Sequence record: PV158447.1
Strand: one strand, 5' to 3'
Length of the DNA: 64,000 nucleotides
The position numbers were made by a program, and so were the translations under genes. The notes below the pieces were generated by a model. The model did not search any database, was not told the origin of the DNA, and worked only from the letters and a program-made list of their open reading frames with translations. Positions 1 through 64,000 of this stretch are shown here, in pieces. Position 1 is the stretch's first letter. Each line of letters opens with the position of its first letter.

Positions 1-701
1 TCGTGGGAAATCGAAAAATTTACAAACTCCTCGGATTACTAGCCGGTGATGGTTCCATTTCCGTTAAGCACAAGAGGGTTGAAATGAATTGTCATTCATA
101 TAAGACCCCCTGGGAAATGGCTGCCATGCTGGACTGTTTAGAAAACTTATTTGACGAGTCAGAATACACATTACGTGACATGGGTCACGAAATGGTACGC
201 TGGGGATTTAAATCTAAAGCCAGTGAGTACATACTTTCATTTTTTGATACGGACTACAATAAAGATAGAAAAGGTCCGTTTATCAAAAAGATAAAACCAT
301 CCGTACTCTCTCAAATGGGTTTCTTGGAGGCAAAAGAACTACTCGATGGTTATATGTGTTCTGATGGTCATAGGTCGAATATAAACAACACTAGATCGTT
401 CCGTAATACTAGAAAAGAGATTATTGATGATTTCATGTTTACCGCCGTCATGGCTGGGGAAAACCCTAGAGAAGTTACGGTCCAGAGACGAGAGGGAGGT
501 GTTCACACATTTCCTGGGGGAAGAGTTTGTAACATAAAACCTATACACACGGTCTATCTCAGGATGTATGATAAAACATCCTGTATGAAGGCGCAGTTGA
601 AAGTAACCAAAAATACCGACAAGATAACAGTTTGGTGCCCCACCACTAAGAACAGCACTTGGGTAGCTAGACGGAATGGAACAGTCTACATAACCGGAAA
701 T
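1..701 (+). mobile_element. Intein (C-terminal portion) with LAGLIDADG homing endonuclease, inserted in the transglycosylase
   Basis: LLGLLAGDGS and ELLDGYMCSDG motifs; block F/G VWCPTTKNSTWVARRNGTVYITGN, followed by Cys+1 (TGT 702-704). The N-terminal splice site lies outside the window. Confidence 0.88.
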
Positions 702-1058
702 TGTGGTCTGATACAGTTCATGCCAAAGACAACGATGCCGGATCTTGGTGTGACTGACGATCAGCTCAAAGTGATGTCAGTTTATGACCAGCTGGACTGG
801 GTCTTCAAATACTTTGAAAAGTACGGGTACATTAAGAAGTGTGCTCGACTGGAAGATTATTACCTTTCTATTTTCTATCCTGCCCATGTAGGGAAAGATC
901 CGAACCTTGTCGTAGGGAAAGAAGGAACCAAGTTGTATAACCAGAATTCCGGTTTCGATTCCGAGAAGAAAGGTTATTACACTGTTGGTGATATCGGTGC
1001 TGCGGTAAGTTCTTTCTACTGGGAAGGGATGGCTCCAGAAAAACGTTTAGTCAAATAA
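3..1058 (+). CDS. Lytic transglycosylase/lysozyme-like (SLT-type) protein, 5'-truncated by the window, interrupted by an intein
   Basis: The C-terminal part CGLIQFMPKT..LG...QLDWVFKYF...LEDYYLSIFYPAHVGK...YNQNSGFD matches phage SLT/muramidase motifs. It is preceded by LAGLIDADG motifs and intein terminal blocks. The GTG at 3 is not the true start. Confidence 0.8.
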   Translation: MGNRKIYKLLGLLAGDGSISVKHKRVEMNCHSYKTPWEMAAMLDCLENLFDESEYTLRDMGHEMVRWGFKSKASEYILSFFDTDYNKDRKGPFIKKIKPSVLSQMGFLEAKELLDGYMCSDGHRSNINNTRSFRNTRKEIIDDFMFTAVMAGENPREVTVQRREGGVHTFPGGRVCNIKPIHTVYLRMYDKTSCMKAQLKVTKNTDKITVWCPTTKNSTWVARRNGTVYITGNCGLIQFMPKTTMPDLGVTDDQLKVMSVYDQLDWVFKYFEKYGYIKKCARLEDYYLSIFYPAHVGKDPNLVVGKEGTKLYNQNSGFDSEKKGYYTVGDIGAAVSSFYWEGMAPEKRLVK

Positions 1059-1064
1059 GGCATT

Positions 1065-1235
1065 ATGACAATGGACCAAGAAGTTGCTAACATCATCACT
1101 GTTTCCAATATGTATGAAGTGGTCAGTATGACACTGAAGAAAGTTGGTTACGAATTCCAAGCCCCACTCACTGACGCCGAAGAGCAAGAAGTGATCTCTC
1201 GCAAAATCAACGAATGTGTTCTGGGGGATAAATAA
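1065..1235 (+). CDS. Small hypothetical protein (56 aa, MTMDQEVANII...VLGDK)
   Basis: Fills the gap between adjacent genes; AAGG RBS; TAATG stop/start overlap with the next gene. Below the ORF-track cutoff. Confidence 0.7.
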   Translation: MTMDQEVANIITVSNMYEVVSMTLKKVGYEFQAPLTDAEEQEVISRKINECVLGDK

Positions 1236-2743
1236 TGATTCGTCAAAGTACTGTACTGGTAGCAACTCCGATTGCTGCTGAACTCTCTCAGAAGAACGTC
1301 GATCTGTCTGAACGAGTAGGACCTATCGTACAAGGTCTGAACGAAACCACTGCTGCGATTGTCGGTTTTAACATGGATAACGTGGCTGTCGATCTTCCTG
1401 ACTACACTGGTGCTGTTTCCGAACACACTGAAGTGATCGGTCCGGTTACCGACAAACTGGCAGAAGTGATTCGTGGTGCTCTGTACACCATCAGTCATTT
1501 CGTTAAACCGATCTGTGTCCGAGCTGACGAGTTGGTGAAACAACAGGCAGGCAACACCGATCCCATTGACGTTGTTTTCGGTTATCTGGATGTTCGTCAG
1601 GTCAATCTGGAACCCGAGTTCCTGACGTCTCCGTTCTGTCCGTCTGAAGTTCCTGCTGCGCTGCAAGAAGTTCCTCGGGTAAAATTGGATCTGTTGCTGA
1701 AGGGGAGCTATCCTCAGTTGTCCGGTGACGAAGTTCGGGACATGGTATATGTGGATATCCCCACGTTGTACACTTTCACCGATAATCCGGAAGAACTTGG
1801 TCGAATCTACCGACAGGTGTTTGTTGAAAACAACTGGTGGGAACTGTTCGATTACAAAGCCATTGATCAAGGTATCGTCGATACCGCGTCCAATGATAAC
1901 GTGATGAACTTTAACAAGTTCCGTCCTCTGGTTATCGCTAACCTGATCATCAACCGCTTGTGTGCGATGGAAGGTCCTCTGGAAGGTGTCACTGGTGTTT
2001 CTCTGGTTGAGTATCGTAACTCCCTGGAACTCACTCGGAACGTCCTTACAGCGATTCTGGCACGTTTCCGTAACATCTGGATTCAGAAAGCAGCAGCCGG
2101 GGTGGTTATTCTGGATGAACAAGTGAAATACGAACGTGCCAAGTACGGGGTGGTAGAAGGTATGGACGTTCTCACTGGCTCAGTTTCGGTTGGTTATAAC
2201 GATGCCGCACTGACCATGTTCGCTAACGATATGGACACCTCCATTTCTGAATTGGTGATTGGGCAGCTGTATGCTCGTCAACGCGGAATTGTTATCCGTG
2301 ACGTTCTGACTGACTTTGAAATTCTGAAAGAGAATTACAAGACTTACGTGGAACTTGTTTACGCGAAAATGTGTACTCAGTTCAACAAGATTGGTCAGGA
2401 AGCGTTCACTTCTGCTGTTCAAGAACTTTCTGTCACTGACAAGTTTGAACCACTGATCTGTGCCCTGCCTGGTGACCGAGGTCCTCGGGTGAAACTGATG
2501 GACATTCTCTCTTCTCGTGTTGAGCTGGGACATTCGTTCCTGAACGTTGAACAGATTGCTGAAGGGAAATGTTCCTTCATGCAAACTGGGTTGGCAATTG
2601 AACTAGCCAAGATCTTCCAAAGCGAAATCGCTGCTGAGATCATTGCTGCTAGTGTTCATGCCAAACCTGGCCCGGTGGAGCATCAACGTAAAGAACTCTG
2701 TGGTGCTCTTGTTACCGCTATTCTGAAACGGTTGGTTAAATGA
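1235..2743 (+). CDS. Putative virion (head) structural protein, phiKZ-like conserved
   Basis: 502-aa ORF with high-expression codon usage, in the operon upstream of the vRNAP subunit and prohead protease (SPN3US gp243-like position). Confidence 0.55.
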   Translation: MIRQSTVLVATPIAAELSQKNVDLSERVGPIVQGLNETTAAIVGFNMDNVAVDLPDYTGAVSEHTEVIGPVTDKLAEVIRGALYTISHFVKPICVRADELVKQQAGNTDPIDVVFGYLDVRQVNLEPEFLTSPFCPSEVPAALQEVPRVKLDLLLKGSYPQLSGDEVRDMVYVDIPTLYTFTDNPEELGRIYRQVFVENNWWELFDYKAIDQGIVDTASNDNVMNFNKFRPLVIANLIINRLCAMEGPLEGVTGVSLVEYRNSLELTRNVLTAILARFRNIWIQKAAAGVVILDEQVKYERAKYGVVEGMDVLTGSVSVGYNDAALTMFANDMDTSISELVIGQLYARQRGIVIRDVLTDFEILKENYKTYVELVYAKMCTQFNKIGQEAFTSAVQELSVTDKFEPLICALPGDRGPRVKLMDILSSRVELGHSFLNVEQIAEGKCSFMQTGLAIELAKIFQSEIAAEIIAASVHAKPGPVEHQRKELCGALVTAILKRLVK

Positions 2744-3492
2744 TCGATGTTTCTAAGATGAACCATAACGTAAGGCGGATTAAATCCGCCTTACAAACTC
2801 TGCCTGACGGTAAAGTCATTGCAAAAGAAAAGCTGAAAGCATATATTCCCAAGCAGTTTGAGAAAAGCAGACTTGCTGAAATCTATGATTATGTTTCTAC
2901 CATCATGATGGTAGGACTGGTCATCGGGAATGATTACTGTGTTTTGGCTGGACTGACACATATTGTACTTCGTCCTGGTGAGATTTATGAAGAGTCTATT
3001 GATGGTGATCGTTATTACGTCATGGACTTCGAACCGGGTGATGTGGTGATCGATAGTTTAACTGTTCCTCAGGACAACAACATCGGCTACTATCATTACT
3101 TGGAATTCACCAAGTATGGACGACGTCCTTGGTATCTTTCTCCGGAGATTGTATTAGCTTGTTTTGATGAATCCAAATACTACACCGGGAAAGGGACTGG
3201 GGGGAGTCCTCAGGCTATCCGGGTTCTTTACGCTCTGGTTCAGCGTGATCCTAAAGACCTCGGCATTCCATTCCGTTATAGTCCTTATATGAAGGATCCT
3301 AACGTGAAGCCCGTCGTCATCGGTATCAACAACCCAGGTGCACTTCTGAACAGTACCTTCTCTCGACTCACCTCGGGTTACATGGCAGACAACATCGTAG
3401 CGGGTATCCTCAACCCCGATACGAAAGTCACTGTGTTGGAAGAAGTTATCAGAGGTCTCCCTGAACAATTAGGAGATGGAAGTAATGTCTAA
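2740..3492 (+). CDS. Virion RNA polymerase beta' C-terminal subunit (split multisubunit RNAP)
   Basis: C-terminus VVIGINNPGALLNSTFSRLTSGYMADNIVAGILNP...LEEVIRG aligns by eye with the RpoC C-terminal [21 protein letters not shown]...LKENVIVG. Position just before the protease matches SPN3US gp244. Confidence 0.65.
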   Translation: MIDVSKMNHNVRRIKSALQTLPDGKVIAKEKLKAYIPKQFEKSRLAEIYDYVSTIMMVGLVIGNDYCVLAGLTHIVLRPGEIYEESIDGDRYYVMDFEPGDVVIDSLTVPQDNNIGYYHYLEFTKYGRRPWYLSPEIVLACFDESKYYTGKGTGGSPQAIRVLYALVQRDPKDLGIPFRYSPYMKDPNVKPVVIGINNPGALLNSTFSRLTSGYMADNIVAGILNPDTKVTVLEEVIRGLPEQLGDGSNV

Positions 3493-4339
3493 CGTATTAA
3501 GTTTGGGGAACGTCATTCTTGCAGGGTCTGGTAAGAAAGGAATCCTAAAGCCGAATGGGGAAGGGGTTTACCGTCTCAATGCAGGTGGGTTCAATATCCC
3601 TAACTCTTCAGGCATTGGTTACCCAATGAACGATTACTTGATAGAACAAGTCGACAAAAACAGTGACTTGAACCGTCGGGTGAAATTGGGTTACTGCAAG
3701 ATGGAAGTGGAACATCCCCAACCCTTCGTCTATGTGGAAGAGAATGGTGTTCGGTATCGCAAACCGATCACTGATGTCATTGAGTGGATCACTCGCCTCC
3801 GTAGTTATGACCCTACTCAAATCTGTGGTCTGATTAGTCAGATCGATTGGGAGTTTGAAAACCCCAACGATATGTCTAAACCAGTCTACACGTTTATCCA
3901 CTGTGAAGCGTTCGGCCCGCGCGGTCCTGAGTTTGCTGAATCACTTTCCAATCCTCGTCATAACACGGCAGTATCCATCCGTACTCAGATCTCTCCGTGG
4001 CAACCAGGTCAGCTCCAACGCAATATCGAATACTGGACTGGTTTCGATTGGGTGAGTGAACCTGGAATGGTCCATGCCAACAAACACATGACAGCTGGTT
4101 GTGAATCTTTCCTCAGTGATCTCTCCATTGGGAGTAACGTTCAGAAGTTCAACGTAGGTGTTGTTCTGGAACGTTTGGATGATGCTATTAAAACCTCAGC
4201 AAACGACGCTGAAGCGCTTGCAAGGGTTGGTGGTATGGAAGCCCTGGATGACTTTACTAAGATCCTCACGGAGCTTAAGAAGGGTTATAAACGTGGTGAC
4301 ACGATTCGTGCTGCGGTAAGTATGACCGATGTATTCTAA
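3485..4339 (+). CDS. Prohead protease (phiKZ gp175 / SPN3US gp245 family)
   Basis: EVEHP (His), AVSIRT (Ser) and GFDWVSEPG (Asp) motifs; C-terminal CES/MEA autocleavage-like sites. ATG 3485 has better RBS spacing than 3476. Confidence 0.85.
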   Translation: MSNVLSLGNVILAGSGKKGILKPNGEGVYRLNAGGFNIPNSSGIGYPMNDYLIEQVDKNSDLNRRVKLGYCKMEVEHPQPFVYVEENGVRYRKPITDVIEWITRLRSYDPTQICGLISQIDWEFENPNDMSKPVYTFIHCEAFGPRGPEFAESLSNPRHNTAVSIRTQISPWQPGQLQRNIEYWTGFDWVSEPGMVHANKHMTAGCESFLSDLSIGSNVQKFNVGVVLERLDDAIKTSANDAEALARVGGMEALDDFTKILTELKKGYKRGDTIRAAVSMTDVF

Positions 4340-4350
4340 ATGACAAGATA

Positions 4351-4381
4351 CTAACTCTTCAGGGAACACCTGAAGAGTTAG
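4351..4381 (+). terminator. Intrinsic terminator
   Basis: CTAACTCTTCAGG-GAACA-CCTGAAGAGTTAG followed by a T-rich tract. Confidence 0.8.
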
Positions 4382-4462
4382 GTCTTTTATGTTTTGTTAC
4401 TCTTTTTGATATTTATTGCTAGTTAACATTTTATCTATTTTTTAATCAGTGGAGAAATTCAA

Positions 4463-4972
4463 ATGTCCGATTACAACAAACTTCGTCAAGCTACTCAAGC
4501 TGTTTCTTTTGCCAAACATGCTGCTACCATGGTAGTGATCGAAAAAGAAATGGAACACGTCTGGGACTCTCTGAAAGTCGATGGGCGTGAGATCATGGTG
4601 GAAGATCTGGTCACTCGTCGTAAAGCACAGTGCGTCCAGCTGTTTGCTCGCAAACTGATGCAGTTCGTTTCCTCATTCAAGAACTTCGATATGTCCTCTG
4701 TCAGCAAGGAAGACATCACTATCGGTAACTGGCGTGTGGACTGTCTGATTGTTCAGATCGCTTCTAACAAAATCGAATCCTGCAAACACCTCACCAAACT
4801 GATGATGATCAACATTTACGGGATTCCTTCCGTGATGTTTGATTATATCGAAGACGGTTTCAAAGGCAAGGAACTGAATAAGTATTTGTCTGAAACGTAT
4901 CTGATTCAAGAGTTGGAAATTGGTGATGAAGATCTGGCCGATGAAGAGACATTGATGAAGCTTCTCTTCTAA
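4463..4972 (+). CDS. Hypothetical protein (169 aa)
   Basis: GGAG RBS, high-expression codon usage. Confidence 0.75.
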   Translation: MSDYNKLRQATQAVSFAKHAATMVVIEKEMEHVWDSLKVDGREIMVEDLVTRRKAQCVQLFARKLMQFVSSFKNFDMSSVSKEDITIGNWRVDCLIVQIASNKIESCKHLTKLMMINIYGIPSVMFDYIEDGFKGKELNKYLSETYLIQELEIGDEDLADEETLMKLLF

Positions 4973-4989
4973 TATCTAATTAATATGTC

Positions 4990-5022
4990 TCTATATTTTT
5001 TCAGACATATATAATTAACGTG
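4990..5022 (+). promoter_or_regulatory. Putative early (vRNAP) promoter
   Basis: TCTATATTTTTTCAGACATATATAATTAACGTG, identical to 56661-56693; resembles the phiKZ early TATATTAC-type motif. Confidence 0.7.
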
Positions 5023-5115
5023 AGCAAAGTCTCAGGGGAACCAACAGGTCATCCTCTTCTTCAGTCTGTACTGATTCGGTACAGGCTTACTAGATTCTCC
5101 AATGGAGTTTATAAA

Positions 5116-5898
5116 ATGTCCAAATACACTGTTATCTGTTCCAATCCGATTGTAATTGCTAAACTGAATGACGAAAAGACCCTTCTGGAACTTCAAGGTG
5201 TTTCTTCCGAAGGGAAACTCAGGAAACTCAGAATGGAGAACTCCACGGCCAGGATATTTCTCGATGTTCTTGGAAAGTGCCTTGAAAAGATAGAACAACG
5301 CGTTAGTTTCCACAAGGAGCTGATGAAGCTCTCTCCCTCTTTGGGATTTGACGGGATATTGTTTCTCCGCAATTTAATATTCCCTGGTCGTGATAATTCT
5401 AATGAAGTGGAAACCGCCAATTCAGTTTACGGCGCAGTCACCAATTTCATTTCAATGGATCCTGATTTGGGGCGAGTTGAGAAACACGATTCATTGTCCT
5501 ATATCAAGATCTTTGATGGAAGCAGCGACGAACCTTTGGTGCTTTATTTTGTTCGGAAAGAGAAAGATATCGAGCGAGTAAAATCGATGACTTTGCTTAA
5601 TCGGACTGGGTCAGTATCTATTCCTCTGAAAGATGACGGGGTGGATATGAGTGAATTGTTCGATTCTATCAGACACTCCGCTGATGGTTATTGTTTTGCT
5701 GGACTCTCTTCACTATCGGGAGGAGTTCCGTATAGTAGCTATTTCCATCATAGTCTCTCTTATTCAGACGCCAAGGGTACTACTCTGTTCAAGCTTATTA
5801 AAAGTACGAAGTGTTTTACTGACGATATTTCTTTCTTTCCGTCCAATGAACTCGCTGAGTTTCTGGAATGTTGTTACAGTGATATCAAGAAGTTGTAA
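5116..5898 (+). CDS. Hypothetical early protein
   Basis: ORF 5020-5898; the GTG at 5020 overlaps the promoter, while ATG 5116 follows GGAG. Confidence 0.7.
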   Translation: MSKYTVICSNPIVIAKLNDEKTLLELQGVSSEGKLRKLRMENSTARIFLDVLGKCLEKIEQRVSFHKELMKLSPSLGFDGILFLRNLIFPGRDNSNEVETANSVYGAVTNFISMDPDLGRVEKHDSLSYIKIFDGSSDEPLVLYFVRKEKDIERVKSMTLLNRTGSVSIPLKDDGVDMSELFDSIRHSADGYCFAGLSSLSGGVPYSSYFHHSLSYSDAKGTTLFKLIKSTKCFTDDISFFPSNELAEFLECCYSDIKKL

Positions 5899-5987
5899 GT
5901 TTACTGGGAACTAATATTTTTTTAGTTCCCGATCCTTCCCGTGCTAAATGTAGTACGGGCCTTTAAAATGCTTAGGAGCATTAAGAA

Positions 5988-6842
5988 ATGTTGAAAGCTA
6001 CTCTGATTAATTCCCAACCCAATGTCGTTGTTGGTATACGCTATACTGTTGGTGAAGATCTGTTGATTCTTCACATTCCGTCCAACACAGGTTGTTTGAA
6101 AGTCCTGACTTTCACTCAGAAAGAAGCTATGGATTTTCTTCCCTTCCTGATTCAGGCAAGAAATGAAACGGTCGAATATAAAGACATTGGGAAAGGAACG
6201 TATGGGAACGAGAAAGCAACGATAATCTGGCGAGGTCCTTGGCTCAACATTCGTCAGTCAAAACCGATGATCCAACACGGACTTCTCAATGCAGTCTATT
6301 CCGTTCCGAACCCCACTTTTCACAACACTGTCCTTTCTGATCTTGTCGAGGTGTTCTCTTTGTACCTGAGAGGGAGTCATGATTTCTCTTCCTTCTCGAA
6401 AGAAACGGAAAGAGAAAAGATCGCGGTATTCCATGAAAAGGCTGAAAGTGATCAACACCCCAAAGTCTGGACTGAGGAGGGCATTGTTGCAACATTTCTC
6501 ATGTTCAAGGGAAAACGGGAATATGTCAGCTTAGGGCTTTCAACGCGACAAGGACAGGTCTCGTTTACCTTCTGTCCGGAGTTCCAGTTGAGGGAATTAG
6601 AAACAGCTTTGGACCGCGCATTAACTGGAGAAACATTCGTCACTACGGAGACTGGTAAGAATGGCTGCGCTCGTTCTTGTTTCATCTACCACTCCATTAA
6701 TCAAAACGGGAACGGTAATAACGTTCTCCGTATCACTCATTCGGTGCGCACTCACGGTACTTCGATCGGAATAATCGTCACTCCGGAAAGTGTGAAGTTT
6801 TTGAAAGGTGTCATCCAGAAAGCGCGTGAAATGTATTCTTAA
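5988..6842 (+). CDS. Hypothetical protein (284 aa)
   Basis: AGGAG RBS; ends at a terminator. Confidence 0.75.
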   Translation: MLKATLINSQPNVVVGIRYTVGEDLLILHIPSNTGCLKVLTFTQKEAMDFLPFLIQARNETVEYKDIGKGTYGNEKATIIWRGPWLNIRQSKPMIQHGLLNAVYSVPNPTFHNTVLSDLVEVFSLYLRGSHDFSSFSKETEREKIAVFHEKAESDQHPKVWTEEGIVATFLMFKGKREYVSLGLSTRQGQVSFTFCPEFQLRELETALDRALTGETFVTTETGKNGCARSCFIYHSINQNGNGNNVLRITHSVRTHGTSIGIIVTPESVKFLKGVIQKAREMYS

Positions 6843-6853
6843 ATTAATGATTT

Positions 6854-6882
6854 AGAGAAGGGCCTTTTAAAGGCCCTTCTCT
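6854..6882 (+). terminator. Intrinsic terminator
   Basis: AGAGAAGGGCCT/AGGCCCTTCTCT stem followed by T-rich sequence. Confidence 0.8.
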
Positions 6883-6901
6883 TTCTATTAATTTTTGTTG
6901 T

Positions 6902-6934
6902 TCTATATTTTTTCAAACCTATATTACCAAGGTG
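6902..6934 (+). promoter_or_regulatory. Putative early promoter
   Basis: TCTATATTTTTTCAAACCTATATTACCAAGGTG, containing TATATTAC. Confidence 0.7.
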
Positions 6935-6983
6935 TATGAAGAAGAAATCAATTTAGGTATTAATAACCATAAAGGACAGTTTC

Positions 6984-7730
6984 ATGAAATCTGAAATCGA
7001 TGATCAATTCCCTTTGACTACCAGCATCGCAGGGTTGTGTTATTTCTCACGGATGAACGGAATGGAAGTTCTTTGTTCCATTGTTCCTCCCGAAGATATT
7101 TTCCCAGGGCTAGATCTTGCGCAGGAACTTGACCTCACCTTCTACCCCGATCGCGTGGCGCCGATTACACCGTTGTGCTCTACTCGACCTGTCGGGATCT
7201 TCGACACCGAGGCAAATGAAGTTGTGGCGTTTGCCATGAACTTCGATCCTGAAGACATTTATGACAAGTATCGGATCATCCCGTTCCACACTCCTGAACC
7301 AACTCTCAGCATGGAACATGCCGACACATACATGTTCTGTAACTTTCGTAAACCGGAAACATTACTGGCCGAAGCGAAAGAAGATCCTAGTCCACTTTCA
7401 ACTCTACTGGATGAGGTTGTCAAAATGCCGTTCGAAGAAGAGGTTGAGCTCTTTGTATTTGATCGTTGCGTTGGAGGTACTGCAAGGGTCAAAAATGGAC
7501 GGATGATCTCGTACAAGTTCAAAGTTTACAACATGCTGGGCTCAAGCGCCGTCAGCGGTATGATCGACGACACGTCCTTCCAAATCACGATTCCCAATAA
7601 TCAAATGGGAAAATATAGAATCTTCATAGCTCCGACACAAGGGATCTTTGATATCGATAATTTTCATCGTGAACAAGCTGCCGAAATCGGTGACAAAATC
7701 TGGAAACAACTTACTGAACTTCCGTTCTAA
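6984..7730 (+). CDS. Hypothetical early protein (248 aa)
   Basis: AAGGA RBS, downstream of the early promoter. Confidence 0.75.
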   Translation: MKSEIDDQFPLTTSIAGLCYFSRMNGMEVLCSIVPPEDIFPGLDLAQELDLTFYPDRVAPITPLCSTRPVGIFDTEANEVVAFAMNFDPEDIYDKYRIIPFHTPEPTLSMEHADTYMFCNFRKPETLLAEAKEDPSPLSTLLDEVVKMPFEEEVELFVFDRCVGGTARVKNGRMISYKFKVYNMLGSSAVSGMIDDTSFQITIPNNQMGKYRIFIAPTQGIFDIDNFHREQAAEIGDKIWKQLTELPF

Positions 7731-7785
7731 ATAACAACTCTCGTAATTAACTGTTAATCAATCCCCACTAAAAGGAAATATCGTA

Positions 7786-8226
7786 ATGTCCAAGTTCAAT
7801 ACTCAAATGTCTGATGCCATCGCTGCCCTGGTTGGTTCTTCCACCACCCACAAAGAAACCGGGACCATCACTTTCACTGTTCCGGAGAACTTCTATCCGG
7901 AAGGCATCACCTCTGAGTCGCTCTCTCAACACGTTGATTTCATCAACAGTTCTTCCGTTGCAGTAGAGGCAGCCGTATCTCAACTGGCTGCTGAAAGCTA
8001 TCCTGACTCCAAGAAAACTCACTGGGACGGTGAACTCCAGCTGACCGAAAACGTCAAACTGAGCGCAGGTATCCAACTGCAAGAGAAACTGGAAGATCAA
8101 GATCCGATGTTCGGTATCACCGAATGTTTCGTTGACTACAACTACAGCGACGATCTGAACAACTGGTACGCCGATTTTGCTGAAACCAATAAAGCCCGAG
8201 CTGCCGCTCTGTTCGCCGAGGAGTAA
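7786..8226 (+). CDS. Acidic hypothetical protein (146 aa), probably abundant
   Basis: AAGGA RBS, strong high-expression codon bias, own terminator at 8234-8260. Confidence 0.8.
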   Translation: MSKFNTQMSDAIAALVGSSTTHKETGTITFTVPENFYPEGITSESLSQHVDFINSSSVAVEAAVSQLAAESYPDSKKTHWDGELQLTENVKLSAGIQLQEKLEDQDPMFGITECFVDYNYSDDLNNWYADFAETNKARAAALFAEE

Positions 8227-8233
8227 TCGGTTC

Positions 8234-8260
8234 ACTCCCCTTGGCCAGTCCAAGGGGAGT
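8234..8260 (+). terminator. Stem-loop / terminator
   Basis: ACTCCCCTTGG-CCAGT-CCAAGGGGAGT. Confidence 0.7.
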
Positions 8261-8262
8261 TC

Positions 8263-8604
8263 ATGCTCTATCTTTATTTTATTATGGGGAAATTCATGCG
8301 ACGTAATCTCCAACATATTTTTACTAAGTTTCTCTATCAGGATGACGTGGCAGACTACGTGCTTCGGAGAGAGCGAATACTTCGTGACTTTGTCAGGATA
8401 TACAACCTCTACGCTAAGGGAATGAAAGTCAGTACTCGTCGAGGTTCTGTTGTAAAAGTAACACCACTCACTCCTGATCGTTTGGAATTCAGAACTAAAA
8501 GTGGGTTCTTGATGAGGATTGATAAATCTGACATTCCAACTTTCCGTATGTGGTTAATCTCTGAAGGAGTAAGCAGTCTTGAACTATTTAGCCAAACTAA
8601 ATAA
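8263..8604 (+). CDS. Hypothetical protein
   Basis: ORF in a co-oriented run; exact start uncertain. Confidence 0.6.
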   Translation: MLYLYFIMGKFMRRNLQHIFTKFLYQDDVADYVLRRERILRDFVRIYNLYAKGMKVSTRRGSVVKVTPLTPDRLEFRTKSGFLMRIDKSDIPTFRMWLISEGVSSLELFSQTK

Positions 8605-9163
8605 GCGAATATTTCTGAAACCGTCTCCTGATTTGATGGCGATGTCCTTTGAATACAACCTCTGGACCTATCACCGTCCCCCAAGACCAGGAAGGGCGAG
8701 TACCGAAGAGGAACTTTCTAAACTCTTTGTCTCGCATCACGGGCAGCTAGATATTTTTCTTCGGGGTGGGATCATCACTCTTCATTTTAATGATCTGGTT
8801 AAACCTCACGAATCTCTTCCTGACATGATTAAGAAAATGAACGTGATTCTAGACGTCATTAAACGAGCAAAGACAGCCCTTGCTCGTAAAGATAAACGTT
8901 ACATTGATAAGCGTTTCCTAAATGACATTGAAGGAATCTCCGACATCTACACCAGCACCATTGCGGTAACTATTTCCGATACTCATGGAACCACGTTTGA
9001 GATTAGTTCTTGTGACCGGAAAGGAAGGGTTACACTTTATGGTAAAGAACGGGAGAAGTTCTTCAAGGAGTTTGAAAACTTTATCTCTTGGATAGTAGAA
9101 AGTCTAGAGGATGTTTCCGCTAAGCACCTTAACACACTGAAAGAAATTTCGGAGCAAGTATGA
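8579..9163 (+). CDS. Hypothetical protein (194 aa)
   Basis: AAGGAG RBS; overlaps neighbours as expected for translational coupling. Confidence 0.7.
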   Translation: MNYLAKLNKRIFLKPSPDLMAMSFEYNLWTYHRPPRPGRASTEEELSKLFVSHHGQLDIFLRGGIITLHFNDLVKPHESLPDMIKKMNVILDVIKRAKTALARKDKRYIDKRFLNDIEGISDIYTSTIAVTISDTHGTTFEISSCDRKGRVTLYGKEREKFFKEFENFISWIVESLEDVSAKHLNTLKEISEQV

Positions 9164-9627
9164 TTAAAATAAATTCACTGTTTTCACTCCTACACGATGT
9201 TGTGAAAACCAACGGTCTGGAATGTTTGACTATCGATGGATCACATCTTGTTATCAGTACCCCTATGGAACAGATTGTCGCTGGTAATTTTATCCCATTT
9301 GATTGGACCGAATCAAAACTGGACAAATCCTTAATTTCCGTCTGGAAACAACTTCATATTCCGGACTCAATGTATGTCATTTCGGCATCAGGTTTTGGAC
9401 CTAAGACAGGTCTCTGGAAAGAGCTTCCGGTTGATTTCACTTTACATCAGTGGGATGCTGCGGCGCTGGCTATTCGCGACGATTACCTCAAAGCGTTAGC
9501 TGGAGAAGATAGCGATGATTTGCTGAAAGATTACCCTGATCACCAGATGTTCAATAAAGATGAAGTCAGGGCTCTTCTTCAACAAGCTATTAATGCCACT
9601 ATCGACAAACTCTCAGTTAAGAAGTAG
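9160..9627 (+). CDS. Hypothetical protein (155 aa)
   Basis: ATGA overlap, GGAG RBS. Confidence 0.7.
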   Translation: MIKINSLFSLLHDVVKTNGLECLTIDGSHLVISTPMEQIVAGNFIPFDWTESKLDKSLISVWKQLHIPDSMYVISASGFGPKTGLWKELPVDFTLHQWDAAALAIRDDYLKALAGEDSDDLLKDYPDHQMFNKDEVRALLQQAINATIDKLSVKK

Positions 9628-9632
9628 GTATT

Positions 9633-10100
9633 ATGTTAGATTGTCAACAACTTCTAAAATCAGATCCCTATCCTATCTTGATGGGGATCGATCCAAAGAC
9701 AAATGCAGTCTTGTTCATTAACAGCGACAATCCACTCGCTGAGAGTAATGAATGGGAACCTGTTGGTGTCACTTCTATTCCTCCTTTTGATACCCCAGAA
9801 CTTTACACAGCAATTGGGTTAAATGGAGGGATCGTGGGTTACGTTATGTTTAATGGACCTCCGAGCAATAATGGGATAGTTATCGTCGGTGAACGTGTGC
9901 CGTTACGAGAAGGAACATCTTTCTGGCAATCAGTCAGTAAGACTGTTTATCTTCACTCCAGATATGGTAGCAGCAAGATAGAGGATCTTCCTCCAAATGT
10001 TGTATCCAAACGGACTTATCTCTCCAATCTGGACGAGATAAGAAATGACGTCTCTCAATTACTGGAAGACGTTACCAAAGTGATAGAACGAGGTAAGTGA
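9633..10100 (+). CDS. Hypothetical protein (155 aa)
   Basis: Tightly packed ORF with AGGT RBS. Confidence 0.7.
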   Translation: MLDCQQLLKSDPYPILMGIDPKTNAVLFINSDNPLAESNEWEPVGVTSIPPFDTPELYTAIGLNGGIVGYVMFNGPPSNNGIVIVGERVPLREGTSFWQSVSKTVYLHSRYGSSKIEDLPPNVVSKRTYLSNLDEIRNDVSQLLEDVTKVIERGK

Positions 10101-10101
10101 G

Positions 10102-10650
10102 ATGAAAGCACTGAAGTTCATCTTAGCGATGTTGGTTGGGAGTTTCCTGTGGACAAGTTCTGTGTCTGCGGCAGAAGGCCCTTATCCCGCTAAGGATAAA
10201 CATGGTTGGGTAGAAAAGGAAGGCCCTGGGTACATGATCTCCAATACGGGACTCAATGGTGGGGTAGTGGTGGTGGGGTGCGAGAAACCTAACTACGACA
10301 TTATCATTCGGTACACTCCGAAAGGTAAGAAACTCACCAAACTGTTCTTGATCGATATTGCTGATCTATACACGCTACCAGGGCATGTCACATCCACCGC
10401 ATTTGGATTGAACACCTTGACTGCGGACGTAGTACTTGAAAGACTCAACTATTCGGCTACGGGCTTCCTAGGGGCCTATTACGCACCTAATGCAGTGGAA
10501 CAGTTCTTTACTTACAAATTGGATCCAGTGAATAACCGTTTACCGATCCCTGTAGGTTGGGAGAGGTTCTTGGGTGGCGGTGACGTGAAAGAGTACATTA
10601 AGAAAATGCGATCTCAATGTACTGTGGATGCAAAGCAACCTTATCTGTGA
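10102..10650 (+). CDS. Exported protein with Sec signal peptide
   Basis: MKALKFILAMLVGSFLWTSSVSA|AEG; two Cys. Confidence 0.75.
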   Translation: MKALKFILAMLVGSFLWTSSVSAAEGPYPAKDKHGWVEKEGPGYMISNTGLNGGVVVVGCEKPNYDIIIRYTPKGKKLTKLFLIDIADLYTLPGHVTSTAFGLNTLTADVVLERLNYSATGFLGAYYAPNAVEQFFTYKLDPVNNRLPIPVGWERFLGGGDVKEYIKKMRSQCTVDAKQPYL

Positions 10651-10658
10651 AACAGAAA

Positions 10659-10686
10659 CCAGGGAGAACCTTCGGGTTCTCCCTGG
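10659..10686 (+). terminator. Intrinsic terminator (UUCG loop)
   Basis: CCAGGGAGAACC-TTCG-GGTTCTCCCTGG. Confidence 0.8.
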
Positions 10687-10699
10687 CTACATTTAAGAT

Positions 10700-10732
10700 C
10701 CATTTTATTTTAGACATATATTATTAAAGTGT
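10700..10732 (+). promoter_or_regulatory. Putative early promoter
   Basis: CCATTTTATTTTAGACATATATTATTAAAGTGT; flanks shared with the 62083 and 6902 copies. Confidence 0.7.
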
Positions 10733-10788
10733 ATGAAGAAGAAATAAGTTTGTACATATTCAACTAACTACCTAACGGGGTAAATCAA

Positions 10789-11409
10789 ATGAAAAAGTTT
10801 ATGCAAAATGTAATGCTGGTACTGGGCATGTTTTCCTGTGGTTACGTTCAAGCACTCAGTGCTGACGCTCCGCCGGTGAACTGGAAACTCAATCCAATTA
10901 GCACCTATGAAGTCTGGAGTGGTGAAGCCGGTCGTGGTTACACCCAACTCACCGTAGCCACTCGTGATGAAGGGGGTCATGAATTGGAGGAATTTCAGTT
11001 CTTCTGTAAACGTGGGAACCCGAAACTCTTCATCGTACACAATGCGATCGATGTGACCGGGGAGTATAGCGAATGGGCTGATGGTTTTGCCATTCAGTAC
11101 TACACTCCTGGTGAGACCAAAGCTCGTGATCTTTTCATGTCGGATAAAGACTTCTTGATCATTGGTCGTAAAGGTACCAACTTGCGGTCGGCGTTGGCCA
11201 AGCTTGCCCACTATACCGAGGGTTATTTTACCTTTACGCTGTTCAGCACTGGGATGCATGGCGAGATCACCACTAACGTGGTAAGTAATGCCATGACAAT
11301 CGACGTGGCTAAAGCAATGAGTCAAAAACTGATGGAAAAAGATCCCATGGTTTGTGATGCAGGAACTGGTGATACTGCAAATATCAGTATTACTGTTGCA
11401 AAACAATGA
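10789..11409 (+). CDS. Exported protein with Sec signal peptide
   Basis: MKKFMQNVMLVLGMFSCGYVQA...; FQFFC and terminal PMVC cysteines. Confidence 0.75.
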   Translation: MKKFMQNVMLVLGMFSCGYVQALSADAPPVNWKLNPISTYEVWSGEAGRGYTQLTVATRDEGGHELEEFQFFCKRGNPKLFIVHNAIDVTGEYSEWADGFAIQYYTPGETKARDLFMSDKDFLIIGRKGTNLRSALAKLAHYTEGYFTFTLFSTGMHGEITTNVVSNAMTIDVAKAMSQKLMEKDPMVCDAGTGDTANISITVAKQ

Positions 11410-11416
11410 TAATACG

Positions 11417-11443
11417 ACTCACTCACCACCGAGGTGAGTGAGT
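11417..11443 (+). terminator. Intrinsic terminator
   Basis: ACTCACTCACC-ACCGA-GGTGAGTGAGT. Confidence 0.75.
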
Positions 11444-11480
11444 TCATTTTACTTCTATTTAGTTATTAAAGGAATTCAAT

Positions 11481-12089
11481 ATGAAAAACGTGCTGCTTGC
11501 TTTGATTGCTTTGTTCTCTTTCAATACCTTCGCTGCCAACTACGAAATCCTGGAAGCAGAATCGACGACTACCAATGTTTCTCGTATTGTTCGTGATGGT
11601 CGGATGATAGTGGATTTTATCTGGGAAGGGAAAACAACTGATTCGGTTCAGTTGGTCTGTACACCTGGGGAAGCGACGGTGATCAATTATCGTCTCAATA
11701 AACCGGAAAGTATTTCTCGGGTTGGTAAAGACCAAGACTCCTTGGTCTTGATTGTTAGTGAAAGCACCTACCTCCCTACTTATCTCAAAGGTCACAGTGG
11801 TGGTGAGAAAGGTGATCGCTGGATTGTATTGGGTGATCTCACTCAGAACCCTGAGAAGTTCGCTAAAACGTTGGCGACTTCAGTCTATGATAAACAAGGT
11901 GCGAATATCATCATGACCTTCGCCACTGTCAAATATGTCGGTAGTGCTGATTTCAAAATCACTGGTATGAGTCCGGTAATCAACTACAGTAGTTTCACCG
12001 ACGTTTATCACCGTCTCAAAGAACTGGGTTCCGAGCTAAAAGAATGTAACCGCAACGCTGGTAACGTTGTTCTTAACAATCTCTTCTAG
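11481..12089 (+). CDS. Exported protein with Sec signal peptide
   Basis: MKNVLLALIALFSFNTFA|ANY; VQLVC and LKEC cysteines. Confidence 0.78.
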   Translation: MKNVLLALIALFSFNTFAANYEILEAESTTTNVSRIVRDGRMIVDFIWEGKTTDSVQLVCTPGEATVINYRLNKPESISRVGKDQDSLVLIVSESTYLPTYLKGHSGGEKGDRWIVLGDLTQNPEKFAKTLATSVYDKQGANIIMTFATVKYVGSADFKITGMSPVINYSSFTDVYHRLKELGSELKECNRNAGNVVLNNLF

Positions 12090-12100
12090 GAGGAATAGAA

Positions 12101-12241
12101 ATGACTTTCAATAAACAAAACCTGTATTGGATATTGATCGGTTTGTTGCTTATTGCCAATCTCTCTTTCTTGGGGGAAAACAAACCGGTTGTTCTTCCCC
12201 ATTGGTCTGAAGCACCTATCTTCTCCCACCTTCTGAAATAA
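12101..12241 (+). CDS. Small membrane protein (46 aa)
   Basis: AGGAGG RBS; MTFNKQNLYWILIGLLLIANLSFLG... hydrophobic stretch. Not in the ORF track. Confidence 0.6.
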   Translation: MTFNKQNLYWILIGLLLIANLSFLGENKPVVLPHWSEAPIFSHLLK

Positions 12242-12252
12242 AGGAATATCAC

Positions 12253-12924
12253 ATGGTAACACAACTCAAGAAAATCTATCCGTTTGCATTGGCGTTGGTC
12301 GTTCTGATCGGTTCCTACCTCATCATGCCGAAAGGGGAAGAGGAAGTTAAGGTTGGGGTCCTGGAAGTTCCTACTCACGCCCAAAGCGTCTGGGAAAGTC
12401 GGCAGAACGTTTACAGTGGTCAACCTATCGCTCAGTTGAAAGTAGAGAGCCTGGTGGTTTCTGCTGCACGTCCGGTAGACGATGGTCTGTTGGTTCGTTT
12501 CGAGGGCAAACAAAGCAAAGATGTATTCTTGTTGGCTTGTGATCGTAAATCCATGTTCCTTGAAATAGGCTACTCATTTGACATTAAACCCAACTTCAAG
12601 GACAGTGACGTGGATGGATTTGGTATTCGGGTTTATCCGAAAGGTACTCGTATCGTTCACCAAATCGACGAGGAACGGACCGGGGTCTATAGTAGTAGTT
12701 TGGGCGATCCTTACCTCAAAAGCTCTCTGGAGTTGATTCAGGACCTTGATAACGATGATCTGGTTGTGTTCACTGTTGAGAATCACAGTGCTGGCGAAAT
12801 CCCAGTGACTATTGGGTGGGGTCCTGCGTTCCGGGTGAAGGATATCAAAGCTGTGCTCAAACAAGTTAACTTCTCAGCTTGTGAGGAAGTAACTATGCAC
12901 AATAAACCTGAGCGTGTTATTTGA
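12253..12924 (+). CDS. Membrane-anchored or exported protein
   Basis: N-terminal hydrophobic helix; FLLAC and FSAC cysteines. Confidence 0.72.
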   Translation: MVTQLKKIYPFALALVVLIGSYLIMPKGEEEVKVGVLEVPTHAQSVWESRQNVYSGQPIAQLKVESLVVSAARPVDDGLLVRFEGKQSKDVFLLACDRKSMFLEIGYSFDIKPNFKDSDVDGFGIRVYPKGTRIVHQIDEERTGVYSSSLGDPYLKSSLELIQDLDNDDLVVFTVENHSAGEIPVTIGWGPAFRVKDIKAVLKQVNFSACEEVTMHNKPERVI

Positions 12925-13028
12925 TAGGAGAAACGAAATGTCGTTTGAAACAATGATGCGGGCAACTTTGGAGATGTTTGACAACTAAAAATCTTATTTT
13001 ATACATCCAGTATAAATAGGAACCTAAG

Positions 13029-13370
13029 ATGTTAACTCTGAAGGTGAATGTCGTGGAAACTAAAACGCTGTTAGAGTCAGGTGACCTGATAGGTGCACTC
13101 ACACCCATCCTAGAACGGTTAGTTAGTCCTGGTCATTTCCTGATCGGCGATGAACTTGCCAATGGTTGGTTAAATCTCCGGGGTGATGAAGAGGAATTTT
13201 CAAAACTCCGTGATCGTTACATTATCAAGTGTCTCCGATCTAAACTTGAAACACCGACTGAGTCCTGGGAATTGATTGTGCTGACAATGCCGGACCTTCT
13301 CGATATCATGTCTGTTGATGAAGTACTTGAGGTTATTGGGTCGTTGGTGAGTCAAGATATCTATCTGTAA
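13029..13370 (+). CDS. Hypothetical protein (113 aa)
   Basis: AGGA RBS; terminator at 13373-13402. Confidence 0.7.
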   Translation: MLTLKVNVVETKTLLESGDLIGALTPILERLVSPGHFLIGDELANGWLNLRGDEEEFSKLRDRYIIKCLRSKLETPTESWELIVLTMPDLLDIMSVDEVLEVIGSLVSQDIYL

Positions 13371-13372
13371 TC

Positions 13373-13402
13373 AACAGTGTGTGACAGAAGTCACACACTG
13401 TT
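13373..13402 (+). terminator. Intrinsic terminator
   Basis: AACAGTGTGTGAC-AGAA-GTCACACACTGTT. Confidence 0.75.
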
Positions 13403-13434
13403 ACCATTATTTAGTGTTCATAGGGGCAATATAA

Positions 13435-14157
13435 ATGATAAACGGGATCAGTAAAGCAGTTGTTTATTTGGACAAGTTTGATCAGTTGTTCGAGGGAACT
13501 ATTGATCGGACTCTTTTGACCGAAGCGGTTAACTCTATCGCCAAGAACGATCCGGCCCACAATCTGGGTCACGTATTCGACGTATGTGTCCTTACTAAGG
13601 AGATCTGTGTTCTTCAGGCACTTTCTGAACGTCAAACGTTTCTGGCGTACCTGGGTGCATTGTTGCACGACATCGGTTGCAGACTGAGCCGTGATGATCA
13701 TCACATCGTCGGTTACGGAATGGCTTATGTCATTCTGGATAAGTATTACGGAGATTCCATCACTCCGTTCGAAGTGAAAACAGTTGCCACGGCAATATTG
13801 GAACATCGTTCTTCTAATAAGAACAAACCAAGTAACCTGATTGCTGAAGTGGTTAGCATAGCTGATAGTGGGAAACCAGATATTCAGCTGTATGTAAAAC
13901 GAGCTCTCCAATTCAGGATTAGTCGTGGTGATCTGGATCGACTTGACAAGGAAGGATTGTTCAAGGAAGTTGTCGAGCACCTTCGGGAAAAGTTCCAGAA
14001 AGACACAGGGTATCACTGGAAGAGCTACCCTGATATTGGGATGGTTTATTTTAGTGAACACTGGGAACGGTTTATTCGTTTCCTGGAGGCTGATAACTTA
14101 GGGGCACTCTGGATACTCATTGAAGACGAGTATCGTAATTTGATTAATTGCGCATAA
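13435..14157 (+). CDS. HD-domain metal-dependent phosphohydrolase
   Basis: H...H (AHNLGH), LLHDIG, HH, EH and AD motifs in the canonical HD order. Confidence 0.8.
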   Translation: MINGISKAVVYLDKFDQLFEGTIDRTLLTEAVNSIAKNDPAHNLGHVFDVCVLTKEICVLQALSERQTFLAYLGALLHDIGCRLSRDDHHIVGYGMAYVILDKYYGDSITPFEVKTVATAILEHRSSNKNKPSNLIAEVVSIADSGKPDIQLYVKRALQFRISRGDLDRLDKEGLFKEVVEHLREKFQKDTGYHWKSYPDIGMVYFSEHWERFIRFLEADNLGALWILIEDEYRNLINCA

Positions 14158-14162
14158 AGATA

Positions 14163-14195
14163 TAGAGAGAGCTACCCATTGGGTAGCTCTCTCTA
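14163..14195. terminator. Bidirectional terminator between convergent genes
   Basis: TAGAGAGAGCTACCC-ATT-GGGTAGCTCTCTCTA. Confidence 0.8.
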
Positions 14196-14223
14196 GTTTT
14201 ATGTTTGTATTCTTTTTTTTGTC

Positions 14224-15132
14224 TTACGGCATGTAGAGCGGTTTGACGATGTTGTTCTTCGCCTGTTCCATCATGTTGGTCAGACCACCATCACGGTCAC
14301 CCTGGAGGGTAGAGGTCGGCTGAGTGAACCCAGCGGGAGCTTTACGACCACTCGGGTTGTAAAGAGGCATCCGTTTCATCACTTCGCGAGCGATCTCTTT
14401 TACTGCGTGAGTATCAAACTCAAACAGACCAGTGAACTCGGTTTGGATTTCACGAACACGACCAGAAGCCTGATCGACATCATAACCGAATTCATACTGC
14501 GGACCTTCCTTCGGCATTTGGGCCAGAGAGAGACAAGCGTGGGTCACGTCATCCCAAGTTCGGTTCGGTTCGAAGTAGATACTGGTTTGAGAAACCACAT
14601 CCAGGTTCAGACCGTCCTGAGTACCACCATTAATGGTGATGATCTTCGGGTGACGAATCACCGGATCTGCCAACAGGTAAGTAATCCAGGTATCGAACAA
14701 CTTGGAGAAGGACTCACCATCCGGGTCCAAGGCCATGTGGCTAATGGTACCGAATTGGCGGGTAGAACCGATCGGGAAACTCAGTGTCGCACCACCCGGC
14801 ATGGTGATGTCGTGGTAATCGACACTGGTACGAGCGGTCAGACCACCCCAGTTACGGGTTCGAGTTTCCATGAAGGAACGCAGGAGACCGTGGAGCTTGT
14901 TCCCGGCCGGGAGTCGGTTGAAACCAGCCGGGGTGGACAGAACGACACAGTACGGACGTTGAGCAACGTAAGGTTGTTCTTGTACGTAACGGAAGTTGTC
15001 CGGGGAGAACCCGTACTGACCACCGTTGGCCGCATTGATTACGGTACCACCTTGAATGTCAAATGCTCGCTGGAAATCACTGTTCGCAGGAATGAACATT
15101 TTGTTATCGCGGTGCGGGAAATTAGTACTCAT
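14224..15132 (-). CDS. Tail tube protein (phiKZ gp30-like)
   Basis: 302 aa, directly downstream of the sheath; high-expression codons; size and position match phiKZ-like tube genes. Confidence 0.75.
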   Translation of the reverse strand: MSTNFPHRDNKMFIPANSDFQRAFDIQGGTVINAANGGQYGFSPDNFRYVQEQPYVAQRPYCVVLSTPAGFNRLPAGNKLHGLLRSFMETRTRNWGGLTARTSVDYHDITMPGGATLSFPIGSTRQFGTISHMALDPDGESFSKLFDTWITYLLADPVIRHPKIITINGGTQDGLNLDVVSQTSIYFEPNRTWDDVTHACLSLAQMPKEGPQYEFGYDVDQASGRVREIQTEFTGLFEFDTHAVKEIAREVMKRMPLYNPSGRKAPAGFTQPTSTLQGDRDGGLTNMMEQAKNNIVKPLYMP

Positions 15133-15143
15133 TGATCATTTCC

Positions 15144-17342
15144 TTATTCAGCTGCGAGCGAATCTTGGTTGTACGCTTCCAGGACGGAATCCATCATGTA
15201 ATAGCCCTTACCGAACCAGAGTTTGGTGGTGCAATACATAACAGACTTGGCGTTGGGAGAATCCTCCTTGAAGGAAGGAACCACTTCCCAGTTACCCAGA
15301 ACTGCACCCAGGTTATCCCGAATACGTGCTTCGGAACGATCCTTCATGAAGGAGATATAACCTTCACGTGGAACCTGTGGGTCACCAGAGATCTGGATCC
15401 AGTTATCCGCCAGGATCTTCTCAACACACACTGCTTTCCAGGGGTTGGTCAGGTCTTTCAGAACAGAGTTCAGATCCGGATAGACGCTCGGAAGTGCCGG
15501 GCGGCAGAACTGCTCGATGTTCAACGGAGTAACAGTGATGCCACCTTGGATCAGGTTGTTAGCAGCAGGATCTTCCGCTTCAAACTGAACCATCGGATCG
15601 TGAACAATCCGGAGTGTACGGTTACCTTGGTGATCAGGCATGCGCTCGGCGAACACCTTACCATCTTCACCGCCACCTGCGTAAGCAAAGGCGTACATGG
15701 TGTCAATGTTCAGGGAGAAACGACCGAAGGTCGGTTCGTTGATCACTCGGCAATCCCAGAGGTTAATTGCAGAACGGCAAGCTTGGGACTGGAACTGCTC
15801 GGATTCCGGAATCATGGTGATCTTGGTATTGAGCATGTTCACTGCGGAGTAGATCTGTTCCTGGGTCTTGGTTTTCAGGTATTCAGTCGCACACAGTACT
15901 GCGATGAAGTCCTTACGCTTGGACAGGAAGTGGATGATCGCATCTTTGATCTGTTCGTTGAAACCCATGTCCCAGAAGAAGCTGGTGCGGTTACGAATCA
16001 CATCTTGGAAGTCCAGACTTTCAGCATAGCTGGTCAGATACCCAAGCAATAGAGCTTGGTTCATTTCCCAGTATTGCTTGTGCGAGACCATCGCCGGAGA
16101 ACCGACGTTAGGAACCCAAACACCATCGTGCTCGTCATCCCAAGTGGTCGGCTTACCAGGATAGGCACCTGTCTTATCAGCAAACGGATAAATACCACCA
16201 CTTGCATAATGATAAGTGTTCTGACCGACACGTGTGCCCTTGATGTTACCATCGACACTATCCAACAGGCCACCAAAAACGATGTTCTTATAGAACTTAC
16301 CGTTGTGGTCGACCAGAGTCAGAGGGTTCATGACAGCATGAGCCGGAAGACGTTTGGTTTGGACGACGGGAGCACCAACACCGCTCGGATACTCCACACC
16401 GTAGAGCTTGGTACAAACAACGTTCAAGTTGTTAGTATACACGTAAGCGTCTTCAAAGGGAGACGGTTCCGGTTGAACGGGACGGTTGACGTTACGACCA
16501 GTGTAGACGTTCAGAGCGTTCTGAACACCATACAGGACGTTGTTAGCACCGACAGTGTCGTACAGGGTGAACGTGGTCCCAGGGGTACCGTAAACGGTGT
16601 CTTTCGGAACACGAATACCGTTGTCCAGCCGCTCACCTTGGTTAAAGGTGTACGGGTAGGAACCGTAAGTCCGAACAAACAGAGAGATCTCTGCCCAGTC
16701 AGTTACCGGAGAATGCCCCAGGGAGAAGTACATGGAGTTGTACTCGTCACCAATACCGGAGAGCAGTTCAAACAGCGGATAGAACTTACCCTTAGTCCCA
16801 GCAGGAACCAGACCTTCATCTTCAGATTCAAAATCCACTACTTTAGCCGCACCAATAGCAGTTTCAGAATTGGTCTTCTGAATAGCAGGAACAACAAAAG
16901 AACCCTGGATGGTTGGAGTGGTTTCGTTTACCTTGGGCTTGCCGGCCGCATCGTACTGATAATCGCCATTCGGTTCCCGCAGGTAGTTAGGAACTTCCTG
17001 ATTCTCATAGAGCACAATACCCATGATCACACGGGCACGTTCTTCGTTTGCGGTCAGGCGTTTGAAAGAGAAAGACGCTTGACCAGCTGCACCCAGCTTT
17101 TGAACAGCCAGAGCAACCGGGTTGTAGTACGCACCAAACGGATCGGTAGTGTCGCCATAAATGGCGGTGAAATTACCGAGTCGGGTGTTGATACGCTTGG
17201 TCGGTCCACGCGGGGTGACCATTGCGAAATCGGGGAAGTGAGCAGGGCTAGTCAAGGTAGGAATGATAGACGGGAGTTCTTCCCGGCTGACGATCCCATG
17301 ATTCTTTACACGGCCCGGAATCACTTTTGTAAAGTTCGACAT
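15144..17342 (-). CDS. Contractile tail sheath protein (phiKZ gp29-like)
   Basis: 732 aa; N-terminal P..P.HFP...TPRGP, C-terminal FWDMGF and SVYPD..SVL motifs; divergent from the gp28-25 cluster. Confidence 0.85.
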   Translation of the reverse strand: MSNFTKVIPGRVKNHGIVSREELPSIIPTLTSPAHFPDFAMVTPRGPTKRINTRLGNFTAIYGDTTDPFGAYYNPVALAVQKLGAAGQASFSFKRLTANEERARVIMGIVLYENQEVPNYLREPNGDYQYDAAGKPKVNETTPTIQGSFVVPAIQKTNSETAIGAAKVVDFESEDEGLVPAGTKGKFYPLFELLSGIGDEYNSMYFSLGHSPVTDWAEISLFVRTYGSYPYTFNQGERLDNGIRVPKDTVYGTPGTTFTLYDTVGANNVLYGVQNALNVYTGRNVNRPVQPEPSPFEDAYVYTNNLNVVCTKLYGVEYPSGVGAPVVQTKRLPAHAVMNPLTLVDHNGKFYKNIVFGGLLDSVDGNIKGTRVGQNTYHYASGGIYPFADKTGAYPGKPTTWDDEHDGVWVPNVGSPAMVSHKQYWEMNQALLLGYLTSYAESLDFQDVIRNRTSFFWDMGFNEQIKDAIIHFLSKRKDFIAVLCATEYLKTKTQEQIYSAVNMLNTKITMIPESEQFQSQACRSAINLWDCRVINEPTFGRFSLNIDTMYAFAYAGGGEDGKVFAERMPDHQGNRTLRIVHDPMVQFEAEDPAANNLIQGGITVTPLNIEQFCRPALPSVYPDLNSVLKDLTNPWKAVCVEKILADNWIQISGDPQVPREGYISFMKDRSEARIRDNLGAVLGNWEVVPSFKEDSPNAKSVMYCTTKLWFGKGYYMMDSVLEAYNQDSLAAE

Positions 17343-17460
17343 ATCGACTCCGATCTATTAATAAAGATGAATTTTTTTGATCAAAAAAATCAATCGTATG
17401 ACCCGAAGGCCACATGTTGGCTGACGTTTACACGCATAACATTATTTTAGGACTGAGGCT

Positions 17461-18336
17461 ATGATTTTAAATGGTTATGACACCAGTGTAGGTTCCCGAT
17501 TCCGCATTAAGGACAAGGTTACCGACACTCTGAAAATCCTGCAAAGTACCGATCGACTGGAAATCATTGATGATCGTGGTGTTTACGCCATTACTCACAA
17601 AAACGATGCAGGTCTTCCTCCCTTTATCTTCCCAATGAGTTTCCAAAACTACATGCGGGAAAAAATCACCGTAATGGATCAACGTCCTTACTTTAACAAG
17701 AGTGGTCAAAACGTAAACCTTCCTGAATACAACGTGATGTTTTTGGCGACTTGTTTACAGCAAGATCTCCAAAACGGTCAGACCACGTTGATGAAGACAG
17801 CACGTCCTTGTACTATCAAAGCATTTGCTAGTGCAATGTCACGTTCTTTGGCTCGTGGTGTTCAACTGGATATTCGTTCCCAAACTGTTTTGAAGATTAT
17901 CCTGGCTTATTACTTTGTTTGTCTGTTGGAAGGTCCGATTCCGGAACTGACTTACGTTGCCAAAAACAGTATTCGTTCCGCTCTCCCGTTCAGTATTAAT
18001 GACATTGGTGACGTAATCGATGCCATGGGTTACGTTGGGACTTTGGCCGATCTTCATAAAGTAATTACTACTCATCCGGAACTTTTCTCTCTTTCTCGTC
18101 TGGATCTTTCTGGTTTGATTCAAGCAGGTGGTGGGATCTTCTTTGCCCCCAGTGGTTATCGACAGATTGTTCAAGCTGCCCTGGAAATGCCCACGCTGTT
18201 CACTGCTTTCTGTTGGGGCGCTGCTACCCAGAAGTTGTATCAGAACACACTGATCGGGGAAGAGTTGAATCCGAAGAACTATCCGAAGGTAGATGCTTTC
18301 GTTAAGAGTGTCGGGTACTACCTCAACGCACGTTAA
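17461..18336 (+). CDS. Virion structural protein (phiKZ gp28-like)
   Basis: Synteny sheath<-/->gp28-gp27-gp26-terminase. Confidence 0.65.
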   Translation: MILNGYDTSVGSRFRIKDKVTDTLKILQSTDRLEIIDDRGVYAITHKNDAGLPPFIFPMSFQNYMREKITVMDQRPYFNKSGQNVNLPEYNVMFLATCLQQDLQNGQTTLMKTARPCTIKAFASAMSRSLARGVQLDIRSQTVLKIILAYYFVCLLEGPIPELTYVAKNSIRSALPFSINDIGDVIDAMGYVGTLADLHKVITTHPELFSLSRLDLSGLIQAGGGIFFAPSGYRQIVQAALEMPTLFTAFCWGAATQKLYQNTLIGEELNPKNYPKVDAFVKSVGYYLNAR

Positions 18337-18354
18337 TTACAAGAGGGTTACAGC

Positions 18355-21300
18355 ATGGCAACTGTTTTCACTCTCGCTCCTAAGAACTATTTCTTAGATG
18401 GCGAGGACTTAAACGTCACGCTCTCTATCATTTCTGATGACGGTACCAAAGCCACATTAGCGGTGATTGATCCACTGACCGAAGCAACTCACACTGCTAA
18501 TGGTACGCTGGAACCCACTTCGCAAGTTTTCGACGCTATCAAACAGGAAGTTCGGTTTATTATTCCTGTTTATCTTCCTAACCAAAAGTCTTTGAATTAC
18601 ATTTTCAAAGGTGGAAGCAACATTGATGGTTATAAGGTAGAGTTTCAAACATCCGTGACAGTGGACCCAATCACTGTCACGGTGACCGAACTCTTTGCCG
18701 AAGATCAGAAATTGAAGTTCGTCATTACAACTGAGCGAAGTGACACAGCAACACCAATTGAAACACAACCGGAAGTTTCTGTTAGTGAATTTTCCTACCA
18801 ACAAGGTTCTGGTGACTTAGTAATTACCAGTCATGATCCGGTTAAAGGTGAAACACACTGTGAACTCACCATGACCAATCCTCCTGTGAGGGATATGGAA
18901 CTCTTTGTGCTGGGTTCTGTTTTCTTCCAATTCGATCAATACGGAAGAACGATTAAGTTCTCTCGGAGAGAACGGAAGTCTCAGGTCTGGGAACAGTATC
19001 CTGAACCACTTGTTAATTACGCAGTTAAGAACATGTGGGGAAATCGAGAACTGGATAGTCAATACCAACTGAAGTTGAGCAGGATCACTCCGAAGTCAGG
19101 TTGGGTTGGGATCTTCTTTAGTGGTGGTAAGAGTTGGCGTTTGCCAAGGGAAGATAAGTTCTTCCACATTTACTCCATGGGTGGATTGAGCGCTAACTTC
19201 TGGAACTTTTTTAACCAGCGTATGGATTGGTATCCATTCAATACCTGGGTAAGAGCTTCTGAGATTTCTCACGATCGTAACGTAGATATCATTCCGTACA
19301 CAAGTGGTGGTCGCGTCTTCCTTCGAGACGAAACGTTTATCATGAATACGTTTGATGGAAACACCTTCGTTGCTTTCCCTGCGTTCTCCAGTTTCCCAAT
19401 CCCTGCCGAAGAGAACATGTACATTCGTTGCTACTCATCGGATATCAATACGGCAAATATCTCTCAGGGTAACCAAGATAAATGGCGGTTTGGGTATGCT
19501 TCTCGGGAGTATCTCCAAAGTACCGATTGGGATTACATTAAACAACGGTTTAACACATTCCTTGCGTTTGGGATGGGTGAAGTCAGTCTACTGGTCAACG
19601 GTGTGACCAGGGATCGTTCTAAGTACGTTCCTAAAGCCGGTGACTTGATGGAGGTTCGTTACGACCCCACCATCAACCAAGTTATCCGTTACAACTATTC
19701 ATCTCTGAATGACTTCTATTCGGAATTGGATAAGAAACGTAAACTCCTGTTGTTCCCTGCTCTAATCGGCAAACCAAGGATGTATCGTTACTTTGACGAT
19801 TGTGAATTCTCCGTTCGTAATAAACGAACTGGTGATGAACTTTATTATCATCGTAATAAATCCGACGCCATTCGGCAATTGACACATCAAGACTATTCAA
19901 TTTCAGCTACTTACGTTCAGTTCCTCATTGGTCAGTTGTTAGCGATTGAGGGAACTGGGGTCAGCACCGAAAATGATATTGAGATTGTTGTTCTTTACAG
20001 AGCAACCAAGTGGCAGTTCAAATTAGGCCCTAACGTTAGTCGTATCAACGATCTTTACTTACTAGAAAATCCGGCGAAGATCCTTGCTGCGATGGTAGGG
20101 ACCAATGCAACTGTGAAGGAATGGAGCGCTCCTGAGTTAGAAGCGAGTGCGGCTAACATTGTGCTCAATGGTATCTTCCAGGAACTCAACACTGAAACAG
20201 TTAGAAATGCATTGGGTTATAATGGGTGTTCTGTTGCTTTGAGTAGCTCTCCTTTCTACATGCCGTATCTGGTTCCAGGAACTCCTGGTCATGATGACGG
20301 TATAGAGACGCCTCCTTACGAGACTGGGTTAGGTTATCGAGTTCCTCCCACTTACGTAGAGAGCAGTACCGCTTACGAGTACGATAAGGACGGGTTGTTT
20401 TTACGAAGAACCTATCTTCAACAACGGGAGTTCTTTACTCCTGGAGAAGGTGGGTGGTACGTTGAATACGTTCTGGGTAAATCGACCACATGGTTGGATT
20501 ACATTGTTTCTCGTCAGGATGTTGTTCTGAAGAAAGGGTATGGGTTTCGTGTTTATAAGGCAGGGTGGATCATTGATCCAGATCAACCAAATCCTGAAAA
20601 GGAGAACCTCTTTGCTAACGAGTTTGAATTAACCAGTGATGGGTTCGACAAATACCCTGTTCCCACTGAAGTCAAGGTTTATCGTGACGGCGAATCGGGA
20701 AGTTCAGATCCTTCCATTGTAGCAAGGGGAGGGAAACCGGATGGGAAATGGGTTGATATCACTGGCACTAATGAATACCGGATTGAGAACGGTGTTTTGA
20801 TCTGGAACTTTGATGTCGGCAATCAAGTTGGGATGGTGCTGTTTGACAGTTCCCATTTGTTCAATGAGTTTGAGTTAGAGCACTTGGATAACTCTATCTT
20901 TCTAACGTTGACTCACACCTGGGATATCGGTGGCGTTCCTCTCACCATTCAACCTGCTCAAGTTGATGTGTGGTGTAATAACCATCCACTGATTGAGAAC
21001 GTTGATTACTACATGGATTTCCCTAACATCTATGTCGTTTCCAAGATGTGGTTGAAGGACGATGGAAAGAACAAGTTTGCTTATCGTTGCCGAGGACTCC
21101 ACAAAGACGGATTAGTCCCTAGTAGTGAATTGGGATTTGTTCAGAGTGGATGCATTGGTTATAACGGTCGGTACAACCTTCGGATAGATCGCCCCACCAG
21201 AACCATTGTTAATGGTCGACTGTTCTTAACCGAACACGTTGACTGGGCCGAGACATTGGGTCACGGGAATAACATGTTTCCGTATAACGGGATGCCATAC

Positions 21301-21792
21301 GAAGTGAAGCACATCTATTGTGCTAACCGATATGTCGATATGAATGATCTTTATTGGGGGTTTGAGGAGAGTCGTGATTTGGACAGACGGGTTGGTGCAT
21401 ATCTAACCGAATTCGTTGATTACAAACCAGAGATTGATCCCCAGCATCCCTACATGGAGACAGACCGTTATCGCTTGTTTAGTCCGTTGCTCAGTCAGCT
21501 TGTGAACGAAATGGTACTAGGGTTCCTGAAGGTTCCACCAAGGGATAATACCGAGATTGGTTATACTGATCAGTTGGTAGATGAGATTACCCAATCGTAT
21601 CAATGGCTCTTGGCTTACGATCCGATTAAGAAAGGCATGGATCCTAGGTTCTTCTCTTTCCATCCATACGTGAATGCTAACAAACCGACACTCACTCCTG
21701 ATCAACTGACACTCATCGGTCGTGTTAATGATCTTTACTTGGGTGGTGTCATCAAAATAGAAGGTTTCTTCGAGGTATCGAATAATGTTTGA
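18355..21792 (+). CDS. Large virion (tail/baseplate) protein (phiKZ gp27-like)
   Basis: 1145 aa, beta-rich; conserved synteny. Confidence 0.65.
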   Translation: MATVFTLAPKNYFLDGEDLNVTLSIISDDGTKATLAVIDPLTEATHTANGTLEPTSQVFDAIKQEVRFIIPVYLPNQKSLNYIFKGGSNIDGYKVEFQTSVTVDPITVTVTELFAEDQKLKFVITTERSDTATPIETQPEVSVSEFSYQQGSGDLVITSHDPVKGETHCELTMTNPPVRDMELFVLGSVFFQFDQYGRTIKFSRRERKSQVWEQYPEPLVNYAVKNMWGNRELDSQYQLKLSRITPKSGWVGIFFSGGKSWRLPREDKFFHIYSMGGLSANFWNFFNQRMDWYPFNTWVRASEISHDRNVDIIPYTSGGRVFLRDETFIMNTFDGNTFVAFPAFSSFPIPAEENMYIRCYSSDINTANISQGNQDKWRFGYASREYLQSTDWDYIKQRFNTFLAFGMGEVSLLVNGVTRDRSKYVPKAGDLMEVRYDPTINQVIRYNYSSLNDFYSELDKKRKLLLFPALIGKPRMYRYFDDCEFSVRNKRTGDELYYHRNKSDAIRQLTHQDYSISATYVQFLIGQLLAIEGTGVSTENDIEIVVLYRATKWQFKLGPNVSRINDLYLLENPAKILAAMVGTNATVKEWSAPELEASAANIVLNGIFQELNTETVRNALGYNGCSVALSSSPFYMPYLVPGTPGHDDGIETPPYETGLGYRVPPTYVESSTAYEYDKDGLFLRRTYLQQREFFTPGEGGWYVEYVLGKSTTWLDYIVSRQDVVLKKGYGFRVYKAGWIIDPDQPNPEKENLFANEFELTSDGFDKYPVPTEVKVYRDGESGSSDPSIVARGGKPDGKWVDITGTNEYRIENGVLIWNFDVGNQVGMVLFDSSHLFNEFELEHLDNSIFLTLTHTWDIGGVPLTIQPAQVDVWCNNHPLIENVDYYMDFPNIYVVSKMWLKDDGKNKFAYRCRGLHKDGLVPSSELGFVQSGCIGYNGRYNLRIDRPTRTIVNGRLFLTEHVDWAETLGHGNNMFPYNGMPYEVKHIYCANRYVDMNDLYWGFEESRDLDRRVGAYLTEFVDYKPEIDPQHPYMETDRYRLFSPLLSQLVNEMVLGFLKVPPRDNTEIGYTDQLVDEITQSYQWLLAYDPIKKGMDPRFFSFHPYVNANKPTLTPDQLTLIGRVNDLYLGGVIKIEGFFEVSNNV

Positions 21793-23524
21793 TAGTGCAC
21801 CGAGAACAACCAGCGCAGTAGGAGTCTTCCCAGGGAACCAACCACAGGTTCCCAATACTCCTGAGCGTAAGAACGTTTGGTATCTGGAACAAATTTACAA
21901 TCCAGACATCCACGACGTCGGAGATATGGACAAGTACATTATCCCTCGGGAAGGGGAGTGTGTTATTGACATGGTGGGTCACAGGTTCTATGAAGTAACA
22001 CACGTAGATCGCTTTGGTACCTGGAAGACCACACTGGGTCCTTGGGAAGTGGTCGACATTACTGGCGATAACGAGTATGACCTGTTCCCGAAACACGAGT
22101 ACGGTTTCCTTCAAGGGGAACTTGCACTCTGTATCGATTATTCTGTTCGTCCACCTGTGGCACGGGTCGATGCTAACTGCGTCGCTCCCGATGCGGCTTA
22201 TGGTATTCTCTACAAGGGGAGTGTTGCTGGTGACAAAGGAACGGTGATCTCTGCTCGCTATGCTGGGCTGGATTTGATTGATGACAAGATTCAGGTTTCT
22301 CCGGTTGTTTATGACAACTTGGAAAATCGAACTGTCATGGGTGCGGATAGTTTCAGTGTGAACGTTAACGAGAACGAAATGCCTAACGGTAGTCGGGCTT
22401 CGTTGGTTTATTATGATCAAGCTGGTCGAGTGATCCCTCCGATCTACTCACTAGCGACTCAGCACTGTGGTTATCTCCGTGATCACCAATTGGGTAAACG
22501 TTATGTGAAATCCATCGAGCTTATTTCTCCTTGGTTTACTAATAGCAGTAACCCTAATACACTATTCATTCCGATTAACGTTGCGTTGATCACTGTAGAG
22601 TTCCGGGCCAAAGTTCATTACTCCGATGGTACTTCGTCCGATGAAGTTCCGGTGAACAGCTACAATGGGAATGCCGGGTTCTCTCTGGCTGGTATTAACC
22701 AGTTCAAACCAACCGTACCTGGGCAAAGTTCTAACGCACTGGTTCTCACCTATGCCTTTAAGGACCATGAACAAGCTTATATTGTTCAACCTGGTGCACC
22801 TAACCACATGTCGGAACAATTTACCATCATCGCCACTCCGGCCGAAGGTGCATACTCCCCGAGGATCTACACTTATCCTTATTGGGATCCGACTGGTGGG
22901 TGGAAACTGAAACACTATCTCACCGACTTGGATCGTCGTTACTGTCGTGACGTCACCAACCAAGTGAAATTGAACGAGGCTTCTCCTGCGTTTGACGGTC
23001 GGAAGTATGGTGAAGAACAGAACCTGAGTTTTGTTCTCAACATGCGGGATGTGAGCGCACAGTTTGAACCGTGGAGCTTCATCCAAGACACAACGATTAC
23101 TCTCTACAACGATGGGAGTTCGGAAGGTCGTAAGTGGGATGTTCGTCACTCTTACGGGAAACCTGCATTCAACGCGTTGTCTCTGGAATTCGTTCCACAG
23201 ACTGGAGGTGGGTCTCTTGGTAAGTTTGCTGGATTCAATACCACCGCAGACTTCTTGAATGGAGCTTACTTCGGGTTTGACCCAATGCTGGATCCTCGTA
23301 CTGAGACCAAAGCACCAACACCTACCCACATGGATATCCTGAAAACCAATAACACTGCTAAGGTTGGTATTCCTGTTTCTGAATATAAGAGCATGGCATT
23401 GACTGATTTGGCACTGACTAATGGTGAAGGGATTTACATCCGTTGGGTACGCCGGGAGGAGAACGGTAACGAACTCCAGCTGGGTGTGTCCGCTGGTGTA
23501 TGTAAACAAGTACCTGTTATTTAA
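21785..23524 (+). CDS. Virion structural protein (phiKZ gp26-like)
   Basis: 579 aa immediately upstream of the terminase. Confidence 0.65.
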   Translation: MFDSAPRTTSAVGVFPGNQPQVPNTPERKNVWYLEQIYNPDIHDVGDMDKYIIPREGECVIDMVGHRFYEVTHVDRFGTWKTTLGPWEVVDITGDNEYDLFPKHEYGFLQGELALCIDYSVRPPVARVDANCVAPDAAYGILYKGSVAGDKGTVISARYAGLDLIDDKIQVSPVVYDNLENRTVMGADSFSVNVNENEMPNGSRASLVYYDQAGRVIPPIYSLATQHCGYLRDHQLGKRYVKSIELISPWFTNSSNPNTLFIPINVALITVEFRAKVHYSDGTSSDEVPVNSYNGNAGFSLAGINQFKPTVPGQSSNALVLTYAFKDHEQAYIVQPGAPNHMSEQFTIIATPAEGAYSPRIYTYPYWDPTGGWKLKHYLTDLDRRYCRDVTNQVKLNEASPAFDGRKYGEEQNLSFVLNMRDVSAQFEPWSFIQDTTITLYNDGSSEGRKWDVRHSYGKPAFNALSLEFVPQTGGGSLGKFAGFNTTADFLNGAYFGFDPMLDPRTETKAPTPTHMDILKTNNTAKVGIPVSEYKSMALTDLALTNGEGIYIRWVRREENGNELQLGVSAGVCKQVPVI

Positions 23525-23530
23525 CAACCT

Positions 23531-23560
23531 CAGAGTAGAGACCTTCGGGTCTCTACTCTG
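23531..23560 (+). terminator. Intrinsic terminator (UUCG loop)
   Basis: CAGAGTAGAGACC-TTCG-GGTCTCTACTCTG. Confidence 0.8.
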
Positions 23561-23618
23561 TTATGTTTGTGGGATCTTTTGTTAGTCTAATATAGTAAAC
23601 TATTAAGGATCCACCGAA

Positions 23619-26600
23619 ATGTCTGTAGAAACCCAATCTGATTTTGCCATTGCGAAAGCGATAGCAGATCATTTACATTTGTCTGGGGGAAAGCTTCCCA
23701 GATACCTGATGGATGATAAAGATAAACGTACTCCATTGGATGAAGAGAATGAACGTATTCTCGCGCACTACCATGAAGACTCTTTGTGGACACTAAAGAC
23801 AGTTCGTTTCTTAAAGGACTTCTCTCGCTTTAAAGCTGGCGTACATATGGAAACGAATAATAAAACGTTTCTTCGTACTGCTGAGTTATTCCGGCAGATG
23901 GGTATTAAGAACTATTACTTCTTGCTCCAGATCAATAACCCATTGCTGAAAGACGTCGATCCTTGGGATCCTAATCTCAGCGATGAAATTAAAGCAATGG
24001 TTCTCCAAGAATGTCAGGAGAACGTTTGGTACATTGTTCGTGAGGTCATCAAGATTGATGGTCGTAGGTTTAGAGCCAACCGGGCAGTTATCTCCTTTAT
24101 TTGGTCTTGCTTGAATCACATCCCGACTTTGATCCTCATGCCTCGTCAAAGTGGGAAAGCGATGGATGTCGAGGAACCCATTCGGACTCCCACTGGATGG
24201 ACCACCCACGGTGAAGTGAAAATTGGGGACAAGATCCTCAATAAGAACGGAACCGAGGGAACTGTAATCGGTGTTCATCCCCAAGGTAAACTGGATGGCT
24301 TTGAAGTCGAATTTCAGGACGGTCGTAAAGTTGTCACTTGCGGTGAACATCAATGGACCACTTGGGATCCGATTAAGCAAGTCGGTGGTCGGAAAGGTAG
24401 TTGGGAAACTTATACAACCGCTGAGATGTTTGAGCGCAAGTTAAGACTGAATCGTTCAGATGCTTCTCTTTCCATTCCGTTGATGGATGTTGACAAAACC
24501 ACTCCTCATAAAGATCTTCCTATTCCCCCTTATCTGTTGGGTTATTTGGTAGTTAAGGGTAAAGTGGAAAAAGGGAAGATTGTTTTCCCGTATGTCACTC
24601 CTGATGAATGTGCTCTAATTTCAGCAACCTTGCCAAAGGGTCTGAGGGTTGCTGCTAGCAACGATCTGCGCTCTGGATACATGGAGTGTGATCAAGGACT
24701 AGAACATCTCCTAGACGGGTTTAAAGCGCTTTATGGTGGGGTTAAGAGAAACAGTCGTAGATTACCTCAGGAATATCTGCTGGGAAGTTATACTCAGCGG
24801 CTGAAACTTCTAAATGGACTGCTAGATGCTCGTGGTCAGGTGAGTAGTTCTGGAACACCTTACTTCTTAAGTAGTAACAAAGGGCTCTGTAACGACGTAC
24901 AGGAACTTTGTTGGTCACTTGGCATGATTGCCTCGTTGAAAGAGAAGAAAGTGAAATTTGGGCTTCCTGGAAAGGAATCTGAGTCCATCTCTTATAACGT
25001 TAATATTCGTTGTAAAGATCCTACCATTCTTTTCACAGGGATTAAGAAGTTAAAGTTATCTGGGGCCGAGAAAACTAACGCCAGAAACAATAATGATAAA
25101 CTTACCATTAAGACTATTACGCCTCTTCATGAGAAACGTGAGATGGTCTGTATCGAGGTTGATAACAAGGACGAGTTATACATCACTCGTAACTACATTG
25201 TTACCCACAACACTGTCGGTATGCAAGTACTTGCATTCATCATGCAATATCTGATAGGTCGTGGTTTCAAGTCTGGTTTGATCACGCTTGCTGCACCTAA
25301 CCGAATGCAGTTCGTTAACGCCATTAAGAAGATTCGTTCAGGACTTCCTGAGTACATGACCGAAATGACCTACATGGATAAGGATGCTGGTAACATCCTA
25401 ACCTATCAGGCGTTTGGTGAAGACAAGAAGAATACATTTGAAATACGTGTTCCTAACGGCGGTGAGGACGGGGCTGATAACATTGGTCGTGGTGCCACGT
25501 GGGAAATGATGTTGGTGGATGAGCCGGCATGGATGAAGTATATCGAAAACATCCTTAACGGTGCAGGTCCTGCAACATTGACTGCTCAGAAGCTGGCGAG
25601 GGAAAGTGGGATTCCTTACTTCACTGCTCAAGCAACGACACCCAACTCCATTCTTAAGGACGAAGGTCGGTACATGTATGATGAGATGATGAAGTCTACG
25701 GAGTGGCGTGAAGCATTCTTCGATAGCTATTCTGAAACTCATCTGGTCGAACGTGTGATGAAGGCTTCTCCAATCAGCACCACTGCTCCTCGTTTAGTGA
25801 TGCAGTTTAACCACCTCCAATTGGGGTTCGGTAAAGACTGGGTTCGTGAAACCATGGACAAGTTGCGACTCTCTTGGTCTAAGGCCAAGATTGACTTGTT
25901 GATGATGTGGACTGAAGAAGGGAAGAACAAACTCTTTGATGATAAGACTCGGGAAAGACTGAGTGATGGGAAGTTAGAACCGATTTGGAATGAGGAGATT
26001 GGAGATACCGGACTATTCGTAGACTGGTTCGTTGATCAACCCACTCTTAAAGCGATTGTAAACGATCCTAACGAATTCTTGGTCTATGGGGTGGATACGT
26101 CTGATGCCGTAGATAAGGATGCGTGTACGCTCGTTATACGACGTATGAGGACAGGGGAGAACGTTGGGATAGGAAGATACCCATTGGCTTTCTTGGATGA
26201 CGTGACACAGGTACTGAAACATTTGATTGTGACCATTGAGAATAGTCTCTTGGTGATTGAACGTAACCGTGCAGCGCACATGATCGACCAATTGTTGATT
26301 GCTTTACCGGCTCTTGGGATTGATCCTTTCAAGCGTATCTTCAACGATATCTATCAAGATCCGGTTAAGTACAAGAACGAGTACCGTGATACTCAAGATG
26401 TGAGTTTCAAGTTCAGAACGAAAGACTTCTACTTGAAACACAAGAAACATTTTGGGTTTACCACTAACGCTCGTACTCGTGCTGAAATGTATGGATATAT
26501 TTTCGAAGCAGTTAACAACACGGGGAAAGGTGCTCGATATAGTAAATTAATTGATGAACTAATTGGATTGGAACGGGATGCAGATGGCCGTATCGATCAC

Positions 26601-26999
26601 AGTACTAAGGGTCACGATGACTTGGTCATCGCTTGGCTGCTTTCCTATTGGTTTTACAAATTGGGTTACAATAAAGCACTGTACGGTATTCCTGCTGGTT
26701 GCATGATGACATCTGTCACTCTCTTAGCTGAGAATCCTGACGAACCTCATTACGGTAAGGAGCAAATGGAGTTGTTCTTCCACGTTAAGAAACGTATAGA
26801 GGAGCTCTCTAAAGAACTGAGAGATTGTGATAACGGAATGATTGGTCAGCGGATAGAAATGGAAATGCGGGAGTTGGGTAAGTTCTTACCGAAAGATCTT
26901 CGTAAGACCATTACGATCGATGATGTCATAACCGAAGCACAAACGGAAAGGAACAAACGTGCTGTTAACAAGCGCATGGGTTTGTATGTAAGACGGTAG
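23619..26999 (+). CDS. terL: Terminase large subunit, intein-containing
   Basis: Walker A MPRQSGK|T split by an intein; Walker B MMLVDE; nuclease GVDTSDA...D and HDDLV. Confidence 0.92.
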   Translation: MSVETQSDFAIAKAIADHLHLSGGKLPRYLMDDKDKRTPLDEENERILAHYHEDSLWTLKTVRFLKDFSRFKAGVHMETNNKTFLRTAELFRQMGIKNYYFLLQINNPLLKDVDPWDPNLSDEIKAMVLQECQENVWYIVREVIKIDGRRFRANRAVISFIWSCLNHIPTLILMPRQSGKAMDVEEPIRTPTGWTTHGEVKIGDKILNKNGTEGTVIGVHPQGKLDGFEVEFQDGRKVVTCGEHQWTTWDPIKQVGGRKGSWETYTTAEMFERKLRLNRSDASLSIPLMDVDKTTPHKDLPIPPYLLGYLVVKGKVEKGKIVFPYVTPDECALISATLPKGLRVAASNDLRSGYMECDQGLEHLLDGFKALYGGVKRNSRRLPQEYLLGSYTQRLKLLNGLLDARGQVSSSGTPYFLSSNKGLCNDVQELCWSLGMIASLKEKKVKFGLPGKESESISYNVNIRCKDPTILFTGIKKLKLSGAEKTNARNNNDKLTIKTITPLHEKREMVCIEVDNKDELYITRNYIVTHNTVGMQVLAFIMQYLIGRGFKSGLITLAAPNRMQFVNAIKKIRSGLPEYMTEMTYMDKDAGNILTYQAFGEDKKNTFEIRVPNGGEDGADNIGRGATWEMMLVDEPAWMKYIENILNGAGPATLTAQKLARESGIPYFTAQATTPNSILKDEGRYMYDEMMKSTEWREAFFDSYSETHLVERVMKASPISTTAPRLVMQFNHLQLGFGKDWVRETMDKLRLSWSKAKIDLLMMWTEEGKNKLFDDKTRERLSDGKLEPIWNEEIGDTGLFVDWFVDQPTLKAIVNDPNEFLVYGVDTSDAVDKDACTLVIRRMRTGENVGIGRYPLAFLDDVTQVLKHLIVTIENSLLVIERNRAAHMIDQLLIALPALGIDPFKRIFNDIYQDPVKYKNEYRDTQDVSFKFRTKDFYLKHKKHFGFTTNARTRAEMYGYIFEAVNNTGKGARYSKLIDELIGLERDADGRIDHSTKGHDDLVIAWLLSYWFYKLGYNKALYGIPAGCMMTSVTLLAENPDEPHYGKEQMELFFHVKKRIEELSKELRDCDNGMIGQRIEMEMRELGKFLPKDLRKTITIDDVITEAQTERNKRAVNKRMGLYVRR
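24159..25211 (+). mobile_element. Class 3 intein (351 aa) with degenerate LAGLIDADG domain
   Basis: Starts at Ala (AMDVEEPIRTPTGW); W-C-T triplet (TCGEHQW, EMVCIEV, IVTHN); Thr+1 completes GK|T. Confidence 0.88.
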
Positions 27000-27012
27000 C
27001 ATAATAAAAGTA

Positions 27013-27042
27013 ACCTCTACTCCCCGTTTGGGGAGTAGAGGT
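27013..27042. terminator. Bidirectional terminator
   Basis: ACCTCTACTCCCC-GTTT-GGGGAGTAGAGGT between convergent terL and tmk. Confidence 0.8.
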
Positions 27043-27057
27043 CGTGATTAACGCCAT

Positions 27058-27750
27058 TTAAACTTCTGCGAAAAACCTAGCCATTTTGGCTTGGTGCTGA
27101 ACGGCACGCATATTCTTTTCTTTTTCTGCTTTCAGTTCCTTTGCCTCTTTGATTGCTTCCAAGGACATCGACACATTAGCAATCTCTTTGGTCAAGATAC
27201 GAACACAAACGCCGCGTTTCTCCAGAATACGAAGACTAGCGAAATATTTCTCACGGTATTCCTCAAAGATCCTCTTATCTAAGAACATTCTGTCTTTTGC
27301 GTCTACGGCACGGCCTTCCTTCTCCGCTTTATTGAAACGTTCAATAAACGTCTCGTGATCGATATCACAGAACAATACCAAGTCAGGAAGAATATTGAAA
27401 CCGTTCAGTTCCAACAGTCGTTTATTGACATCCAATACTTCTTCTGGAAGGACATTGTTGTCTGATTGGTAAACCATCGAACTGAGTACATTGCGATCAG
27501 AGATTACAGTACGAGCATGGGAAACGTAAGGCCCAACAACTGCTTTGAACCCAGCCAAACGAGCAACGGCATAACCTTGGATCTCTTGGTCTTTAGTCAT
27601 GGTGTTAGAAACAAGTTTGGCCTTGAGTTCCTTACCTTCCTTTGTTTCGGTGAAAGGTTCCATGGTAAACCGTGCTTTGATCGTTTCAGCGATCTGTTTA
27701 CCGAGGGTTGATTTCCCGGCAAAATCAATACCTTCCATTACGATATACAT
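27058..27750 (-). CDS. tmk: Thymidylate (dNMP) kinase
   Basis: EGIDFAGKST P-loop, EPF, ISDRNVLSSMVYQ, PDLVLFCDID. Confidence 0.9.
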   Translation of the reverse strand: MYIVMEGIDFAGKSTLGKQIAETIKARFTMEPFTETKEGKELKAKLVSNTMTKDQEIQGYAVARLAGFKAVVGPYVSHARTVISDRNVLSSMVYQSDNNVLPEEVLDVNKRLLELNGFNILPDLVLFCDIDHETFIERFNKAEKEGRAVDAKDRMFLDKRIFEEYREKYFASLRILEKRGVCVRILTKEIANVSMSLEAIKEAKELKAEKEKNMRAVQHQAKMARFFAEV

Positions 27751-27784
27751 TGTACAAATGTTCCTTTATAAATTGTTATGGTTG

Positions 27785-29260
27785 TTAGCTGTAATGTTGC
27801 ATGGTGAGTGTTCTGAGAACAATGTACAGCATTAAAGCAGTACGCAATTGAGCTACGGTGTACGGGGTACGTATCCCCGTCATTGTAGAAACGATTTTAT
27901 CCCCATTCGTTCGTAACTTCTGAATAAGGCTATTGGATGACTTGTTAGAAGTGTACGCACCACGAAGTTTGTAAAGTACGTTGGTGAGATCCGTGTGCCG
28001 GATGGAGTTCCCGCTCAGATATTCAAAGAGATGTGTCACAACGTCATCTACGAACTCTCTGTACGATTCTCCTTTGGGATGTCCGTATTGAACAGGAAAA
28101 TCTTGAACAAGGGCCGAGAGCTTATCACTAAACTGATTAGCAGAACGACTATCATCGACTGCTTTTGCAGCATAAGTTATTAACTCTTGTTTGTAAAAAC
28201 TACGTCCGTCATTCAGGATGCCGGTAACGTAGTTCCTGAACATGTTGACTTTCTTCTGAACGTCTTTAATGTTCACTTCCCCATCCATGATCGCCATCCC
28301 AGATTCAGTTTGAACCAACTCAACAGAATCCTTGACTTCATAAAGGACTTTGGTGTAGTCGTTCATCACTGCTTTAAGACGAGATTCCATGTCATTCACC
28401 ATGTAAACGATTTTCTTGTCGTCATCCATTTTGGTGAAAGCAGGGACATGGATTCCCGTTCTGGGATTGATGATAAACTCTCCGCGTGCTTTAAACAATT
28501 CGTTCCAAGAACCATAACGTTTGATATCAAACTTCATGGAAAGCTTGTTATACGCGGTCTGGGCTACACTGGGCTTAACCAGGTAACCAAAGTAATGGTT
28601 CATAATGGACGTGAGAATGCGATAATGGAACAGCATCACCAAGTTGATCAAAGCTTCCTCTTTCATACTAGCCGAAAGAGTGGACTGTGTCACCCTGTGC
28701 ATAAGGTACACAATAGACAGGTTAAAAGCATCCGAGGAAACTTTAAAGTCCTTGTTGATCCATTTTGTCTTTATCAACTCATCCCTGAGTTTTACTTCGT
28801 CCACGTCGATAATGTCTGTGAAGAAAGCAATTCGGTCACTGGTCTTAAACAGAATACGATGTGTCCCGAGATAAGGGGAACCGAAGAACTCAGTGTGTTC
28901 ATTATCCTTGGTTGCGAAACCGTAGACAAAACGACGAAGCGTAGAGAACCAACGTTGGTTGATTTCTAAACCCTCTGTCATTTGATCAAAGATATCTTTA
29001 ACCGCATTATCTCGGTTATACTTGAAATTGGGAGCGAGCGCTTCTAACCCAGAGAACCCTTCTATGCTGGAGAAGTAATCTTCCAAACCACCGTAGATGT
29101 TGACAGTGGGAACGGGATAGAACATGGTGTTGAAACTTTCAGAACCTTGGACAGAAAGGAGTTCCTGAAGTTCTTGATAATCTCCAGCCCAATCCTGTTC
29201 TAACGTCTGGACGTATTGAGGATTGAAATAAGTGGAGGCGTAGTGATTCTGTTGTAACAT
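27785..29260 (-). CDS. Conserved virion protein with putative protease-processed N-terminal propeptide
   Basis: Acidic N-terminus with GSES/GLED/SIEG/GLEA sites like phiKZ-type head protease sites; phiKZ gp32/33-like position. Confidence 0.55.
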   Translation of the reverse strand: MLQQNHYASTYFNPQYVQTLEQDWAGDYQELQELLSVQGSESFNTMFYPVPTVNIYGGLEDYFSSIEGFSGLEALAPNFKYNRDNAVKDIFDQMTEGLEINQRWFSTLRRFVYGFATKDNEHTEFFGSPYLGTHRILFKTSDRIAFFTDIIDVDEVKLRDELIKTKWINKDFKVSSDAFNLSIVYLMHRVTQSTLSASMKEEALINLVMLFHYRILTSIMNHYFGYLVKPSVAQTAYNKLSMKFDIKRYGSWNELFKARGEFIINPRTGIHVPAFTKMDDDKKIVYMVNDMESRLKAVMNDYTKVLYEVKDSVELVQTESGMAIMDGEVNIKDVQKKVNMFRNYVTGILNDGRSFYKQELITYAAKAVDDSRSANQFSDKLSALVQDFPVQYGHPKGESYREFVDDVVTHLFEYLSGNSIRHTDLTNVLYKLRGAYTSNKSSNSLIQKLRTNGDKIVSTMTGIRTPYTVAQLRTALMLYIVLRTLTMQHYS

Positions 29261-30117
29261 TAACGTCTCCTTGGTAAGAGCATCTTAACTGTATCCGTAA
29301 CGCCTTTCGGGTCCGAGTAAGCAAGATGTTTCTTCATGGATTCTTCAAAGAAGGTTTTGAACTCTCTGGCGGCGTCCCGGTATTCAGCAACATCGTCGGT
29401 CACTGCATCAACAGACACACCAAAACGCGATACAGCTTCCTGTACACCTCTTCGACACGTTTTGTATATGTATGCTTTCACCCCAAGTTCAACGAGCTCT
29501 GCGAACTTGTCAAACATCTTGGGAGGAATAACAGAGAAGTGTTCGTCATATGCCAAGATAACTTTGGCAATCATATTAAACATTGCTGAACCCGCATCCC
29601 GAATTAGGAAGGAGTTCTTGTTACCGGTCATGGTAATGTTGGTGAAGACTCGTTGAACGTTGCCATTATCCAAACCCACCATCAAACGGTTCATTGCGTT
29701 ACCAACCTGACCACCTGAATTACAAGGATCGTAATTAGCAAAGTTATACCCGTTACTAATGGCACGATTAATATTTCCTGGGTAAACCTCCAGGACACTA
29801 GTAATCGTTCTTCCGCCAGTGAGGTAATCTGGAACGTTAACGTAGATAATACCACCATCCACGTTTCGTATATGTGCGTTACTAAGATCAATGATTTCTG
29901 TAGTCCCGCCTGCAACGTTGAGTAGGGGTGCGATCATCCCAACGATGACCTTTTCTCGAATACCCTGTTCAACAGAATACTGATCGTTAGCATCCCCCCA
30001 GATGTGTCCGTAACCTAATCCGTTATTAGCGTTATCGAAAGCCAGTTTCAATAGGTAATCGGGAATGTCGGTAGGTCCACGGATGACGTAATTGATAGAA
30101 AAATCTACCGGATTCAT
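29260..30117 (-). CDS. Conserved virion structural protein
   Basis: 285-aa ORF coupled (TAATG) to the downstream gene. Confidence 0.6.
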   Translation of the reverse strand: MNPVDFSINYVIRGPTDIPDYLLKLAFDNANNGLGYGHIWGDANDQYSVEQGIREKVIVGMIAPLLNVAGGTTEIIDLSNAHIRNVDGGIIYVNVPDYLTGGRTITSVLEVYPGNINRAISNGYNFANYDPCNSGGQVGNAMNRLMVGLDNGNVQRVFTNITMTGNKNSFLIRDAGSAMFNMIAKVILAYDEHFSVIPPKMFDKFAELVELGVKAYIYKTCRRGVQEAVSRFGVSVDAVTDDVAEYRDAAREFKTFFEESMKKHLAYSDPKGVTDTVKMLLPRRR

Positions 30118-30199
30118 AGTCGACTCCTTGGTTATTAATAAGCGTACAAAAGATCGGAGAACAAAAAAACATCACCCTCACCCCCTAAGGAGCGAGAGT

Positions 30200-30705
30200 G
30201 AGTTTCAAAGGTACAACTACGCTTCCCACTGTAATCTAACCCGAGTAGACTCCTGGCCAAGGAGAATCTTCAAAGTTTGATTACAGTAGGCTGAGCAGTT
30301 AATCTACACAACTTCCCGACGTGTCGATCGGGCGGACTGTTTGACTGGACTTAAACTGGACACCCTCCTCAGAGGCAGTAATAAGTTAGTCACCGGGAAC
30401 GAATCCCGTCTTGCATAACACAGTTAGATCATGCAAGTATTTGATCACCATTCTCCGGGGAAAACTCGGAGGCGTGGGTGAGTAAGAGGATCCAGGGACA
30501 GGTCGATGTCTTTATCACTGTAGTGATAAATTGAACACGGTTGCTTATATTCCATTACAACGATGGCAGCTAGCGATTGTGTATTTTGGTAACGACATTT
30601 TGACAGTTGTTTGGATCCAATGAGTTTTCTTCCTGAAGCGAGGTCCCCACTCCAACCTACCACGAAAACATCAGTTAACGAAGTAAATTGTCTCCAGGAA
30701 GAAAA
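30200..30705 (-). ncRNA. Candidate large structured ncRNA downstream of the tRNAs (class unassigned)
   Basis: No credible CDS; many nested inverted repeats; followed on the minus strand by a G-rich stem and T-tract at about 30163-30200. Confidence 0.35.
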
Positions 30706-30708
30706 GGG

Positions 30709-30785
30709 GAGAGTGTTCTTGGAATCGAACCAAGGCAATCCCTCAGATGTGGCGAGGGCGACTTTCCAATCGTCTTTAACACTCT
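30709..30785 (-). ncRNA. Non-canonical tRNA-like element
   Basis: AGAGTGTT/AACACTCT acceptor stem, D arm GAC-GATTGGAAA-GTC, CCCTC/GAGGG stem with a 9-nt loop, T arm CTTGG-TTCGATT-CCAAG; no encoded CCA. Confidence 0.65.
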
Positions 30786-30790
30786 TTGTT

Positions 30791-30876
30791 TGGTGCGGGA
30801 TCCCGGAATCGAACCGGGATGACCGAAGTCGAGGGATTTTAAATCCCTTGTGTCTAACCAATTTCACCAATCCCGC
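30791..30876 (-). tRNA. trnL: tRNA-Leu (UAA)
   Basis: GCGGGAT/ATCCCGC acceptor, AGGGA-TTTAAAA-TCCCT anticodon arm, long variable arm, CCCGG-TTCGATT-CCGGG, encoded CCA. Confidence 0.95.
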
Positions 30877-30910
30877 TGATGCCGTCCCGTAGAACGGCGG
30901 TGCTGGGTTT

Positions 30911-31159
30911 TCAGCCAGCGTTGAAAGACACGCAGATCACCCCGGCAGGAATGCCTCCAGCAGAGCGACCAATTAGTGTGACTATGAGATCTTCAGGCAG
31001 AACTGGCCAAGAGTTTGATCCTCGGGCAGCGTCTTCGATATCATATCCGGCAGGATGCGTATATCTAGCAACCGATTCTGTCTCAGCAATGATAACGAAT
31101 GAATCGTACTCATCGTAGTCCACACTATCTGTTCTTTCAACTTTATAGATGTTCATCAT
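30911..31159 (-). CDS. Hypothetical protein (82 aa)
   Basis: AGGAA RBS; YDEYDSFVIIAE pattern common in small phage proteins. Confidence 0.7.
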   Translation of the reverse strand: MMNIYKVERTDSVDYDEYDSFVIIAETESVARYTHPAGYDIEDAARGSNSWPVLPEDLIVTLIGRSAGGIPAGVICVSFNAG

Positions 31160-31184
31160 TTCAACAGTTCCTATTGTCGTCTAT

Positions 31185-31373
31185 TTAGTCGCAAAAGGAC
31201 TTAGACTCTAGGAAGCATCTACTTTTAAACATCTTCATCCACGTCCCATGGGCGCGTGGGTACTCTACCGTCTCGGTAGTTGTTCCAGCTCTCACCAAGG
31301 CAACAGCATCGGTCTTGTGTAGTGTCGATCGGCCATATTGGCGGAAAACTACTAGGTGACCAAGGCGTGACAT
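31185..31373 (-). CDS. Hypothetical protein (62 aa)
   Basis: Short ORF co-oriented with its neighbours; weak support. Confidence 0.4.
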   Translation of the reverse strand: MSRLGHLVVFRQYGRSTLHKTDAVALVRAGTTTETVEYPRAHGTWMKMFKSRCFLESKSFCD

Positions 31374-31386
31374 GATGACAACTGTA

Positions 31387-31860
31387 CTGGGTCATGACCC
31401 AGGTTAGGTGGGGTACTTTGAGGTATCGAAGAGCAAGATCCGTGAGAGGAATGCCCTAGACCTGAAACGGATCTCTTTGTGCAAGGAGAACATCTCAAAG
31501 TCCCCTAACTGTTAAACTGTTTGCTATAGAATAGCAAACAGTTTAATTTTTAATATCCACTTTTTAAATGGATATTAAAAATCGCTATCTCTAACAGAGT
31601 GAAATAGCGAAAGAAAAGAATCATGAAAAGAAAAACCTAGTGACAACAACGAAGAGTGCAAACTTGGAAACACAACCCTTCTTAATATACTCTCTACATT
31701 GAGAATTCATTAAGAAGAGCAGGAACGTGGGAGGAGTTCACGTTCCTTACTCTTTCACTATAAGAGGAGTCGAAGGAAATGGCTAACCTTCTTAATGAAC
31801 ACTCTGTTCAAATATCCATTAAGAAGTAGAGTGGTCTTGGGAGCCACCACTCTACTCGAT
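31387..31860. repeat. Tandem array of inverted repeats and palindromes (non-coding)
   Basis: At least 8 hairpins or palindromes with 7-16 bp stems; two share the stem CTTCTTAAT/ATTAAGAAG. Confidence 0.85.
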
Positions 31861-31987
31861 TACGGTAAGGAGGTATTTAATGTGCAACTGAAGCGCAAGC
31901 CAAAGCGGAGCTATCACTTCCAGATGTTTACTTGTTAAAATAAACATGTGTGAAGTCAGTTCTTTTTTGAACATATAATAACAAGTT

Positions 31988-32020
31988 CCATATTTTTTCA
32001 AACCTATATTATCGACATGT
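31988..32020 (+). promoter_or_regulatory. Putative early promoter
   Basis: CCATATTTTTTCAAACCTATATTATCGACATGT. Confidence 0.7.
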
Positions 32021-32052
32021 ACAATCTCGTACAGTTATTTAGGAACATCGTC

Positions 32053-32679
32053 ATGAACTTTGAAACAATAACTTTTCGAATCCAATCTGCGCTGATGAAT
32101 CTCTTTAGCGAGATCGAAGTCGCTGAAATTGAAGTGGATCGTTCACTTCTAAAACATTGGGCTGTCGCTGACTTTTCGGATCACGATCTGAAGGGTTTGG
32201 AATTCTTCTGTGACAACACTGAACGTTTTGTTATGTTCTACGTTGTTGACAAACAAACTGGTGAAACAAAGTTCAACCGCCCGAAAGCAGGAATCCTGGA
32301 AGAACTCATCCCCACCACCAAGTTCTCAGACTTTCACTTCGAACTGACCAACAAACCAACCTCCCCTAATGATGTCATGGGTAAGTTTCTCACAGTCGCG
32401 ATCAACAATGCTGTTGGTAAACAGTTTCATCAAATGATGAAAGACAAGGCGGAAGAACTTGGTATTCTTCCTGGTGCGTTTGAATATGCGGTCTCCTGGA
32501 AAGTGCTGAACTCTGATCGTATCCGTATGTCTTACATGGCGAAGTTCGAACTTCATTTCAAACCCAAGGGAATGAAACGAGAGTGTTATGTCGGTCACTA
32601 CCTTGACGGACAGATCATGTCCATGTGTGTGAAAGAGACTTGTAAAACTGTTGACTTTAACGATTTGTTCAAGGAGTAA
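32053..32679 (+). CDS. Hypothetical early protein
   Basis: ORF 32017-32679; ATG 32053 follows AGGAA. Confidence 0.72.
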   Translation: MNFETITFRIQSALMNLFSEIEVAEIEVDRSLLKHWAVADFSDHDLKGLEFFCDNTERFVMFYVVDKQTGETKFNRPKAGILEELIPTTKFSDFHFELTNKPTSPNDVMGKFLTVAINNAVGKQFHQMMKDKAEELGILPGAFEYAVSWKVLNSDRIRMSYMAKFELHFKPKGMKRECYVGHYLDGQIMSMCVKETCKTVDFNDLFKE

Positions 32680-32684
32680 TAGGA

Positions 32685-33359
32685 ATGGAAATTTACAACG
32701 CGTATATCACTCTGTTGACAATGAAGAATAACTGGCGGATTCTGAATGAGGAAGCGTTGGAACTTCAGAAGAAACGTTTTGTTCCTGGTTTGAGTTATCA
32801 GTCAATGGGCGCTTCTACGTTATCTGATTTGGTTTTTGCGTTTGCCATCAATCCTGATACCAAGAAATGGGCCTTCGTACTGAAGTTTGAAGGGGAGGAA
32901 TTCTGGGCCCCTGCCGGAACGGGGCAGTACATCTTCAACAACGGAGTAATTGATAAGATCATTACTGCTTGGTGGAAAGTGTATGGTCCCGAATTTAATC
33001 AGAGTGTCCAAGGACTGGTAGACAAGGTTTGGGGGTCTCCTGAGATCGACAATCATTTTAATTGGGAGTTTTCTATTCCTGAACGGATACGTGGTTTAGA
33101 ACGAACTTTCACCCATACTCTTGAAGGGATTTCCATCTCTTTTATCGGAAAAGAGGATATGCGGGGTCGTTATACTGGTAGACTTTTGGTATCTTACGAC
33201 ACCAGGAATTACTCCAGGGTGTTGCGTAAGGTGATGATTGTCGGTCCTGAGATTGTCACCATGGATCTGGAATATCTTTCCTTTAAAGAGTTTCCTGCAA
33301 CTGTAAAGGTCCTTCTGAGAGACGCTATTCTCAAGTGGATCAATATCACCAAACTGTAA
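32685..33359 (+). CDS. Hypothetical protein (224 aa), probable paralog of the next gene
   Basis: AGGAG RBS; RI.G.E and MR....TG.L.VS..T pattern shared with 33387-34124. Confidence 0.72.
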   Translation: MEIYNAYITLLTMKNNWRILNEEALELQKKRFVPGLSYQSMGASTLSDLVFAFAINPDTKKWAFVLKFEGEEFWAPAGTGQYIFNNGVIDKIITAWWKVYGPEFNQSVQGLVDKVWGSPEIDNHFNWEFSIPERIRGLERTFTHTLEGISISFIGKEDMRGRYTGRLLVSYDTRNYSRVLRKVMIVGPEIVTMDLEYLSFKEFPATVKVLLRDAILKWINITKL

Positions 33360-33386
33360 ATCAACAATACCTAAAGGAGTTTTGTA

Positions 33387-34124
33387 ATGAACTTTTACGC
33401 CATCTTCCAAGGTTGGTTCTCTAACATTCTTATCAACTTCTTGGTTACTAACTGGAAGGCAGTGAACAACATCGTTGTTTCTGCCATCAAATCAGCTAAC
33501 CAGGTCGAGGGGGAACCTAAAAGGATTTCTCTTTTAGAGGTTCTGGGAACTGAACTACTTGTTCATTGGAACGGTGCCTACTGGGAAATTGAAATCTTGG
33601 GGCTGATCTCCGGAACAAGTTCCCATTCCACTTCCATCTACACCATCAAAGAAAGGTTAACTAATGGTGTCTGGGCTTACAACAGTAAAGTAGCTAACCG
33701 GATCGAAGAAAAATGGAAGCTGAATGGTTACTACGGTAAAGGTATTAAAGAGACAGTAATCGAGGCTGTTTGTTCCAGGGTTTGGTTAAGTGGCCTGAAG
33801 GACTTCACTATTCTCGATCGTATTACTGGGAAAGAGAAGGACTTAACCCTCATCCCTACCACACCTGAGCACAAAGAGGATGAAAAGATCAAAGACCGTG
33901 TTGTTAACGAATACTTCACTGTCAAGGGCAAAATGCGTTCCTCTCTCTTTGGAAGTCACACCGGGATTCTGTTCGTTTCTATCAATACGAGTTCGGTATC
34001 CGGGATGTTGTCTGAGTTGTTCCTTGATGAACTGCGAGGCTCTACATTAACTCCTTCTAAAACAAAAGCTGATAGCCTGGCAATCGATATCAAGAACACG
34101 CTGGAAAAACTGTTGACAATGTAA
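33387..34124 (+). CDS. Hypothetical protein (245 aa)
   Basis: AAGGAG RBS; terminator at 34131-34156. Confidence 0.72.
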   Translation: MNFYAIFQGWFSNILINFLVTNWKAVNNIVVSAIKSANQVEGEPKRISLLEVLGTELLVHWNGAYWEIEILGLISGTSSHSTSIYTIKERLTNGVWAYNSKVANRIEEKWKLNGYYGKGIKETVIEAVCSRVWLSGLKDFTILDRITGKEKDLTLIPTTPEHKEDEKIKDRVVNEYFTVKGKMRSSLFGSHTGILFVSINTSSVSGMLSELFLDELRGSTLTPSKTKADSLAIDIKNTLEKLLTM

Positions 34125-34130
34125 TCCTCT

Positions 34131-34156
34131 CCAGGAGTTCCTTCGGGGACTCCTGG
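34131..34156 (+). terminator. Intrinsic terminator (UUCG loop)
   Basis: CCAGGAGTTCC-TTCG-GGGACTCCTGG followed by a T-rich tract. Confidence 0.78.
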
Positions 34157-34191
34157 TCTCTTTGTTTGTTTAATTTAGGAGCTCTGAAAAA

Positions 34192-34920
34192 ATGAATAAG
34201 TTTACTTTGGACAATCCGTTCTTTTACCCTATCGATTCCAAAAAGGCCACGATCAGTACCTTTCTGGGACATATTGTTTCCCGGCACAAGGAGTTCACTG
34301 AGGACGTCGTTAATATCAATAAAGAAACTGGGTCCTCAAGCTGGACAGTTTACTTTGCTTCAGGTAATGGACTCCAGTTCAAAGTCCATAAGAACAGGAT
34401 AGGTTTTTACAATCTCGTTATTGAAGACTCTGATCGACTCATCGTTGCTGAGCATGGTATCACTTCAGTGAACTTGGGTCACAGTACCAAACAGTTTAAA
34501 TCGAGTCTGGAGAAATACAAGTCGACTCTGAACAGTCGTTTGTTTATTGATCGCAAAGCGCTCCGTAACGATCTCAGCGTGCATTTTAACGAGAACAGCG
34601 TCTCTTTGTTCAATACACTACCTGGTTTCTGGGATAACGTTCTGAAACGTTCTAAAGTGACTGAGTTGAATGATCTCAACATCAATGATGCTTTCAACGT
34701 TTCTGTTAAAGTGACTAAGGTCACTAAGGAACTCTTTGAGGCTGTCGTCAGTATCAAACATACTCCTGGTTGGTTAACTAAAACTTGGGGAGGTAAAACG
34801 TTCCCAGATGAAGATAAAGAATTGGTTCACACTTCCACAATTTTCCTTTCTTCGAAAGAAAGTCGTTTCCAACGTAACGAACGTATTCTTCACACTGTTT
34901 GTAACTTGATTATTCAATAA
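34192..34920 (+). CDS. Hypothetical protein (242 aa)
   Basis: AGGAG RBS. Confidence 0.72.
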   Translation: MNKFTLDNPFFYPIDSKKATISTFLGHIVSRHKEFTEDVVNINKETGSSSWTVYFASGNGLQFKVHKNRIGFYNLVIEDSDRLIVAEHGITSVNLGHSTKQFKSSLEKYKSTLNSRLFIDRKALRNDLSVHFNENSVSLFNTLPGFWDNVLKRSKVTELNDLNINDAFNVSVKVTKVTKELFEAVVSIKHTPGWLTKTWGGKTFPDEDKELVHTSTIFLSSKESRFQRNERILHTVCNLIIQ

Positions 34921-35182
34921 CTTGTTTTCTCAATCTGGTTTCTATTTTCTGATTCCGCATAGACCTATCTATCACTAGGAAGTAAACCACTGGGTGGAAT
35001 GGGGTAGGGGGCTTTATGTGTTAACCAGTCCAGTTCAAACAAGTTGGAATATATTAAGCGTTATGAACGAAGTGAATAACATCCTATTATCTTTATCAGT
35101 GAGGTTGAAACTATCAGATAAAAAAGACTAAAAAAAGAACGAATGAATAAAAACCATTTAGAAATCACAAAGGAATAAGAGA
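34921..35182. repeat. Intergenic element B (shares a block with element C)
   Basis: ATGAACGAAGTGAAT at 35063-35077 is identical to 37669-37683, with similar downstream sequence. Confidence 0.6.
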
Positions 35183-35980
35183 ATGACTCATGATGATATT
35201 CGTAAATCAGCGGAGCTCTTTCTGGAAAATGCTAAGAGTGGGAACGCTCCTATAGGGGACTTATTGTATATCCTGAAAGCTCTGAAAGGGATTCGGGATA
35301 ATTACGAAGCGTTTGTAACCGAATGCCAACGTTTAATTGAGAAAGGGGAAACTGTTATACGGATCGTGGAGAACTATACTAACACGATTAAGTTGGTAAA
35401 GGAATCTGAAGGTTGGTATGTCCGTACCAACCTCTACGCGCTTGATCTGGGAATCTATTCTGGATGTCGTGTTCATCACTCTGTTCAAGATTACGAAGTT
35501 CGTCGCTACTTCACTACTCTGATTCGTCGGGTAAGTGATCGGGTTTATCGTGGTAGTGAAACAGAGACCAACAATTACATCAAAGAAGAGCTCGGAAAAG
35601 GTCTCTTCGAGAAAGTGCCTAAAATACGCTATACCCGATTCCTTAAACAATTCGTACCGATGCACTGGGACGGTGTTGGAGATCTCTCTAATCCGTTCCT
35701 GCTGGCTGTAGAGGGGACCGATACGAAGAACCGTGTTCGGGTAACGATTAAGTTTAATCCGAACAAAGCATTTACCTGGATGGATCGACAAAGTGTTGTC
35801 AATAAACTCATGACGCTCGATCGCCGTAATGTAGAAGACGTATACTCCATTGATAACTTTGGAGTTACGTTTGAAGTGAGCGTCAATATAGGGTACGGCT
35901 TGGAAAGTGCTCTGAAAGATGCCATTGTGAATGAAGTCTTTTCCATGCTGAGTAAACTGGAAGAGCTGGGTAACTGGTAA
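35183..35980 (+). CDS. Hypothetical protein (265 aa)
   Basis: AAGGA RBS; terminator at 35991-36024. Confidence 0.72.
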   Translation: MTHDDIRKSAELFLENAKSGNAPIGDLLYILKALKGIRDNYEAFVTECQRLIEKGETVIRIVENYTNTIKLVKESEGWYVRTNLYALDLGIYSGCRVHHSVQDYEVRRYFTTLIRRVSDRVYRGSETETNNYIKEELGKGLFEKVPKIRYTRFLKQFVPMHWDGVGDLSNPFLLAVEGTDTKNRVRVTIKFNPNKAFTWMDRQSVVNKLMTLDRRNVEDVYSIDNFGVTFEVSVNIGYGLESALKDAIVNEVFSMLSKLEELGNW

Positions 35981-35990
35981 TTGTAGACAA

Positions 35991-36024
35991 ATGCTTTCTA
36001 CTCGGATTTCCGAGTAGAAAGCAT
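35991..36024 (+). terminator. Intrinsic terminator
   Basis: ATGCTTTCTACTCGG-ATTT-CCGAGTAGAAAGCAT. Confidence 0.75.
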
Positions 36025-36042
36025 AATTACTTAGGAGTTAAA

Positions 36043-36552
36043 ATGAGAATTAATTTAGCAGCTTGTTGCATTCAGATCATCGCCCGTCGCTTCGAACAGA
36101 TTCTGGCTGATCGTGGGAAATGTGGTTTAAACTTGAAACTTGATTTTAAAGCGTTTGATGATCATCGGGTCAAGGTGGAATTCTTCAGTGGTTCCAGTGG
36201 ACATATTGTTCATTACGGTCTTTACGATCAATGTGGTATCCTGGAATACGGGCTCTCTGAGGAAGCGCATCTTTATACCGAAAGGACAATAAAAGATCTC
36301 TTGGATCATCTCTCCACAGAGTGGATGAAATACAAACTCGACTGTATGATCGAACTCGGGATTATTAAGAAACGATCTGGTGTGCTGTTTGAAATGGATA
36401 CCGATCCTGTTTTAATCAAAATGCAAGATCTTTTTATCAACAAAGACCGTCTTTCGTTAAGTGAAGTTTGTTCCACCTGGGAAGGTCTCGGTCTCAATAT
36501 TTCTTTTGAAGAAATGCTTGTTTTGGAAAATGATCTTCAACAATACAAATAA
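36043..36552 (+). CDS. Hypothetical protein (169 aa)
   Basis: AGGAG RBS. Confidence 0.72.
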   Translation: MRINLAACCIQIIARRFEQILADRGKCGLNLKLDFKAFDDHRVKVEFFSGSSGHIVHYGLYDQCGILEYGLSEEAHLYTERTIKDLLDHLSTEWMKYKLDCMIELGIIKKRSGVLFEMDTDPVLIKMQDLFINKDRLSLSEVCSTWEGLGLNISFEEMLVLENDLQQYK

Positions 36553-36566
36553 CTTGGGAGAATGAA

Positions 36567-37076
36567 ATGTTATCTATTAAATACACTAAAGGTTTAGTGC
36601 CAAATCGTGCCGCTGTTTCTAATATGATGTCTGAGTTACGTTCTCGTAAAACTCCTGGTGACCGCTTCTATCGCTGGGAAGATAATATGTCCTTTATCTA
36701 CTTCCTGGGCTGGGGGGTTATTCTTACAATAACTCATAAGAAGCGTTCTGGTCAAAAGTACATGGACGTAACCTATCAGGTAGGAGATGGTTCTGATCTC
36801 TTCCTGATCTCGATTAAAGTGAACTCTTACCTGAGTAAACGAGATGTTATTCGTTTTATTGAACAGTCATTCTACCGTATTATGTTTCAACGGTTAGTGT
36901 GGCAAGATAAACTCGTGCTCAATGGGAAGAAGATCTCTGAGTGGGAAGCGGAAGGTCTTAAGGATGTCTCTGATTCATTAGTTAGAGTAAGTCAGATCTC
37001 TTATGTCCACTCTACTTCTTTCCATCCTGCGATGAAAGTCAACGACGAGTGGCTTGAACCTGTTCATTTGGGGTAA
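36567..37076 (+). CDS. Hypothetical protein (169 aa)
   Basis: GGGAG RBS. Confidence 0.7.
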   Translation: MLSIKYTKGLVPNRAAVSNMMSELRSRKTPGDRFYRWEDNMSFIYFLGWGVILTITHKKRSGQKYMDVTYQVGDGSDLFLISIKVNSYLSKRDVIRFIEQSFYRIMFQRLVWQDKLVLNGKKISEWEAEGLKDVSDSLVRVSQISYVHSTSFHPAMKVNDEWLEPVHLG

Positions 37077-37079
37077 TTT

Positions 37080-37382
37080 ATGAAACTTAAAGACATGACC
37101 TATTACGATTTCGTTCCACTGGACCTGTGTATGTTTATTCCTGGCAATGGTCGAGTGATAGAACGGATATCCCCTCCGGGGGAACTCGCCCCTGTTACCA
37201 TCATCGAATTTGATCCTGATGATAAATTTCCGGAAATATCCATGGAATACCCTGGTAGGATTACTGTTCATACGAAAACCGATGGGAAGGAGGTTTATTG
37301 GATGGCCGCTATCAGTTATGGTCCTCCGGTGGATGACCGATTCCAAGTGATGGTGCTCGGTACTGGTCAAGTTGAAATGTAA
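37080..37382 (+). CDS. Hypothetical protein (100 aa)
   Basis: Tightly packed; terminator at 37389-37416. Confidence 0.68.
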   Translation: MKLKDMTYYDFVPLDLCMFIPGNGRVIERISPPGELAPVTIIEFDPDDKFPEISMEYPGRITVHTKTDGKEVYWMAAISYGPPVDDRFQVMVLGTGQVEM

Positions 37383-37439
37383 CTTCCCACCTCCTAACCT
37401 CAATGGGTTAGGAGGTATTTCTCTTATGAGTATTTATTT

Positions 37440-37800
37440 TTTAGTAGTCGATACATATACTATGTAATTGTTTCACTTCTACTTTCGCTTTTAACTCATT
37501 TTCTTATCTATTTTCAAACTCTTTTCTTACTCACTTTTATGGTGATTGAGGAGGGGTTTGGGGTGGAGCAGAAGGTGGTCGTCAGGAGCAATTACCTAGT
37601 CAGTAAAGGCCGAGAGGCCAGTTTGATTAGTTATTAAAGGAAAAGTGATTAGGATAAGGAATAGAGGAATGAACGAAGTGAATGACTTCCTTATTCCTAA
37701 CTCACTTGACTGAAGAAAATCAGAGAAATGAATTAGAGAAGATTATTAACCTTATCTGGAGAGAGATCTCTGGGTAGGGTAGGGTCTATTATGTCCATCG
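37440..37800 (+). repeat. Intergenic element C (modular, structured)
   Basis: TATACTATGTA, pyrimidine tract, TCAC/GTGA hairpin, GAGGAGGGGTTTGGGGTGG, GGCC-GAGA-GGCC, long hairpin around GAACGAAGTGA. Confidence 0.65.
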
Positions 37801-37812
37801 TTAAATTGATCT

Positions 37813-37844
37813 CCATTTATTTTGAAATAGATATTATCTAAGGG
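37813..37844 (+). promoter_or_regulatory. Putative early promoter
   Basis: CCATTTATTTTGAAATAGATATTATCTAAGGG. Confidence 0.65.
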
Positions 37845-37974
37845 AATGGAAAAGTTAATGTAAACGTTTATATTTGATTTAAAGAGTTAAGGTAAGGAAA
37901 GTTACTGAGACTAGAGAAAGAATTGAATAGAGATCGATACAGAGCGTTTAAACAACATTTAGGAGAATAGAAAG

Positions 37975-38673
37975 ATGAGCTTTAAAGAGAACTTTACCAC
38001 ACTGGTAGGAATGTCCTGTAGTTTCTACTACCAAGATCAGTTTATTCCCCGTATCAACAAAATGATGGAAGAAGGGAGGAGTGAGATCGGTATTTTAAAT
38101 TCCTTTATCTTCAATCATTTCAATTTGGTACGTCTGGAGAATGGTAACTACCAGATAGAAGCTTTTGTTCGAGATGAACACGTAAAGGACCTTCATGGAG
38201 AAAAAATCAAGGAATTTACCAGAGATCACTATCTGAAGTATTATCGCGCTGTTGAAAGGCATGTGGGGGTGGTTTCCAAAGAGAAGTTGGAAAGTGCTAT
38301 TTGTGATGAACTCAACAACGATAATGCCGAATTCAAATTCAAGAAGAATTGGAGAAGGAAAGTTTTAGGTTGTGGGATTTCTACTGTCGGGAGATTGACC
38401 TGGTGGTTTGATATTCGCTTGGTCCCTGATAATCAAACTGCTCATAATGGGACTAAGGTCGTATGGTCGATAGATGAGGCAGGAATGATCGATCGGTGGC
38501 ACAAAGGTAACGTCATCGCCAGCTACATGGAAGACAACTGGCATCTTCCTGAGCAATCCATCGTTTTACAGAACGTAAAACTGTCAGATAAGAATGAGAA
38601 CTACTACAAACAGGTTCTGAGTCGTGTATTGGCCAAAGAACTGATGAAACGTTTGAAAAGCCAGGTATTGTAA
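37975..38673 (+). CDS. Hypothetical protein (232 aa)
   Basis: AGGAG RBS. Confidence 0.72.
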   Translation: MSFKENFTTLVGMSCSFYYQDQFIPRINKMMEEGRSEIGILNSFIFNHFNLVRLENGNYQIEAFVRDEHVKDLHGEKIKEFTRDHYLKYYRAVERHVGVVSKEKLESAICDELNNDNAEFKFKKNWRRKVLGCGISTVGRLTWWFDIRLVPDNQTAHNGTKVVWSIDEAGMIDRWHKGNVIASYMEDNWHLPEQSIVLQNVKLSDKNENYYKQVLSRVLAKELMKRLKSQVL

Positions 38674-38707
38674 TAAATCCATTAACTTAGAAAAGAGGGA
38701 GCAAGAT

Positions 38708-39313
38708 ATGACTAAGAATGAACTGATCTTCAAAATAAAAGAAACTATCTTCCTGACAGAAATGGCCATTGAACAAACCAGATCCCGGAATCCACCCAGT
38801 GTCAGACTCTCATACACTCTGGAAAATCTTATTACTCTCGCTCGGGATGGGATTAATGACGACATGTCGGAAGCGTTACCTAGCATCAAAGATGGATTGG
38901 AACAGATGTTATCGGTAATTGAACACTCCCACACTCTTGAGGATTGGATAGAAGGTTGGGATCGTTTCGTCTATAAAGGTCAACGTTTCTTTACCTTTAT
39001 TGATCCAGGCTCGAGTTATTTGAATACGGAAAGTATTCACTCTGATCTGGACAAAGAAACACTGATCAAAGTAATCAAACACATCTATAAAACGACGGGT
39101 GATTATAACCAAGCTGTCCACTACGTAGCGCCACTTCAACAGGATCTGAGAGATCTTTGTCTGTCGCTTGATTTGGATGACGAAGCTTACTTTAAACTTC
39201 TGAAAGAAATGGCCGATGTGACTATGGGAGGCGGCGATTCTTATAACAATATCACAATTGTGTTGTTCGAGTTAATGCGGCGCCGGGATATCCTTAAAAC
39301 TATTGGGGAATAG
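38708..39313 (+). CDS. Hypothetical protein (201 aa)
   Basis: GAGGGAG RBS. Confidence 0.72.
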   Translation: MTKNELIFKIKETIFLTEMAIEQTRSRNPPSVRLSYTLENLITLARDGINDDMSEALPSIKDGLEQMLSVIEHSHTLEDWIEGWDRFVYKGQRFFTFIDPGSSYLNTESIHSDLDKETLIKVIKHIYKTTGDYNQAVHYVAPLQQDLRDLCLSLDLDDEAYFKLLKEMADVTMGGGDSYNNITIVLFELMRRRDILKTIGE

Positions 39314-39318
39314 AGATC

Positions 39319-39837
39319 ATGAAAGAAACCATTAGACCAATACATCGTTTCACTGACCTAACTAGTCAGTTCTTTTGTTACGTAAGTAAAGAGGGTGACG
39401 AAATCTTGTTCAGCCGAACTATGTTAAACTTTGAAGGGTATCGAGAAATCAAGAACATCCGAGAAGCCACCATCTTGATGTTCAATGAGTGTTACTTCTC
39501 TCACTTCGAACTGGACGGTGTTTTGATATTCAAAATCTCTGGTTATTTAGTTAACGGGGAACACATCGGAAATGGGCTGATGGGATCCTTTTCTCACATT
39601 GGAGTTATGATCAGTCCTTGGTATCCGTCAAAGGGATGTGTTAGTAGAGCAATTTATGAACATGCGAAACAAAAGTCCAGGGCTGCCTTTCTGAACACAA
39701 AGATCGAACTCACCGAAGATCAGGTTGAAGATAATCCCAAACCAACCAACATTACCAGAGATAAATTGATTACTTCTGCTATTATCTCTGGGTTGTTCTG
39801 TCTGACTCTCTGGTACGCCCTGTATGGAGTTAAGTGA
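39319..39837 (+). CDS. Hypothetical protein with C-terminal transmembrane helix
   Basis: Ends LITSAIISGLFCLTLWYALYGVK. Confidence 0.7.
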   Translation: MKETIRPIHRFTDLTSQFFCYVSKEGDEILFSRTMLNFEGYREIKNIREATILMFNECYFSHFELDGVLIFKISGYLVNGEHIGNGLMGSFSHIGVMISPWYPSKGCVSRAIYEHAKQKSRAAFLNTKIELTEDQVEDNPKPTNITRDKLITSAIISGLFCLTLWYALYGVK

Positions 39838-40190
39838 TGTTCCGTCGTCTTATCAATAGTTGGGTTAGGAAACGTGTTAAAAAGCTCATGGAGAGCCGTA
39901 CAGTCGACTTGATGTTTATGTCGGACTACAATCACATGGTTAAGCGGAAATCTGGAAGTCGGTACTTTAACTACATCGCTTTAGATGGAAAGATGTACCG
40001 AGCTAAATTTAGGTGGTGGAGAACCAGACACTACATCCATTTTGTCAAAGTCCCGTTCCACTTGGGCAAACAAAGACTCGACCTTCAGAAGTCTCATCAT
40101 TTTATCAGTATCTACATGTTGGATGAGAAATGGTTAGGATTGAAAATAGAATACCGTAATCCTGAAAGACCTCTGGATAAAAGGAAATAA
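39834..40190 (+). CDS. Basic hypothetical protein (118 aa)
   Basis: GTGA overlap, GGAG RBS; R/K-rich. Confidence 0.65.
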   Translation: MMFRRLINSWVRKRVKKLMESRTVDLMFMSDYNHMVKRKSGSRYFNYIALDGKMYRAKFRWWRTRHYIHFVKVPFHLGKQRLDLQKSHHFISIYMLDEKWLGLKIEYRNPERPLDKRK

Positions 40191-40192
40191 TT

Positions 40193-40579
40193 ATGAAAAT
40201 GATCGAAACCGATCTTTACGAAACTCTATATTGTTCTTTAAAGACTGACTACGAAAACAAGAAGTTCACGAAACAGGAAATGGGGCTTGAACTGTTGTCA
40301 CTGGTAACGCAGGGAAGGATTACCGGGGAACCTGGAGAAGTGGCCGGAATGTTTGGTTGTTTCCTGCTAGGAAATTCATCGTCAGACCACTTATTGGAGT
40401 ACTTGGATAAAGTCAGTGAGAAATCCACCTGGGACAATTCGGAATGGATTGGAAAGATTCTATCTGCTATCAGGGCAGAATCTCAAGAAAAACAAAATAC
40501 CCATATCCTGGATTTGTTGGTCACCATTAAACTGTTTGTGATTAAAGATGATCTTGCTTTATTTGCAAGGTCCCTTTAA
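40193..40579 (+). CDS. Hypothetical protein (128 aa)
   Basis: AAGGA RBS. Confidence 0.7.
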   Translation: MKMIETDLYETLYCSLKTDYENKKFTKQEMGLELLSLVTQGRITGEPGEVAGMFGCFLLGNSSSDHLLEYLDKVSEKSTWDNSEWIGKILSAIRAESQEKQNTHILDLLVTIKLFVIKDDLALFARSL

Positions 40580-40615
40580 CTGGGGTTACCATCCTGTAAC
40601 TAAACAGGAGGTATC

Positions 40616-40960
40616 ATGAATGATGAAATAATGTTTAAGTTGTCTAACAAACGTTTCAAGACAGAATACGCCACTAATCCAAGCGGATATAGAAACAACC
40701 TACTCCGACAACTACCTGGAGTGAACGCACATCCTCTTACTTTATCATTTCTGGATAGGAATGTGAGTGAAGAGAAGATGAGAGAGTTTATTGAACTCCA
40801 AACAAAGGTAATGAAAGAAGTATTGGGTAAAACACGTTCTACCGAATCTCGGTTAGGTGAACATGTTCTTTTACTTTGTTCAGATGCTTTCTTTGAGTTA
40901 TCTGGGGAAGAAGTTGAATCGGTTATCCGTAAAGTCTTGAGAGACAGTATCAAGTTGTGA
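40616..40960 (+). CDS. Hypothetical protein (114 aa)
   Basis: AGGAGGT RBS. Confidence 0.72.
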   Translation: MNDEIMFKLSNKRFKTEYATNPSGYRNNLLRQLPGVNAHPLTLSFLDRNVSEEKMREFIELQTKVMKEVLGKTRSTESRLGEHVLLLCSDAFFELSGEEVESVIRKVLRDSIKL

Positions 40961-40994
40961 TCTGATTGATGGTGAAATGGGTATTTTACAAATC

Positions 40995-41350
40995 AAAATG
41001 TATACTATGTATTTCACCGTCTTTTCTCTGACTGTTTTTCTTCTACTTCTCTCTGATTCTCTTCTTACACTTTTGAGTGTTTAGGAGGGGGTTTGGGGGT
41101 GGTCAGGAAGGAACTCGGTCAGGAAGGAATGAAGGTCAAATACCGAAAAGATCGAAAAGATACGGGGGTTGAGGCGGAAGCCTAATTAGTGATTATTGAG
41201 AAGAGAGATAGAGAAAGAGATTAAGAAGAATAGATAAGAGAATTACATTGAATTGAGATAAGGATTAGGGAAAGGGGGTCCGGGGGAAAACCCAAAAATG
41301 AAGAATTAAACTCACTTGGGAGAAATCCTGAGTGGGTAAGGGTTTTGTTT
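40995..41350 (+). repeat. Intergenic element D (homologous to element C)
   Basis: TATACTATGTA, pyrimidine tract, ACAC/GTGT hairpin, AGGAGGGGGTTTGGGGGTGG, AGGC-GGAA-GCCT, purine tract, GGGGGTCCGGGGG. Confidence 0.65.
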
Positions 41351-41398
41351 GTTCACTGTTAAATTCATTAATTGCACTATTTAGATTAAAGAGAGGAA

Positions 41399-42148
41399 AT
41401 GACCATGAATGCATCTAAGATTAGTTTCAAAGAGATTCGTGATAATGCTGAACTGATGTCTGAAGTTCTTCAGCGTGCTATTAAATATTTCAAAGGGAGT
41501 AAACTGGGACCGTCAATCGGTTATTTCCGAGACAACGTCATGGGACAGACCATGAAGGTTTATTGTGAGGTAACTAGTGATAATAAAGAGATCTCAGTTA
41601 AGATAGGGGGTTATACTCACGAGATGAAAATCTACTACACTTCCGAAGAGTGGAAACTGGAAGAACTCCCCGAATTGAAAGAGTTAAGTGATCGCTTGGT
41701 TGCTAATCTCTGTTTCAAACTGAGTCAACATGTCCTGATAAAGATCGAGAACGGGAGATTCGTTGAAGCATTGTCTTCATACGTACTGGATAATGAATGG
41801 GATATTATCCGTGAATGGTATCCCCACGTTACTTGTGAGACGAAAGAGAACGGTTTCAAATACCGCATAGAAACACCTCAGGGCGATTTGATCCAAAAAG
41901 TTAACAAAGTGGTGGGGTTCGATAAACAAAAGCTTCCTGGACTTTCCTGTGGGCTTCTGGACACCCATTTGGGTCGTGGAACTCATTGGGAGTATGGTGG
42001 CGTTATTCCCACCGACACTGCTGAACATTCCGAAGATTGTTACACATTCCACGGAGAGATCTACGATCGTTTGATAGACGATCTGACTACCTTAGGGATG
42101 TTGGGTCACTTGGAGCACGGGATATTCAAACAACGTGTTGAGTTTTAA
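41399..42148 (+). CDS. Hypothetical protein (249 aa)
   Basis: GAGGA RBS. Confidence 0.72.
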   Translation: MTMNASKISFKEIRDNAELMSEVLQRAIKYFKGSKLGPSIGYFRDNVMGQTMKVYCEVTSDNKEISVKIGGYTHEMKIYYTSEEWKLEELPELKELSDRLVANLCFKLSQHVLIKIENGRFVEALSSYVLDNEWDIIREWYPHVTCETKENGFKYRIETPQGDLIQKVNKVVGFDKQKLPGLSCGLLDTHLGRGTHWEYGGVIPTDTAEHSEDCYTFHGEIYDRLIDDLTTLGMLGHLEHGIFKQRVEF

Positions 42149-42167
42149 TTTAACCAGAGTGTCGTAA

Positions 42168-43097
42168 ATGAACATAATGTTAAAGGACAGATCGGAGCAG
42201 ATTGAGTGGGTACTAAACACTAAATCTGAACTTGCGACTTTTGAACAAGTCTTCCCTTTAGCCCAAAAGCAAATCCAGATAGATGGGCAGGAAAGTGAGG
42301 GAACTAATGCCATTTTGTTAGAAATAGCGAAACAAGCTAAAATCTCTTTTGATTATGAAATGACTCCTTCTATTGCTGGATATGAAAGTTTCGTTTCTGC
42401 AATTAAAGGTGGGATTGAAAAGATCGAAGACCTAATTCGTGGAGATCGCTCTGCCCGTAAGAAAATCATTCTTGGTAAGGAGCAAGAAGTAAAGGACGCC
42501 ATCGCCGAATACACCAGTGAGAAATTTACTTTCAAAAACAAAGAAGGGGATGGTGAAATTCAAACCTCCTTTCCTGGTGGAGTCAAAACCGTCGGGGAAC
42601 TGATCTCTGCGATAAAGAAAGCTAACTCCGAAACTAAGTCGATGTTGGTCAAGTATCAGAGTGACGCTACCCAATTCGGTAAGGTTATGTTGTCGCTTTA
42701 CAAGAAAGTTGATAAGGGTGGTGAAGTGAGTTCCAAAGAACACCCTTCTCTGATCGATGTGAAACCACTGGAAAGTCTCACCGACTCCCTGAAAGATAAG
42801 ACCAAGAAAAGTCCTGTGAAGATTAAGTTGTTGTCAGAATCCGAAGTGAAAGCTGTCATTATGGTTTTCAAGGAAATTGGAGAGGCAATGGCTTTTCTGA
42901 ACAAAGGTCTCGATTCGCTGTATAGCTATTATCGTGCGTATGAAGATTACGATGATTATGATGATGTTCTAAGTGATGTCAGTAGTAAGATGGATGAACG
43001 TATCGATGATATCTCATTCCTTTCGTTAAACTACGAACGTTTTATTACATCAAGTGCTCAAGGATTGGAAGAGGCACTGCTGAAGTCGATCAAGTAA
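42168..43097 (+). CDS. Putative internal head (ejection) protein of the phiKZ-type paralog families
   Basis: N-terminal propeptide-like region with GQESE and AGYESF sites, followed by a helical K/E-rich body. Confidence 0.55.
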   Translation: MNIMLKDRSEQIEWVLNTKSELATFEQVFPLAQKQIQIDGQESEGTNAILLEIAKQAKISFDYEMTPSIAGYESFVSAIKGGIEKIEDLIRGDRSARKKIILGKEQEVKDAIAEYTSEKFTFKNKEGDGEIQTSFPGGVKTVGELISAIKKANSETKSMLVKYQSDATQFGKVMLSLYKKVDKGGEVSSKEHPSLIDVKPLESLTDSLKDKTKKSPVKIKLLSESEVKAVIMVFKEIGEAMAFLNKGLDSLYSYYRAYEDYDDYDDVLSDVSSKMDERIDDISFLSLNYERFITSSAQGLEEALLKSIK

Positions 43098-43121
43098 GTT
43101 AATTAATATAGGAATTTTGTT

Positions 43122-43547
43122 ATGTCTAATGTCATTGCCTTAGTGCCGGGTAATCGAATGAATTTGGAAGTCGTGTTAGATAAGTTAGTGGAGTTTGTAG
43201 AACGTCTCCGCAAACAAGTCAGTACGAATCAGTTTGAAACCGCTACCAAATTTAACTTCAACCACACGACACTGGGCTATGAGCTGTGTGCTCGTCCAGC
43301 TTACAAGTTTCTGGGTCCTAACCAGATCTGTGCTTGGAAGTGTAAACCTTACGTACAACGTCCTCAGATGAAGCTGGGGAGCTTTCAGGTGAAGTTGTTT
43401 GGAGAGCCTGTGGGTCACATCTTCATCAACGTAGCGCACGTTCTAGGTGACGAGCAGATAAGCAAAGACGACAAACAGATTACTGAACTCCTGAATGGAA
43501 TCATTAAACTAGCTAATCGTCGGACAGAAGAAAAACGAATTGCATAA
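43122..43547 (+). CDS. Hypothetical protein (141 aa)
   Basis: AGGAA RBS; terminator at 43553-43584. Confidence 0.7.
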   Translation: MSNVIALVPGNRMNLEVVLDKLVEFVERLRKQVSTNQFETATKFNFNHTTLGYELCARPAYKFLGPNQICAWKCKPYVQRPQMKLGSFQVKLFGEPVGHIFINVAHVLGDEQISKDDKQITELLNGIIKLANRRTEEKRIA

Positions 43548-43552
43548 TACAA

Positions 43553-43584
43553 AGGAACTCACACCCAGTTGGGTGTGAGTTCCT
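43553..43584 (+). terminator. Intrinsic terminator
   Basis: AGGAACTCACACCC-AGTT-GGGTGTGAGTTCCT. Confidence 0.78.
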
Positions 43585-43599
43585 ATTATATTTTAAGCT

Positions 43600-43632
43600 C
43601 CATTTATTTTCAAATAGATATTATTAATATGT
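43600..43632 (+). promoter_or_regulatory. Putative early promoter
   Basis: CCATTTATTTTCAAATAGATATTATTAATATGT. Confidence 0.68.
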
Positions 43633-43663
43633 ATAAACAACCAATAAACATTTAGGGGTTAAT

Positions 43664-44296
43664 ATGAAAACTAAACTTACCGCTTCCCAAAACGTAGACG
43701 TTCTCAACATGCTTAAGCGCATAATGAGGGATATGGGTCAGAAGTACCAAGAACAAGGTTTGAACATCGGTACATACCAGATTGTTGAAAATGGAATCGA
43801 AGCCAAATACAATATCCATCTGAAAGTAGATGAGTGGATCGTTGTTATGGATCTGAAATACAATGGTCAAGAGATCGGCTTTTACACCGGTGCTATCACT
43901 GATCTGGATGATCGTTACATCGGACAACATGCCACCACCCTGATGAACGTCTGGGAATTCCAGCTAGCCAGACCCTGGAAGTTGGCAATGTTGACAGGGA
44001 TGAAAATATTAAAGGCAGTTGAACTTGGGATGAGCCTTACCGTTGTTAGTAATAACAACAAGTGGAATGCGGGTAAGGAAGGTTCCAATGAATCTGGAGA
44101 TGAGTTCGCGATCACTATTGGAGTTGAACGCGTTAACAATCTGTTTAAGATTTCCCTTGATATTCCTGGCCTGAAAGAATGTAACGTAGCTGGTACAATT
44201 AGTGTCGGTACGGCAACTGATGTTTCAGAAATAATGACCCTAGTTTCTTCTCTCATTGAACTGTTGGAAGAGAAACTGAGAGCTCACTATAATTAA
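43664..44296 (+). CDS. Hypothetical early protein (210 aa)
   Basis: AGGGG RBS after the promoter. Confidence 0.72.
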   Translation: MKTKLTASQNVDVLNMLKRIMRDMGQKYQEQGLNIGTYQIVENGIEAKYNIHLKVDEWIVVMDLKYNGQEIGFYTGAITDLDDRYIGQHATTLMNVWEFQLARPWKLAMLTGMKILKAVELGMSLTVVSNNNKWNAGKEGSNESGDEFAITIGVERVNNLFKISLDIPGLKECNVAGTISVGTATDVSEIMTLVSSLIELLEEKLRAHYN

Positions 44297-44311
44297 TACG
44301 AGGATTAATTC

Positions 44312-44641
44312 ATGAAAGAGCTTGGAATTAAAAAAGAAGTAATCGGTAATCCAACACCCCTTTCGGTTTTGGGCCTCTGTAAGAAACTGGATTGGATTTT
44401 AGCCGGATTCGTAACAAGGGTAATCTCAGAAGTCACCACCATCCATACTCTTGTTTACCAGGGAAATGAGATTGAGTTGTCCATGACGTTCAAAATCTCC
44501 TTGGAAGGTAAGTATTTCGAAATGTACCTGAAAACATCAGAACCAAGGGAGAGAACGACCCAATGGTACGGAGCTGATCTAACAGTAGAAGCTCTGCTTG
44601 AAACCATTATCCAATTCCTGGAAGGTGCTGATGATGAATGA
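44312..44641 (+). CDS. Hypothetical protein (109 aa)
   Basis: GAGGA RBS. Confidence 0.7.
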   Translation: MKELGIKKEVIGNPTPLSVLGLCKKLDWILAGFVTRVISEVTTIHTLVYQGNEIELSMTFKISLEGKYFEMYLKTSEPRERTTQWYGADLTVEALLETIIQFLEGADDE

Positions 44642-45032
44642 TGGACGTTATGACATCTTTCTCTCTGGCGAAAAGATCAAGATCAAAGACTCCCTCGGTA
44701 AGGGGGAGTTGGCGATTATCTTTAAACCAGTTAAGAAGAAAGAAGGGTTCGAGTTAATTCATGGGACGTTGAATGATATTCTTTTGGCCGTTAAGCAGAA
44801 GAAGTTGGAATTCACGTTACAGGGCTACTCAACGATCACTGTGCGACACGACGTCAATCTGAGTGGATATGTTCACCTAAAGTCCTCCCACCTCTCAGAT
44901 TGTGTTATACGTGATTCTACACTCAAGCTGGTTTGTATTAAACCGTACTCTGAAATCATTAATTGTCAGCTGGAACGGTTTGGTAAAACAGGAATGGGTA
45001 AAGTGGTTCTCCATAACCGCAACTACAATTAA
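44631..45032 (+). CDS. Hypothetical protein
   Basis: ORF 44598-45032; likely start near 44631/44634 after GAAGG. Confidence 0.62.
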   Translation: MMNDGRYDIFLSGEKIKIKDSLGKGELAIIFKPVKKKEGFELIHGTLNDILLAVKQKKLEFTLQGYSTITVRHDVNLSGYVHLKSSHLSDCVIRDSTLKLVCIKPYSEIINCQLERFGKTGMGKVVLHNRNYN

Positions 45033-45039
45033 GGGATTT

Positions 45040-45351
45040 ATGAAAAGACCTAATCCGTTTTCTCGTTTCATGAACTCGCTGACCAGACTCGTTACGAACG
45101 ATCCGGTTTTCAAACATCGTCCATTGAATGCGATTACGTATAACTCACTAGGTAATCAAGGAAAGATCAAGCAGATCCACTTGGTTAAGAACAGTGATGG
45201 TAATTGTACCGGACATATCACGGTAGAGAAGAAACAGATCCCGATCGTTTCAGAAGGAAGTTCTTTAAAGTTTGGACTTCCCCCTTACGTCACATTTGAT
45301 GTGACTCAACAAACCGAAATTACTCACTTCCTCAATACTGTCAATGCTTAA
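45040..45351 (+). CDS. Hypothetical protein
   Basis: ORF 44902-45351; ATG 45040 after AAGGG. Confidence 0.6.
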   Translation: MKRPNPFSRFMNSLTRLVTNDPVFKHRPLNAITYNSLGNQGKIKQIHLVKNSDGNCTGHITVEKKQIPIVSEGSSLKFGLPPYVTFDVTQQTEITHFLNTVNA

Positions 45352-45367
45352 CTTTGGAGAAAATAAC

Positions 45368-48300
45368 ATGAACAAATTGCCCGCACTCGTCCTGAACATC
45401 CTGGCTCAATTCGTCAACAACCGCGAGATTTATCCTCGTAAAGCTTACGCCGATAAAGACTTCGGTAGTCCTGAAGCGATGTTTGATCACCTCTGCCGTT
45501 CCGTATCCACTCCCCAGACCAGTTTGATCAAAAATCATTCCCATCCTGAAATCTGGGATTTAATCCAAAAATCCAAAAATGAACAATGTGATTCATCCAT
45601 TCTTTTTGAGTTTTTATCGGAAGTGCTCTACACTGCTGAAATTTCCGACCAGAGTAAAGAAATGATTTATTCGGAGATTCTGGATTTTATCCATACTTAT
45701 GCTTCGTTTTATGATGGTCATCTGTACTTCCAATATTACAAACCAAACAAGTATAAACTCCATTCGGTGGACCTTTTCCAGACCCTGGATAAGCATTGTG
45801 GAATTTCTCAATCTGAAGAAGTGGCGTTGAAAGACACCATCGAAGAACTCTGGGACAATTACGGGGCTGGATTGTTCACGCTTCTGGATGAGTACATCAA
45901 ACCAGATGACATCCGTCCCGAAGATCCTACTAAGTGGATTGAATTCACTTCCAAATTGATCAAGCGAGCCGCTATCCAATATGTGGATAAAGAACCCAAG
46001 AAGGAAGAGACCGCACCTGAACAATTCGATGTCAAAGGAGTGAGGGATGAGTGCATGATCCACCCAGCTCATCACGCTCTCGCTAACCATGAAATGGACA
46101 TCGGTTATCGCGAACAAATATTGGACATTATGAGGAAGACACCTCTTGAAGTTCTGGAATCTGGGTTGTTTGATTCTGGGATTATTCGGAAAATCAAAAC
46201 TGCTGGCTCTCCAGCACTCCAATACACCGTACTCAGCAACGAGTTCCATCACAAATTCGGTCGTTATGCAAAGATGGAAGAGAAGAAGAAAGAACTTCCT
46301 ACCTTTGACTGTGGCCCTACTTTGGAACATCTTGCACAAAAAGGTTTGACCCCGGCAAAAGGCTTCGGCGGTCGTCACTATGACGAACCGATGGTTACTG
46401 ATGAGGATGTGCTGAAATCACTGATCCATTTCCCAGCCCTGTTTGATCTGGTGAAGTGCACCTGGCCAGCAGCAGCCAATACCAAGATCCTCACTGTTAA
46501 TGACTTTGTGGATATGTACAACAACATGAGCGATAAGGACCTGGCCAAACACCTCATCGTTCGTTGCACCAATCTGTGCAATCGCTACAACACCCACATC
46601 TCCAAGTTCAAAGATCTGGAAGAGTACCGTCTCTTTGTTGCCGAGAAAGCCAAAGAAAAAGCTGGAAAGATCCCTGGACCTGTCGTGGTGACGCCGGTGT
46701 TTAAACAAGAAACCCATGAACAACGAGAAGCTAAAATGAAAGAACAAAGCAAGATCAATGTGTTCCGCTCCTTCCTGCGTTTCATGCAGAACGAACTGAC
46801 CGACGATGCTGTCTCTGACCTGAACACAGCTATGGAAATCCTGGAAGGTGAATTCACCACTCCCGAGTTCTGGGAGTTCATGGATAAGTACGCACCTACC
46901 GGTATGCGTTATATGATGATGGGTGACGGCATGGACCAAGACCTGGTCTTCCACGTTGAGGCTCTGTTCTCAGCTCACCGCATGCAAGCCATACGTGGTG
47001 ACAAGTTCGATCTGTCTCCGCAATTCGATAACAAAGACATGCCGCAATGCCAGTGTCCTAGCTGCAAGGCTGACCTGGAAGATCGGATGGCTAATCTGGT
47101 TTCCGAAGCGATGACCGATGAGCTGCACACTCGGATGAAGAAGGGTGATCTGGGTAAGGATCAGAAAGCCGAGCAGATGGCCCAAGAACTCATGAGTTCT
47201 TTTGCTAGCGAGTTGACTGCTCTCGCGGCCAACATGTTTGGTCCCCGTCCCGGTCCAGGTGTTTCGACTTTGGCTGAAGTAACCAAAGACCTACCTAAGT
47301 CTTGGAGGGAGTTCGAGAAACAGAAGTTGGATAAAGCCTTTGACGAACTCATCGCTACTATCACCAAAACCCCAATCAAGATCGAACTTGATGAGGATGT
47401 GGTGATGGCTAAACGACGTGATCTTCGTAAAGGCTCCTTCCTTGATGTCAAACTCCCTCTGCCGGTTTGCGACTGCGAACGCTGCAAAGCTGAAGGTCGT
47501 GGTTCTGAGGTAGTAAACAATGCAATTGATGAAATCAGTAAAATGATGGAAGAGATGCTAGAACCTACCAAGGGATTCAATCCTGGTTTCCTGAAGGCCA
47601 ACGATCCTGACTTCCGCAATGCGCTCTTCGGTGCGATGAGTAGTGAACTCAGTGAACGTCTGAACTACCGGGACATTTATTTCCTGGACTCTATTATGGA
47701 ACCGGGGATGGTACAAGAGAAGGAAAAGAATCCGATGAAGATCCTCAAGGGGCGTGAATTGGTATTGGGTGAGGGTGGTCGTGATGGTCGTTTCTTCATG
47801 TTCGATCCTGCAACCAACTTCAACCGCCTGGCTGTTGTGATGGGTATTCAGAACGGTTCTCTCCTGAAGTTCGATACATCCACCAAGAAACTGGACAGCC
47901 TTGCTGACAAGATCATTGCAGGTGAAGTCGACTACCAGGAATCTCTGCGTGAACTCCAGGATATCGGAGAGCGTCACATCGCTGAGGTCAGCATTAAAGA
48001 TCTGTTGTTGGTTATTGCCAAGAAGCAAGGTGTCATTGACATCGAGAAGATTACCTTCGATGCAATGAGTCCGAATGACTTCGGCTCCATCCTCAAATAC
48101 AAGATCAGCCTGATCCGTCAGTTCAAGGCAGATGTAAAGCTGGAACGGAGCAAGAAGAAGTTGGAGATCCTGCGTAAGGAGATGATCGATGCGATTAAAA
48201 TGGGGATCGCTTCTGCCCAGAAGACCTTTATGACCTCGGACATCAAGAGTGTGGTTGAAACCATCAAGTTGGACAAGGGTAACTTTGCAGGAACTCTCTC

Positions 48301-48472
48301 TACCTATATCGATACCAGTGACACGATCCCTCAGATCGTTTCCACCTTCGTCCTTGCGCGGAGTAAGAACGGTCCTGTTGGAGTAGTAACTGAATGGTCT
48401 ACCAATGACTTCGTCTATGACTCCAAGGTTGCCGAAGCGGTAATTAACCATATCTTCAAAGATCAAGCCTAA
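45368..48472 (+). CDS. Large hypothetical protein (about 1034 aa) with two CxCxxC motifs
   Basis: GGAG RBS before ATG 45368; CQCPSC and CDCERC motifs; high-expression codons; terminator at 48483-48508. Confidence 0.8.
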   Translation: MNKLPALVLNILAQFVNNREIYPRKAYADKDFGSPEAMFDHLCRSVSTPQTSLIKNHSHPEIWDLIQKSKNEQCDSSILFEFLSEVLYTAEISDQSKEMIYSEILDFIHTYASFYDGHLYFQYYKPNKYKLHSVDLFQTLDKHCGISQSEEVALKDTIEELWDNYGAGLFTLLDEYIKPDDIRPEDPTKWIEFTSKLIKRAAIQYVDKEPKKEETAPEQFDVKGVRDECMIHPAHHALANHEMDIGYREQILDIMRKTPLEVLESGLFDSGIIRKIKTAGSPALQYTVLSNEFHHKFGRYAKMEEKKKELPTFDCGPTLEHLAQKGLTPAKGFGGRHYDEPMVTDEDVLKSLIHFPALFDLVKCTWPAAANTKILTVNDFVDMYNNMSDKDLAKHLIVRCTNLCNRYNTHISKFKDLEEYRLFVAEKAKEKAGKIPGPVVVTPVFKQETHEQREAKMKEQSKINVFRSFLRFMQNELTDDAVSDLNTAMEILEGEFTTPEFWEFMDKYAPTGMRYMMMGDGMDQDLVFHVEALFSAHRMQAIRGDKFDLSPQFDNKDMPQCQCPSCKADLEDRMANLVSEAMTDELHTRMKKGDLGKDQKAEQMAQELMSSFASELTALAANMFGPRPGPGVSTLAEVTKDLPKSWREFEKQKLDKAFDELIATITKTPIKIELDEDVVMAKRRDLRKGSFLDVKLPLPVCDCERCKAEGRGSEVVNNAIDEISKMMEEMLEPTKGFNPGFLKANDPDFRNALFGAMSSELSERLNYRDIYFLDSIMEPGMVQEKEKNPMKILKGRELVLGEGGRDGRFFMFDPATNFNRLAVVMGIQNGSLLKFDTSTKKLDSLADKIIAGEVDYQESLRELQDIGERHIAEVSIKDLLLVIAKKQGVIDIEKITFDAMSPNDFGSILKYKISLIRQFKADVKLERSKKKLEILRKEMIDAIKMGIASAQKTFMTSDIKSVVETIKLDKGNFAGTLSTYIDTSDTIPQIVSTFVLARSKNGPVGVVTEWSTNDFVYDSKVAEAVINHIFKDQA

Positions 48473-48482
48473 CCAAGTATCA

Positions 48483-48508
48483 ACCAGGGACCTTTAGAGG
48501 TCCCTGGT
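48483..48508 (+). terminator. Intrinsic terminator
   Basis: ACCAGGGACCT-TTAG-AGGTCCCTGGT followed by a T-tract. Confidence 0.8.
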
Positions 48509-48525
48509 TATCTTTTTTTATTCTT

Positions 48526-48559
48526 TCTATATTTTTTCAAATAGATATTATTCTAATGT
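48526..48559 (+). promoter_or_regulatory. Putative early promoter
   Basis: TCTATATTTTTTCAAATAGATATTATTCTAATG. Confidence 0.68.
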
Positions 48560-48580
48560 TACAACTTGGAGAATTTATTT

Positions 48581-48967
48581 ATGGACTTTAAGAAGTTGGT
48601 CGTAGATATTTTCTCAGCTGGACTATTGTCGGAGCGAGATAAAAGTTATCCTAACGTCTACTACATCAAACACATGGACAATGGGGAACGAATTAACTAT
48701 TTCGGGACATTCCGTTATCGACTAGATAAAAAGAATGTACTCCTGGTTGGATTCCAGATTCATTTAGGGATGACAGGCAAAAATGTTCAGGTGAGAATTT
48801 CGCACATCATCCCCTATGGAAGAGGTTATACCAAAACTATCTTCAAGAAGGGATTTGAAATGAAGTTCAAGACAATGCTCGAGATCCTTCAGGGAGAACC
48901 GAGTACAGTACTGGCAGAAGTGATAAACAAGGCAATAGGAACTTTCAATGAGCACAAATCGTTCTGA
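48581..48967 (+). CDS. Hypothetical early protein
   Basis: ORF 48566-48967; ATG 48581 after GGAG. Confidence 0.68.
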   Translation: MDFKKLVVDIFSAGLLSERDKSYPNVYYIKHMDNGERINYFGTFRYRLDKKNVLLVGFQIHLGMTGKNVQVRISHIIPYGRGYTKTIFKKGFEMKFKTMLEILQGEPSTVLAEVINKAIGTFNEHKSF

Positions 48968-49343
48968 TGTGGTACGTAGCGTGGTTCAGTCCCAGGTTAA
49001 CGAGTTTCTGGAACTCATGGGAAATAAACGGTTTCCTATTCTGTTTGAAACCAAAGATCAATTCAGCTTCTCTTTCAAAGTCAATGGTACTGGAGAGAAA
49101 TTCCAGGTTGCAATCGAAGGGTTGCAAGTGGACCAGGGTAAATTTATTCTCTACATCACCACGTGTTTCCGTACTGACGACAAGTTCCAAGGAGAGTTCC
49201 AAATCGACGGGGTTCCATTGGGTCACGTTTATCAAACGGAATATGCATTGAGCGAAGTAGAATCAGAAGAAGATCTCTACACCACCATTTATCAACAAAT
49301 TCGGGACAGCCTTTCCGAACATCTGGACAGACATCTCATGTAA
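48948..49343 (+). CDS. Hypothetical protein (131 aa)
   Basis: AGGAA RBS. Confidence 0.68.
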   Translation: MSTNRSDVVRSVVQSQVNEFLELMGNKRFPILFETKDQFSFSFKVNGTGEKFQVAIEGLQVDQGKFILYITTCFRTDDKFQGEFQIDGVPLGHVYQTEYALSEVESEEDLYTTIYQQIRDSLSEHLDRHLM

Positions 49344-49459
49344 TACACCTAGAACGTTCTAGGTTGAATTCTTTTAACTTCAACTACCAGTTGAATACTT
49401 TAGTAAACAAAGGCCCTCATAACGCATTACGTGCGTTTTAATAACATTAAGGAATAAAA

Positions 49460-50410
49460 ATGAAAGACTTCAATATCTTTGCTTGTGGCGGTTGCGGTAT
49501 CGATAACCTGACCAACTATATGAACACCGGTAAACAGTCCAAGTTCGTTGACCAAGTAGTCGCCCTGGATTTCTCCCGTGCCACCAAGGTTCCTGATAAC
49601 TTGTTCGAAGTGGTTTGCCCTGATGACACTGAAGGTTCTGGTTCCAACAAAGCAACTAACGTTGAAAAGGTACCCGATCTGATCAAACGTGCTTTGTCCA
49701 AAGTTCAGCCTAACAAACTGAACATCGTGATCTCTTCCGCTTCCGGTGGTTCTGGTGCGGTTATTGCCCCGTACCTGATTCGTGAGTTGATCGAGAAGGG
49801 TTATCCTGTTCTGACCTTCCTGGTAGGTGACATGACCTCTATCAAGGAAATGAACAACACTGTGGGAACTCTGCGCTCATTGGATGCTCGTGTTGCCATG
49901 ATGAACGCACCTATCCTGTTCTGTTACCGCGCCAACACCCACCAAAACACGCAAGGTGCGGTTAATAAGGAAATCACAGCGGCGATCGATTCCGCACTGA
50001 TCATGTTCAACCTGACCAACAACCGTATCGACTACGCTGACGTGAAGAACTTCTTCTTCTTTAACAAAGTAGTAGATGCCGACCCAATCCTGACCCAGCT
50101 GGTGTTCTCCGATCATCAACAGTTGGCAGAATACAAACGTCGTCCTGTTGCAGCACTGTCTCTGTTCAGTGATGTGGACGAGATCACTACTCCGTTTGAA
50201 AATCTGCTCTACCGTAAAGCCGGTATTTTCAGTGAACACACCAAAGGTTACGTGGGCGGTCTTCACGCCATCCTGGATCACGGCTCCACTGTTGGTGAGG
50301 TAGAAGCAATGATCAAAGAGCAAGAGACCAAGCTTAGCTCTCTGGCCGGTAGTTTCAAGTCCGAGAAGAAAGTCTCGGTAGGTGCTACTGAGTCTGGCGA
50401 CTTCTTATAA
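49460..50410 (+). CDS. phuZ: PhuZ tubulin (spindle protein)
   Basis: FACGGCG (T1), GSG (T3) and SASGGSG (T4 tubulin signature), IDYAD (T7); 316 aa. Confidence 0.93.
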   Translation: MKDFNIFACGGCGIDNLTNYMNTGKQSKFVDQVVALDFSRATKVPDNLFEVVCPDDTEGSGSNKATNVEKVPDLIKRALSKVQPNKLNIVISSASGGSGAVIAPYLIRELIEKGYPVLTFLVGDMTSIKEMNNTVGTLRSLDARVAMMNAPILFCYRANTHQNTQGAVNKEITAAIDSALIMFNLTNNRIDYADVKNFFFFNKVVDADPILTQLVFSDHQQLAEYKRRPVAALSLFSDVDEITTPFENLLYRKAGIFSEHTKGYVGGLHAILDHGSTVGEVEAMIKEQETKLSSLAGSFKSEKKVSVGATESGDFL

Positions 50411-50420
50411 AGTCAAAGGA

Positions 50421-50440
50421 GGGAGAGGGCAACCTCTCCC
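50421..50440 (+). terminator. Stem-loop (GCAA loop)
   Basis: GGGAGAGG-GCAA-CCTCTCCC followed by TTT. Confidence 0.7.
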
Positions 50441-50449
50441 TTTACAACT

Positions 50450-50728
50450 ATGCGATTGATTTTTAATTTAGCTTCACACGTACATGCTTTTGGAATGTTG
50501 TCAGAATGTCCAAGTTCTATTGGTTATTCTGTTCTCCAAGATGCTTGTTTGGATAACGGCATTCCATTACCCCCATCCTCTTTTGATCGGAATATCTCTT
50601 TCCATCATACCGCAGTTTATGAGTTGATTAAAAACGAAGTGGACGAGAAACTTCTTACCGTCCCCACCCCTGAACACGCAGTCCTGACTCACCTCGGTAG
50701 TCTGCGGTTCACTCTCGACCTTTACTAA
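50450..50728 (+). CDS. Hypothetical protein (92 aa)
   Basis: ORF fills the gap after phuZ; weak RBS. Confidence 0.5.
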   Translation: MRLIFNLASHVHAFGMLSECPSSIGYSVLQDACLDNGIPLPPSSFDRNISFHHTAVYELIKNEVDEKLLTVPTPEHAVLTHLGSLRFTLDLY

Positions 50729-50740
50729 CGGAATAACGAC

Positions 50741-51220
50741 ATGTACCTGCTTGATTACAATGCCCTCAAATCTCACGTAGTCCTCTCTCGGTCTATGTAC
50801 AGTTTTGAAGAAGCAACTGACCATGACAAAGTCACGTTCTATTTGAAGATATGTTTGTCAATCATTGAACATGTTATCAACGCTAAAACAAGACAGTTTG
50901 AAGATGAATTTATCGTTCATGTGGAATCTGTCTATAACGACCCCCATGTTTTTGAAATGGGCCAGTTCCTCATTCCCATCATCAAAGAAATCAAAATGGA
51001 TTTCTCGATGAAAGGTCACGACCCACGTCTCTATTACAAACTGAGAGAATTGAAACGAGGGATCTACACTCAGTACATCATTCAAATGGACCTGGAACGT
51101 ACCTTTGTAGACTTCAAACCCCACGAAGAGAAAGAACCCATCGATGAAATAGTGTCCGACAATCCCGATCAGGACGTGATTAACCGCCTATTGGAAACAC
51201 AGATTCATCCAGGGAGGTAA
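50741..51220 (+). CDS. Conserved chimallivirus hypothetical protein
   Basis: Position in the phuZ-to-DNA polymerase core block. Confidence 0.65.
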   Translation: MYLLDYNALKSHVVLSRSMYSFEEATDHDKVTFYLKICLSIIEHVINAKTRQFEDEFIVHVESVYNDPHVFEMGQFLIPIIKEIKMDFSMKGHDPRLYYKLRELKRGIYTQYIIQMDLERTFVDFKPHEEKEPIDEIVSDNPDQDVINRLLETQIHPGR

Positions 51221-51221
51221 C

Positions 51222-51656
51222 ATGGAACAACCTGTTGTGGTGAACTTCGTTACTTTCCATAGTTTCATTGAAGAGGCAATCAGAGAGAAATCGATGTACG
51301 CTGACTTGATGATTAACGAATCAGATGTACCTTTCATCAAGCAAGTTCTCCAAACTTATCTGATCAGGAAGGTAGGTTGTTTTGATCTTCGCGGATATGT
51401 TAGAGAAGGAACGATTTCCCATTGGTTCAGTACCGAAGTGATGGATGAGTTTGATGACCTGTATCTCCAATTCAGGGATTACCTCAGGACAGTCGGAATA
51501 GACCCTAACGGAAACTATATCCTGATGCGTTATTTAGACCAAGACAATTTCATCCTTTATGAAGGGACAGTTAATGACCCAAAACTACTCAGTGCTGATC
51601 ACTCCTCTTACGAATACGATTGCTCGCTACCAGTTGAATGCGACCCGTTTCTTTGA
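51222..51656 (+). CDS. Conserved chimallivirus hypothetical protein
   Basis: GGAGGT RBS; core block. Confidence 0.68.
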   Translation: MEQPVVVNFVTFHSFIEEAIREKSMYADLMINESDVPFIKQVLQTYLIRKVGCFDLRGYVREGTISHWFSTEVMDEFDDLYLQFRDYLRTVGIDPNGNYILMRYLDQDNFILYEGTVNDPKLLSADHSSYEYDCSLPVECDPFL

Positions 51657-51867
51657 GGCGGTGAACAACTATCTGAAAACCGGGTCTGAAACTACTTATC
51701 GTATTGAATTGGAACAACTCGACCCAGTCTATAGTGCGATCATAGCAATGGAAACTGTTCCATACATAGAGGATCTGATCACAGATATTGAATCCACTGA
51801 TAATCTGAAAGGTTTCTTTTTAACAGATACCCAACTTATTTTAGTGGGAGGAGAAAAATCATGTTGA
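51559..51867 (+). CDS. Hypothetical protein
   Basis: Core block; start uncertain (possibly 51574). Confidence 0.55.
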   Translation: MKGQLMTQNYSVLITPLTNTIARYQLNATRFFEAVNNYLKTGSETTYRIELEQLDPVYSAIIAMETVPYIEDLITDIESTDNLKGFFLTDTQLILVGGEKSC

Positions 51868-52178
51868 CACTTGCGCAAGGTTCTGTGCCCCGTGGTATAT
51901 TTACTCACACCGTTGCATTTCCTGGACTCGCTACGGAGACAATGATCGGGGCAGTGGGTCTACTCCTTTCTGCCTGTGGAGTAAATCACCAAATACCATT
52001 TGATCCCAATACCACCACCGGGATCACTACTGGGAACGAATCGATTGATTCAGCGAATGGGTATCGTTACTTCGATCTCAAGAACAAACTGATCGAATTC
52101 ACCCGTGAGTTTACTCGAGTGGATTGTGTAGCACAAATCGCTGGTAATGGCGTTCGTTTAGAATTCCATTGCTATTAA
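51861..52178 (+). CDS. Hypothetical protein (105 aa)
   Basis: GGAGGAG RBS. Confidence 0.68.
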   Translation: MLTLAQGSVPRGIFTHTVAFPGLATETMIGAVGLLLSACGVNHQIPFDPNTTTGITTGNESIDSANGYRYFDLKNKLIEFTREFTRVDCVAQIAGNGVRLEFHCY

Positions 52179-52188
52179 GGAGAAAACG

Positions 52189-52806
52189 ATGTGGGTCAAA
52201 CTCAATGCGTTTGATTACAATAGCATAATTGAAACCATTATGCGAGAGAAAGGGTTTGACGATGTTCCCAAGGATCTCACCATTGGAAATCTGAAGAATA
52301 TTTTTGAAACTGTTATCAAGATTAAGAAACATCGTGATAACGTTCAAAGTGTTTATTCAGAAATGGCTGAAATCCTGCTTGGGTTGTCCGTGGGGCATTT
52401 CCAAGAACATTCTGATGTAGATGGTGCCAGTCGGGAACTGGAATTCATTAAAGGACTCCAGGACGCTGTCTATGATCCTAATTGGAAAGAGGGCCCTTAT
52501 TCAGAAGTAATCGCTATTTTCGCTGATGACTATGTACAAGCTCCGGATGGAGCGTTGGACATCGAACCAGAAGAAATGATGTTGATCATGAGTAAGATCG
52601 ATCAGTATATCTACGGAGAGGGCAACGAGTTTGATCTCTCAGACGTACTGATCGAAAGGGAACTCTCTTCCATGCTCTCCGTCGAAGAGTGGAAGTACCA
52701 AATTAAGGTCTACGATATCCCTGGTGCGTCAGTAAAGTACCGAGATCTTTTGATCACATTTCCGCTGATTATTTTAGAGGTCGAGGAGAAAAATGGATAT
52801 CAATGA
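52189..52806 (+). CDS. Acidic hypothetical protein (205 aa)
   Basis: AAGGAG RBS. Confidence 0.7.
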   Translation: MWVKLNAFDYNSIIETIMREKGFDDVPKDLTIGNLKNIFETVIKIKKHRDNVQSVYSEMAEILLGLSVGHFQEHSDVDGASRELEFIKGLQDAVYDPNWKEGPYSEVIAIFADDYVQAPDGALDIEPEEMMLIMSKIDQYIYGEGNEFDLSDVLIERELSSMLSVEEWKYQIKVYDIPGASVKYRDLLITFPLIILEVEEKNGYQ

Positions 52807-53221
52807 ACTGAAGAAGGGAGATACGATTAACTTCGACATGATCTCCCCTGGAATCATGGGGTCGCAATACAAATCTGTTTACGTAGCAGGTGCGGATGTT
52901 TCTTATGAAGCAGCTGCGGCTATTGATAATGAAGTGAACGTGAAACACCGTAACTTCTACCCGTTTTTTAAAGCTGTCGTGAACAACATTGACGATCCTC
53001 GGAGTTACGGGTATCTGTTGATCAAACCAGATGCGGGTAGTAATGAACTCTTTGTTATCGGTATTCCCTGGATCGCTCCAGAAACACTTCAGGTAACAAA
53101 AGGTCGAACCGCCACTATTCAGATCAACAACTGGCAACAGCGATTTGAAGCACCGATGAAAGACTTTCTGAATAACCTCGGAGCGAGTTACACTATCCAG
53201 GTTACTGATAAGACAACTTAA
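52793..53221 (+). CDS. Conserved hypothetical protein (142 aa)
   Basis: GAGGAG RBS; immediately upstream of the DNA polymerase, as in phiKZ-like phages. Confidence 0.7.
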   Translation: MDINELKKGDTINFDMISPGIMGSQYKSVYVAGADVSYEAAAAIDNEVNVKHRNFYPFFKAVVNNIDDPRSYGYLLIKPDAGSNELFVIGIPWIAPETLQVTKGRTATIQINNWQQRFEAPMKDFLNNLGASYTIQVTDKTT

Positions 53222-53297
53222 TGAAACCATACTGAGTCTGCCATTGGGTAGACTCAGTATCTTCAATTATTTGTTTTATTTTCCAGAAGGGAACAAC

Positions 53298-55358
53298 ATG
53301 TCAGAACAGAACCCGTTCCTGTCTAAGGAATACACCTCTGACCGGGGAATCATTAAGCACTCCATTGATCAATATGTTGATGTGGTGAGTAGAACACAAG
53401 GGATCTCCAAAGAAGAAGCCAGAGAGATCATTGTCACCTACTTCAAAAATAAGAAAGAAGAATACAAATCCAGAAAAGCAAAGATCATCATTAAGAATAA
53501 ACATGGTGATCGTTCTGTTAAAGTAGTGCCATTGGGTAGTGTATTGAAACACGTCCAAGATAAGAACTACCATTTTTCTCCAAGTATGATTGCATACACC
53601 AACGCTGATGTGGAAGAATGCATTAACAGTATTGGTACTCGCGACTTCATTGCCAACCGGAAACACTATAAAGATTTACGCCAGGCCAACCCAAAGGGTT
53701 CTGAGCTTTATTCCAAGTACCATGAACTTCAGAACGCTTTTAAGATCTTTAACAACGCCCAGTCTGGCGCCATGTCCTCCGAAGGGACACCAATCAACAA
53801 CAAAACTGGTCATACGACGCTCACTTCCACCACCCGTTGTTTGACGTCTACCGCTAACTTGGTGAACGAACAGTTCATTGCAGGTAACCGGTTCTACAAT
53901 ACGCCAGAGAACACTCTTCAGGCAATCGCAGCTCGGATTCAGGTTTCTGATATGGAAGCCATTGATAAAGTCATGATGCGGTTGAAACTTTATTATCCCT
54001 GTGCTGATGACGTCATGGAGATGGTGAGACGTTGTTCTCGTCGGTATTGGGATTCTGATTTAGCAATGAAGAAGATCGAACTCTATGTTTCGACTCTTCG
54101 ACCTGTTGAATTAGCAGCAGTGCTTTATAACCTGGACTTGGTTAACTTGTTCCGGTATAACAAAGAACAAATATCCACGTTCTTTGATAAGTTCTGTAGT
54201 ACCGACATCTCTAAGCAAACAGAACAAGTCAGACCTAATAACGGTGACAGATATGTATTGTGCCTTTCCAAACTTCCAAAGGAACCACCTAAGGAAGATC
54301 TGGAGAAACTCAATGCTTGTCATATGGAAGTGGAAAAGGAATACGATGATTTCATCAAAGTGTTCTTTAAGTCCAGTATTCCACCCAGTGGTTTGTTTGA
54401 TGTCATTTCTGCTGTTCGTGATGTCGTTCTGACGTCAGATACAGACTCTTCCATTTATACAGTGGATGAGATGATCGATAACTACACCAATGACCAACAT
54501 CAAGGTGAAATGCTGAACGCGGTATTGACTTACTTCATTCGGATGATCTCTATCGATCAACATGCTCAATTGTCAGCCAACATGAACGTGGCTCCGAGAA
54601 ACATGTTCTTACTCAACATGAAGAACGAGTACTACTTCGGCGCTTACGTCACAACTGACATGTCAAAACACTACTATGCTTCTCAGCGAATGGTAGAGGG
54701 TGTGAAGAACGATGAACCCGACATGGAGATTAAAGGTGTCCACTTGAAGTCTTCTAAAGTAGCAGCTTCTATTCGAGAGTATGCTCAGCATCTGATGGAA
54801 GAAACGATCTTTGCTGTTGAAGAACGTCGTAAGTTAGACCCTGCTCAGTTGTTGTTTGAAATCGCAGAACTGGAACGAGGTGTGATCAACGACATTCAGA
54901 ATGGGAAATGGCATTGGCTCTCCAGAGAGAACGTGAAAGGTGCAGAATCTTACACCAACCCAATGTCTGAAAAATACCAACATCATTCATTCTGGGAAGA
55001 GGTCTTTGCCGAGAAATACGGCAATGCCCCAGAGCTTCCTTATTCTTCAATCAAGTTCTCCGTAGATCTTTCCAGTAAGAGCAAGCTCAATGCCTGGTTA
55101 GACTCTATTGAAGATGAGGTGATTAAACAGAAAGCAAAAGAATGGTTCATCATTCACGGTAAAGACAAGATGTCTAACTTGTTCGTGCCAATGGAGCGTC
55201 TCCAGAACCTTGGAGGAATTCCGTTAGAATATAAACCAGTAATTGACTATCGGACTGTTATTAAGCAGAACTTTAAGTCTATCTATTCCGTACTGCATTC
55301 CACTGGTCTGTATTACGTAAACGACAAAATCAGTCGTTTGGTTTCTGATGAACACTAA
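53298..55358 (+). CDS. DNA polymerase subunit (split family B, phiKZ gp50-like)
   Basis: KIFNNAQSG (motif B variant), TSDTDS (motif C), YFGAY...KHY and IKGVHLK; no exonuclease motifs seen. ATG 53298 preferred over TTG 53244. Confidence 0.85.
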   Translation: MSEQNPFLSKEYTSDRGIIKHSIDQYVDVVSRTQGISKEEAREIIVTYFKNKKEEYKSRKAKIIIKNKHGDRSVKVVPLGSVLKHVQDKNYHFSPSMIAYTNADVEECINSIGTRDFIANRKHYKDLRQANPKGSELYSKYHELQNAFKIFNNAQSGAMSSEGTPINNKTGHTTLTSTTRCLTSTANLVNEQFIAGNRFYNTPENTLQAIAARIQVSDMEAIDKVMMRLKLYYPCADDVMEMVRRCSRRYWDSDLAMKKIELYVSTLRPVELAAVLYNLDLVNLFRYNKEQISTFFDKFCSTDISKQTEQVRPNNGDRYVLCLSKLPKEPPKEDLEKLNACHMEVEKEYDDFIKVFFKSSIPPSGLFDVISAVRDVVLTSDTDSSIYTVDEMIDNYTNDQHQGEMLNAVLTYFIRMISIDQHAQLSANMNVAPRNMFLLNMKNEYYFGAYVTTDMSKHYYASQRMVEGVKNDEPDMEIKGVHLKSSKVAASIREYAQHLMEETIFAVEERRKLDPAQLLFEIAELERGVINDIQNGKWHWLSRENVKGAESYTNPMSEKYQHHSFWEEVFAEKYGNAPELPYSSIKFSVDLSSKSKLNAWLDSIEDEVIKQKAKEWFIIHGKDKMSNLFVPMERLQNLGGIPLEYKPVIDYRTVIKQNFKSIYSVLHSTGLYYVNDKISRLVSDEH

Positions 55359-55383
55359 GTAATATTATGCCAAGATTGGCACA

Positions 55384-55411
55384 CCCTCACCCTCCGCTAG
55401 GAGGGTGAGGG
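55384..55411. terminator. Bidirectional terminator
   Basis: CCCTCACCCTCC-GCTA-GGAGGGTGAGGG between convergent genes. Confidence 0.8.
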
Positions 55412-55425
55412 ATTACCCTTTTATC

Positions 55426-56508
55426 TTATCTATTTTTGACTTCTTTCCAGAGTTCCAAGTAGAACTTTTTCCAATAAGGATCAAGGATTTGATTACCATT
55501 GAAATTCTCATTGATCCTGAAGAAGACTTCTAGCGAACTCTCCTCCATTCCATCTTCGTAACCCAAGAAGTCCTGATACTTCAGTAATCCGTTCATCCAG
55601 TACAAACTAGAAAGAGTGTAGACCCAAGCCAATTGGACAAACATCATTGTTTTGGGATGAAATGGAACAATGGTTTCCGGAATCGACATGCCAGAGTAAA
55701 TGGGACTGAACAACGTTGTGTATTCAGAGAAGTTCTTAACCCCATTGACCTTAAGGTATCGAAGTAACCAAGAACAATAACTGTCAAGTCGCTCTGTATA
55801 AGACTCCATTGCAAACCCAGCAGATTGGACTTCAACTTTAACACCTTCGGAAACAAGATTAAAGAGAACAACATTGTTATGTTCACGATAGAACTTAATC
55901 AGTTCCAAAAAACAATAGTGATGTGGAGAAAGCCCAACGTTGATCCCATTCTGAATACGATGTTTCAAGTAAAACCAATAACCCGCAGCCAGTTTAATAG
56001 GATCTAACTCAACAACGGAGTAGGTGTCATTAGGAAGCGTCCTAGAAACGGCGTCAGTCAATTCCTTTGGGTTCCAGTAGTGTTTGGTCCCGGTGGTCAT
56101 GATCGTTCTCAGAGCACTTCCCGTTTCCCCCTTATCGAAGTCATAAACAGTTTCTTCATAAGGAGTAACAATCAATGTCCGATGATTACTCTCCGGGAAC
56201 AAAGTCAAAGAGAAGTCCTTTCCCCTATTATAAATAGAGGTGAATTTAACTTGACTTGCAACCTTCCGAATGTTCAATTCCAAGTTTAACTTCAACGTAT
56301 CAACATCCCAAGTGGGGTCGATAGAGAGTTGGAGTAGAAACTGAACTAACGGATTCTGGTTGGGAAGTACAATGTTACCCATGCTGTAATGTTCTAGACA
56401 CTTATCAAAGTTTCTGTCTAGGATCTTCCTTAACGTACCTAACGGCGGAAACGCTGGAAGTGCTCTAACAGGTCTCCCAGACTTAATGTGGTATTGTGCC
56501 ATTTCCAT
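55426..56508 (-). CDS. Conserved virion protein (phiKZ gp52-like position)
   Basis: Minus-strand gene between the DNA polymerase and chimallin, as in related phages. Confidence 0.55.
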   Translation of the reverse strand: MEMAQYHIKSGRPVRALPAFPPLGTLRKILDRNFDKCLEHYSMGNIVLPNQNPLVQFLLQLSIDPTWDVDTLKLNLELNIRKVASQVKFTSIYNRGKDFSLTLFPESNHRTLIVTPYEETVYDFDKGETGSALRTIMTTGTKHYWNPKELTDAVSRTLPNDTYSVVELDPIKLAAGYWFYLKHRIQNGINVGLSPHHYCFLELIKFYREHNNVVLFNLVSEGVKVEVQSAGFAMESYTERLDSYCSWLLRYLKVNGVKNFSEYTTLFSPIYSGMSIPETIVPFHPKTMMFVQLAWVYTLSSLYWMNGLLKYQDFLGYEDGMEESSLEVFFRINENFNGNQILDPYWKKFYLELWKEVKNR

Positions 56509-56660
56509 TACCCATATTTAAATAGTAAAGTATATTACTATTATATGTACAAAACTTCCTTACCTTATGGTAAGGAGTAAGCGGTAGATATACGTTCATT
56601 TTGAATTTATCCATACGATTTGAACGGAACTGTTCTGAAAAACCGCTAGATTTTTACAGG

Positions 56661-56693
56661 TCTATATTTTTTCAGACATATATAATTAACGTG
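56661..56693 (+). promoter_or_regulatory. Putative early promoter of chimallin
   Basis: 33-nt exact match to 4990-5022. Confidence 0.72.
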
Positions 56694-56769
56694 TAAGGCC
56701 AATGAGATATAATCAAAAGCTTTCATTTTAATTAGGAACAACGATAACCATAGTAAGGTAGGAAAAGAA

Positions 56770-58749
56770 ATGATCTCTGACGACAAAGCTCCTGATTTCG
56801 ACGCACCTCTCGGTCAACCGAAGTCCGGTGAAACACAGCTCACCGATTTCAACAACTCTTTCGAACAACCCACCCAACCCATCAATAAAGGAAACGAAAA
56901 CATGTCTGGTATCAATTCCCTGGTTTCTCTGCTGTCCCAAGTCAACCTGTCCGCTTCCCACAACACCGTTCCGGAAATGGACGAAATCGCCAAAGCGATC
57001 AAAGAACGTGTCAAGGTTCTGAAGTCCAACACTGCGGCCGAAGCCCAGAAAGCTGCCCTGCCTGCCGACATCCAGATCCTGACCAACAACATCAGCCCTA
57101 GCCTGCCTGGTTTCGCGATGTACACCATCTTCGGGGCCGAGTGCTACGTTATGCCGGTTCTGTTCTACAAGGCCGGGATCACCGACGTGACCGACACCGT
57201 CCAGTTCCACAACGAAGCGCCGCGCGGTTTCGCGAAGGTTCCGTCTTCCTTCATGACCGGTGATCTGAGCACCAAGGTCAAGCAGAACTTCACCACCATC
57301 GGTGGTAAACAGATGCAAACCGTTTCGATCGTCAACCCGCGTGTGGTCAACCTGGAGCGTTACCTGAAGGCCGGTCTGCACGGCGAAGATCTGGTCCGTG
57401 TTGTTGCGGCTGGTCTGCTGGAAGACTTCGTGACTGGTCTGATGTCCCTGGGTTCTCTGCTCCAAGTCAAAGCCGTCGGCAACCTGGAAAGTCCGTTCGG
57501 TACCCGCAAGCTGTATGGCGAGCACGGTGCCGCGATGGCGCGTGTTGAAACTGCGACAGGTGTGGATGCAACTGGCCTGGCGACCCCGTACAACCTGACT
57601 GTCAAACTGGCTACCACCGGTAAGAACGGTCAACAGTACAACAACAACCAGATCTCCAAGACCATCATCACCACTCCGCTGAACGTCCAGCTGGAAGCAA
57701 TGAGTCGCGAACAGTTCGCTCAAGCTCGTATGGCACGTCCTGGTCAATCTGGTGTTGGTCCGCTGGTCCCGATCGTGTCCGTCGGTCACTCCATTCCTGG
57801 TGAAACCCTGGGTAACAACTGTTCCCCGCTGAGCATCATCCTGGGTCTGTATGCCGCTCTGGCTGCCAACGCCGCCCCTGCCCTGGCAGAAGCTTACCGT
57901 AACAAGGAAGTGGGTAGCCGTGGTAACCTGAGCAACTTCAACTCCATGATGGTCCAGTATCTGGGTCCGCAAGCGTACGACGCTAATTGCATGTTGACCG
58001 ACAAGAACCTGTCCAACATCGAACTGGTAAACAACTGGATCCGCAACTACGTCTCCACCACCCCGGTGTACGTAGTTGACGCACCGGCTTACCTGGACAA
58101 TGCCTCTACCTCCGAGTTCTATTTCGGCCTGGCTGAGAAAGGTTCCGACTCCGTCTACTACAAGACCGCTATGATCGCTGCCAACCTGCTGAGCAACGGC
58201 AAGTTCATGGAGCTGGCCACTGCTAACAAGGCTGACAACTCCCGTGACAAGTCCAAGCAGTGGGCTCCTGGCGACGCGATCCTGTTGCAAACCGGTACCC
58301 TGCGCCCGCGCGGTATTGCGACCAACCCGAAAACCTCCAAGGCTTTCGACCTGGGTGAAATCGACGGGATGTTCCTGCGTCAGAAAGAGTACTTCGGCGA
58401 GAACGAAATCGCTGTCGCTGAATATCAAGGCCTGGTACAGGGTTCCACCCACATCCAGGATGCACGTCAGCGTCAGTTCCACATCACCTCTCGTCTGATG
58501 GCGATGACCAACAACACCGCGATCATCGAAGGTTGGGATATGCGTTTCATCGTGTCCCCTGCTTTCGCGAACACCCTGCGTGATGCGATGGTCAATGCCG
58601 GTACCCTGACTGTATCCGCGAACAACTACGGTGGTCAGTACGTCGCTTCTATCGAGAACACCCTGCTGTCCAACATGATGACTGCTGGGATCCAAGCCGC
58701 TGGTGCCAACGCCAGTTACGGTGGTTCCCCGATGTTCACCATGTTTTAA
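56770..58749 (+). CDS. chmA: Chimallin (phage nuclear shell protein)
   Basis: About 620-660 aa; extreme high-expression codon bias; low-complexity aromatic-tipped C-terminus (NASYGGSPMFTMF); lies between DNA polymerase/gp52 and nvRNAP beta'N, the phiKZ gp54 position. Confidence 0.82.
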   Translation: MISDDKAPDFDAPLGQPKSGETQLTDFNNSFEQPTQPINKGNENMSGINSLVSLLSQVNLSASHNTVPEMDEIAKAIKERVKVLKSNTAAEAQKAALPADIQILTNNISPSLPGFAMYTIFGAECYVMPVLFYKAGITDVTDTVQFHNEAPRGFAKVPSSFMTGDLSTKVKQNFTTIGGKQMQTVSIVNPRVVNLERYLKAGLHGEDLVRVVAAGLLEDFVTGLMSLGSLLQVKAVGNLESPFGTRKLYGEHGAAMARVETATGVDATGLATPYNLTVKLATTGKNGQQYNNNQISKTIITTPLNVQLEAMSREQFAQARMARPGQSGVGPLVPIVSVGHSIPGETLGNNCSPLSIILGLYAALAANAAPALAEAYRNKEVGSRGNLSNFNSMMVQYLGPQAYDANCMLTDKNLSNIELVNNWIRNYVSTTPVYVVDAPAYLDNASTSEFYFGLAEKGSDSVYYKTAMIAANLLSNGKFMELATANKADNSRDKSKQWAPGDAILLQTGTLRPRGIATNPKTSKAFDLGEIDGMFLRQKEYFGENEIAVAEYQGLVQGSTHIQDARQRQFHITSRLMAMTNNTAIIEGWDMRFIVSPAFANTLRDAMVNAGTLTVSANNYGGQYVASIENTLLSNMMTAGIQAAGANASYGGSPMFTMF

Positions 58750-58773
58750 TAACGTTTAACAGACGTTAACTTT

Positions 58774-58809
58774 ACTAAGAGGGGAGGGGTCATCCCTTCT
58801 CCTCTTAGT
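58774..58809 (+). terminator. Intrinsic terminator
   Basis: ACTAAGAGGGGAGGG/CCCTTCTCCTCTTAGT followed by a long T-tract. Confidence 0.82.
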
Positions 58810-58838
58810 TTTCTTTTTGTTTATTTTCTTTTTGTTGT

Positions 58839-58872
58839 TCTATAAAAATTAAAACAGATATTATTAAAGCGA
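58839..58872 (+). promoter_or_regulatory. Putative early promoter (variant)
   Basis: TCTATAAAAATTAAAACAGATATTATTAAAGCG. Confidence 0.55.
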
Positions 58873-58905
58873 CCCTAGTAGAAATAAAATAACGAGGAGA
58901 AAGTA

Positions 58906-60495
58906 GTGAGTACAATGGCTAGTATTCTATCTCAATTTCAAACACATCACCTGCTCCCGCAGACACTGTTTGATGAGATGATCGAACACAGTGGATATGT
59001 CCCAGAGCAAGATGACGAATCTCTCTACAGTCCACTCTACCCAACGTTCCCTGACTACGACTATCGCTACGCTACCAGTGTAGCAACACCCATCCACCTT
59101 AACGATTTCGATTTTAACAAGGAAGAGGATCGGGAAGCTATTGTTGAACTGCTTCGAACTGAGTACGGCGATAACAACTTCGAAACAGTGGCTTCTTGTA
59201 CCTGTAAACATTACCGCAGTAACATCTATATCGGAATGAACATCACGTGCGAACGTTGTGGTTCAGAAGTGACTCGTCCTTTGACGGACAAGATAGAAAC
59301 TAAAGTGTGGTTGAAAACACCCCCTAAAGTTTCTGGTTTCCTGAATCCTGCGATCGCCCACGTGTTCTTTGATAAGCTGAATACCAAGACCCCCAAAGTC
59401 AACTTGGTGGAATATTGGATCAATCCACAATTCCGAAATGAGAAACGTTTCAGGGATATGGGGAATCCGGCTTATCGTGTTGCTGCTAAACTGGACGCTT
59501 TCCGGGAACGTCTAGGAATAGAGTTCGGATATAACCAGTTCATTGAGAACATCGATGATATTATCCGATCTGCAATTGAACTGGACACTTCCGGTGTACT
59601 GGATCTTTCAGAAACTAACCGTGTGCGTTACGCGGAATTCTGGAAGAAGTACAAAAAGGTTGCTGTGAGCCAAGTACTCCCAGTGCCTAACAAAATCACC
59701 TCTGTGGTGGAAAACGATCAACGAGATCGTTATGTTAGCAAAGAGAAGACAGACCTGGATAAGTTCTTCTTCACCATTGCCGACATGTACGACGCCTACG
59801 ATCCCCGGTCAGAAGAAAACCATGAAGTCATGGGGAAGAACTATACCAAGCTCCGAAACGTGATGTACAAAATCATGGAATCTATTCTCTTCAAGAAGAA
59901 GGGAATGTTCCGATATCATGCTGGCGCTGGGAAACTTCCTCTGACCGGTCGTTCTATCATCACGGGGGAATCGGGTGTCTGTCGTTCTGACACGATCGTC
60001 GTACCTTGGTTGTACGGTATTACCATCCTGGATAAACATCTGACCAACTGGCTTTATCGCCGTGGTTACGGGCCATTACAAGTGAAGGAGATTATTCGTT
60101 CTGCTGCCAATTATCGACATCCGTTGGTAGAAGAGTTTTATGACTGGATAGAGAAGAATCGATATGCGGTAGCGATTGCTGGACGTAACCCGAGTATTCA
60201 ATATCTGTCAGCTCGGGCGTTCTTTGTTACATTCAACCGTGACATCGAAGATAAGTCCCTGCGTATACCGATTACATCTGTGAAAGAATTCAATGCGGAC
60301 TTTGATGGGGACCAGATGTATTTGATTATGATGTATGACATGTTTAACAAAATTCAAGCTTATAGTGCTTTTGGGCACCAGCAAATGTTGGACCCCAATA
60401 AACTGTTTGAAGTGAGTCGCTTCTCTAGCTCAACCAAAACAGCTTTGTTGAACTACAACGCTCTATTGTTGGATGAACCGATAGCAGAGGAGTGA
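58906..60495 (+). CDS. Non-virion RNA polymerase beta' N-terminal subunit (phiKZ gp55-like)
   Basis: Zn-finger CTC...CERC, GRSII, GRNPS, catalytic NADFDGD. Confidence 0.92.
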   Translation: MSTMASILSQFQTHHLLPQTLFDEMIEHSGYVPEQDDESLYSPLYPTFPDYDYRYATSVATPIHLNDFDFNKEEDREAIVELLRTEYGDNNFETVASCTCKHYRSNIYIGMNITCERCGSEVTRPLTDKIETKVWLKTPPKVSGFLNPAIAHVFFDKLNTKTPKVNLVEYWINPQFRNEKRFRDMGNPAYRVAAKLDAFRERLGIEFGYNQFIENIDDIIRSAIELDTSGVLDLSETNRVRYAEFWKKYKKVAVSQVLPVPNKITSVVENDQRDRYVSKEKTDLDKFFFTIADMYDAYDPRSEENHEVMGKNYTKLRNVMYKIMESILFKKKGMFRYHAGAGKLPLTGRSIITGESGVCRSDTIVVPWLYGITILDKHLTNWLYRRGYGPLQVKEIIRSAANYRHPLVEEFYDWIEKNRYAVAIAGRNPSIQYLSARAFFVTFNRDIEDKSLRIPITSVKEFNADFDGDQMYLIMMYDMFNKIQAYSAFGHQQMLDPNKLFEVSRFSSSTKTALLNYNALLLDEPIAEE

Positions 60496-61160
60496 GCTTA
60501 ATGAATGCAACGAGTGCGTTTTCCAGAGGAGTGGGTGGTTCTTTATCAGCCGGTGCTGCACAAGCATTTGGTGACTATATGGGGAACATCTACAACAAGT
60601 TTCAAAACCTGACTGGTTGGTTGGGTGAGACCCTGGAAGGAGTGAAACGAGAACACCAGAACTTTATGGACTCTCGTATGTGGGAGTTCAGTAAACGGAT
60701 GGGGGACGATGGTAAGTTTGTTGGTCGTTTCGATATCGGTTATTTGAGCGAAGCACGATACCAACAACAAGCCCAAGGATTTATGCGGAACTACATCATG
60801 GCTAATCCAATGATGATGGCACTGTATCAATCCGGTCATGCGAGCGGTTACGATGGAGATATCAGTCAGCTCTGTGCTGGTATGGGTCGTGAAAACTACT
60901 ACTACAACAAAGCCGTTGATGGAATGATGATGGTCAGTGAAGATGGGGAACTCACCAGAACCGACTATCACACTTCCCGGGATGGTCGAACCGCGCTGAG
61001 TGTTCGAGAACGGGTTGATATCCACCGTACCTGGAATGCGACCAATCGCCACATTGCAGCTAACCTGTTTGATCCCTCTAACACTTCTGGTGGGAATTTC
61101 CTCACTGACGAAGAAGTGGAGGAACGTCGTAAAGAAGCAGAAAGTAAGAAAGAAGACTAA
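60492..61160 (+). CDS. Conserved hypothetical protein (222 aa)
   Basis: GAGGAG RBS, GTGA overlap; terminator at 61166-61191. Confidence 0.72.
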   Translation: MSLMNATSAFSRGVGGSLSAGAAQAFGDYMGNIYNKFQNLTGWLGETLEGVKREHQNFMDSRMWEFSKRMGDDGKFVGRFDIGYLSEARYQQQAQGFMRNYIMANPMMMALYQSGHASGYDGDISQLCAGMGRENYYYNKAVDGMMMVSEDGELTRTDYHTSRDGRTALSVRERVDIHRTWNATNRHIAANLFDPSNTSGGNFLTDEEVEERRKEAESKKED

Positions 61161-61165
61161 GAGCT

Positions 61166-61191
61166 CGGAACCATCCTTCGGGGTGGTTCCG
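61166..61191 (+). terminator. Intrinsic terminator (UUCG loop)
   Basis: CGGAACCATCC-TTCG-GGGTGGTTCCG. Confidence 0.75.
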
Positions 61192-61238
61192 TTTACTCTT
61201 ACTCAGAATCAATTTTTTGTAACTAAAGGAGTACTGTA

Positions 61239-61571
61239 ATGGAAAACAAACTGATTCACTCTGATGACATTAATACTGTTATTCGTGTTGGTGTCAATGC
61301 TTATCGTGTTTTTCGTAGCGATAAGGAAGGAAAGGAACTAACAGTTATTCGATTCCAAGACGGAAATCCCAAAACGAACGGGATAAATGGCTTGAGTATG
61401 GAAGCTAACTTGGCGGTTATGATCAGCCGGTTAGAGACACTCAACCAAGGTCAGTTTAAATCGATTAATAACGATTTGGCTTTGGGTGGTATGAAAGCTG
61501 CACTAGCAGCATTGGAAGATCGTATCTATGAACGTAAACAACGAAACGTTCATAACACATTAAAAGGATAA
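61239..61571 (+). CDS. Tad1-like anti-defence sponge protein
   Basis: IRFQDG...NG......L.VMISRLETLNQGQFKSINN.LAL.....AL..LEDR..ERKQRNV matches the recalled Tad1 pattern IKFQKG...HG...[26 protein letters not shown]...R.EDR.ERNV. Confidence 0.7.
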   Translation: MENKLIHSDDINTVIRVGVNAYRVFRSDKEGKELTVIRFQDGNPKTNGINGLSMEANLAVMISRLETLNQGQFKSINNDLALGGMKAALAALEDRIYERKQRNVHNTLKG

Positions 61572-61574
61572 AGT

Positions 61575-62069
61575 ATGTACGGTAAGGGATATTCACAACT
61601 GACGCTTTCGATCTCAAGTGCAGCGAAGATCTGTAAAGCATTGAGGGAAGGATTAGAAGACTTCTCTAAAGAAGAAATGACTGAAGGGAACGACGTCAGC
61701 TTAAACATCGCTTCTAACGAGCTACACGCCACTCTGATGTACGACAAACGTGATCCCGATATAGACCCAGGTGTTAACCGAGAAAGTTACCAGGGGACGA
61801 TCACAGACGTTACTAAACTGGGTAATCCAAACGGGGAATATTACGCCCTGGTTCTGGAAGTCGATAGTCCTGGTGTACAAAAGCGGTTCAAAGAACTTCA
61901 GGAACTTGGATTCGAACACAGTTGGCCTGATTTGAGAGTCCATATTTCTTTGAACTACGGATCCGCAACAGAGACTACTTATTCAGTAGTTAAGCGTATT
62001 TTTGAACAAGGCAAGTTCCCAGGTGAAATCACCCTTGTTGACGAATGTTGGAATAAGTGTAAAAACTAA
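61575..62069 (+). CDS. Acb1-like 2H phosphodiesterase (anti-CBASS nuclease family)
   Basis: LHATLMY and HISLNY 2H motifs, LVLEVDS..V..RF..L..LGF.H; size and layout of T4 57B/Acb1. Confidence 0.78.
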   Translation: MYGKGYSQLTLSISSAAKICKALREGLEDFSKEEMTEGNDVSLNIASNELHATLMYDKRDPDIDPGVNRESYQGTITDVTKLGNPNGEYYALVLEVDSPGVQKRFKELQELGFEHSWPDLRVHISLNYGSATETTYSVVKRIFEQGKFPGEITLVDECWNKCKN

Positions 62070-62082
62070 ATACATTTAAGAT

Positions 62083-62114
62083 CCATAATTTTTCAGACCT
62101 ATATTACTAAAGTG
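62083..62114 (+). promoter_or_regulatory. Putative early promoter
   Basis: CCATAATTTTTCAGACCTATATTACTAAAGTG, containing TATATTAC. Confidence 0.72.
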
Positions 62115-62157
62115 TATAAGCTATAAGCATTTAACACTTATTTAGGGAGAAAGATTT

Positions 62158-62646
62158 ATGTGTGATACCAACAAAAATCCGGCAGACATTTTCTTTGTAA
62201 ATTTGGCCGCCATCACTGGCGCTGGTTCCTTGGTTAAGTTGAACCTGACCAACGACCTGGAAATGGAACGACGGTTCGATTTGGTAGAGCGTCGAAACCG
62301 TAAACTGGATACCTACGCCGCTGCCGTAATGGTGTATTTCCACGACGTCCTTGGGTCGAAAGGATTCGATAAATCTCATCCCGATAAAGAGCGCACTCTC
62401 ATCGGTATCGCAGATGTTCTGACAACAGCCTGGGTGCTCTTTGACTCAGGCCGAATTTTACCCGGCGATGACGTTCCTTACAAGAGTATTGAATCTCTTT
62501 CAAAGTGGCTGGACTCTAAGTTGAAAGAAGTCTTTTCTTTTGGCCTGGATACTGCCCTTCGTCCTACCGCAGAATCGTTGAAGTACATTCTGAAAGATTT
62601 TGAACGTATCAGTAACGTTTCTGATGTTATCTCCGGTCACAATTAA
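62158..62646 (+). CDS. Hypothetical early protein (162 aa)
   Basis: AGGGAG RBS after the promoter. Confidence 0.72.
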   Translation: MCDTNKNPADIFFVNLAAITGAGSLVKLNLTNDLEMERRFDLVERRNRKLDTYAAAVMVYFHDVLGSKGFDKSHPDKERTLIGIADVLTTAWVLFDSGRILPGDDVPYKSIESLSKWLDSKLKEVFSFGLDTALRPTAESLKYILKDFERISNVSDVISGHN

Positions 62647-62658
62647 TAAGGATAACCA

Positions 62659-62778
62659 ATGTCTATTTCCGTAGCATTTTTCGGCTCTATGGCTGTGTTG
62701 GCAATCGGTACTGTTGTCGTGCATTTCTGTAAAGACATGTTCGGTAACCGACCCATGGCTACTCGCAACAAACGTTAA
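62659..62778 (+). CDS. Small membrane protein (39 aa)
   Basis: AAGGA RBS; MSISVAFFGSMAVLAIGTVVVHFCKD... with a basic tail; terminator follows. Confidence 0.6.
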   Translation: MSISVAFFGSMAVLAIGTVVVHFCKDMFGNRPMATRNKR

Positions 62779-62783
62779 ACTTC

Positions 62784-62809
62784 AACCCTCTACCTTCGGG
62801 TAGAGGGTT
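62784..62809 (+). terminator. Intrinsic terminator (UUCG loop)
   Basis: AACCCTCTACC-TTCG-GGTAGAGGGTT. Confidence 0.8.
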
Positions 62810-62850
62810 TCTTATTCTCATTTATTTTTTTTTATTCCCAGGAGGAAAGC

Positions 62851-63246
62851 ATGGCGGGGATTGTAGGAACAATGAGCACACTAGGTTGGGTCGATGAACC
62901 TACCGTTATGATCGACAAACTGTTTTCTTATTGGATAGCCAATCGTCGAGATCAATGTATCATCTTGACTAACATTCAAAGTTTTGATTTTGTCATTGGT
63001 TCTCATCAAGGTGACACTGTTATTGATAAGTTCTTGGATGATGCAGAAGAGAGTTTCAGAAGTATGCTCTTGGAATGTTTCGACAATGTTCAAGTTTCTG
63101 TTATGTCACCAGACCACGAACAGGCTAAGAAGAATTTCACCTTGGCTATTTCTGGAACGGTGCATAAAGACGGTATTGGGTATGATCTGGCAAGATCTGT
63201 CATATTGAACGGTAAAACGTTCGAACTTATTCAACAAGGAGAATAA
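62851..63246 (+). CDS. Conserved chimallivirus hypothetical protein (131 aa)
   Basis: AGGAGG RBS; S..GWV motif at the N-terminus; possibly a virion protein. Confidence 0.65.
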   Translation: MAGIVGTMSTLGWVDEPTVMIDKLFSYWIANRRDQCIILTNIQSFDFVIGSHQGDTVIDKFLDDAEESFRSMLLECFDNVQVSVMSPDHEQAKKNFTLAISGTVHKDGIGYDLARSVILNGKTFELIQQGE

Positions 63247-63248
63247 AG

Positions 63249-64000
63249 ATGTCCAATGATATCGTAAGAGAATTTCAAGAAGGTGGTAACGATCCTGACC
63301 AACACGGGAAGTTTATTGATTTCGTAACTGGTGCGTTTAAATACGTCAAGATCGGGGACCATGAGATCATTCAAACCCCTGATGGTGCGCTTGTCGAACA
63401 CGTGTTAATGGAAGAAGCGTATTTTGTCGAAAATTGGTTGACCCAGTTTGCTATTGCACGGGTAAATGGTAAAAACTATTTTGACCTGGCTGGTTGGTCT
63501 GAACTCACCGAAGGGTTTACTAAAGGGGTGATCATTCTTAATGAAAATAAAGAGCTGGTCTTTATCATTCGTAAATTCACCGACATGTCCCTGAACTACC
63601 ACGCCAAGGATTACATGAATCGCGCTTGTCGGGCTGGAACACAAGCTCACTCAGTTCCAGATGAACAATCCCGCGACGAGATCATCACTAAGCTGAGCAC
63701 TAACGTTAAGGGTCTCCTTAAAGACCACGTTAACGACGACACTTCCATTACAGCAATGATTCCCAAACAGTATTACATTGATAAAGGAATCTCGGTTGAT
63801 ACTCTCCAACAATTGATCTACATCCGTGATAACTTTGAATATGCTGGCAGTCCGATTGATCCTGAAGGTGATATCATGAAACGTCTGGAGAAGGTTCTCC
63901 GGAAATGGAACACCGAGTATATCGTCGAAGAACAGGACAAAAAGTTTGTTATCGAGATCACTCAAGGGACCTTTAATTTTAACAAACCCAGTCATTTGGT
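63249..64000 (+). CDS. Hypothetical protein, 3'-truncated by the window
   Basis: AAGGAG RBS; MSNDIVREFQEGG... reads open to the window end. Confidence 0.65.
   Translation, partial: MSNDIVREFQEGGNDPDQHGKFIDFVTGAFKYVKIGDHEIIQTPDGALVEHVLMEEAYFVENWLTQFAIARVNGKNYFDLAGWSELTEGFTKGVIILNENKELVFIIRKFTDMSLNYHAKDYMNRACRAGTQAHSVPDEQSRDEIITKLSTNVKGLLKDHVNDDTSITAMIPKQYYIDKGISVDTLQQLIYIRDNFEYAGSPIDPEGDIMKRLEKVLRKWNTEYIVEEQDKKFVIEITQGTFNFNKPSHL

Follow-up and report, generated by a model that had tools for sequence, protein, structure and literature searches.

The sequence considered here is a window of 64,000 nucleotides from the genome of Aeromonas phage AhC3_1 (PV158447.1, 232,884 bp), whose host is A. 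hydrophila. Coordinates are those of the window, and the addition of 62000 converts them to coordinates of the record. AhC3_1 is a phiKZ-like jumbo phage, as judged from the genes in the neighborhood, which code for a DUF7484 virion protein, phrog_2921, thymidylate kinase, and the large terminase. Between a leucine tRNA gene and the gene of the virion protein, from 30118 to 30790, the annotation of the record is empty. The features of the locus, in the order in which they are read on the minus strand, are as follows:

31159-30911, minus strand: ORF96 (phrog_5444)
30876-30791, minus strand: tRNA-Leu(UAA), called by ARAGORN and by the Rfam tRNA model (55.6 bits)
30785-30709, minus strand: tRNA-like element, abutting the 5' end of the candidate RNA
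30705-30625, minus strand: long hairpin P1, present in the minimum-free-energy (MFE) fold; 5' end of the candidate RNA
30624-30446, minus strand: middle part, folded (z = -3.2 together with P1, 30446-30708) and lineage-specific
30445-30162, minus strand: conserved 3' unit of about 280 nt, made up of HP-L, a connector, HP-A, HP-B, and the terminator
30437-30410, minus strand: hairpin HP-L, in the MFE fold, with a covarying stem and a loop that pairs downstream
30409-30342, minus strand: connector between HP-L and HP-A, in the MFE fold
30341-30307, minus strand: hairpin HP-A, with invariant columns (helix 1 of covariance model R1)
30301-30214, minus strand: hairpin HP-B, 88 nt (helices 2-5 of R1; seen in the folds of 17 homologues)
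30201-30162, minus strand: intrinsic terminator found by a terminator scan (hairpin at 30201-30172)
30117-29260, minus strand: ORF95, the DUF7484 virion protein gene

Taken as a whole, the region folds better on its minus strand than dinucleotide shuffles do, with a folding-energy z of -5.2 (-4.2 when the 3' half is taken alone, -3.2 for the 5' half), and the plus strand gives a z of -4.3. The stems listed in the original prediction are all on the minus strand, and all of them are found in the MFE fold. The stem UUUUCUUCCUG/CAGGAAGAAAA (30705-30625) is P1, UUUAUCACU/AGUGAUAAA (30530-30511) lies within the middle part, CUUGCAU/AUGCAAG is HP-L, CGGGA/UCCCG (30408-30394) belongs to the connector, CCCGA/UCGGG (30332-30315) is the upper stem of HP-A, and CUGUAAUC/GAUUACAG, which encloses CUCCU/AGGAG, is HP-B. 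The T-tract terminator expected on this strand is there as well, in the form of a 13-bp stem with seven G-C pairs followed by UGUUUUUUUG, and it is placed 45 nt before the DUF7484 start codon (30117).

The region does not appear to code for a protein. An open reading frame of 141 amino acids on the minus strand (30870-30445) was considered as a gene and rejected; it starts inside tRNA-Leu and has no match in Pfam or PHROG. The original prediction had allowed for its being conserved, and the relatives turned out to have no counterpart, their longest same-strand ORFs on the RNA being at most 49 amino acids, none of them conserved. Several deposited genomes carry small hypothetical ORFs annotated on the RNA locus.

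When the region was compared by blastn to 50,697 phage records, only AhC3_1 itself and matches to tRNA-Leu came back, so homologues were reached through the neighboring DUF7484 gene. The use of ORF95 as a tblastn query led to 158 phage records, with protein identities of 61-73% in the close relatives. Every close relative inspected has an unannotated gap of 0.5-1.2 kb between the tRNA cluster and the ORF95 homologue. These relatives are ZPAH34, AerS_266, CF8, AVP1, pAEv1810, PS1, D6, N1M2, OBP, and Yubaba, together with AH04, Kc263, SXP01, Survivor, pEt-SU, and four uncultured phages from IMG/VR. When the 350 nt that precede the gene were aligned, a shared core emerged, consisting of ACnGUnnGC, a variable hairpin, GAAGUKG, CAGCC, a long hairpin, UnGRRWG, and a terminator.

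In eight sequences from OBP and phages like it, RNAalifold predicts two extended hairpins, HP-A and HP-B, with 36 pairs, 15 of them showing compensatory changes. A covariance model, R1, was built from these eight sequences only, leaving out the Aeromonas phages. R1 matches AhC3_1 over its full length at 30346-30211 on the minus strand (33.2 bits, E = 6e-6), and this is its one significant match in the whole 233-kb genome. It also matches AVP1, pAEv1810, and PS1, and CF8 weakly; there is no match in SXP01, Survivor, pEt-SU, an EL-like phage, or phiKp_32. Paralogy of the locus with the intergenic stretches 37440-37800 and 40995-41350 of the same genome was considered and dropped, similarity being absent.

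The covariation that the original prediction said might be missing from homologues is present and strong. In a 12-sequence alignment to R1 (A12), 90.8% of the cells are paired, compared to 37-51% when the partners are slid by one to three columns; the first figure is inflated since the alignment was fitted to the R1 structure, and the slid controls share this bias only in part. These controls, together with an alignment that was not fitted (A14), lessen the bias. Two-sided changes are seen at 23 of the 36 pairs in A12, which scores 0.567 for covariation compared to at most 0.138 in the slid controls, and none of 500 shuffles attains any of five measures. The sample is small, comprising about 17 sequences from roughly eight clades. 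Many of the pairs are G-U pairs, one of them invariant, and the other strand would have C-A mismatches in their place. This means that the structure exists on the minus strand only.

This strand dependence also bears on the idea that the region works as DNA, whether as a replication origin, a packaging signal, or a promoter array. The better-than-shuffled folding of both strands would suit such an element, and the terminase gene is only a few kb away. The pairing, however, depends on many G-U pairs, which neither the opposite strand nor double-stranded DNA can offer, tRNAs precede the region, a terminator follows it, and homologues carry on the same strand a hammerhead with an invariant core (described below). 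We consider a DNA-level element extremely improbable and a real, strand-specific, selected RNA structure very likely indeed.

The conserved 3' unit begins with HP-L, whose stem covaries between phages (CUUGCAU/AUGCAAG, GUCGC/GCGAC, GCUCC/GGAGC, and GGAAC/GUUCC) and whose loop has the consensus YUAACnGUG. In AhC3_1, the loop sequence ACUGU (30424-30420) is complementary to ACAGU (30340-30336) at the base of HP-A, some 85 nt downstream, giving a long-range pseudoknot of 5 bp. When 17 phages are aligned by MAFFT alone, with no structure imposed, 85 of 85 cells of this pseudoknot are paired, compared to 12-41% in slid controls. Its center pair is Watson-Crick in all 17 phages, as C-G in seven, U-A in seven, and A-U in three. 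The three states are spread across both the Aeromonas and the OBP-like groups, implying several independent double changes. The connector that follows HP-L contains the hairpin CGGGA/UCCCG and a branched hairpin with GACUAAC, part of a block (GACUAAC/ACUAAAC) common to AhC3_1, OBP, and ZPAH34.

HP-A has two conserved strands, S1 (AAACAGUCCGC, which contains the ACAGU) and S2 (GAAGUUGU, 30315-30308). Between them lies the stem CCCGA/UCGGG, which is variable, and together they make up an asymmetric internal loop that is conserved; across 14-17 phages, the columns A, C, G, U, G, C ... G, A, A, G, U, G are invariant. As helix 1 of R1, HP-A has ten pairs, six of them changed on both sides, with 97.5% of the cells paired. 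Its lower stem joins the same ACnGU bases to GUKGU, the n-K pair being A-U in five sequences, G-U in four, and U-G in three. Since ACnGU is used by both the HP-L loop and GUKGU, the two pairings are mutually exclusive, and the competition could allow two conformations, that is, a switch.

The rest of the unit is HP-B and the terminator. HP-B hardly varies in length (about 88 nt) and keeps one architecture in the folds of 17 homologues, in which a basal stem is followed by the conserved internal loop C-AG-CC / GG-AA-G and then by a long stem with an apical stem-loop; in R1 it contributes 26 pairs, of which 17 have changed on both sides. Inspection by eye showed no conservation of palindromic kissing loops in HP-B or of a helix that would close the unit by joining its two flanks. 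A hairpin and U-tract equivalent to the AhC3_1 terminator are found in all homologues, and this terminator is the probable 3' end of the RNA. A conserved motif containing TATG lies 3' of it, which we take to resemble the late promoters of phiKZ-like phages.

The position and the competing pairings raise the question of whether the RNA works in cis on the late virion operon (DUF7484, phrog_2921, and thymidylate kinase), as a leader or an attenuator in which the ACnGU pairings are a read-through switch. In most phages the RNA does lie directly 5' of the DUF7484 gene, and a terminator ends it, as would be expected of an attenuator with mutually exclusive pairings. The terminator is not part of the competing pairings, however, and the presumed late-promoter motif comes after it. 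The distance from the unit to the DUF7484 gene grows to 100-1000 nt in pAEv1810, D6, and three of the uncultured phages (L011, L013, and L014), and the space is occupied by an opposite-strand HNH gene in pAEv1810 and by another ORF in D6. Finally, SXP01, Survivor, and pEt-SU have the terminator and the gene without the 3' unit. On these grounds, a leader seems unlikely to us. A partial parallel is offered by sRNA005 of phage 201phi2-1, which is derived from a 5' UTR, and the gp182 sRNA of phiKZ, which are conserved in position and end in a terminator before a structural gene (PMC11512511). Like the AhC3_1 unit, they are small structured RNAs of phiKZ-like jumbo phages with a terminator 5' of a structural gene; unlike it, they belong to another locus (before the tail gene gp277/gp182), are shorter than 250 nt, and have no link to tRNAs.

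The link to tRNAs is at the other end of the AhC3_1 RNA. The original prediction spoke of tRNA genes in front of the region, and this holds for one of the two. The canonical tRNA-Leu(UAA) lies upstream on the same strand, has homologues in the same neighborhood of ZPAH34, AerS_266, AVP1, and pAEv1810, and probably shares one transcript with the RNA. In a relative of AhC3_1 (run X12), there is an insertion of 671 nt beside this gene. The second candidate, at 30785-30709, is not a canonical tRNA gene; it is called neither by ARAGORN nor by the Rfam tRNA model RF00005. This tRNA-like element retains the acceptor, D, and T arms and has an aberrant anticodon arm, with a loop of 7-11 nt that in most phages still has CAU inside. 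Compared to a canonical cloverleaf, in which the anticodon loop has 7 nt with U33 and a purine at position 37, its loop is 7-9 nt long and lacks U33. It is conserved in ZPAH34, AerS_266, D6, AVP1, and pAEv1810, with compensatory changes at five of the eight acceptor-stem pairs. At the same spot before the RNA, CF8, N1M2, and Yubaba have a canonical tRNA-Ile2/Met(CAU). In AhC3_1, ZPAH34, AerS_266, D6, CF8, N1M2, and Yubaba, the 5' end of the RNA borders directly on either a tRNA or the tRNA-like element.

The tRNA-like element probably derives from a tRNA(CAU) and probably acts as a processing signal. It would have been kept as a handle for the tRNA-processing enzymes that make the 5' end of the RNA. 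There is a precedent in the mascRNA of MALAT1, in which a non-decoding tRNA-like fold stands at the border of a long noncoding RNA, and tRNA-processing enzymes make the RNA end. The systems differ in that the AhC3_1 element is on the 5' side, that the setting is bacterial, and that cleavage in AhC3_1 is inferred. Stable RNAs from tRNA operons also have a phage example, since species 1 and 2 of phage T4 (RNA C and D) are small stable RNAs that are encoded inside its tRNA operon and processed from it. T4 belongs to another phage family and its RNAs are much smaller, and homology is not expected.

The 5' part of the AhC3_1 RNA is far less widely shared than the 3' unit. P1 has a pyrimidine-rich 5' strand and a purine-rich 3' strand, and an equivalent occupies the same place in ZPAH34, AerS_266, and CF8, with a consensus of 15 pairs and two-sided changes at four of them. 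The middle part (about 180 nt) is folded and poorly conserved, being weakly alignable to ZPAH34 and CF8. The support for these first 260 nt comes from four closely related phages, with hardly any for the middle part. When a profile of the OBP-like RNA was compared to the Aeromonas loci (nhmmer), only marginal matches at the 3' end were returned, so that the 5' 260 nt of AhC3_1 are not recognizably related to the 5' domain of the OBP-like phages. As far as the alignments go, P1 and the middle part are lineage-specific.

In the OBP-like phages, the counterpart of this RNA is larger. The whole gap of about 1 kb is alignable among nine of them, with many invariant blocks, and the AhC3_1-type 3' unit forms the tail of an RNA of about 1 kb. 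The 5' domain (about 700 nt) has a consensus of 99 pairs, of which 55 are compensatory. The gap also contains a predicted type I hammerhead ribozyme, in which CUGAnGAGUC ... GACGAAACGGG ... CCGUC is invariant in 12 of 12 sequences, as are the core, stem II, and the proximal stem III, and the GUC cleavage triplet is present. Where the hammerhead does vary, it covaries: All four pairs of stem I have changed on both sides among the 12 sequences, as have two of the four pairs of a pseudoknot between the stem II loop and a strand 5' of stem I. Overall, 88.8% of the hammerhead cells are paired, compared to 17-57% in slid controls. The Rfam hammerhead model (RF00163) gives the OBP sequence 16.6 bits (E = 1.1, with a gathering score of 34), which is low because stem I is interrupted.

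The predicted hammerhead is on the same strand as the 3' unit and upstream of it, and in the OBP-like phages HP-L starts a few bases past the GUC cleavage site. Cleavage there is thus predicted to release the 3' unit as a separate RNA with a 5'-OH end. Unlike these 12 relatives, which have the core, stems I-III, and the GUC triplet of RF00163, AhC3_1 and the other Aeromonas phages lack the core; a strict pattern for it finds no site in the window or in the other loci searched (L002-L008), and no hammerhead match is returned at E <= 10 for 29900-31700. The sole CUGAGGA in the AhC3_1 RNA continues with CAAAC, not GAAA. The hammerhead, as predicted, is the sole self-cleaving ribozyme of the family and belongs to the OBP-like relatives only. 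Another arrangement is seen in SXP01, Survivor, and pEt-SU, where the 5' domain and hammerhead are followed directly by the terminator. These differences between relatives suggest that the family is modular and that AhC3_1 has a reduced form.

Such variability could also mean that the RNA is a passive trailer of the tRNA operon, which stabilizes or processes the tRNA precursor and terminates transcription without a function of its own. The length (500-1100 nt) and the 5' part do vary greatly across lineages, and the RNA has the orientation of the tRNAs with a terminator at its end. A trailer of this kind would hardly account for the invariant internal loops, the constant 88-nt hairpin, and the covarying long-range pairing, all kept while the neighboring protein has diverged to 61-73% identity. 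Nor would it be expected that the OBP-like phages spend a predicted ribozyme on the release of the unit. A passive trailer is therefore an improbable explanation in our view, and we favor a separate stable RNA over a mere trailer or leader with some, not overwhelming, confidence.

Known classes of RNA were searched for at several levels. At the gathering threshold, Rfam finds only tRNA-Leu in the whole window, and the same is true at E <= 10 for the 1.8 kb from 29900 to 31700; at E <= 10 on the OBP and AVP1 loci, nothing but the weak OBP hammerhead is returned. The original prediction had pointed to fragments reminiscent of transfer-messenger RNA (tmRNA). They do not make up a tmRNA, as ARAGORN calls none in the window and no model of the tmRNA clan matches at E <= 10 in 29900-31700. 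The codons reading like QSLAA (CAA UCG CUA GCU GCC) continue with AUC and not with a stop. The comparison to ROOL, GOLLD, and theta ribozymes, made in the same place, is useful as an analogy of context and goes no further, since matches to these classes are absent: ROOL (RF03087) and GOLLD (RF01998) have none in the window at the gathering threshold or in AhC3_1, OBP, and AVP1 at E <= 10, and the HDV-like (theta) ribozyme models have none at E <= 10 in 29900-31700.

One could still imagine that the RNA belongs to a known class, for example, tmRNA, RNase P RNA, the remnants of group I introns, or 5S-like RNA, and has diverged so far that the curated models fail to detect it. There is a short resemblance in GACGGGAUU, noted earlier, and the hairpin-GAAGU sequence presumably resembles the CAGAAGUGAAAC segment of 5S rRNA. 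Against this, no Rfam family is matched at E = 10 on the conserved unit of AhC3_1, OBP, or AVP1, ARAGORN finds no tmRNA, and neither acceptor and T-arm ends, nor a tag ORF with a stop, nor P4-type helices, nor a splice-site context were seen. The chance of a divergent known RNA appears very slim. The covariation, the match of a model made from other phages, and the absence of Rfam matches support the view that the tRNA strand carries an unannotated noncoding RNA, possibly of a new class, much as originally predicted.

GOLLD and ROOL are described in the papers on them as large structured noncoding RNAs of phages and prophages, typically beside tRNA genes (PMC5737381, PMC12286853). The jumbo-phage RNA is similar in being a large structured noncoding RNA next to tRNA genes, and, at about 1 kb, its OBP-like form is of comparable size. 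It differs in that it matches neither their sequence nor their structure models. The hosts differ as well, being Firmicutes for GOLLD and ROOL (all the well-studied examples known to us are from Firmicutes and their prophages) and Gammaproteobacteria for the jumbo-phage RNA, and the OBP-like form has the internal hammerhead.

The hosts of the family are Aeromonas, Pseudomonas, Klebsiella, Serratia, Kosakonia, and Erwinia, and uncultured phages carry it as well. A strict HP-A/S3 signature, run against IMG/VR and the JGI metagenomes, found only three uncultured jumbo phages that were already known. The same signature gave nothing credible in 185,579 genomes (one per prokaryotic species). Its other matches were at chance level and failed the model. 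As far as such a strict pattern can tell, the family seems confined to this one clade of jumbo phages, which form a nucleus. The idea that ORF96 (phrog_5444) might be a partner dedicated to the RNA was rejected, its homologues being widespread in jumbo phage genera where the RNA is not seen. A report of the RNA, or of a hammerhead in jumbo phages, was not found in the literature searched. Phage OBP is mentioned in two metatranscriptome papers, and these mentions are BLASTX or Kraken assignments and uninformative.

Hints of expression come from wastewater, no true infection transcriptome having been found among the indexed public runs. In two cDNA libraries from one study (among four runs compared over 29300-31700), contigs of 151-176 nt, 100% or nearly identical to AhC3_1, fall only on 30189-30373 and 30587-30736, amounting to three contigs at a depth of 3-4 in libraries flagged as possibly DNA. 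No contigs from these libraries fall on the flanking genes or the next gap within that stretch. The pattern fits a stable RNA and is only suggestive. In the X12 strain, which is about 95% identical to AhC3_1, 23 of about 580 positions differ in the RNA (about 4%) compared to 58 of 840 in ORF95 (6.9%), which speaks for selection on the RNA.

Taken together, positions 30705-30162 on the minus strand are likely the gene for a structured noncoding RNA of about 540 nt that is stable, processed, and trans-acting and that founds a new family; the leader, the trailer, the DNA element, and the divergent known RNA are each less well supported than such a trans-acting RNA. The RNA would be transcribed together with tRNA-Leu and the degenerate tRNA-like element, its 5' end would be freed by host tRNA-processing enzymes at that element, and it would end at the intrinsic terminator just before the late virion gene. 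In the OBP-like phages, the hammerhead would instead release the 3' unit from the precursor of about 1 kb. AhC3_1 would have replaced the ribozyme and the large 5' domain with a lineage-specific part of 260 nt that starts with a long hairpin. Both designs would be expected to give a nuclease-resistant 5' end, which would suit a stable RNA acting in trans. As for its role, a protein-binding scaffold or decoy, working through the conserved internal loops, is a tentative suggestion that we would put somewhat short of probable.

A broader reading, for which the case seems to us evenly balanced, is that AhC3_1 has the reduced form of an undescribed class of large modular RNAs that is specific to these nucleus-forming jumbo phages. 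The 3' unit would then be an autonomous RNA with an ACnGU switch, which either acts on a host or phage factor or assembles in the manner of ROOL and GOLLD. If this is true, the OBP-like form would be an RNA of about 1 kb with a covarying 5' domain of about 700 nt and a hammerhead that splits it in two, and the factor targeted might be found, for example, in tRNA and translation biology or in anti-defense.

Large structured phage RNAs linked to tRNAs, such as GOLLD and ROOL, are among the least understood RNAs. The jumbo-phage RNA would add a separate, unannotated family from phiKZ-like phages of Gammaproteobacteria. Such phages grow on laboratory hosts, and for phiKZ there is a report of phage genes being knocked down by antisense (bioRxiv 10.1101/2024.07.31.605949). 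It would also correct the annotation of several deposited genomes, in which the small hypothetical ORFs sit on the RNA, and give the hammerhead, as predicted, a new natural context. The relatives amount to a set of natural experiments, with phages that have the full-length RNA and its hammerhead, phages that have lost the 3' unit, and phages such as AhC3_1 that have kept the 3' unit alone, so that the function of each module becomes testable.

Between the tRNA/glutaredoxin genes and a hammerhead ribozyme, the OBP-like jumbo phages carry an RNA domain of roughly 700 nt that is structured, strongly conserved and rich in invariant blocks. The consensus of the domain holds 99 pairs, of which 55 are compensatory (RNAalifold), and a comparison with Rfam gave no match. 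By itself, this domain is a candidate large ornate RNA. The copies are listed here by locus of the relative.

L010:2950-3672, about 700-nt RNA domain of OBP
L018:1895-2590, further copy
L009:2890-3593, further copy
L020:1850-2631, further copy
L019:1825-2582, further copy
L017:2174-2899, further copy
L021:2227-2905, further copy
L016:1726-2408, further copy
L012:1329-2089, further copy

The hammerhead is predicted to be of type I and is found within the RNA of 12 phages, in which its core is invariant and GUC is the predicted cleavage site. Both stem I and a pseudoknot between the loop of stem II and a strand 5' of stem I covary across the 12. The Rfam score is below threshold, and a literature search turned up no earlier description of a jumbo-phage hammerhead. 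A possible remnant of this ribozyme lies directly upstream of HP-L, the first hairpin of the conserved 3' unit, in AVP1 and pAEv1810, where CCGCGA...AAACAAAGA...AGAAC, a stem-loop and then GUUC resemble the OBP-like hammerhead region. Both the CUGAnGA box and the GAAA box carry mutations, and the element may be a decayed ribozyme.

L010:3573-3700, predicted type I hammerhead (equivalents in L009, L011-L014 and L016-L021)
L003, about 3510-3600, hammerhead-region lookalike of AVP1 (same in L002, pAEv1810)

Hypothetical protein genes have been annotated over or opposite the conserved RNA in public records, and these are probably spurious calls.

L009:2874-3386, N1M2_252
L003:3848-3964, AVP1_0151
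L020:2527-2718, hypothetical protein gene
L008:3187-3309, D6_0006

Aeromonas jumbo phages, at least six of them, conserve the tRNA-like element, which retains the acceptor, D and T arms. Its anticodon loop is irregular and lacks U33, and the element apparently derives from tRNA(CAU). The tRNA/RNA region is interrupted by HNH homing-endonuclease genes in two Ferozepurvirus phages, pAEv1810 and PS1. An AhC3_1-related strain in public sequencing run X12 (~95% identical) is 671 letters longer in the stretch from tRNA-Leu to ORF96, at window 30875-30878.

Window 30709-30785, minus strand, tRNA-like element
L002:2887-3939, HNH gene of pAEv1810, opposite strand, between the RNA terminator and the DUF7484 gene
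L006:1924-2427, HNH gene of PS1, within the tRNA/RNA region
Window 30162-30172, terminator U-tract (equivalents include L009, about 3870-3885)

In most relatives, the U-tract past the terminator reads GGGGUUUAUGUUUG, with TATG inside, followed by the conserved GAUCUUUUGUAA; AhC3_1 has GAUG where the relatives mostly have TATG. Judging from this TATG-containing motif, a late promoter may overlap the terminator tail. Another unannotated gap, spanning about 890 nt (window 31160-32052), separates the divergent ORF96 and ORF97. Several promoter-like sites lie in it, along with long AT-rich hairpins (e.g., 31511-31547 and 31721-31747), and it probably carries the promoters of both operons.

Follow-up and report, generated by a model that had tools for sequence, protein, structure and literature searches.

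Two unannotated intervals in the genome of Aeromonas phage AhC3_1, a nucleus-forming jumbo phage of Aeromonas, contain paralogues of a conserved element predicted to be extensively folded as RNA. They lie in the window analyzed here (64,000 nucleotides, positions 62001-126000 of record PV158447.1, from a 233-kb genome), in which element C occupies approximately 37464-37797 and element D approximately 41009-41353, 3.5 kb apart and each ~330-350 nt in length (window positions are used unless stated otherwise, and all features located below lie on the plus strand). These limits replace the intervals 37440-37800 and 40995-41350, and the size range of ~350-600 nt, given in a preliminary description. 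The elements are conserved between phages, fold in a strand-specific manner, have accumulated compensatory base changes and lack a coding signal. They are best read as a new family of plus-strand structured RNAs matching no curated RNA family, and they probably act as stable protein-binding or regulatory RNAs; the complete proposal, in which C and D are paralogous RNAs of this kind with a TATG-type start and such a role, has in our judgement about an even chance of being correct.

The 5' boundary of C is the terminator hairpin of ORF104, the preceding gene (37389-37416; 12-bp stem, T-rich tail), and counterpart hairpins stand 5' of the homologues in AerS_266, ZPAH34, CF8, PS1 and pAEv1810. The remainder of the gap containing C (37806-37974) is outside the element and comprises an early-type promoter of ORF105 (37806-37840), which fits the repeated early-promoter motif of AhC3_1 (motif family D3), and the leader of that gene. 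The GenBank record carries no annotation in either interval and, across the homologues, ORFs of 20 codons or more are not conserved, in keeping with the earlier remark that no gene feature explains them. Searches of Pfam and PHROGs assigned no family to the six neighbouring proteins.

Domain 1 is a long 5' hairpin of 49-66 bp, the first base of which is the G of the TATG motif. All eight full elements are predicted to form this hairpin, with 10-16 U.G pairs and no more than one G.U; because of these wobble pairs, only the plus-strand RNA folds well. In C (37464-37595; 49 pairs, 12 U.G), it consists of a 5' pyrimidine arm (37464-37530), an apical hairpin with a TCAC/GTGA stem (37531-37545) and a G-rich 3' arm (37546-37595) that includes the G-core (37549-37566), with GUAAUUG/CAAUUAC as the closing helix. 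Its counterpart in D (41009-41143; 55 pairs, 11 U.G) has an ACAC/GTGT apical hairpin (41067-41080), a G-core at 41083-41102, a 3' arm with ~2.5 units of GGUCAGGAAGGAA in tandem and a GUAUUU/AAAUAC closing helix. The pyrimidine tracts end in TTCTTAC at ~37530 and ~41068, respectively. All of the motifs listed in the preliminary description are present where it placed them and in the same order in C and D, an order also seen in related phages; the pyrimidine tract, small hairpin and G-core that it treated as separate modules are in fact the two arms and tip of this single hairpin. The predicted minimum free energy of domain 1 is -44.7 kcal/mol in C, compared with -15.6 for the reverse strand, and -56.9 compared with -23.2 kcal/mol in D. 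Relative to arm-wise shuffles, z is -4.2 for C (0 of 200 as good) and -5.4 for D, and across the full elements it ranges from -4.2 to -9.8, again with none of 200 shuffles as good and with the native strand folding better than the reverse. Folded as a whole element, D reaches a z of only -1.85.

Compensatory changes point to selection on a structured RNA in the long hairpin, in the terminal hairpin H4 (moderately) and in a short core shared with other jumbo phages. Over the basal 40 pairs of the long hairpin, 91.3% of positions are paired in five relatives (shuffled, 85.2%; slid controls, 29-55%), eight pairs have changed on both sides, and the covariation score exceeds that of all 500 shuffles. 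In H4, 83.8% of cells are paired and five pairs have changed on both sides under the covariance model of the terminal module (R1). By inspection, the apical hairpin, closing helix and the GNRA-type hairpin H2 also vary in sequence among homologues while keeping their pairing. Compensatory changes are located in the long hairpin, its tip, the GNRA-type hairpin, the conserved-tip hairpin and the terminal GNRA hairpin. These values derive from small sets of 5-9 related sequences, with some alignments fitted to the model, and within that scope they agree with the earlier proposal that structure rather than primary sequence is selected. RNAalifold returned no pairs for H2-H3 because the unanchored MAFFT alignment was poor, and was replaced by anchored folds and covariance models.

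Downstream of domain 1, the two elements share some modules and differ in others. The GNRA-type hairpin H2 reads GGCC-GAGA-GGCC in C (37608-37619), followed by a conserved AUUAG, and AGGC-GGAA-GCCU in D (41172-41183), followed by AAUUAG; five stem variants occur among the homologues, each of them paired. In C, the next hairpin, H3 (37643-37707), carries a conserved 15-nt tip, AUGAACGAAGUGAAU (37669-37683), which reads as two AU pairs, tandem G.A pairs, an AU and a CG pair, and a GNA triloop. Only two positions of the tip vary, the central triloop base and another that is wobble-compatible, both structure-neutral, and the outer stem covaries, differing in sequence from phage to phage with pairing retained. 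The 3' strand of H3 holds UUCCUUAUUCC, which resembles an anti-Shine-Dalgarno sequence. Purine-rich tracts are present in both elements; that of D (41190-41273) has very few C residues, is predicted to be unpaired and leads into a D-type signature, GGGGGUCCGGGGG followed by AAAACCC (41274-41293), common to LAh10 and the second CF8 element. This AAAACCC could pair with GGGUUUU in the tail of D. Five of the 22 G5 runs in the window fall in D. Each element ends in a G-rich terminal hairpin, H4, and a tail: in C (37749-37797; R1 E = 1e-11), H4 has a GAGA loop (37749-37780) and precedes a G-tract and U-rich tail, and in D (41310-41353; R1 E = 2e-12) it has a GAAA loop (41310-41337) and precedes the tail AAGGGUUUUGUUUGUU. 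H4 did not qualify as an intrinsic terminator in a terminator scan, 5-9 G-rich nt separating the stem from the U-run, and the U-rich tail is able to pair with A-rich sequence 5' of it, so that transcription may continue into the next gene.

A TATG-type late start, as proposed earlier, is plausible. A promoter-like TATACTATG lies at 37456-37464 in C and 41001-41009 in D, with predicted starts at G37464 and G41009. The TATG motif is present in eight of eight full elements, conforming at sequence level to a phiKZ-type late promoter, and in every homologue the closing helix begins with its G. In phiKZ, the late consensus is TATG with the G at +1 (PMC4666361). GTTATG also precedes the capsid, sheath and terminase genes of AhC3_1. 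The 11-mer TATACTATGTA, starting at 37456 and 41001, is weak evidence on its own, with two occurrences at up to one mismatch against 0.61 expected, and at least two in 11 of 100 shuffles. For the 18-nt G-core, 0.03 occurrences are expected by chance, and neither it nor TATACTATG recurs in the 233-kb AhC3_1 genome beyond C and D.

The preliminary description spoke of a dispersed family, which is too strong for AhC3_1: C and D are its sole full copies, accompanied by two short relatives (element B and record positions 3920-4021). Model R1 matched C and D only in the whole genome. Element B (34921-35182) is partly degenerate, retaining the pyrimidine arm, G-tract motif and 15-nt tip (35063-35077) without the TATG or H3 stem, and it matches the short-core model R2 at only E = 0.058. 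Homologous elements are present in other chimalliviruses, with at least ten Aeromonas phages in three genera carrying them, including AerS_266, ZPAH34, CF8, PS1/PS2, pAEv1810/AVP1/ACP1 and LAh10/D3/D6/D9. In CF8, a short element and a long one are arranged in tandem. The DNA of the homologues is unannotated, except that in PS1 and the LAh10 group short hypothetical CDSs have been called. Homologues are also carried by uncultivated viral contigs, of which one measures 233 kb: scanning IMG/VR with the H3-tip pattern recovered one genuine uncultivated lineage, and a metagenome scan added one further short-type relative. IMG/VR scans with the D-type G motif and closing-strand motif gave only chance matches in unrelated small contigs. 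A scan of GTDB genomes gave two matches, both in a Dysgonomonas MAG and unrelated in context, and thus yielded no cellular homologue.

The short two-hairpin, G-tract core has a wider distribution, being present as a single copy in the genomes of jumbo phages that infect seven genera (Aeromonas, Edwardsiella, Serratia, Klebsiella, Pantoea, Shewanella and Pseudomonas). It shows compensatory changes beyond controls in a small sequence set, and in five phages it is situated at a divergent junction adjoining nrdB. Rfam searches, at the gathering threshold and at E up to 10, found no relevant family, including 6S (RF00013), pRNA, CsrB, GOLLD, ROOL, tmRNA and introns; weak miRNA-precursor-like matches (≤22 bits, E ≥ 0.045) merely reflect the long hairpin. 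Literature searches found no description of these elements, and the reviews and papers searched mention hardly any noncoding RNAs of nucleus-forming jumbo phages; one review states that phiKZ expresses some, and says nothing more. Two reviews searched also give no account of the replication origins of such phages or of the rules by which RNA is handled across the nucleus. The family provides a defined, conserved and tractable RNA for which a start and fold are predicted and invariant motifs and natural variants are available; it would justify a new Rfam entry and offers a handle for knock-down, pull-down and origin mapping.

For the start site, timing, 3' end and function of the C and D RNAs, we infer the following course. 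Transcription would begin at the G of the TATG-type motif, a late-promoter type of the phage non-virion RNA polymerase. The first 130-160 nt would fold at once into the 49-66 bp G.U-rich hairpin, enclosing the 5' end, followed by the small GNRA-type hairpin and then, in the C type, by the conserved-tip hairpin, whose 3' strand is anti-Shine-Dalgarno-like, or, in the D type, by a G5-UCC-G5 motif, with the GNRA hairpin, G-tracts and U-rich tail as the predicted 3' part. A paired 5' end would shield the RNA from 5'-end-dependent decay, and the helix repeats, G-runs and invariant tips may be protein-binding sites or a Shine-Dalgarno-like pairing surface, such that the RNAs would serve late in infection as scaffolds, decoys or regulators. 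Searches yielded no partner protein or target. An encompassing interpretation, which we regard as rather speculative, is an undescribed chimallivirus RNA system in which the single-copy core of seven host genera has been expanded in Aeromonas phages into ~350-nt long-hairpin forms acting late as ribosome or mRNA regulators (anti-Shine-Dalgarno mimics) or protein decoys, or alternatively serving as the RNA-primed replication origins long sought in nucleus-forming phages.

It is conceivable, if unlikely, that the element is instead a cis-acting structured leader, the 5' part of a late transcript reaching the downstream small-gene array. This would provide those genes with a second route of expression, acting late, with the structure contributing message stabilisation, a termination-resistant polymerase or an export mark. 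Consistent with this, a plus-strand gene stands 3' of every element, the U-run does not directly follow H4, and the start of the following gene lies 12-50 nt past the tail in D, PS1, pAEv1810 and LAh10, with no recognisable promoter between. However, an early-type promoter intervenes in C, AerS_266 and ZPAH34, the tails of C, CF8, PS1 and LAh10 each supply a TATG-like motif to the following gene, and the tandem elements of CF8 also sit poorly with a leader. In addition, the gene 3' of the element is not conserved and varies between phages, indicating that the element is autonomous.

The preliminary description offered R-loop or G-quadruplex origins as one of its readings, which we consider quite improbable. 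In such an origin, a G- and purine-rich RNA would form an R-loop on the C-rich template, be cut by the phage RNase H and prime DNA synthesis. The phage does encode an RNase H, G4-G6 runs lie on the non-template strand downstream of the putative promoter (with an AT-rich purine tract added in D), the tandem 16-20 nt units are iteron-like, and the short core is single-copy and in five phages lies beside nrdB at its divergent junction. Promoter-proximal G-rich transcripts are also found in ColE1 RNA II, T4 oriF/oriG and mitochondrial CSBII, and ColE1 RNA II is additionally a folded pre-primer of several hundred nt. Against this, selection has preserved RNA helices full of G.U pairs, and since the G-runs are predicted to lie inside the hairpin, paired with the pyrimidine arm, the emerging transcript would be expected to pair internally and not with the template. 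Between 30 and 44 kb, cumulative GC skew climbs steadily with no inflection at the elements, a weak test in a genome transcribed mostly in one direction. No canonical G4 motif (four G3+ tracts, loops of 1-7 nt) occurs in C, D or elsewhere in the window; by eye, ZPAH34 and an uncultivated variant do have one, and the motif is not conserved across members as a family feature.

Protein-binding sites acting as duplex DNA, whether for genome tethering or organisation in the phage nucleus, the former also raised earlier, or for control of adjacent early promoters, are very improbable: the 3' arm does have 2-3 tandem repeat units and an early-type promoter follows several of the elements at a distance of 10-60 bp, but duplex DNA binding accounts for neither the strand asymmetry nor the compensatory changes, and the window's other early promoters (~ten) lack such elements. 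Translation of small proteins, from the H3-tip AUG (11-30 residues) or other short ORFs, is hardly credible, as although AAGGA precedes this AUG by 7-8 nt in C, AerS_266 and CF8 and all C-type members have by eye an ORF starting MNEV- or MNVV-, both AUG and AAGGA are base-paired, neither length nor sequence past residue 6 is conserved, the conserved part has no synonymous change and two non-synonymous, structure-neutral differences, and D-type members lack the ORF, with none of at least 20 codons conserved.

As structured RNAs, the elements resemble several known systems in part. They share TATG and an AT-rich upstream region with phiKZ late units, but the putative AhC3_1 motif would drive a noncoding folded RNA, and its spacing is unlike that of the phage's early-promoter class. 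Phi29 pRNA, GOLLD and ROOL are likewise phage-encoded, structured, noncoding and above typical sRNA size, the latter two also occurring near phage tRNA regions; however, they differ in architecture, had no Rfam match here and relate to packaging or cage formation, to which the elements have no link. The long imperfect hairpin including the RNA ends recalls 6S RNA and adenovirus VA RNA, making a protein decoy or sponge role conceivable, though the elements lack the conserved central bubble and Rfam match of 6S, and a known partner. With CsrB/RsmZ sponges and C/U-rich Shine-Dalgarno-pairing sRNAs they share repeated units and a conserved UCCUUA motif. A CsrA sponge was rejected, as GGA motifs are not a conserved feature of the family; the UCCUUA of the C type is paired inside H3, and 10-nt complements of the anti-Shine-Dalgarno-like motif are not enriched in the phage genome. 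Within the short core, the UCCUUA motif reads ACAUCCUUA and matches eight of nine bases of the 3' end of E. coli 16S rRNA, ACCUCCUUA. The phage's own ribosome-binding sites are ordinary, reading AGGAG or AAGGA.

Elements C and D (window ~37464-37797 and 41009-41353) of Aeromonas phage AhC3_1 belong to a real, conserved family of plus-strand structured RNAs that has no known homologue. The phage genome, PV158447.1, comprises 232,884 bp, with the window 100% identical to record positions 62001-126000; AhC3_1 itself is unclassified, and the related genus Chaoshanvirus is placed in the Chimalliviridae, a family of nucleus-forming jumbo phages. ORF104 and ORF105 flank the 592-bp gap that contains element C (37383-37974), and ORF110 and ORF111 flank the 438-bp gap that contains element D (40961-41398). 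Both gaps are unannotated, and intergenic or noncoding features are not mentioned in the AhC3_1 genome paper. The elements match no Rfam family, and a genome scan gave no cellular homologue; six neighbouring proteins could be assigned to no known family, and a search for a partner or target found none.

The motifs that the preliminary description reported as shared by C and D are all present where it placed them and are collinear in both elements. The 18-nt G-core is significant (0.03 matches expected) and the 11-mer TATACTATGTA by itself is not (two matches versus 0.61 expected at ≤1 mismatch); searched genome-wide, both were recovered at C and D and at no further sites. Within the AhC3_1 genome, a model of H4 (the terminal GNRA hairpin) and its tail likewise has no matches beyond C and D, limiting the proposed family there to two full copies plus short relatives. 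The pyrimidine tract, small hairpin and G-core had been described as separate modules, but folding of C, D and six homologues, which gave the same architecture in each, places them in a single 5' hairpin of 49-66 bp. The pyrimidine tract forms its 5' arm, the supposed small hairpin its tip, and the G-core, together with two to three tandem units of 16-20 nt each, its 3' arm. It contains 10-16 U.G pairs, with U in the 5' arm every time, and at most one G.U pair, and for this reason the reverse strand folds far worse (-44.7 versus -15.6 kcal/mol in C; -56.9 versus -23.2 kcal/mol in D). Native arms out-pair separately shuffled arms (z -4.2 to -9.8), none of 200 shuffles being as good.

The covariation claimed earlier is borne out, with compensatory changes above controls. 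Across the basal 40 pairs of the long hairpin in five C-type sequences, 91.3% of cells are paired versus 85.2% when shuffled (0/500), eight pairs are changed on both sides, and the covariation score is 0.258 versus 0.148 in shuffles (0/500); slid controls were 29-55% paired. In H4 (nine sequences), 83.8% of cells are paired and five pairs are changed on both sides, the score being beaten by 4 of 500 shuffles. Every one of the five stem variants of the GNRA-type hairpin H2 is paired, and pairing is retained in all eight differing apical hairpin sequences. The outer stem of H3 varies among phages as UUAGGA/UCCUAA, AUAUGGA/UCCAUAU, GAUGG/CCAUC and GAGAGA/UCCUCUC.

Homologous elements occur in several phage groups, where the DNA has no annotation or at most short hypothetical CDS calls. 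These include AerS_266, ZPAH34 and CF8 in Chaoshanvirus; PS1, PS2, pAEv1810, AVP1 and ACP1 (PS1 and pAEv1810 being Ferozepurvirus); and LAh10 (Ludhianavirus), D3, D6 and D9. C-type elements carry hairpin H3 with the 15-nt tip AUGAACGNAGUGAAU; D-type elements, namely D, the one in LAh10 and the second of CF8, have G5-UCC-G5 in place of this hairpin. The AerS_266 element lies upstream of an ORF105 homologue. In CF8, PS1 and LAh10, the genes downstream of the element are not detectably similar, whether compared among themselves or with the AhC3_1 positional counterpart, and the element thus acts as an autonomous module. Hypothetical CDSs without counterparts in other phages overlap the elements of PS1 (PS1_0024, L011:9954-10175 in the retrieved genome piece) and LAh10 (LAh10_186, starting at L009:3075); these CDSs are probably over-called or else, in LAh10, annotated from too early a start codon.

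In every member, the first base of the closing helix is the G of a TATG motif, the helix being GUAAUUGG/CCAAUUAC in five phages, GUAAUUG/CAAUUAC in C, GUAUUU/AAAUAC in D and GUCU/AGAC in LAh10. This motif is common to C, D and phiKZ, whose late-promoter consensus is TATG with G as +1 (PMC4666361). GTTATG also stands upstream of the AhC3_1 capsid, sheath and terminase genes, and the spacing of the TATG motif is unlike that of the repeated AhC3_1 early-promoter motif. On these sequence grounds, transcription is predicted to start at G37464 (C) and G41009 (D). Many plus-strand genes are preceded by a ~35-nt repeat, TCYATATTTTTTCARACMTATATTAYYAA followed by GTGTA or ATGTA (window 4993-5030, 6905-6940, 10702-10740, 31990-32025, 37806-37840, 43602-43640, 48520-48555, 56664-56700, 58842-58880 and 62085-62120), presumably the class of early promoters used by the virion polymerase. 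Upstream of the terminase gene (23538-23575), a terminator-like hairpin is followed immediately by GTTATGTTTGT, an arrangement also seen in the H4 tails of C (37781-37797), CF8, PS1 and LAh10, and which looks like a combined terminator/late-promoter cassette.

A stable protein-binding or regulatory RNA is the favoured interpretation, held with roughly balanced confidence. H4 departs from the canonical terminator pattern and its tail is predicted to be able to pair with upstream sequence, so that the transcript may continue into the next gene as well as exist as a free RNA; a cis-acting leader is rather unlikely. An RNA-primed origin is improbable, there being no skew signal at the elements. 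The G-quadruplexes proposed earlier are not supported, as neither C nor D contains a canonical G4 motif despite D holding 5 of the 22 G5 runs in the window. That the elements are DNA-level binding sites is highly doubtful, as the strand asymmetry of the predicted folds argues instead for plus-strand, RNA-level structure. Small-protein genes are scarcely credible: no conserved ORF was found among the homologues, and the H3 tip, which is compatible with AU, UA, tandem G.A, AU and CG pairs closed by a GNA triloop, varies only in the triloop N and in one A-to-G change that gives a U.G pair, a pattern that fits an RNA motif and not an 11-30-codon ORF starting at the tip AUG.

The short relatives are element B (34921-35182) and a second locus in the divergent gap adjoining nrdB (record 3920-4021; L002:3920-4021). 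The ~100-nt short core at this second locus comprises, in order, a GNNA hairpin, G4-AA-G4, UUUGUUUAU, a hairpin with a C(GNA)G tip and CAUCCUU; both hairpins covary, and UUUGUUUA and CAUCCU are invariant. It was found in 21 records, single-copy per genome and unannotated every time, in phages of seven host genera: Aeromonas, Edwardsiella, Serratia, Klebsiella, Pantoea, Shewanella and Pseudomonas (OBP). Examples in retrieved genome pieces are OBP (L163:2475-2570), pEt-SU (L164:2476-2578), SXP01 (L165:2501-2602), Yubaba (L166:2501-2603), CF8 (L010:5595-5697) and ZPAH34 (L008:890-993). The core adjoins nrdB in AhC3_1, OBP, SXP01 and Yubaba, and its neighbour in pEt-SU matches nrdB in size and position; at five of seven loci inspected, it lies in a divergent gap just upstream of an early-type promoter. 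Its pairs are 94% paired, with four changed on both sides and a score beaten by 2 of 500 shuffles. One half resembles H4 with its tail in the long elements and the other resembles H3, but the order is reversed, and a metagenomic variant (L157) joins a C-type tip to the short-core 3' motif. The short-core model matches B weakly (E = 0.058) and does not recognize C or D, so the suggested link between short and long elements rests on shared motifs, without a formal model match. A short-core-like sequence (E = 1.8e-4) inside the 3' end of ORF181 (record 171738-171842; L005:21738-21842) contains GGGGAAG, TTTATATATAG, GATTAC-GAA-GTAATC and ATCCTT.

Elsewhere, the ~1.9 kb at window 30118-32016 hold only tRNA-Leu(TAA) (30791-30876, minus strand) and one small annotated ORF; relatives encode other tRNAs in the equivalent region, and further RNA genes may be present. 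Beyond the window, a 418-bp unannotated gap (record 56409-56825; L003:6409-6825) separates two CDSs both called DNA-directed RNA polymerase, and may be an intron or split-gene junction.
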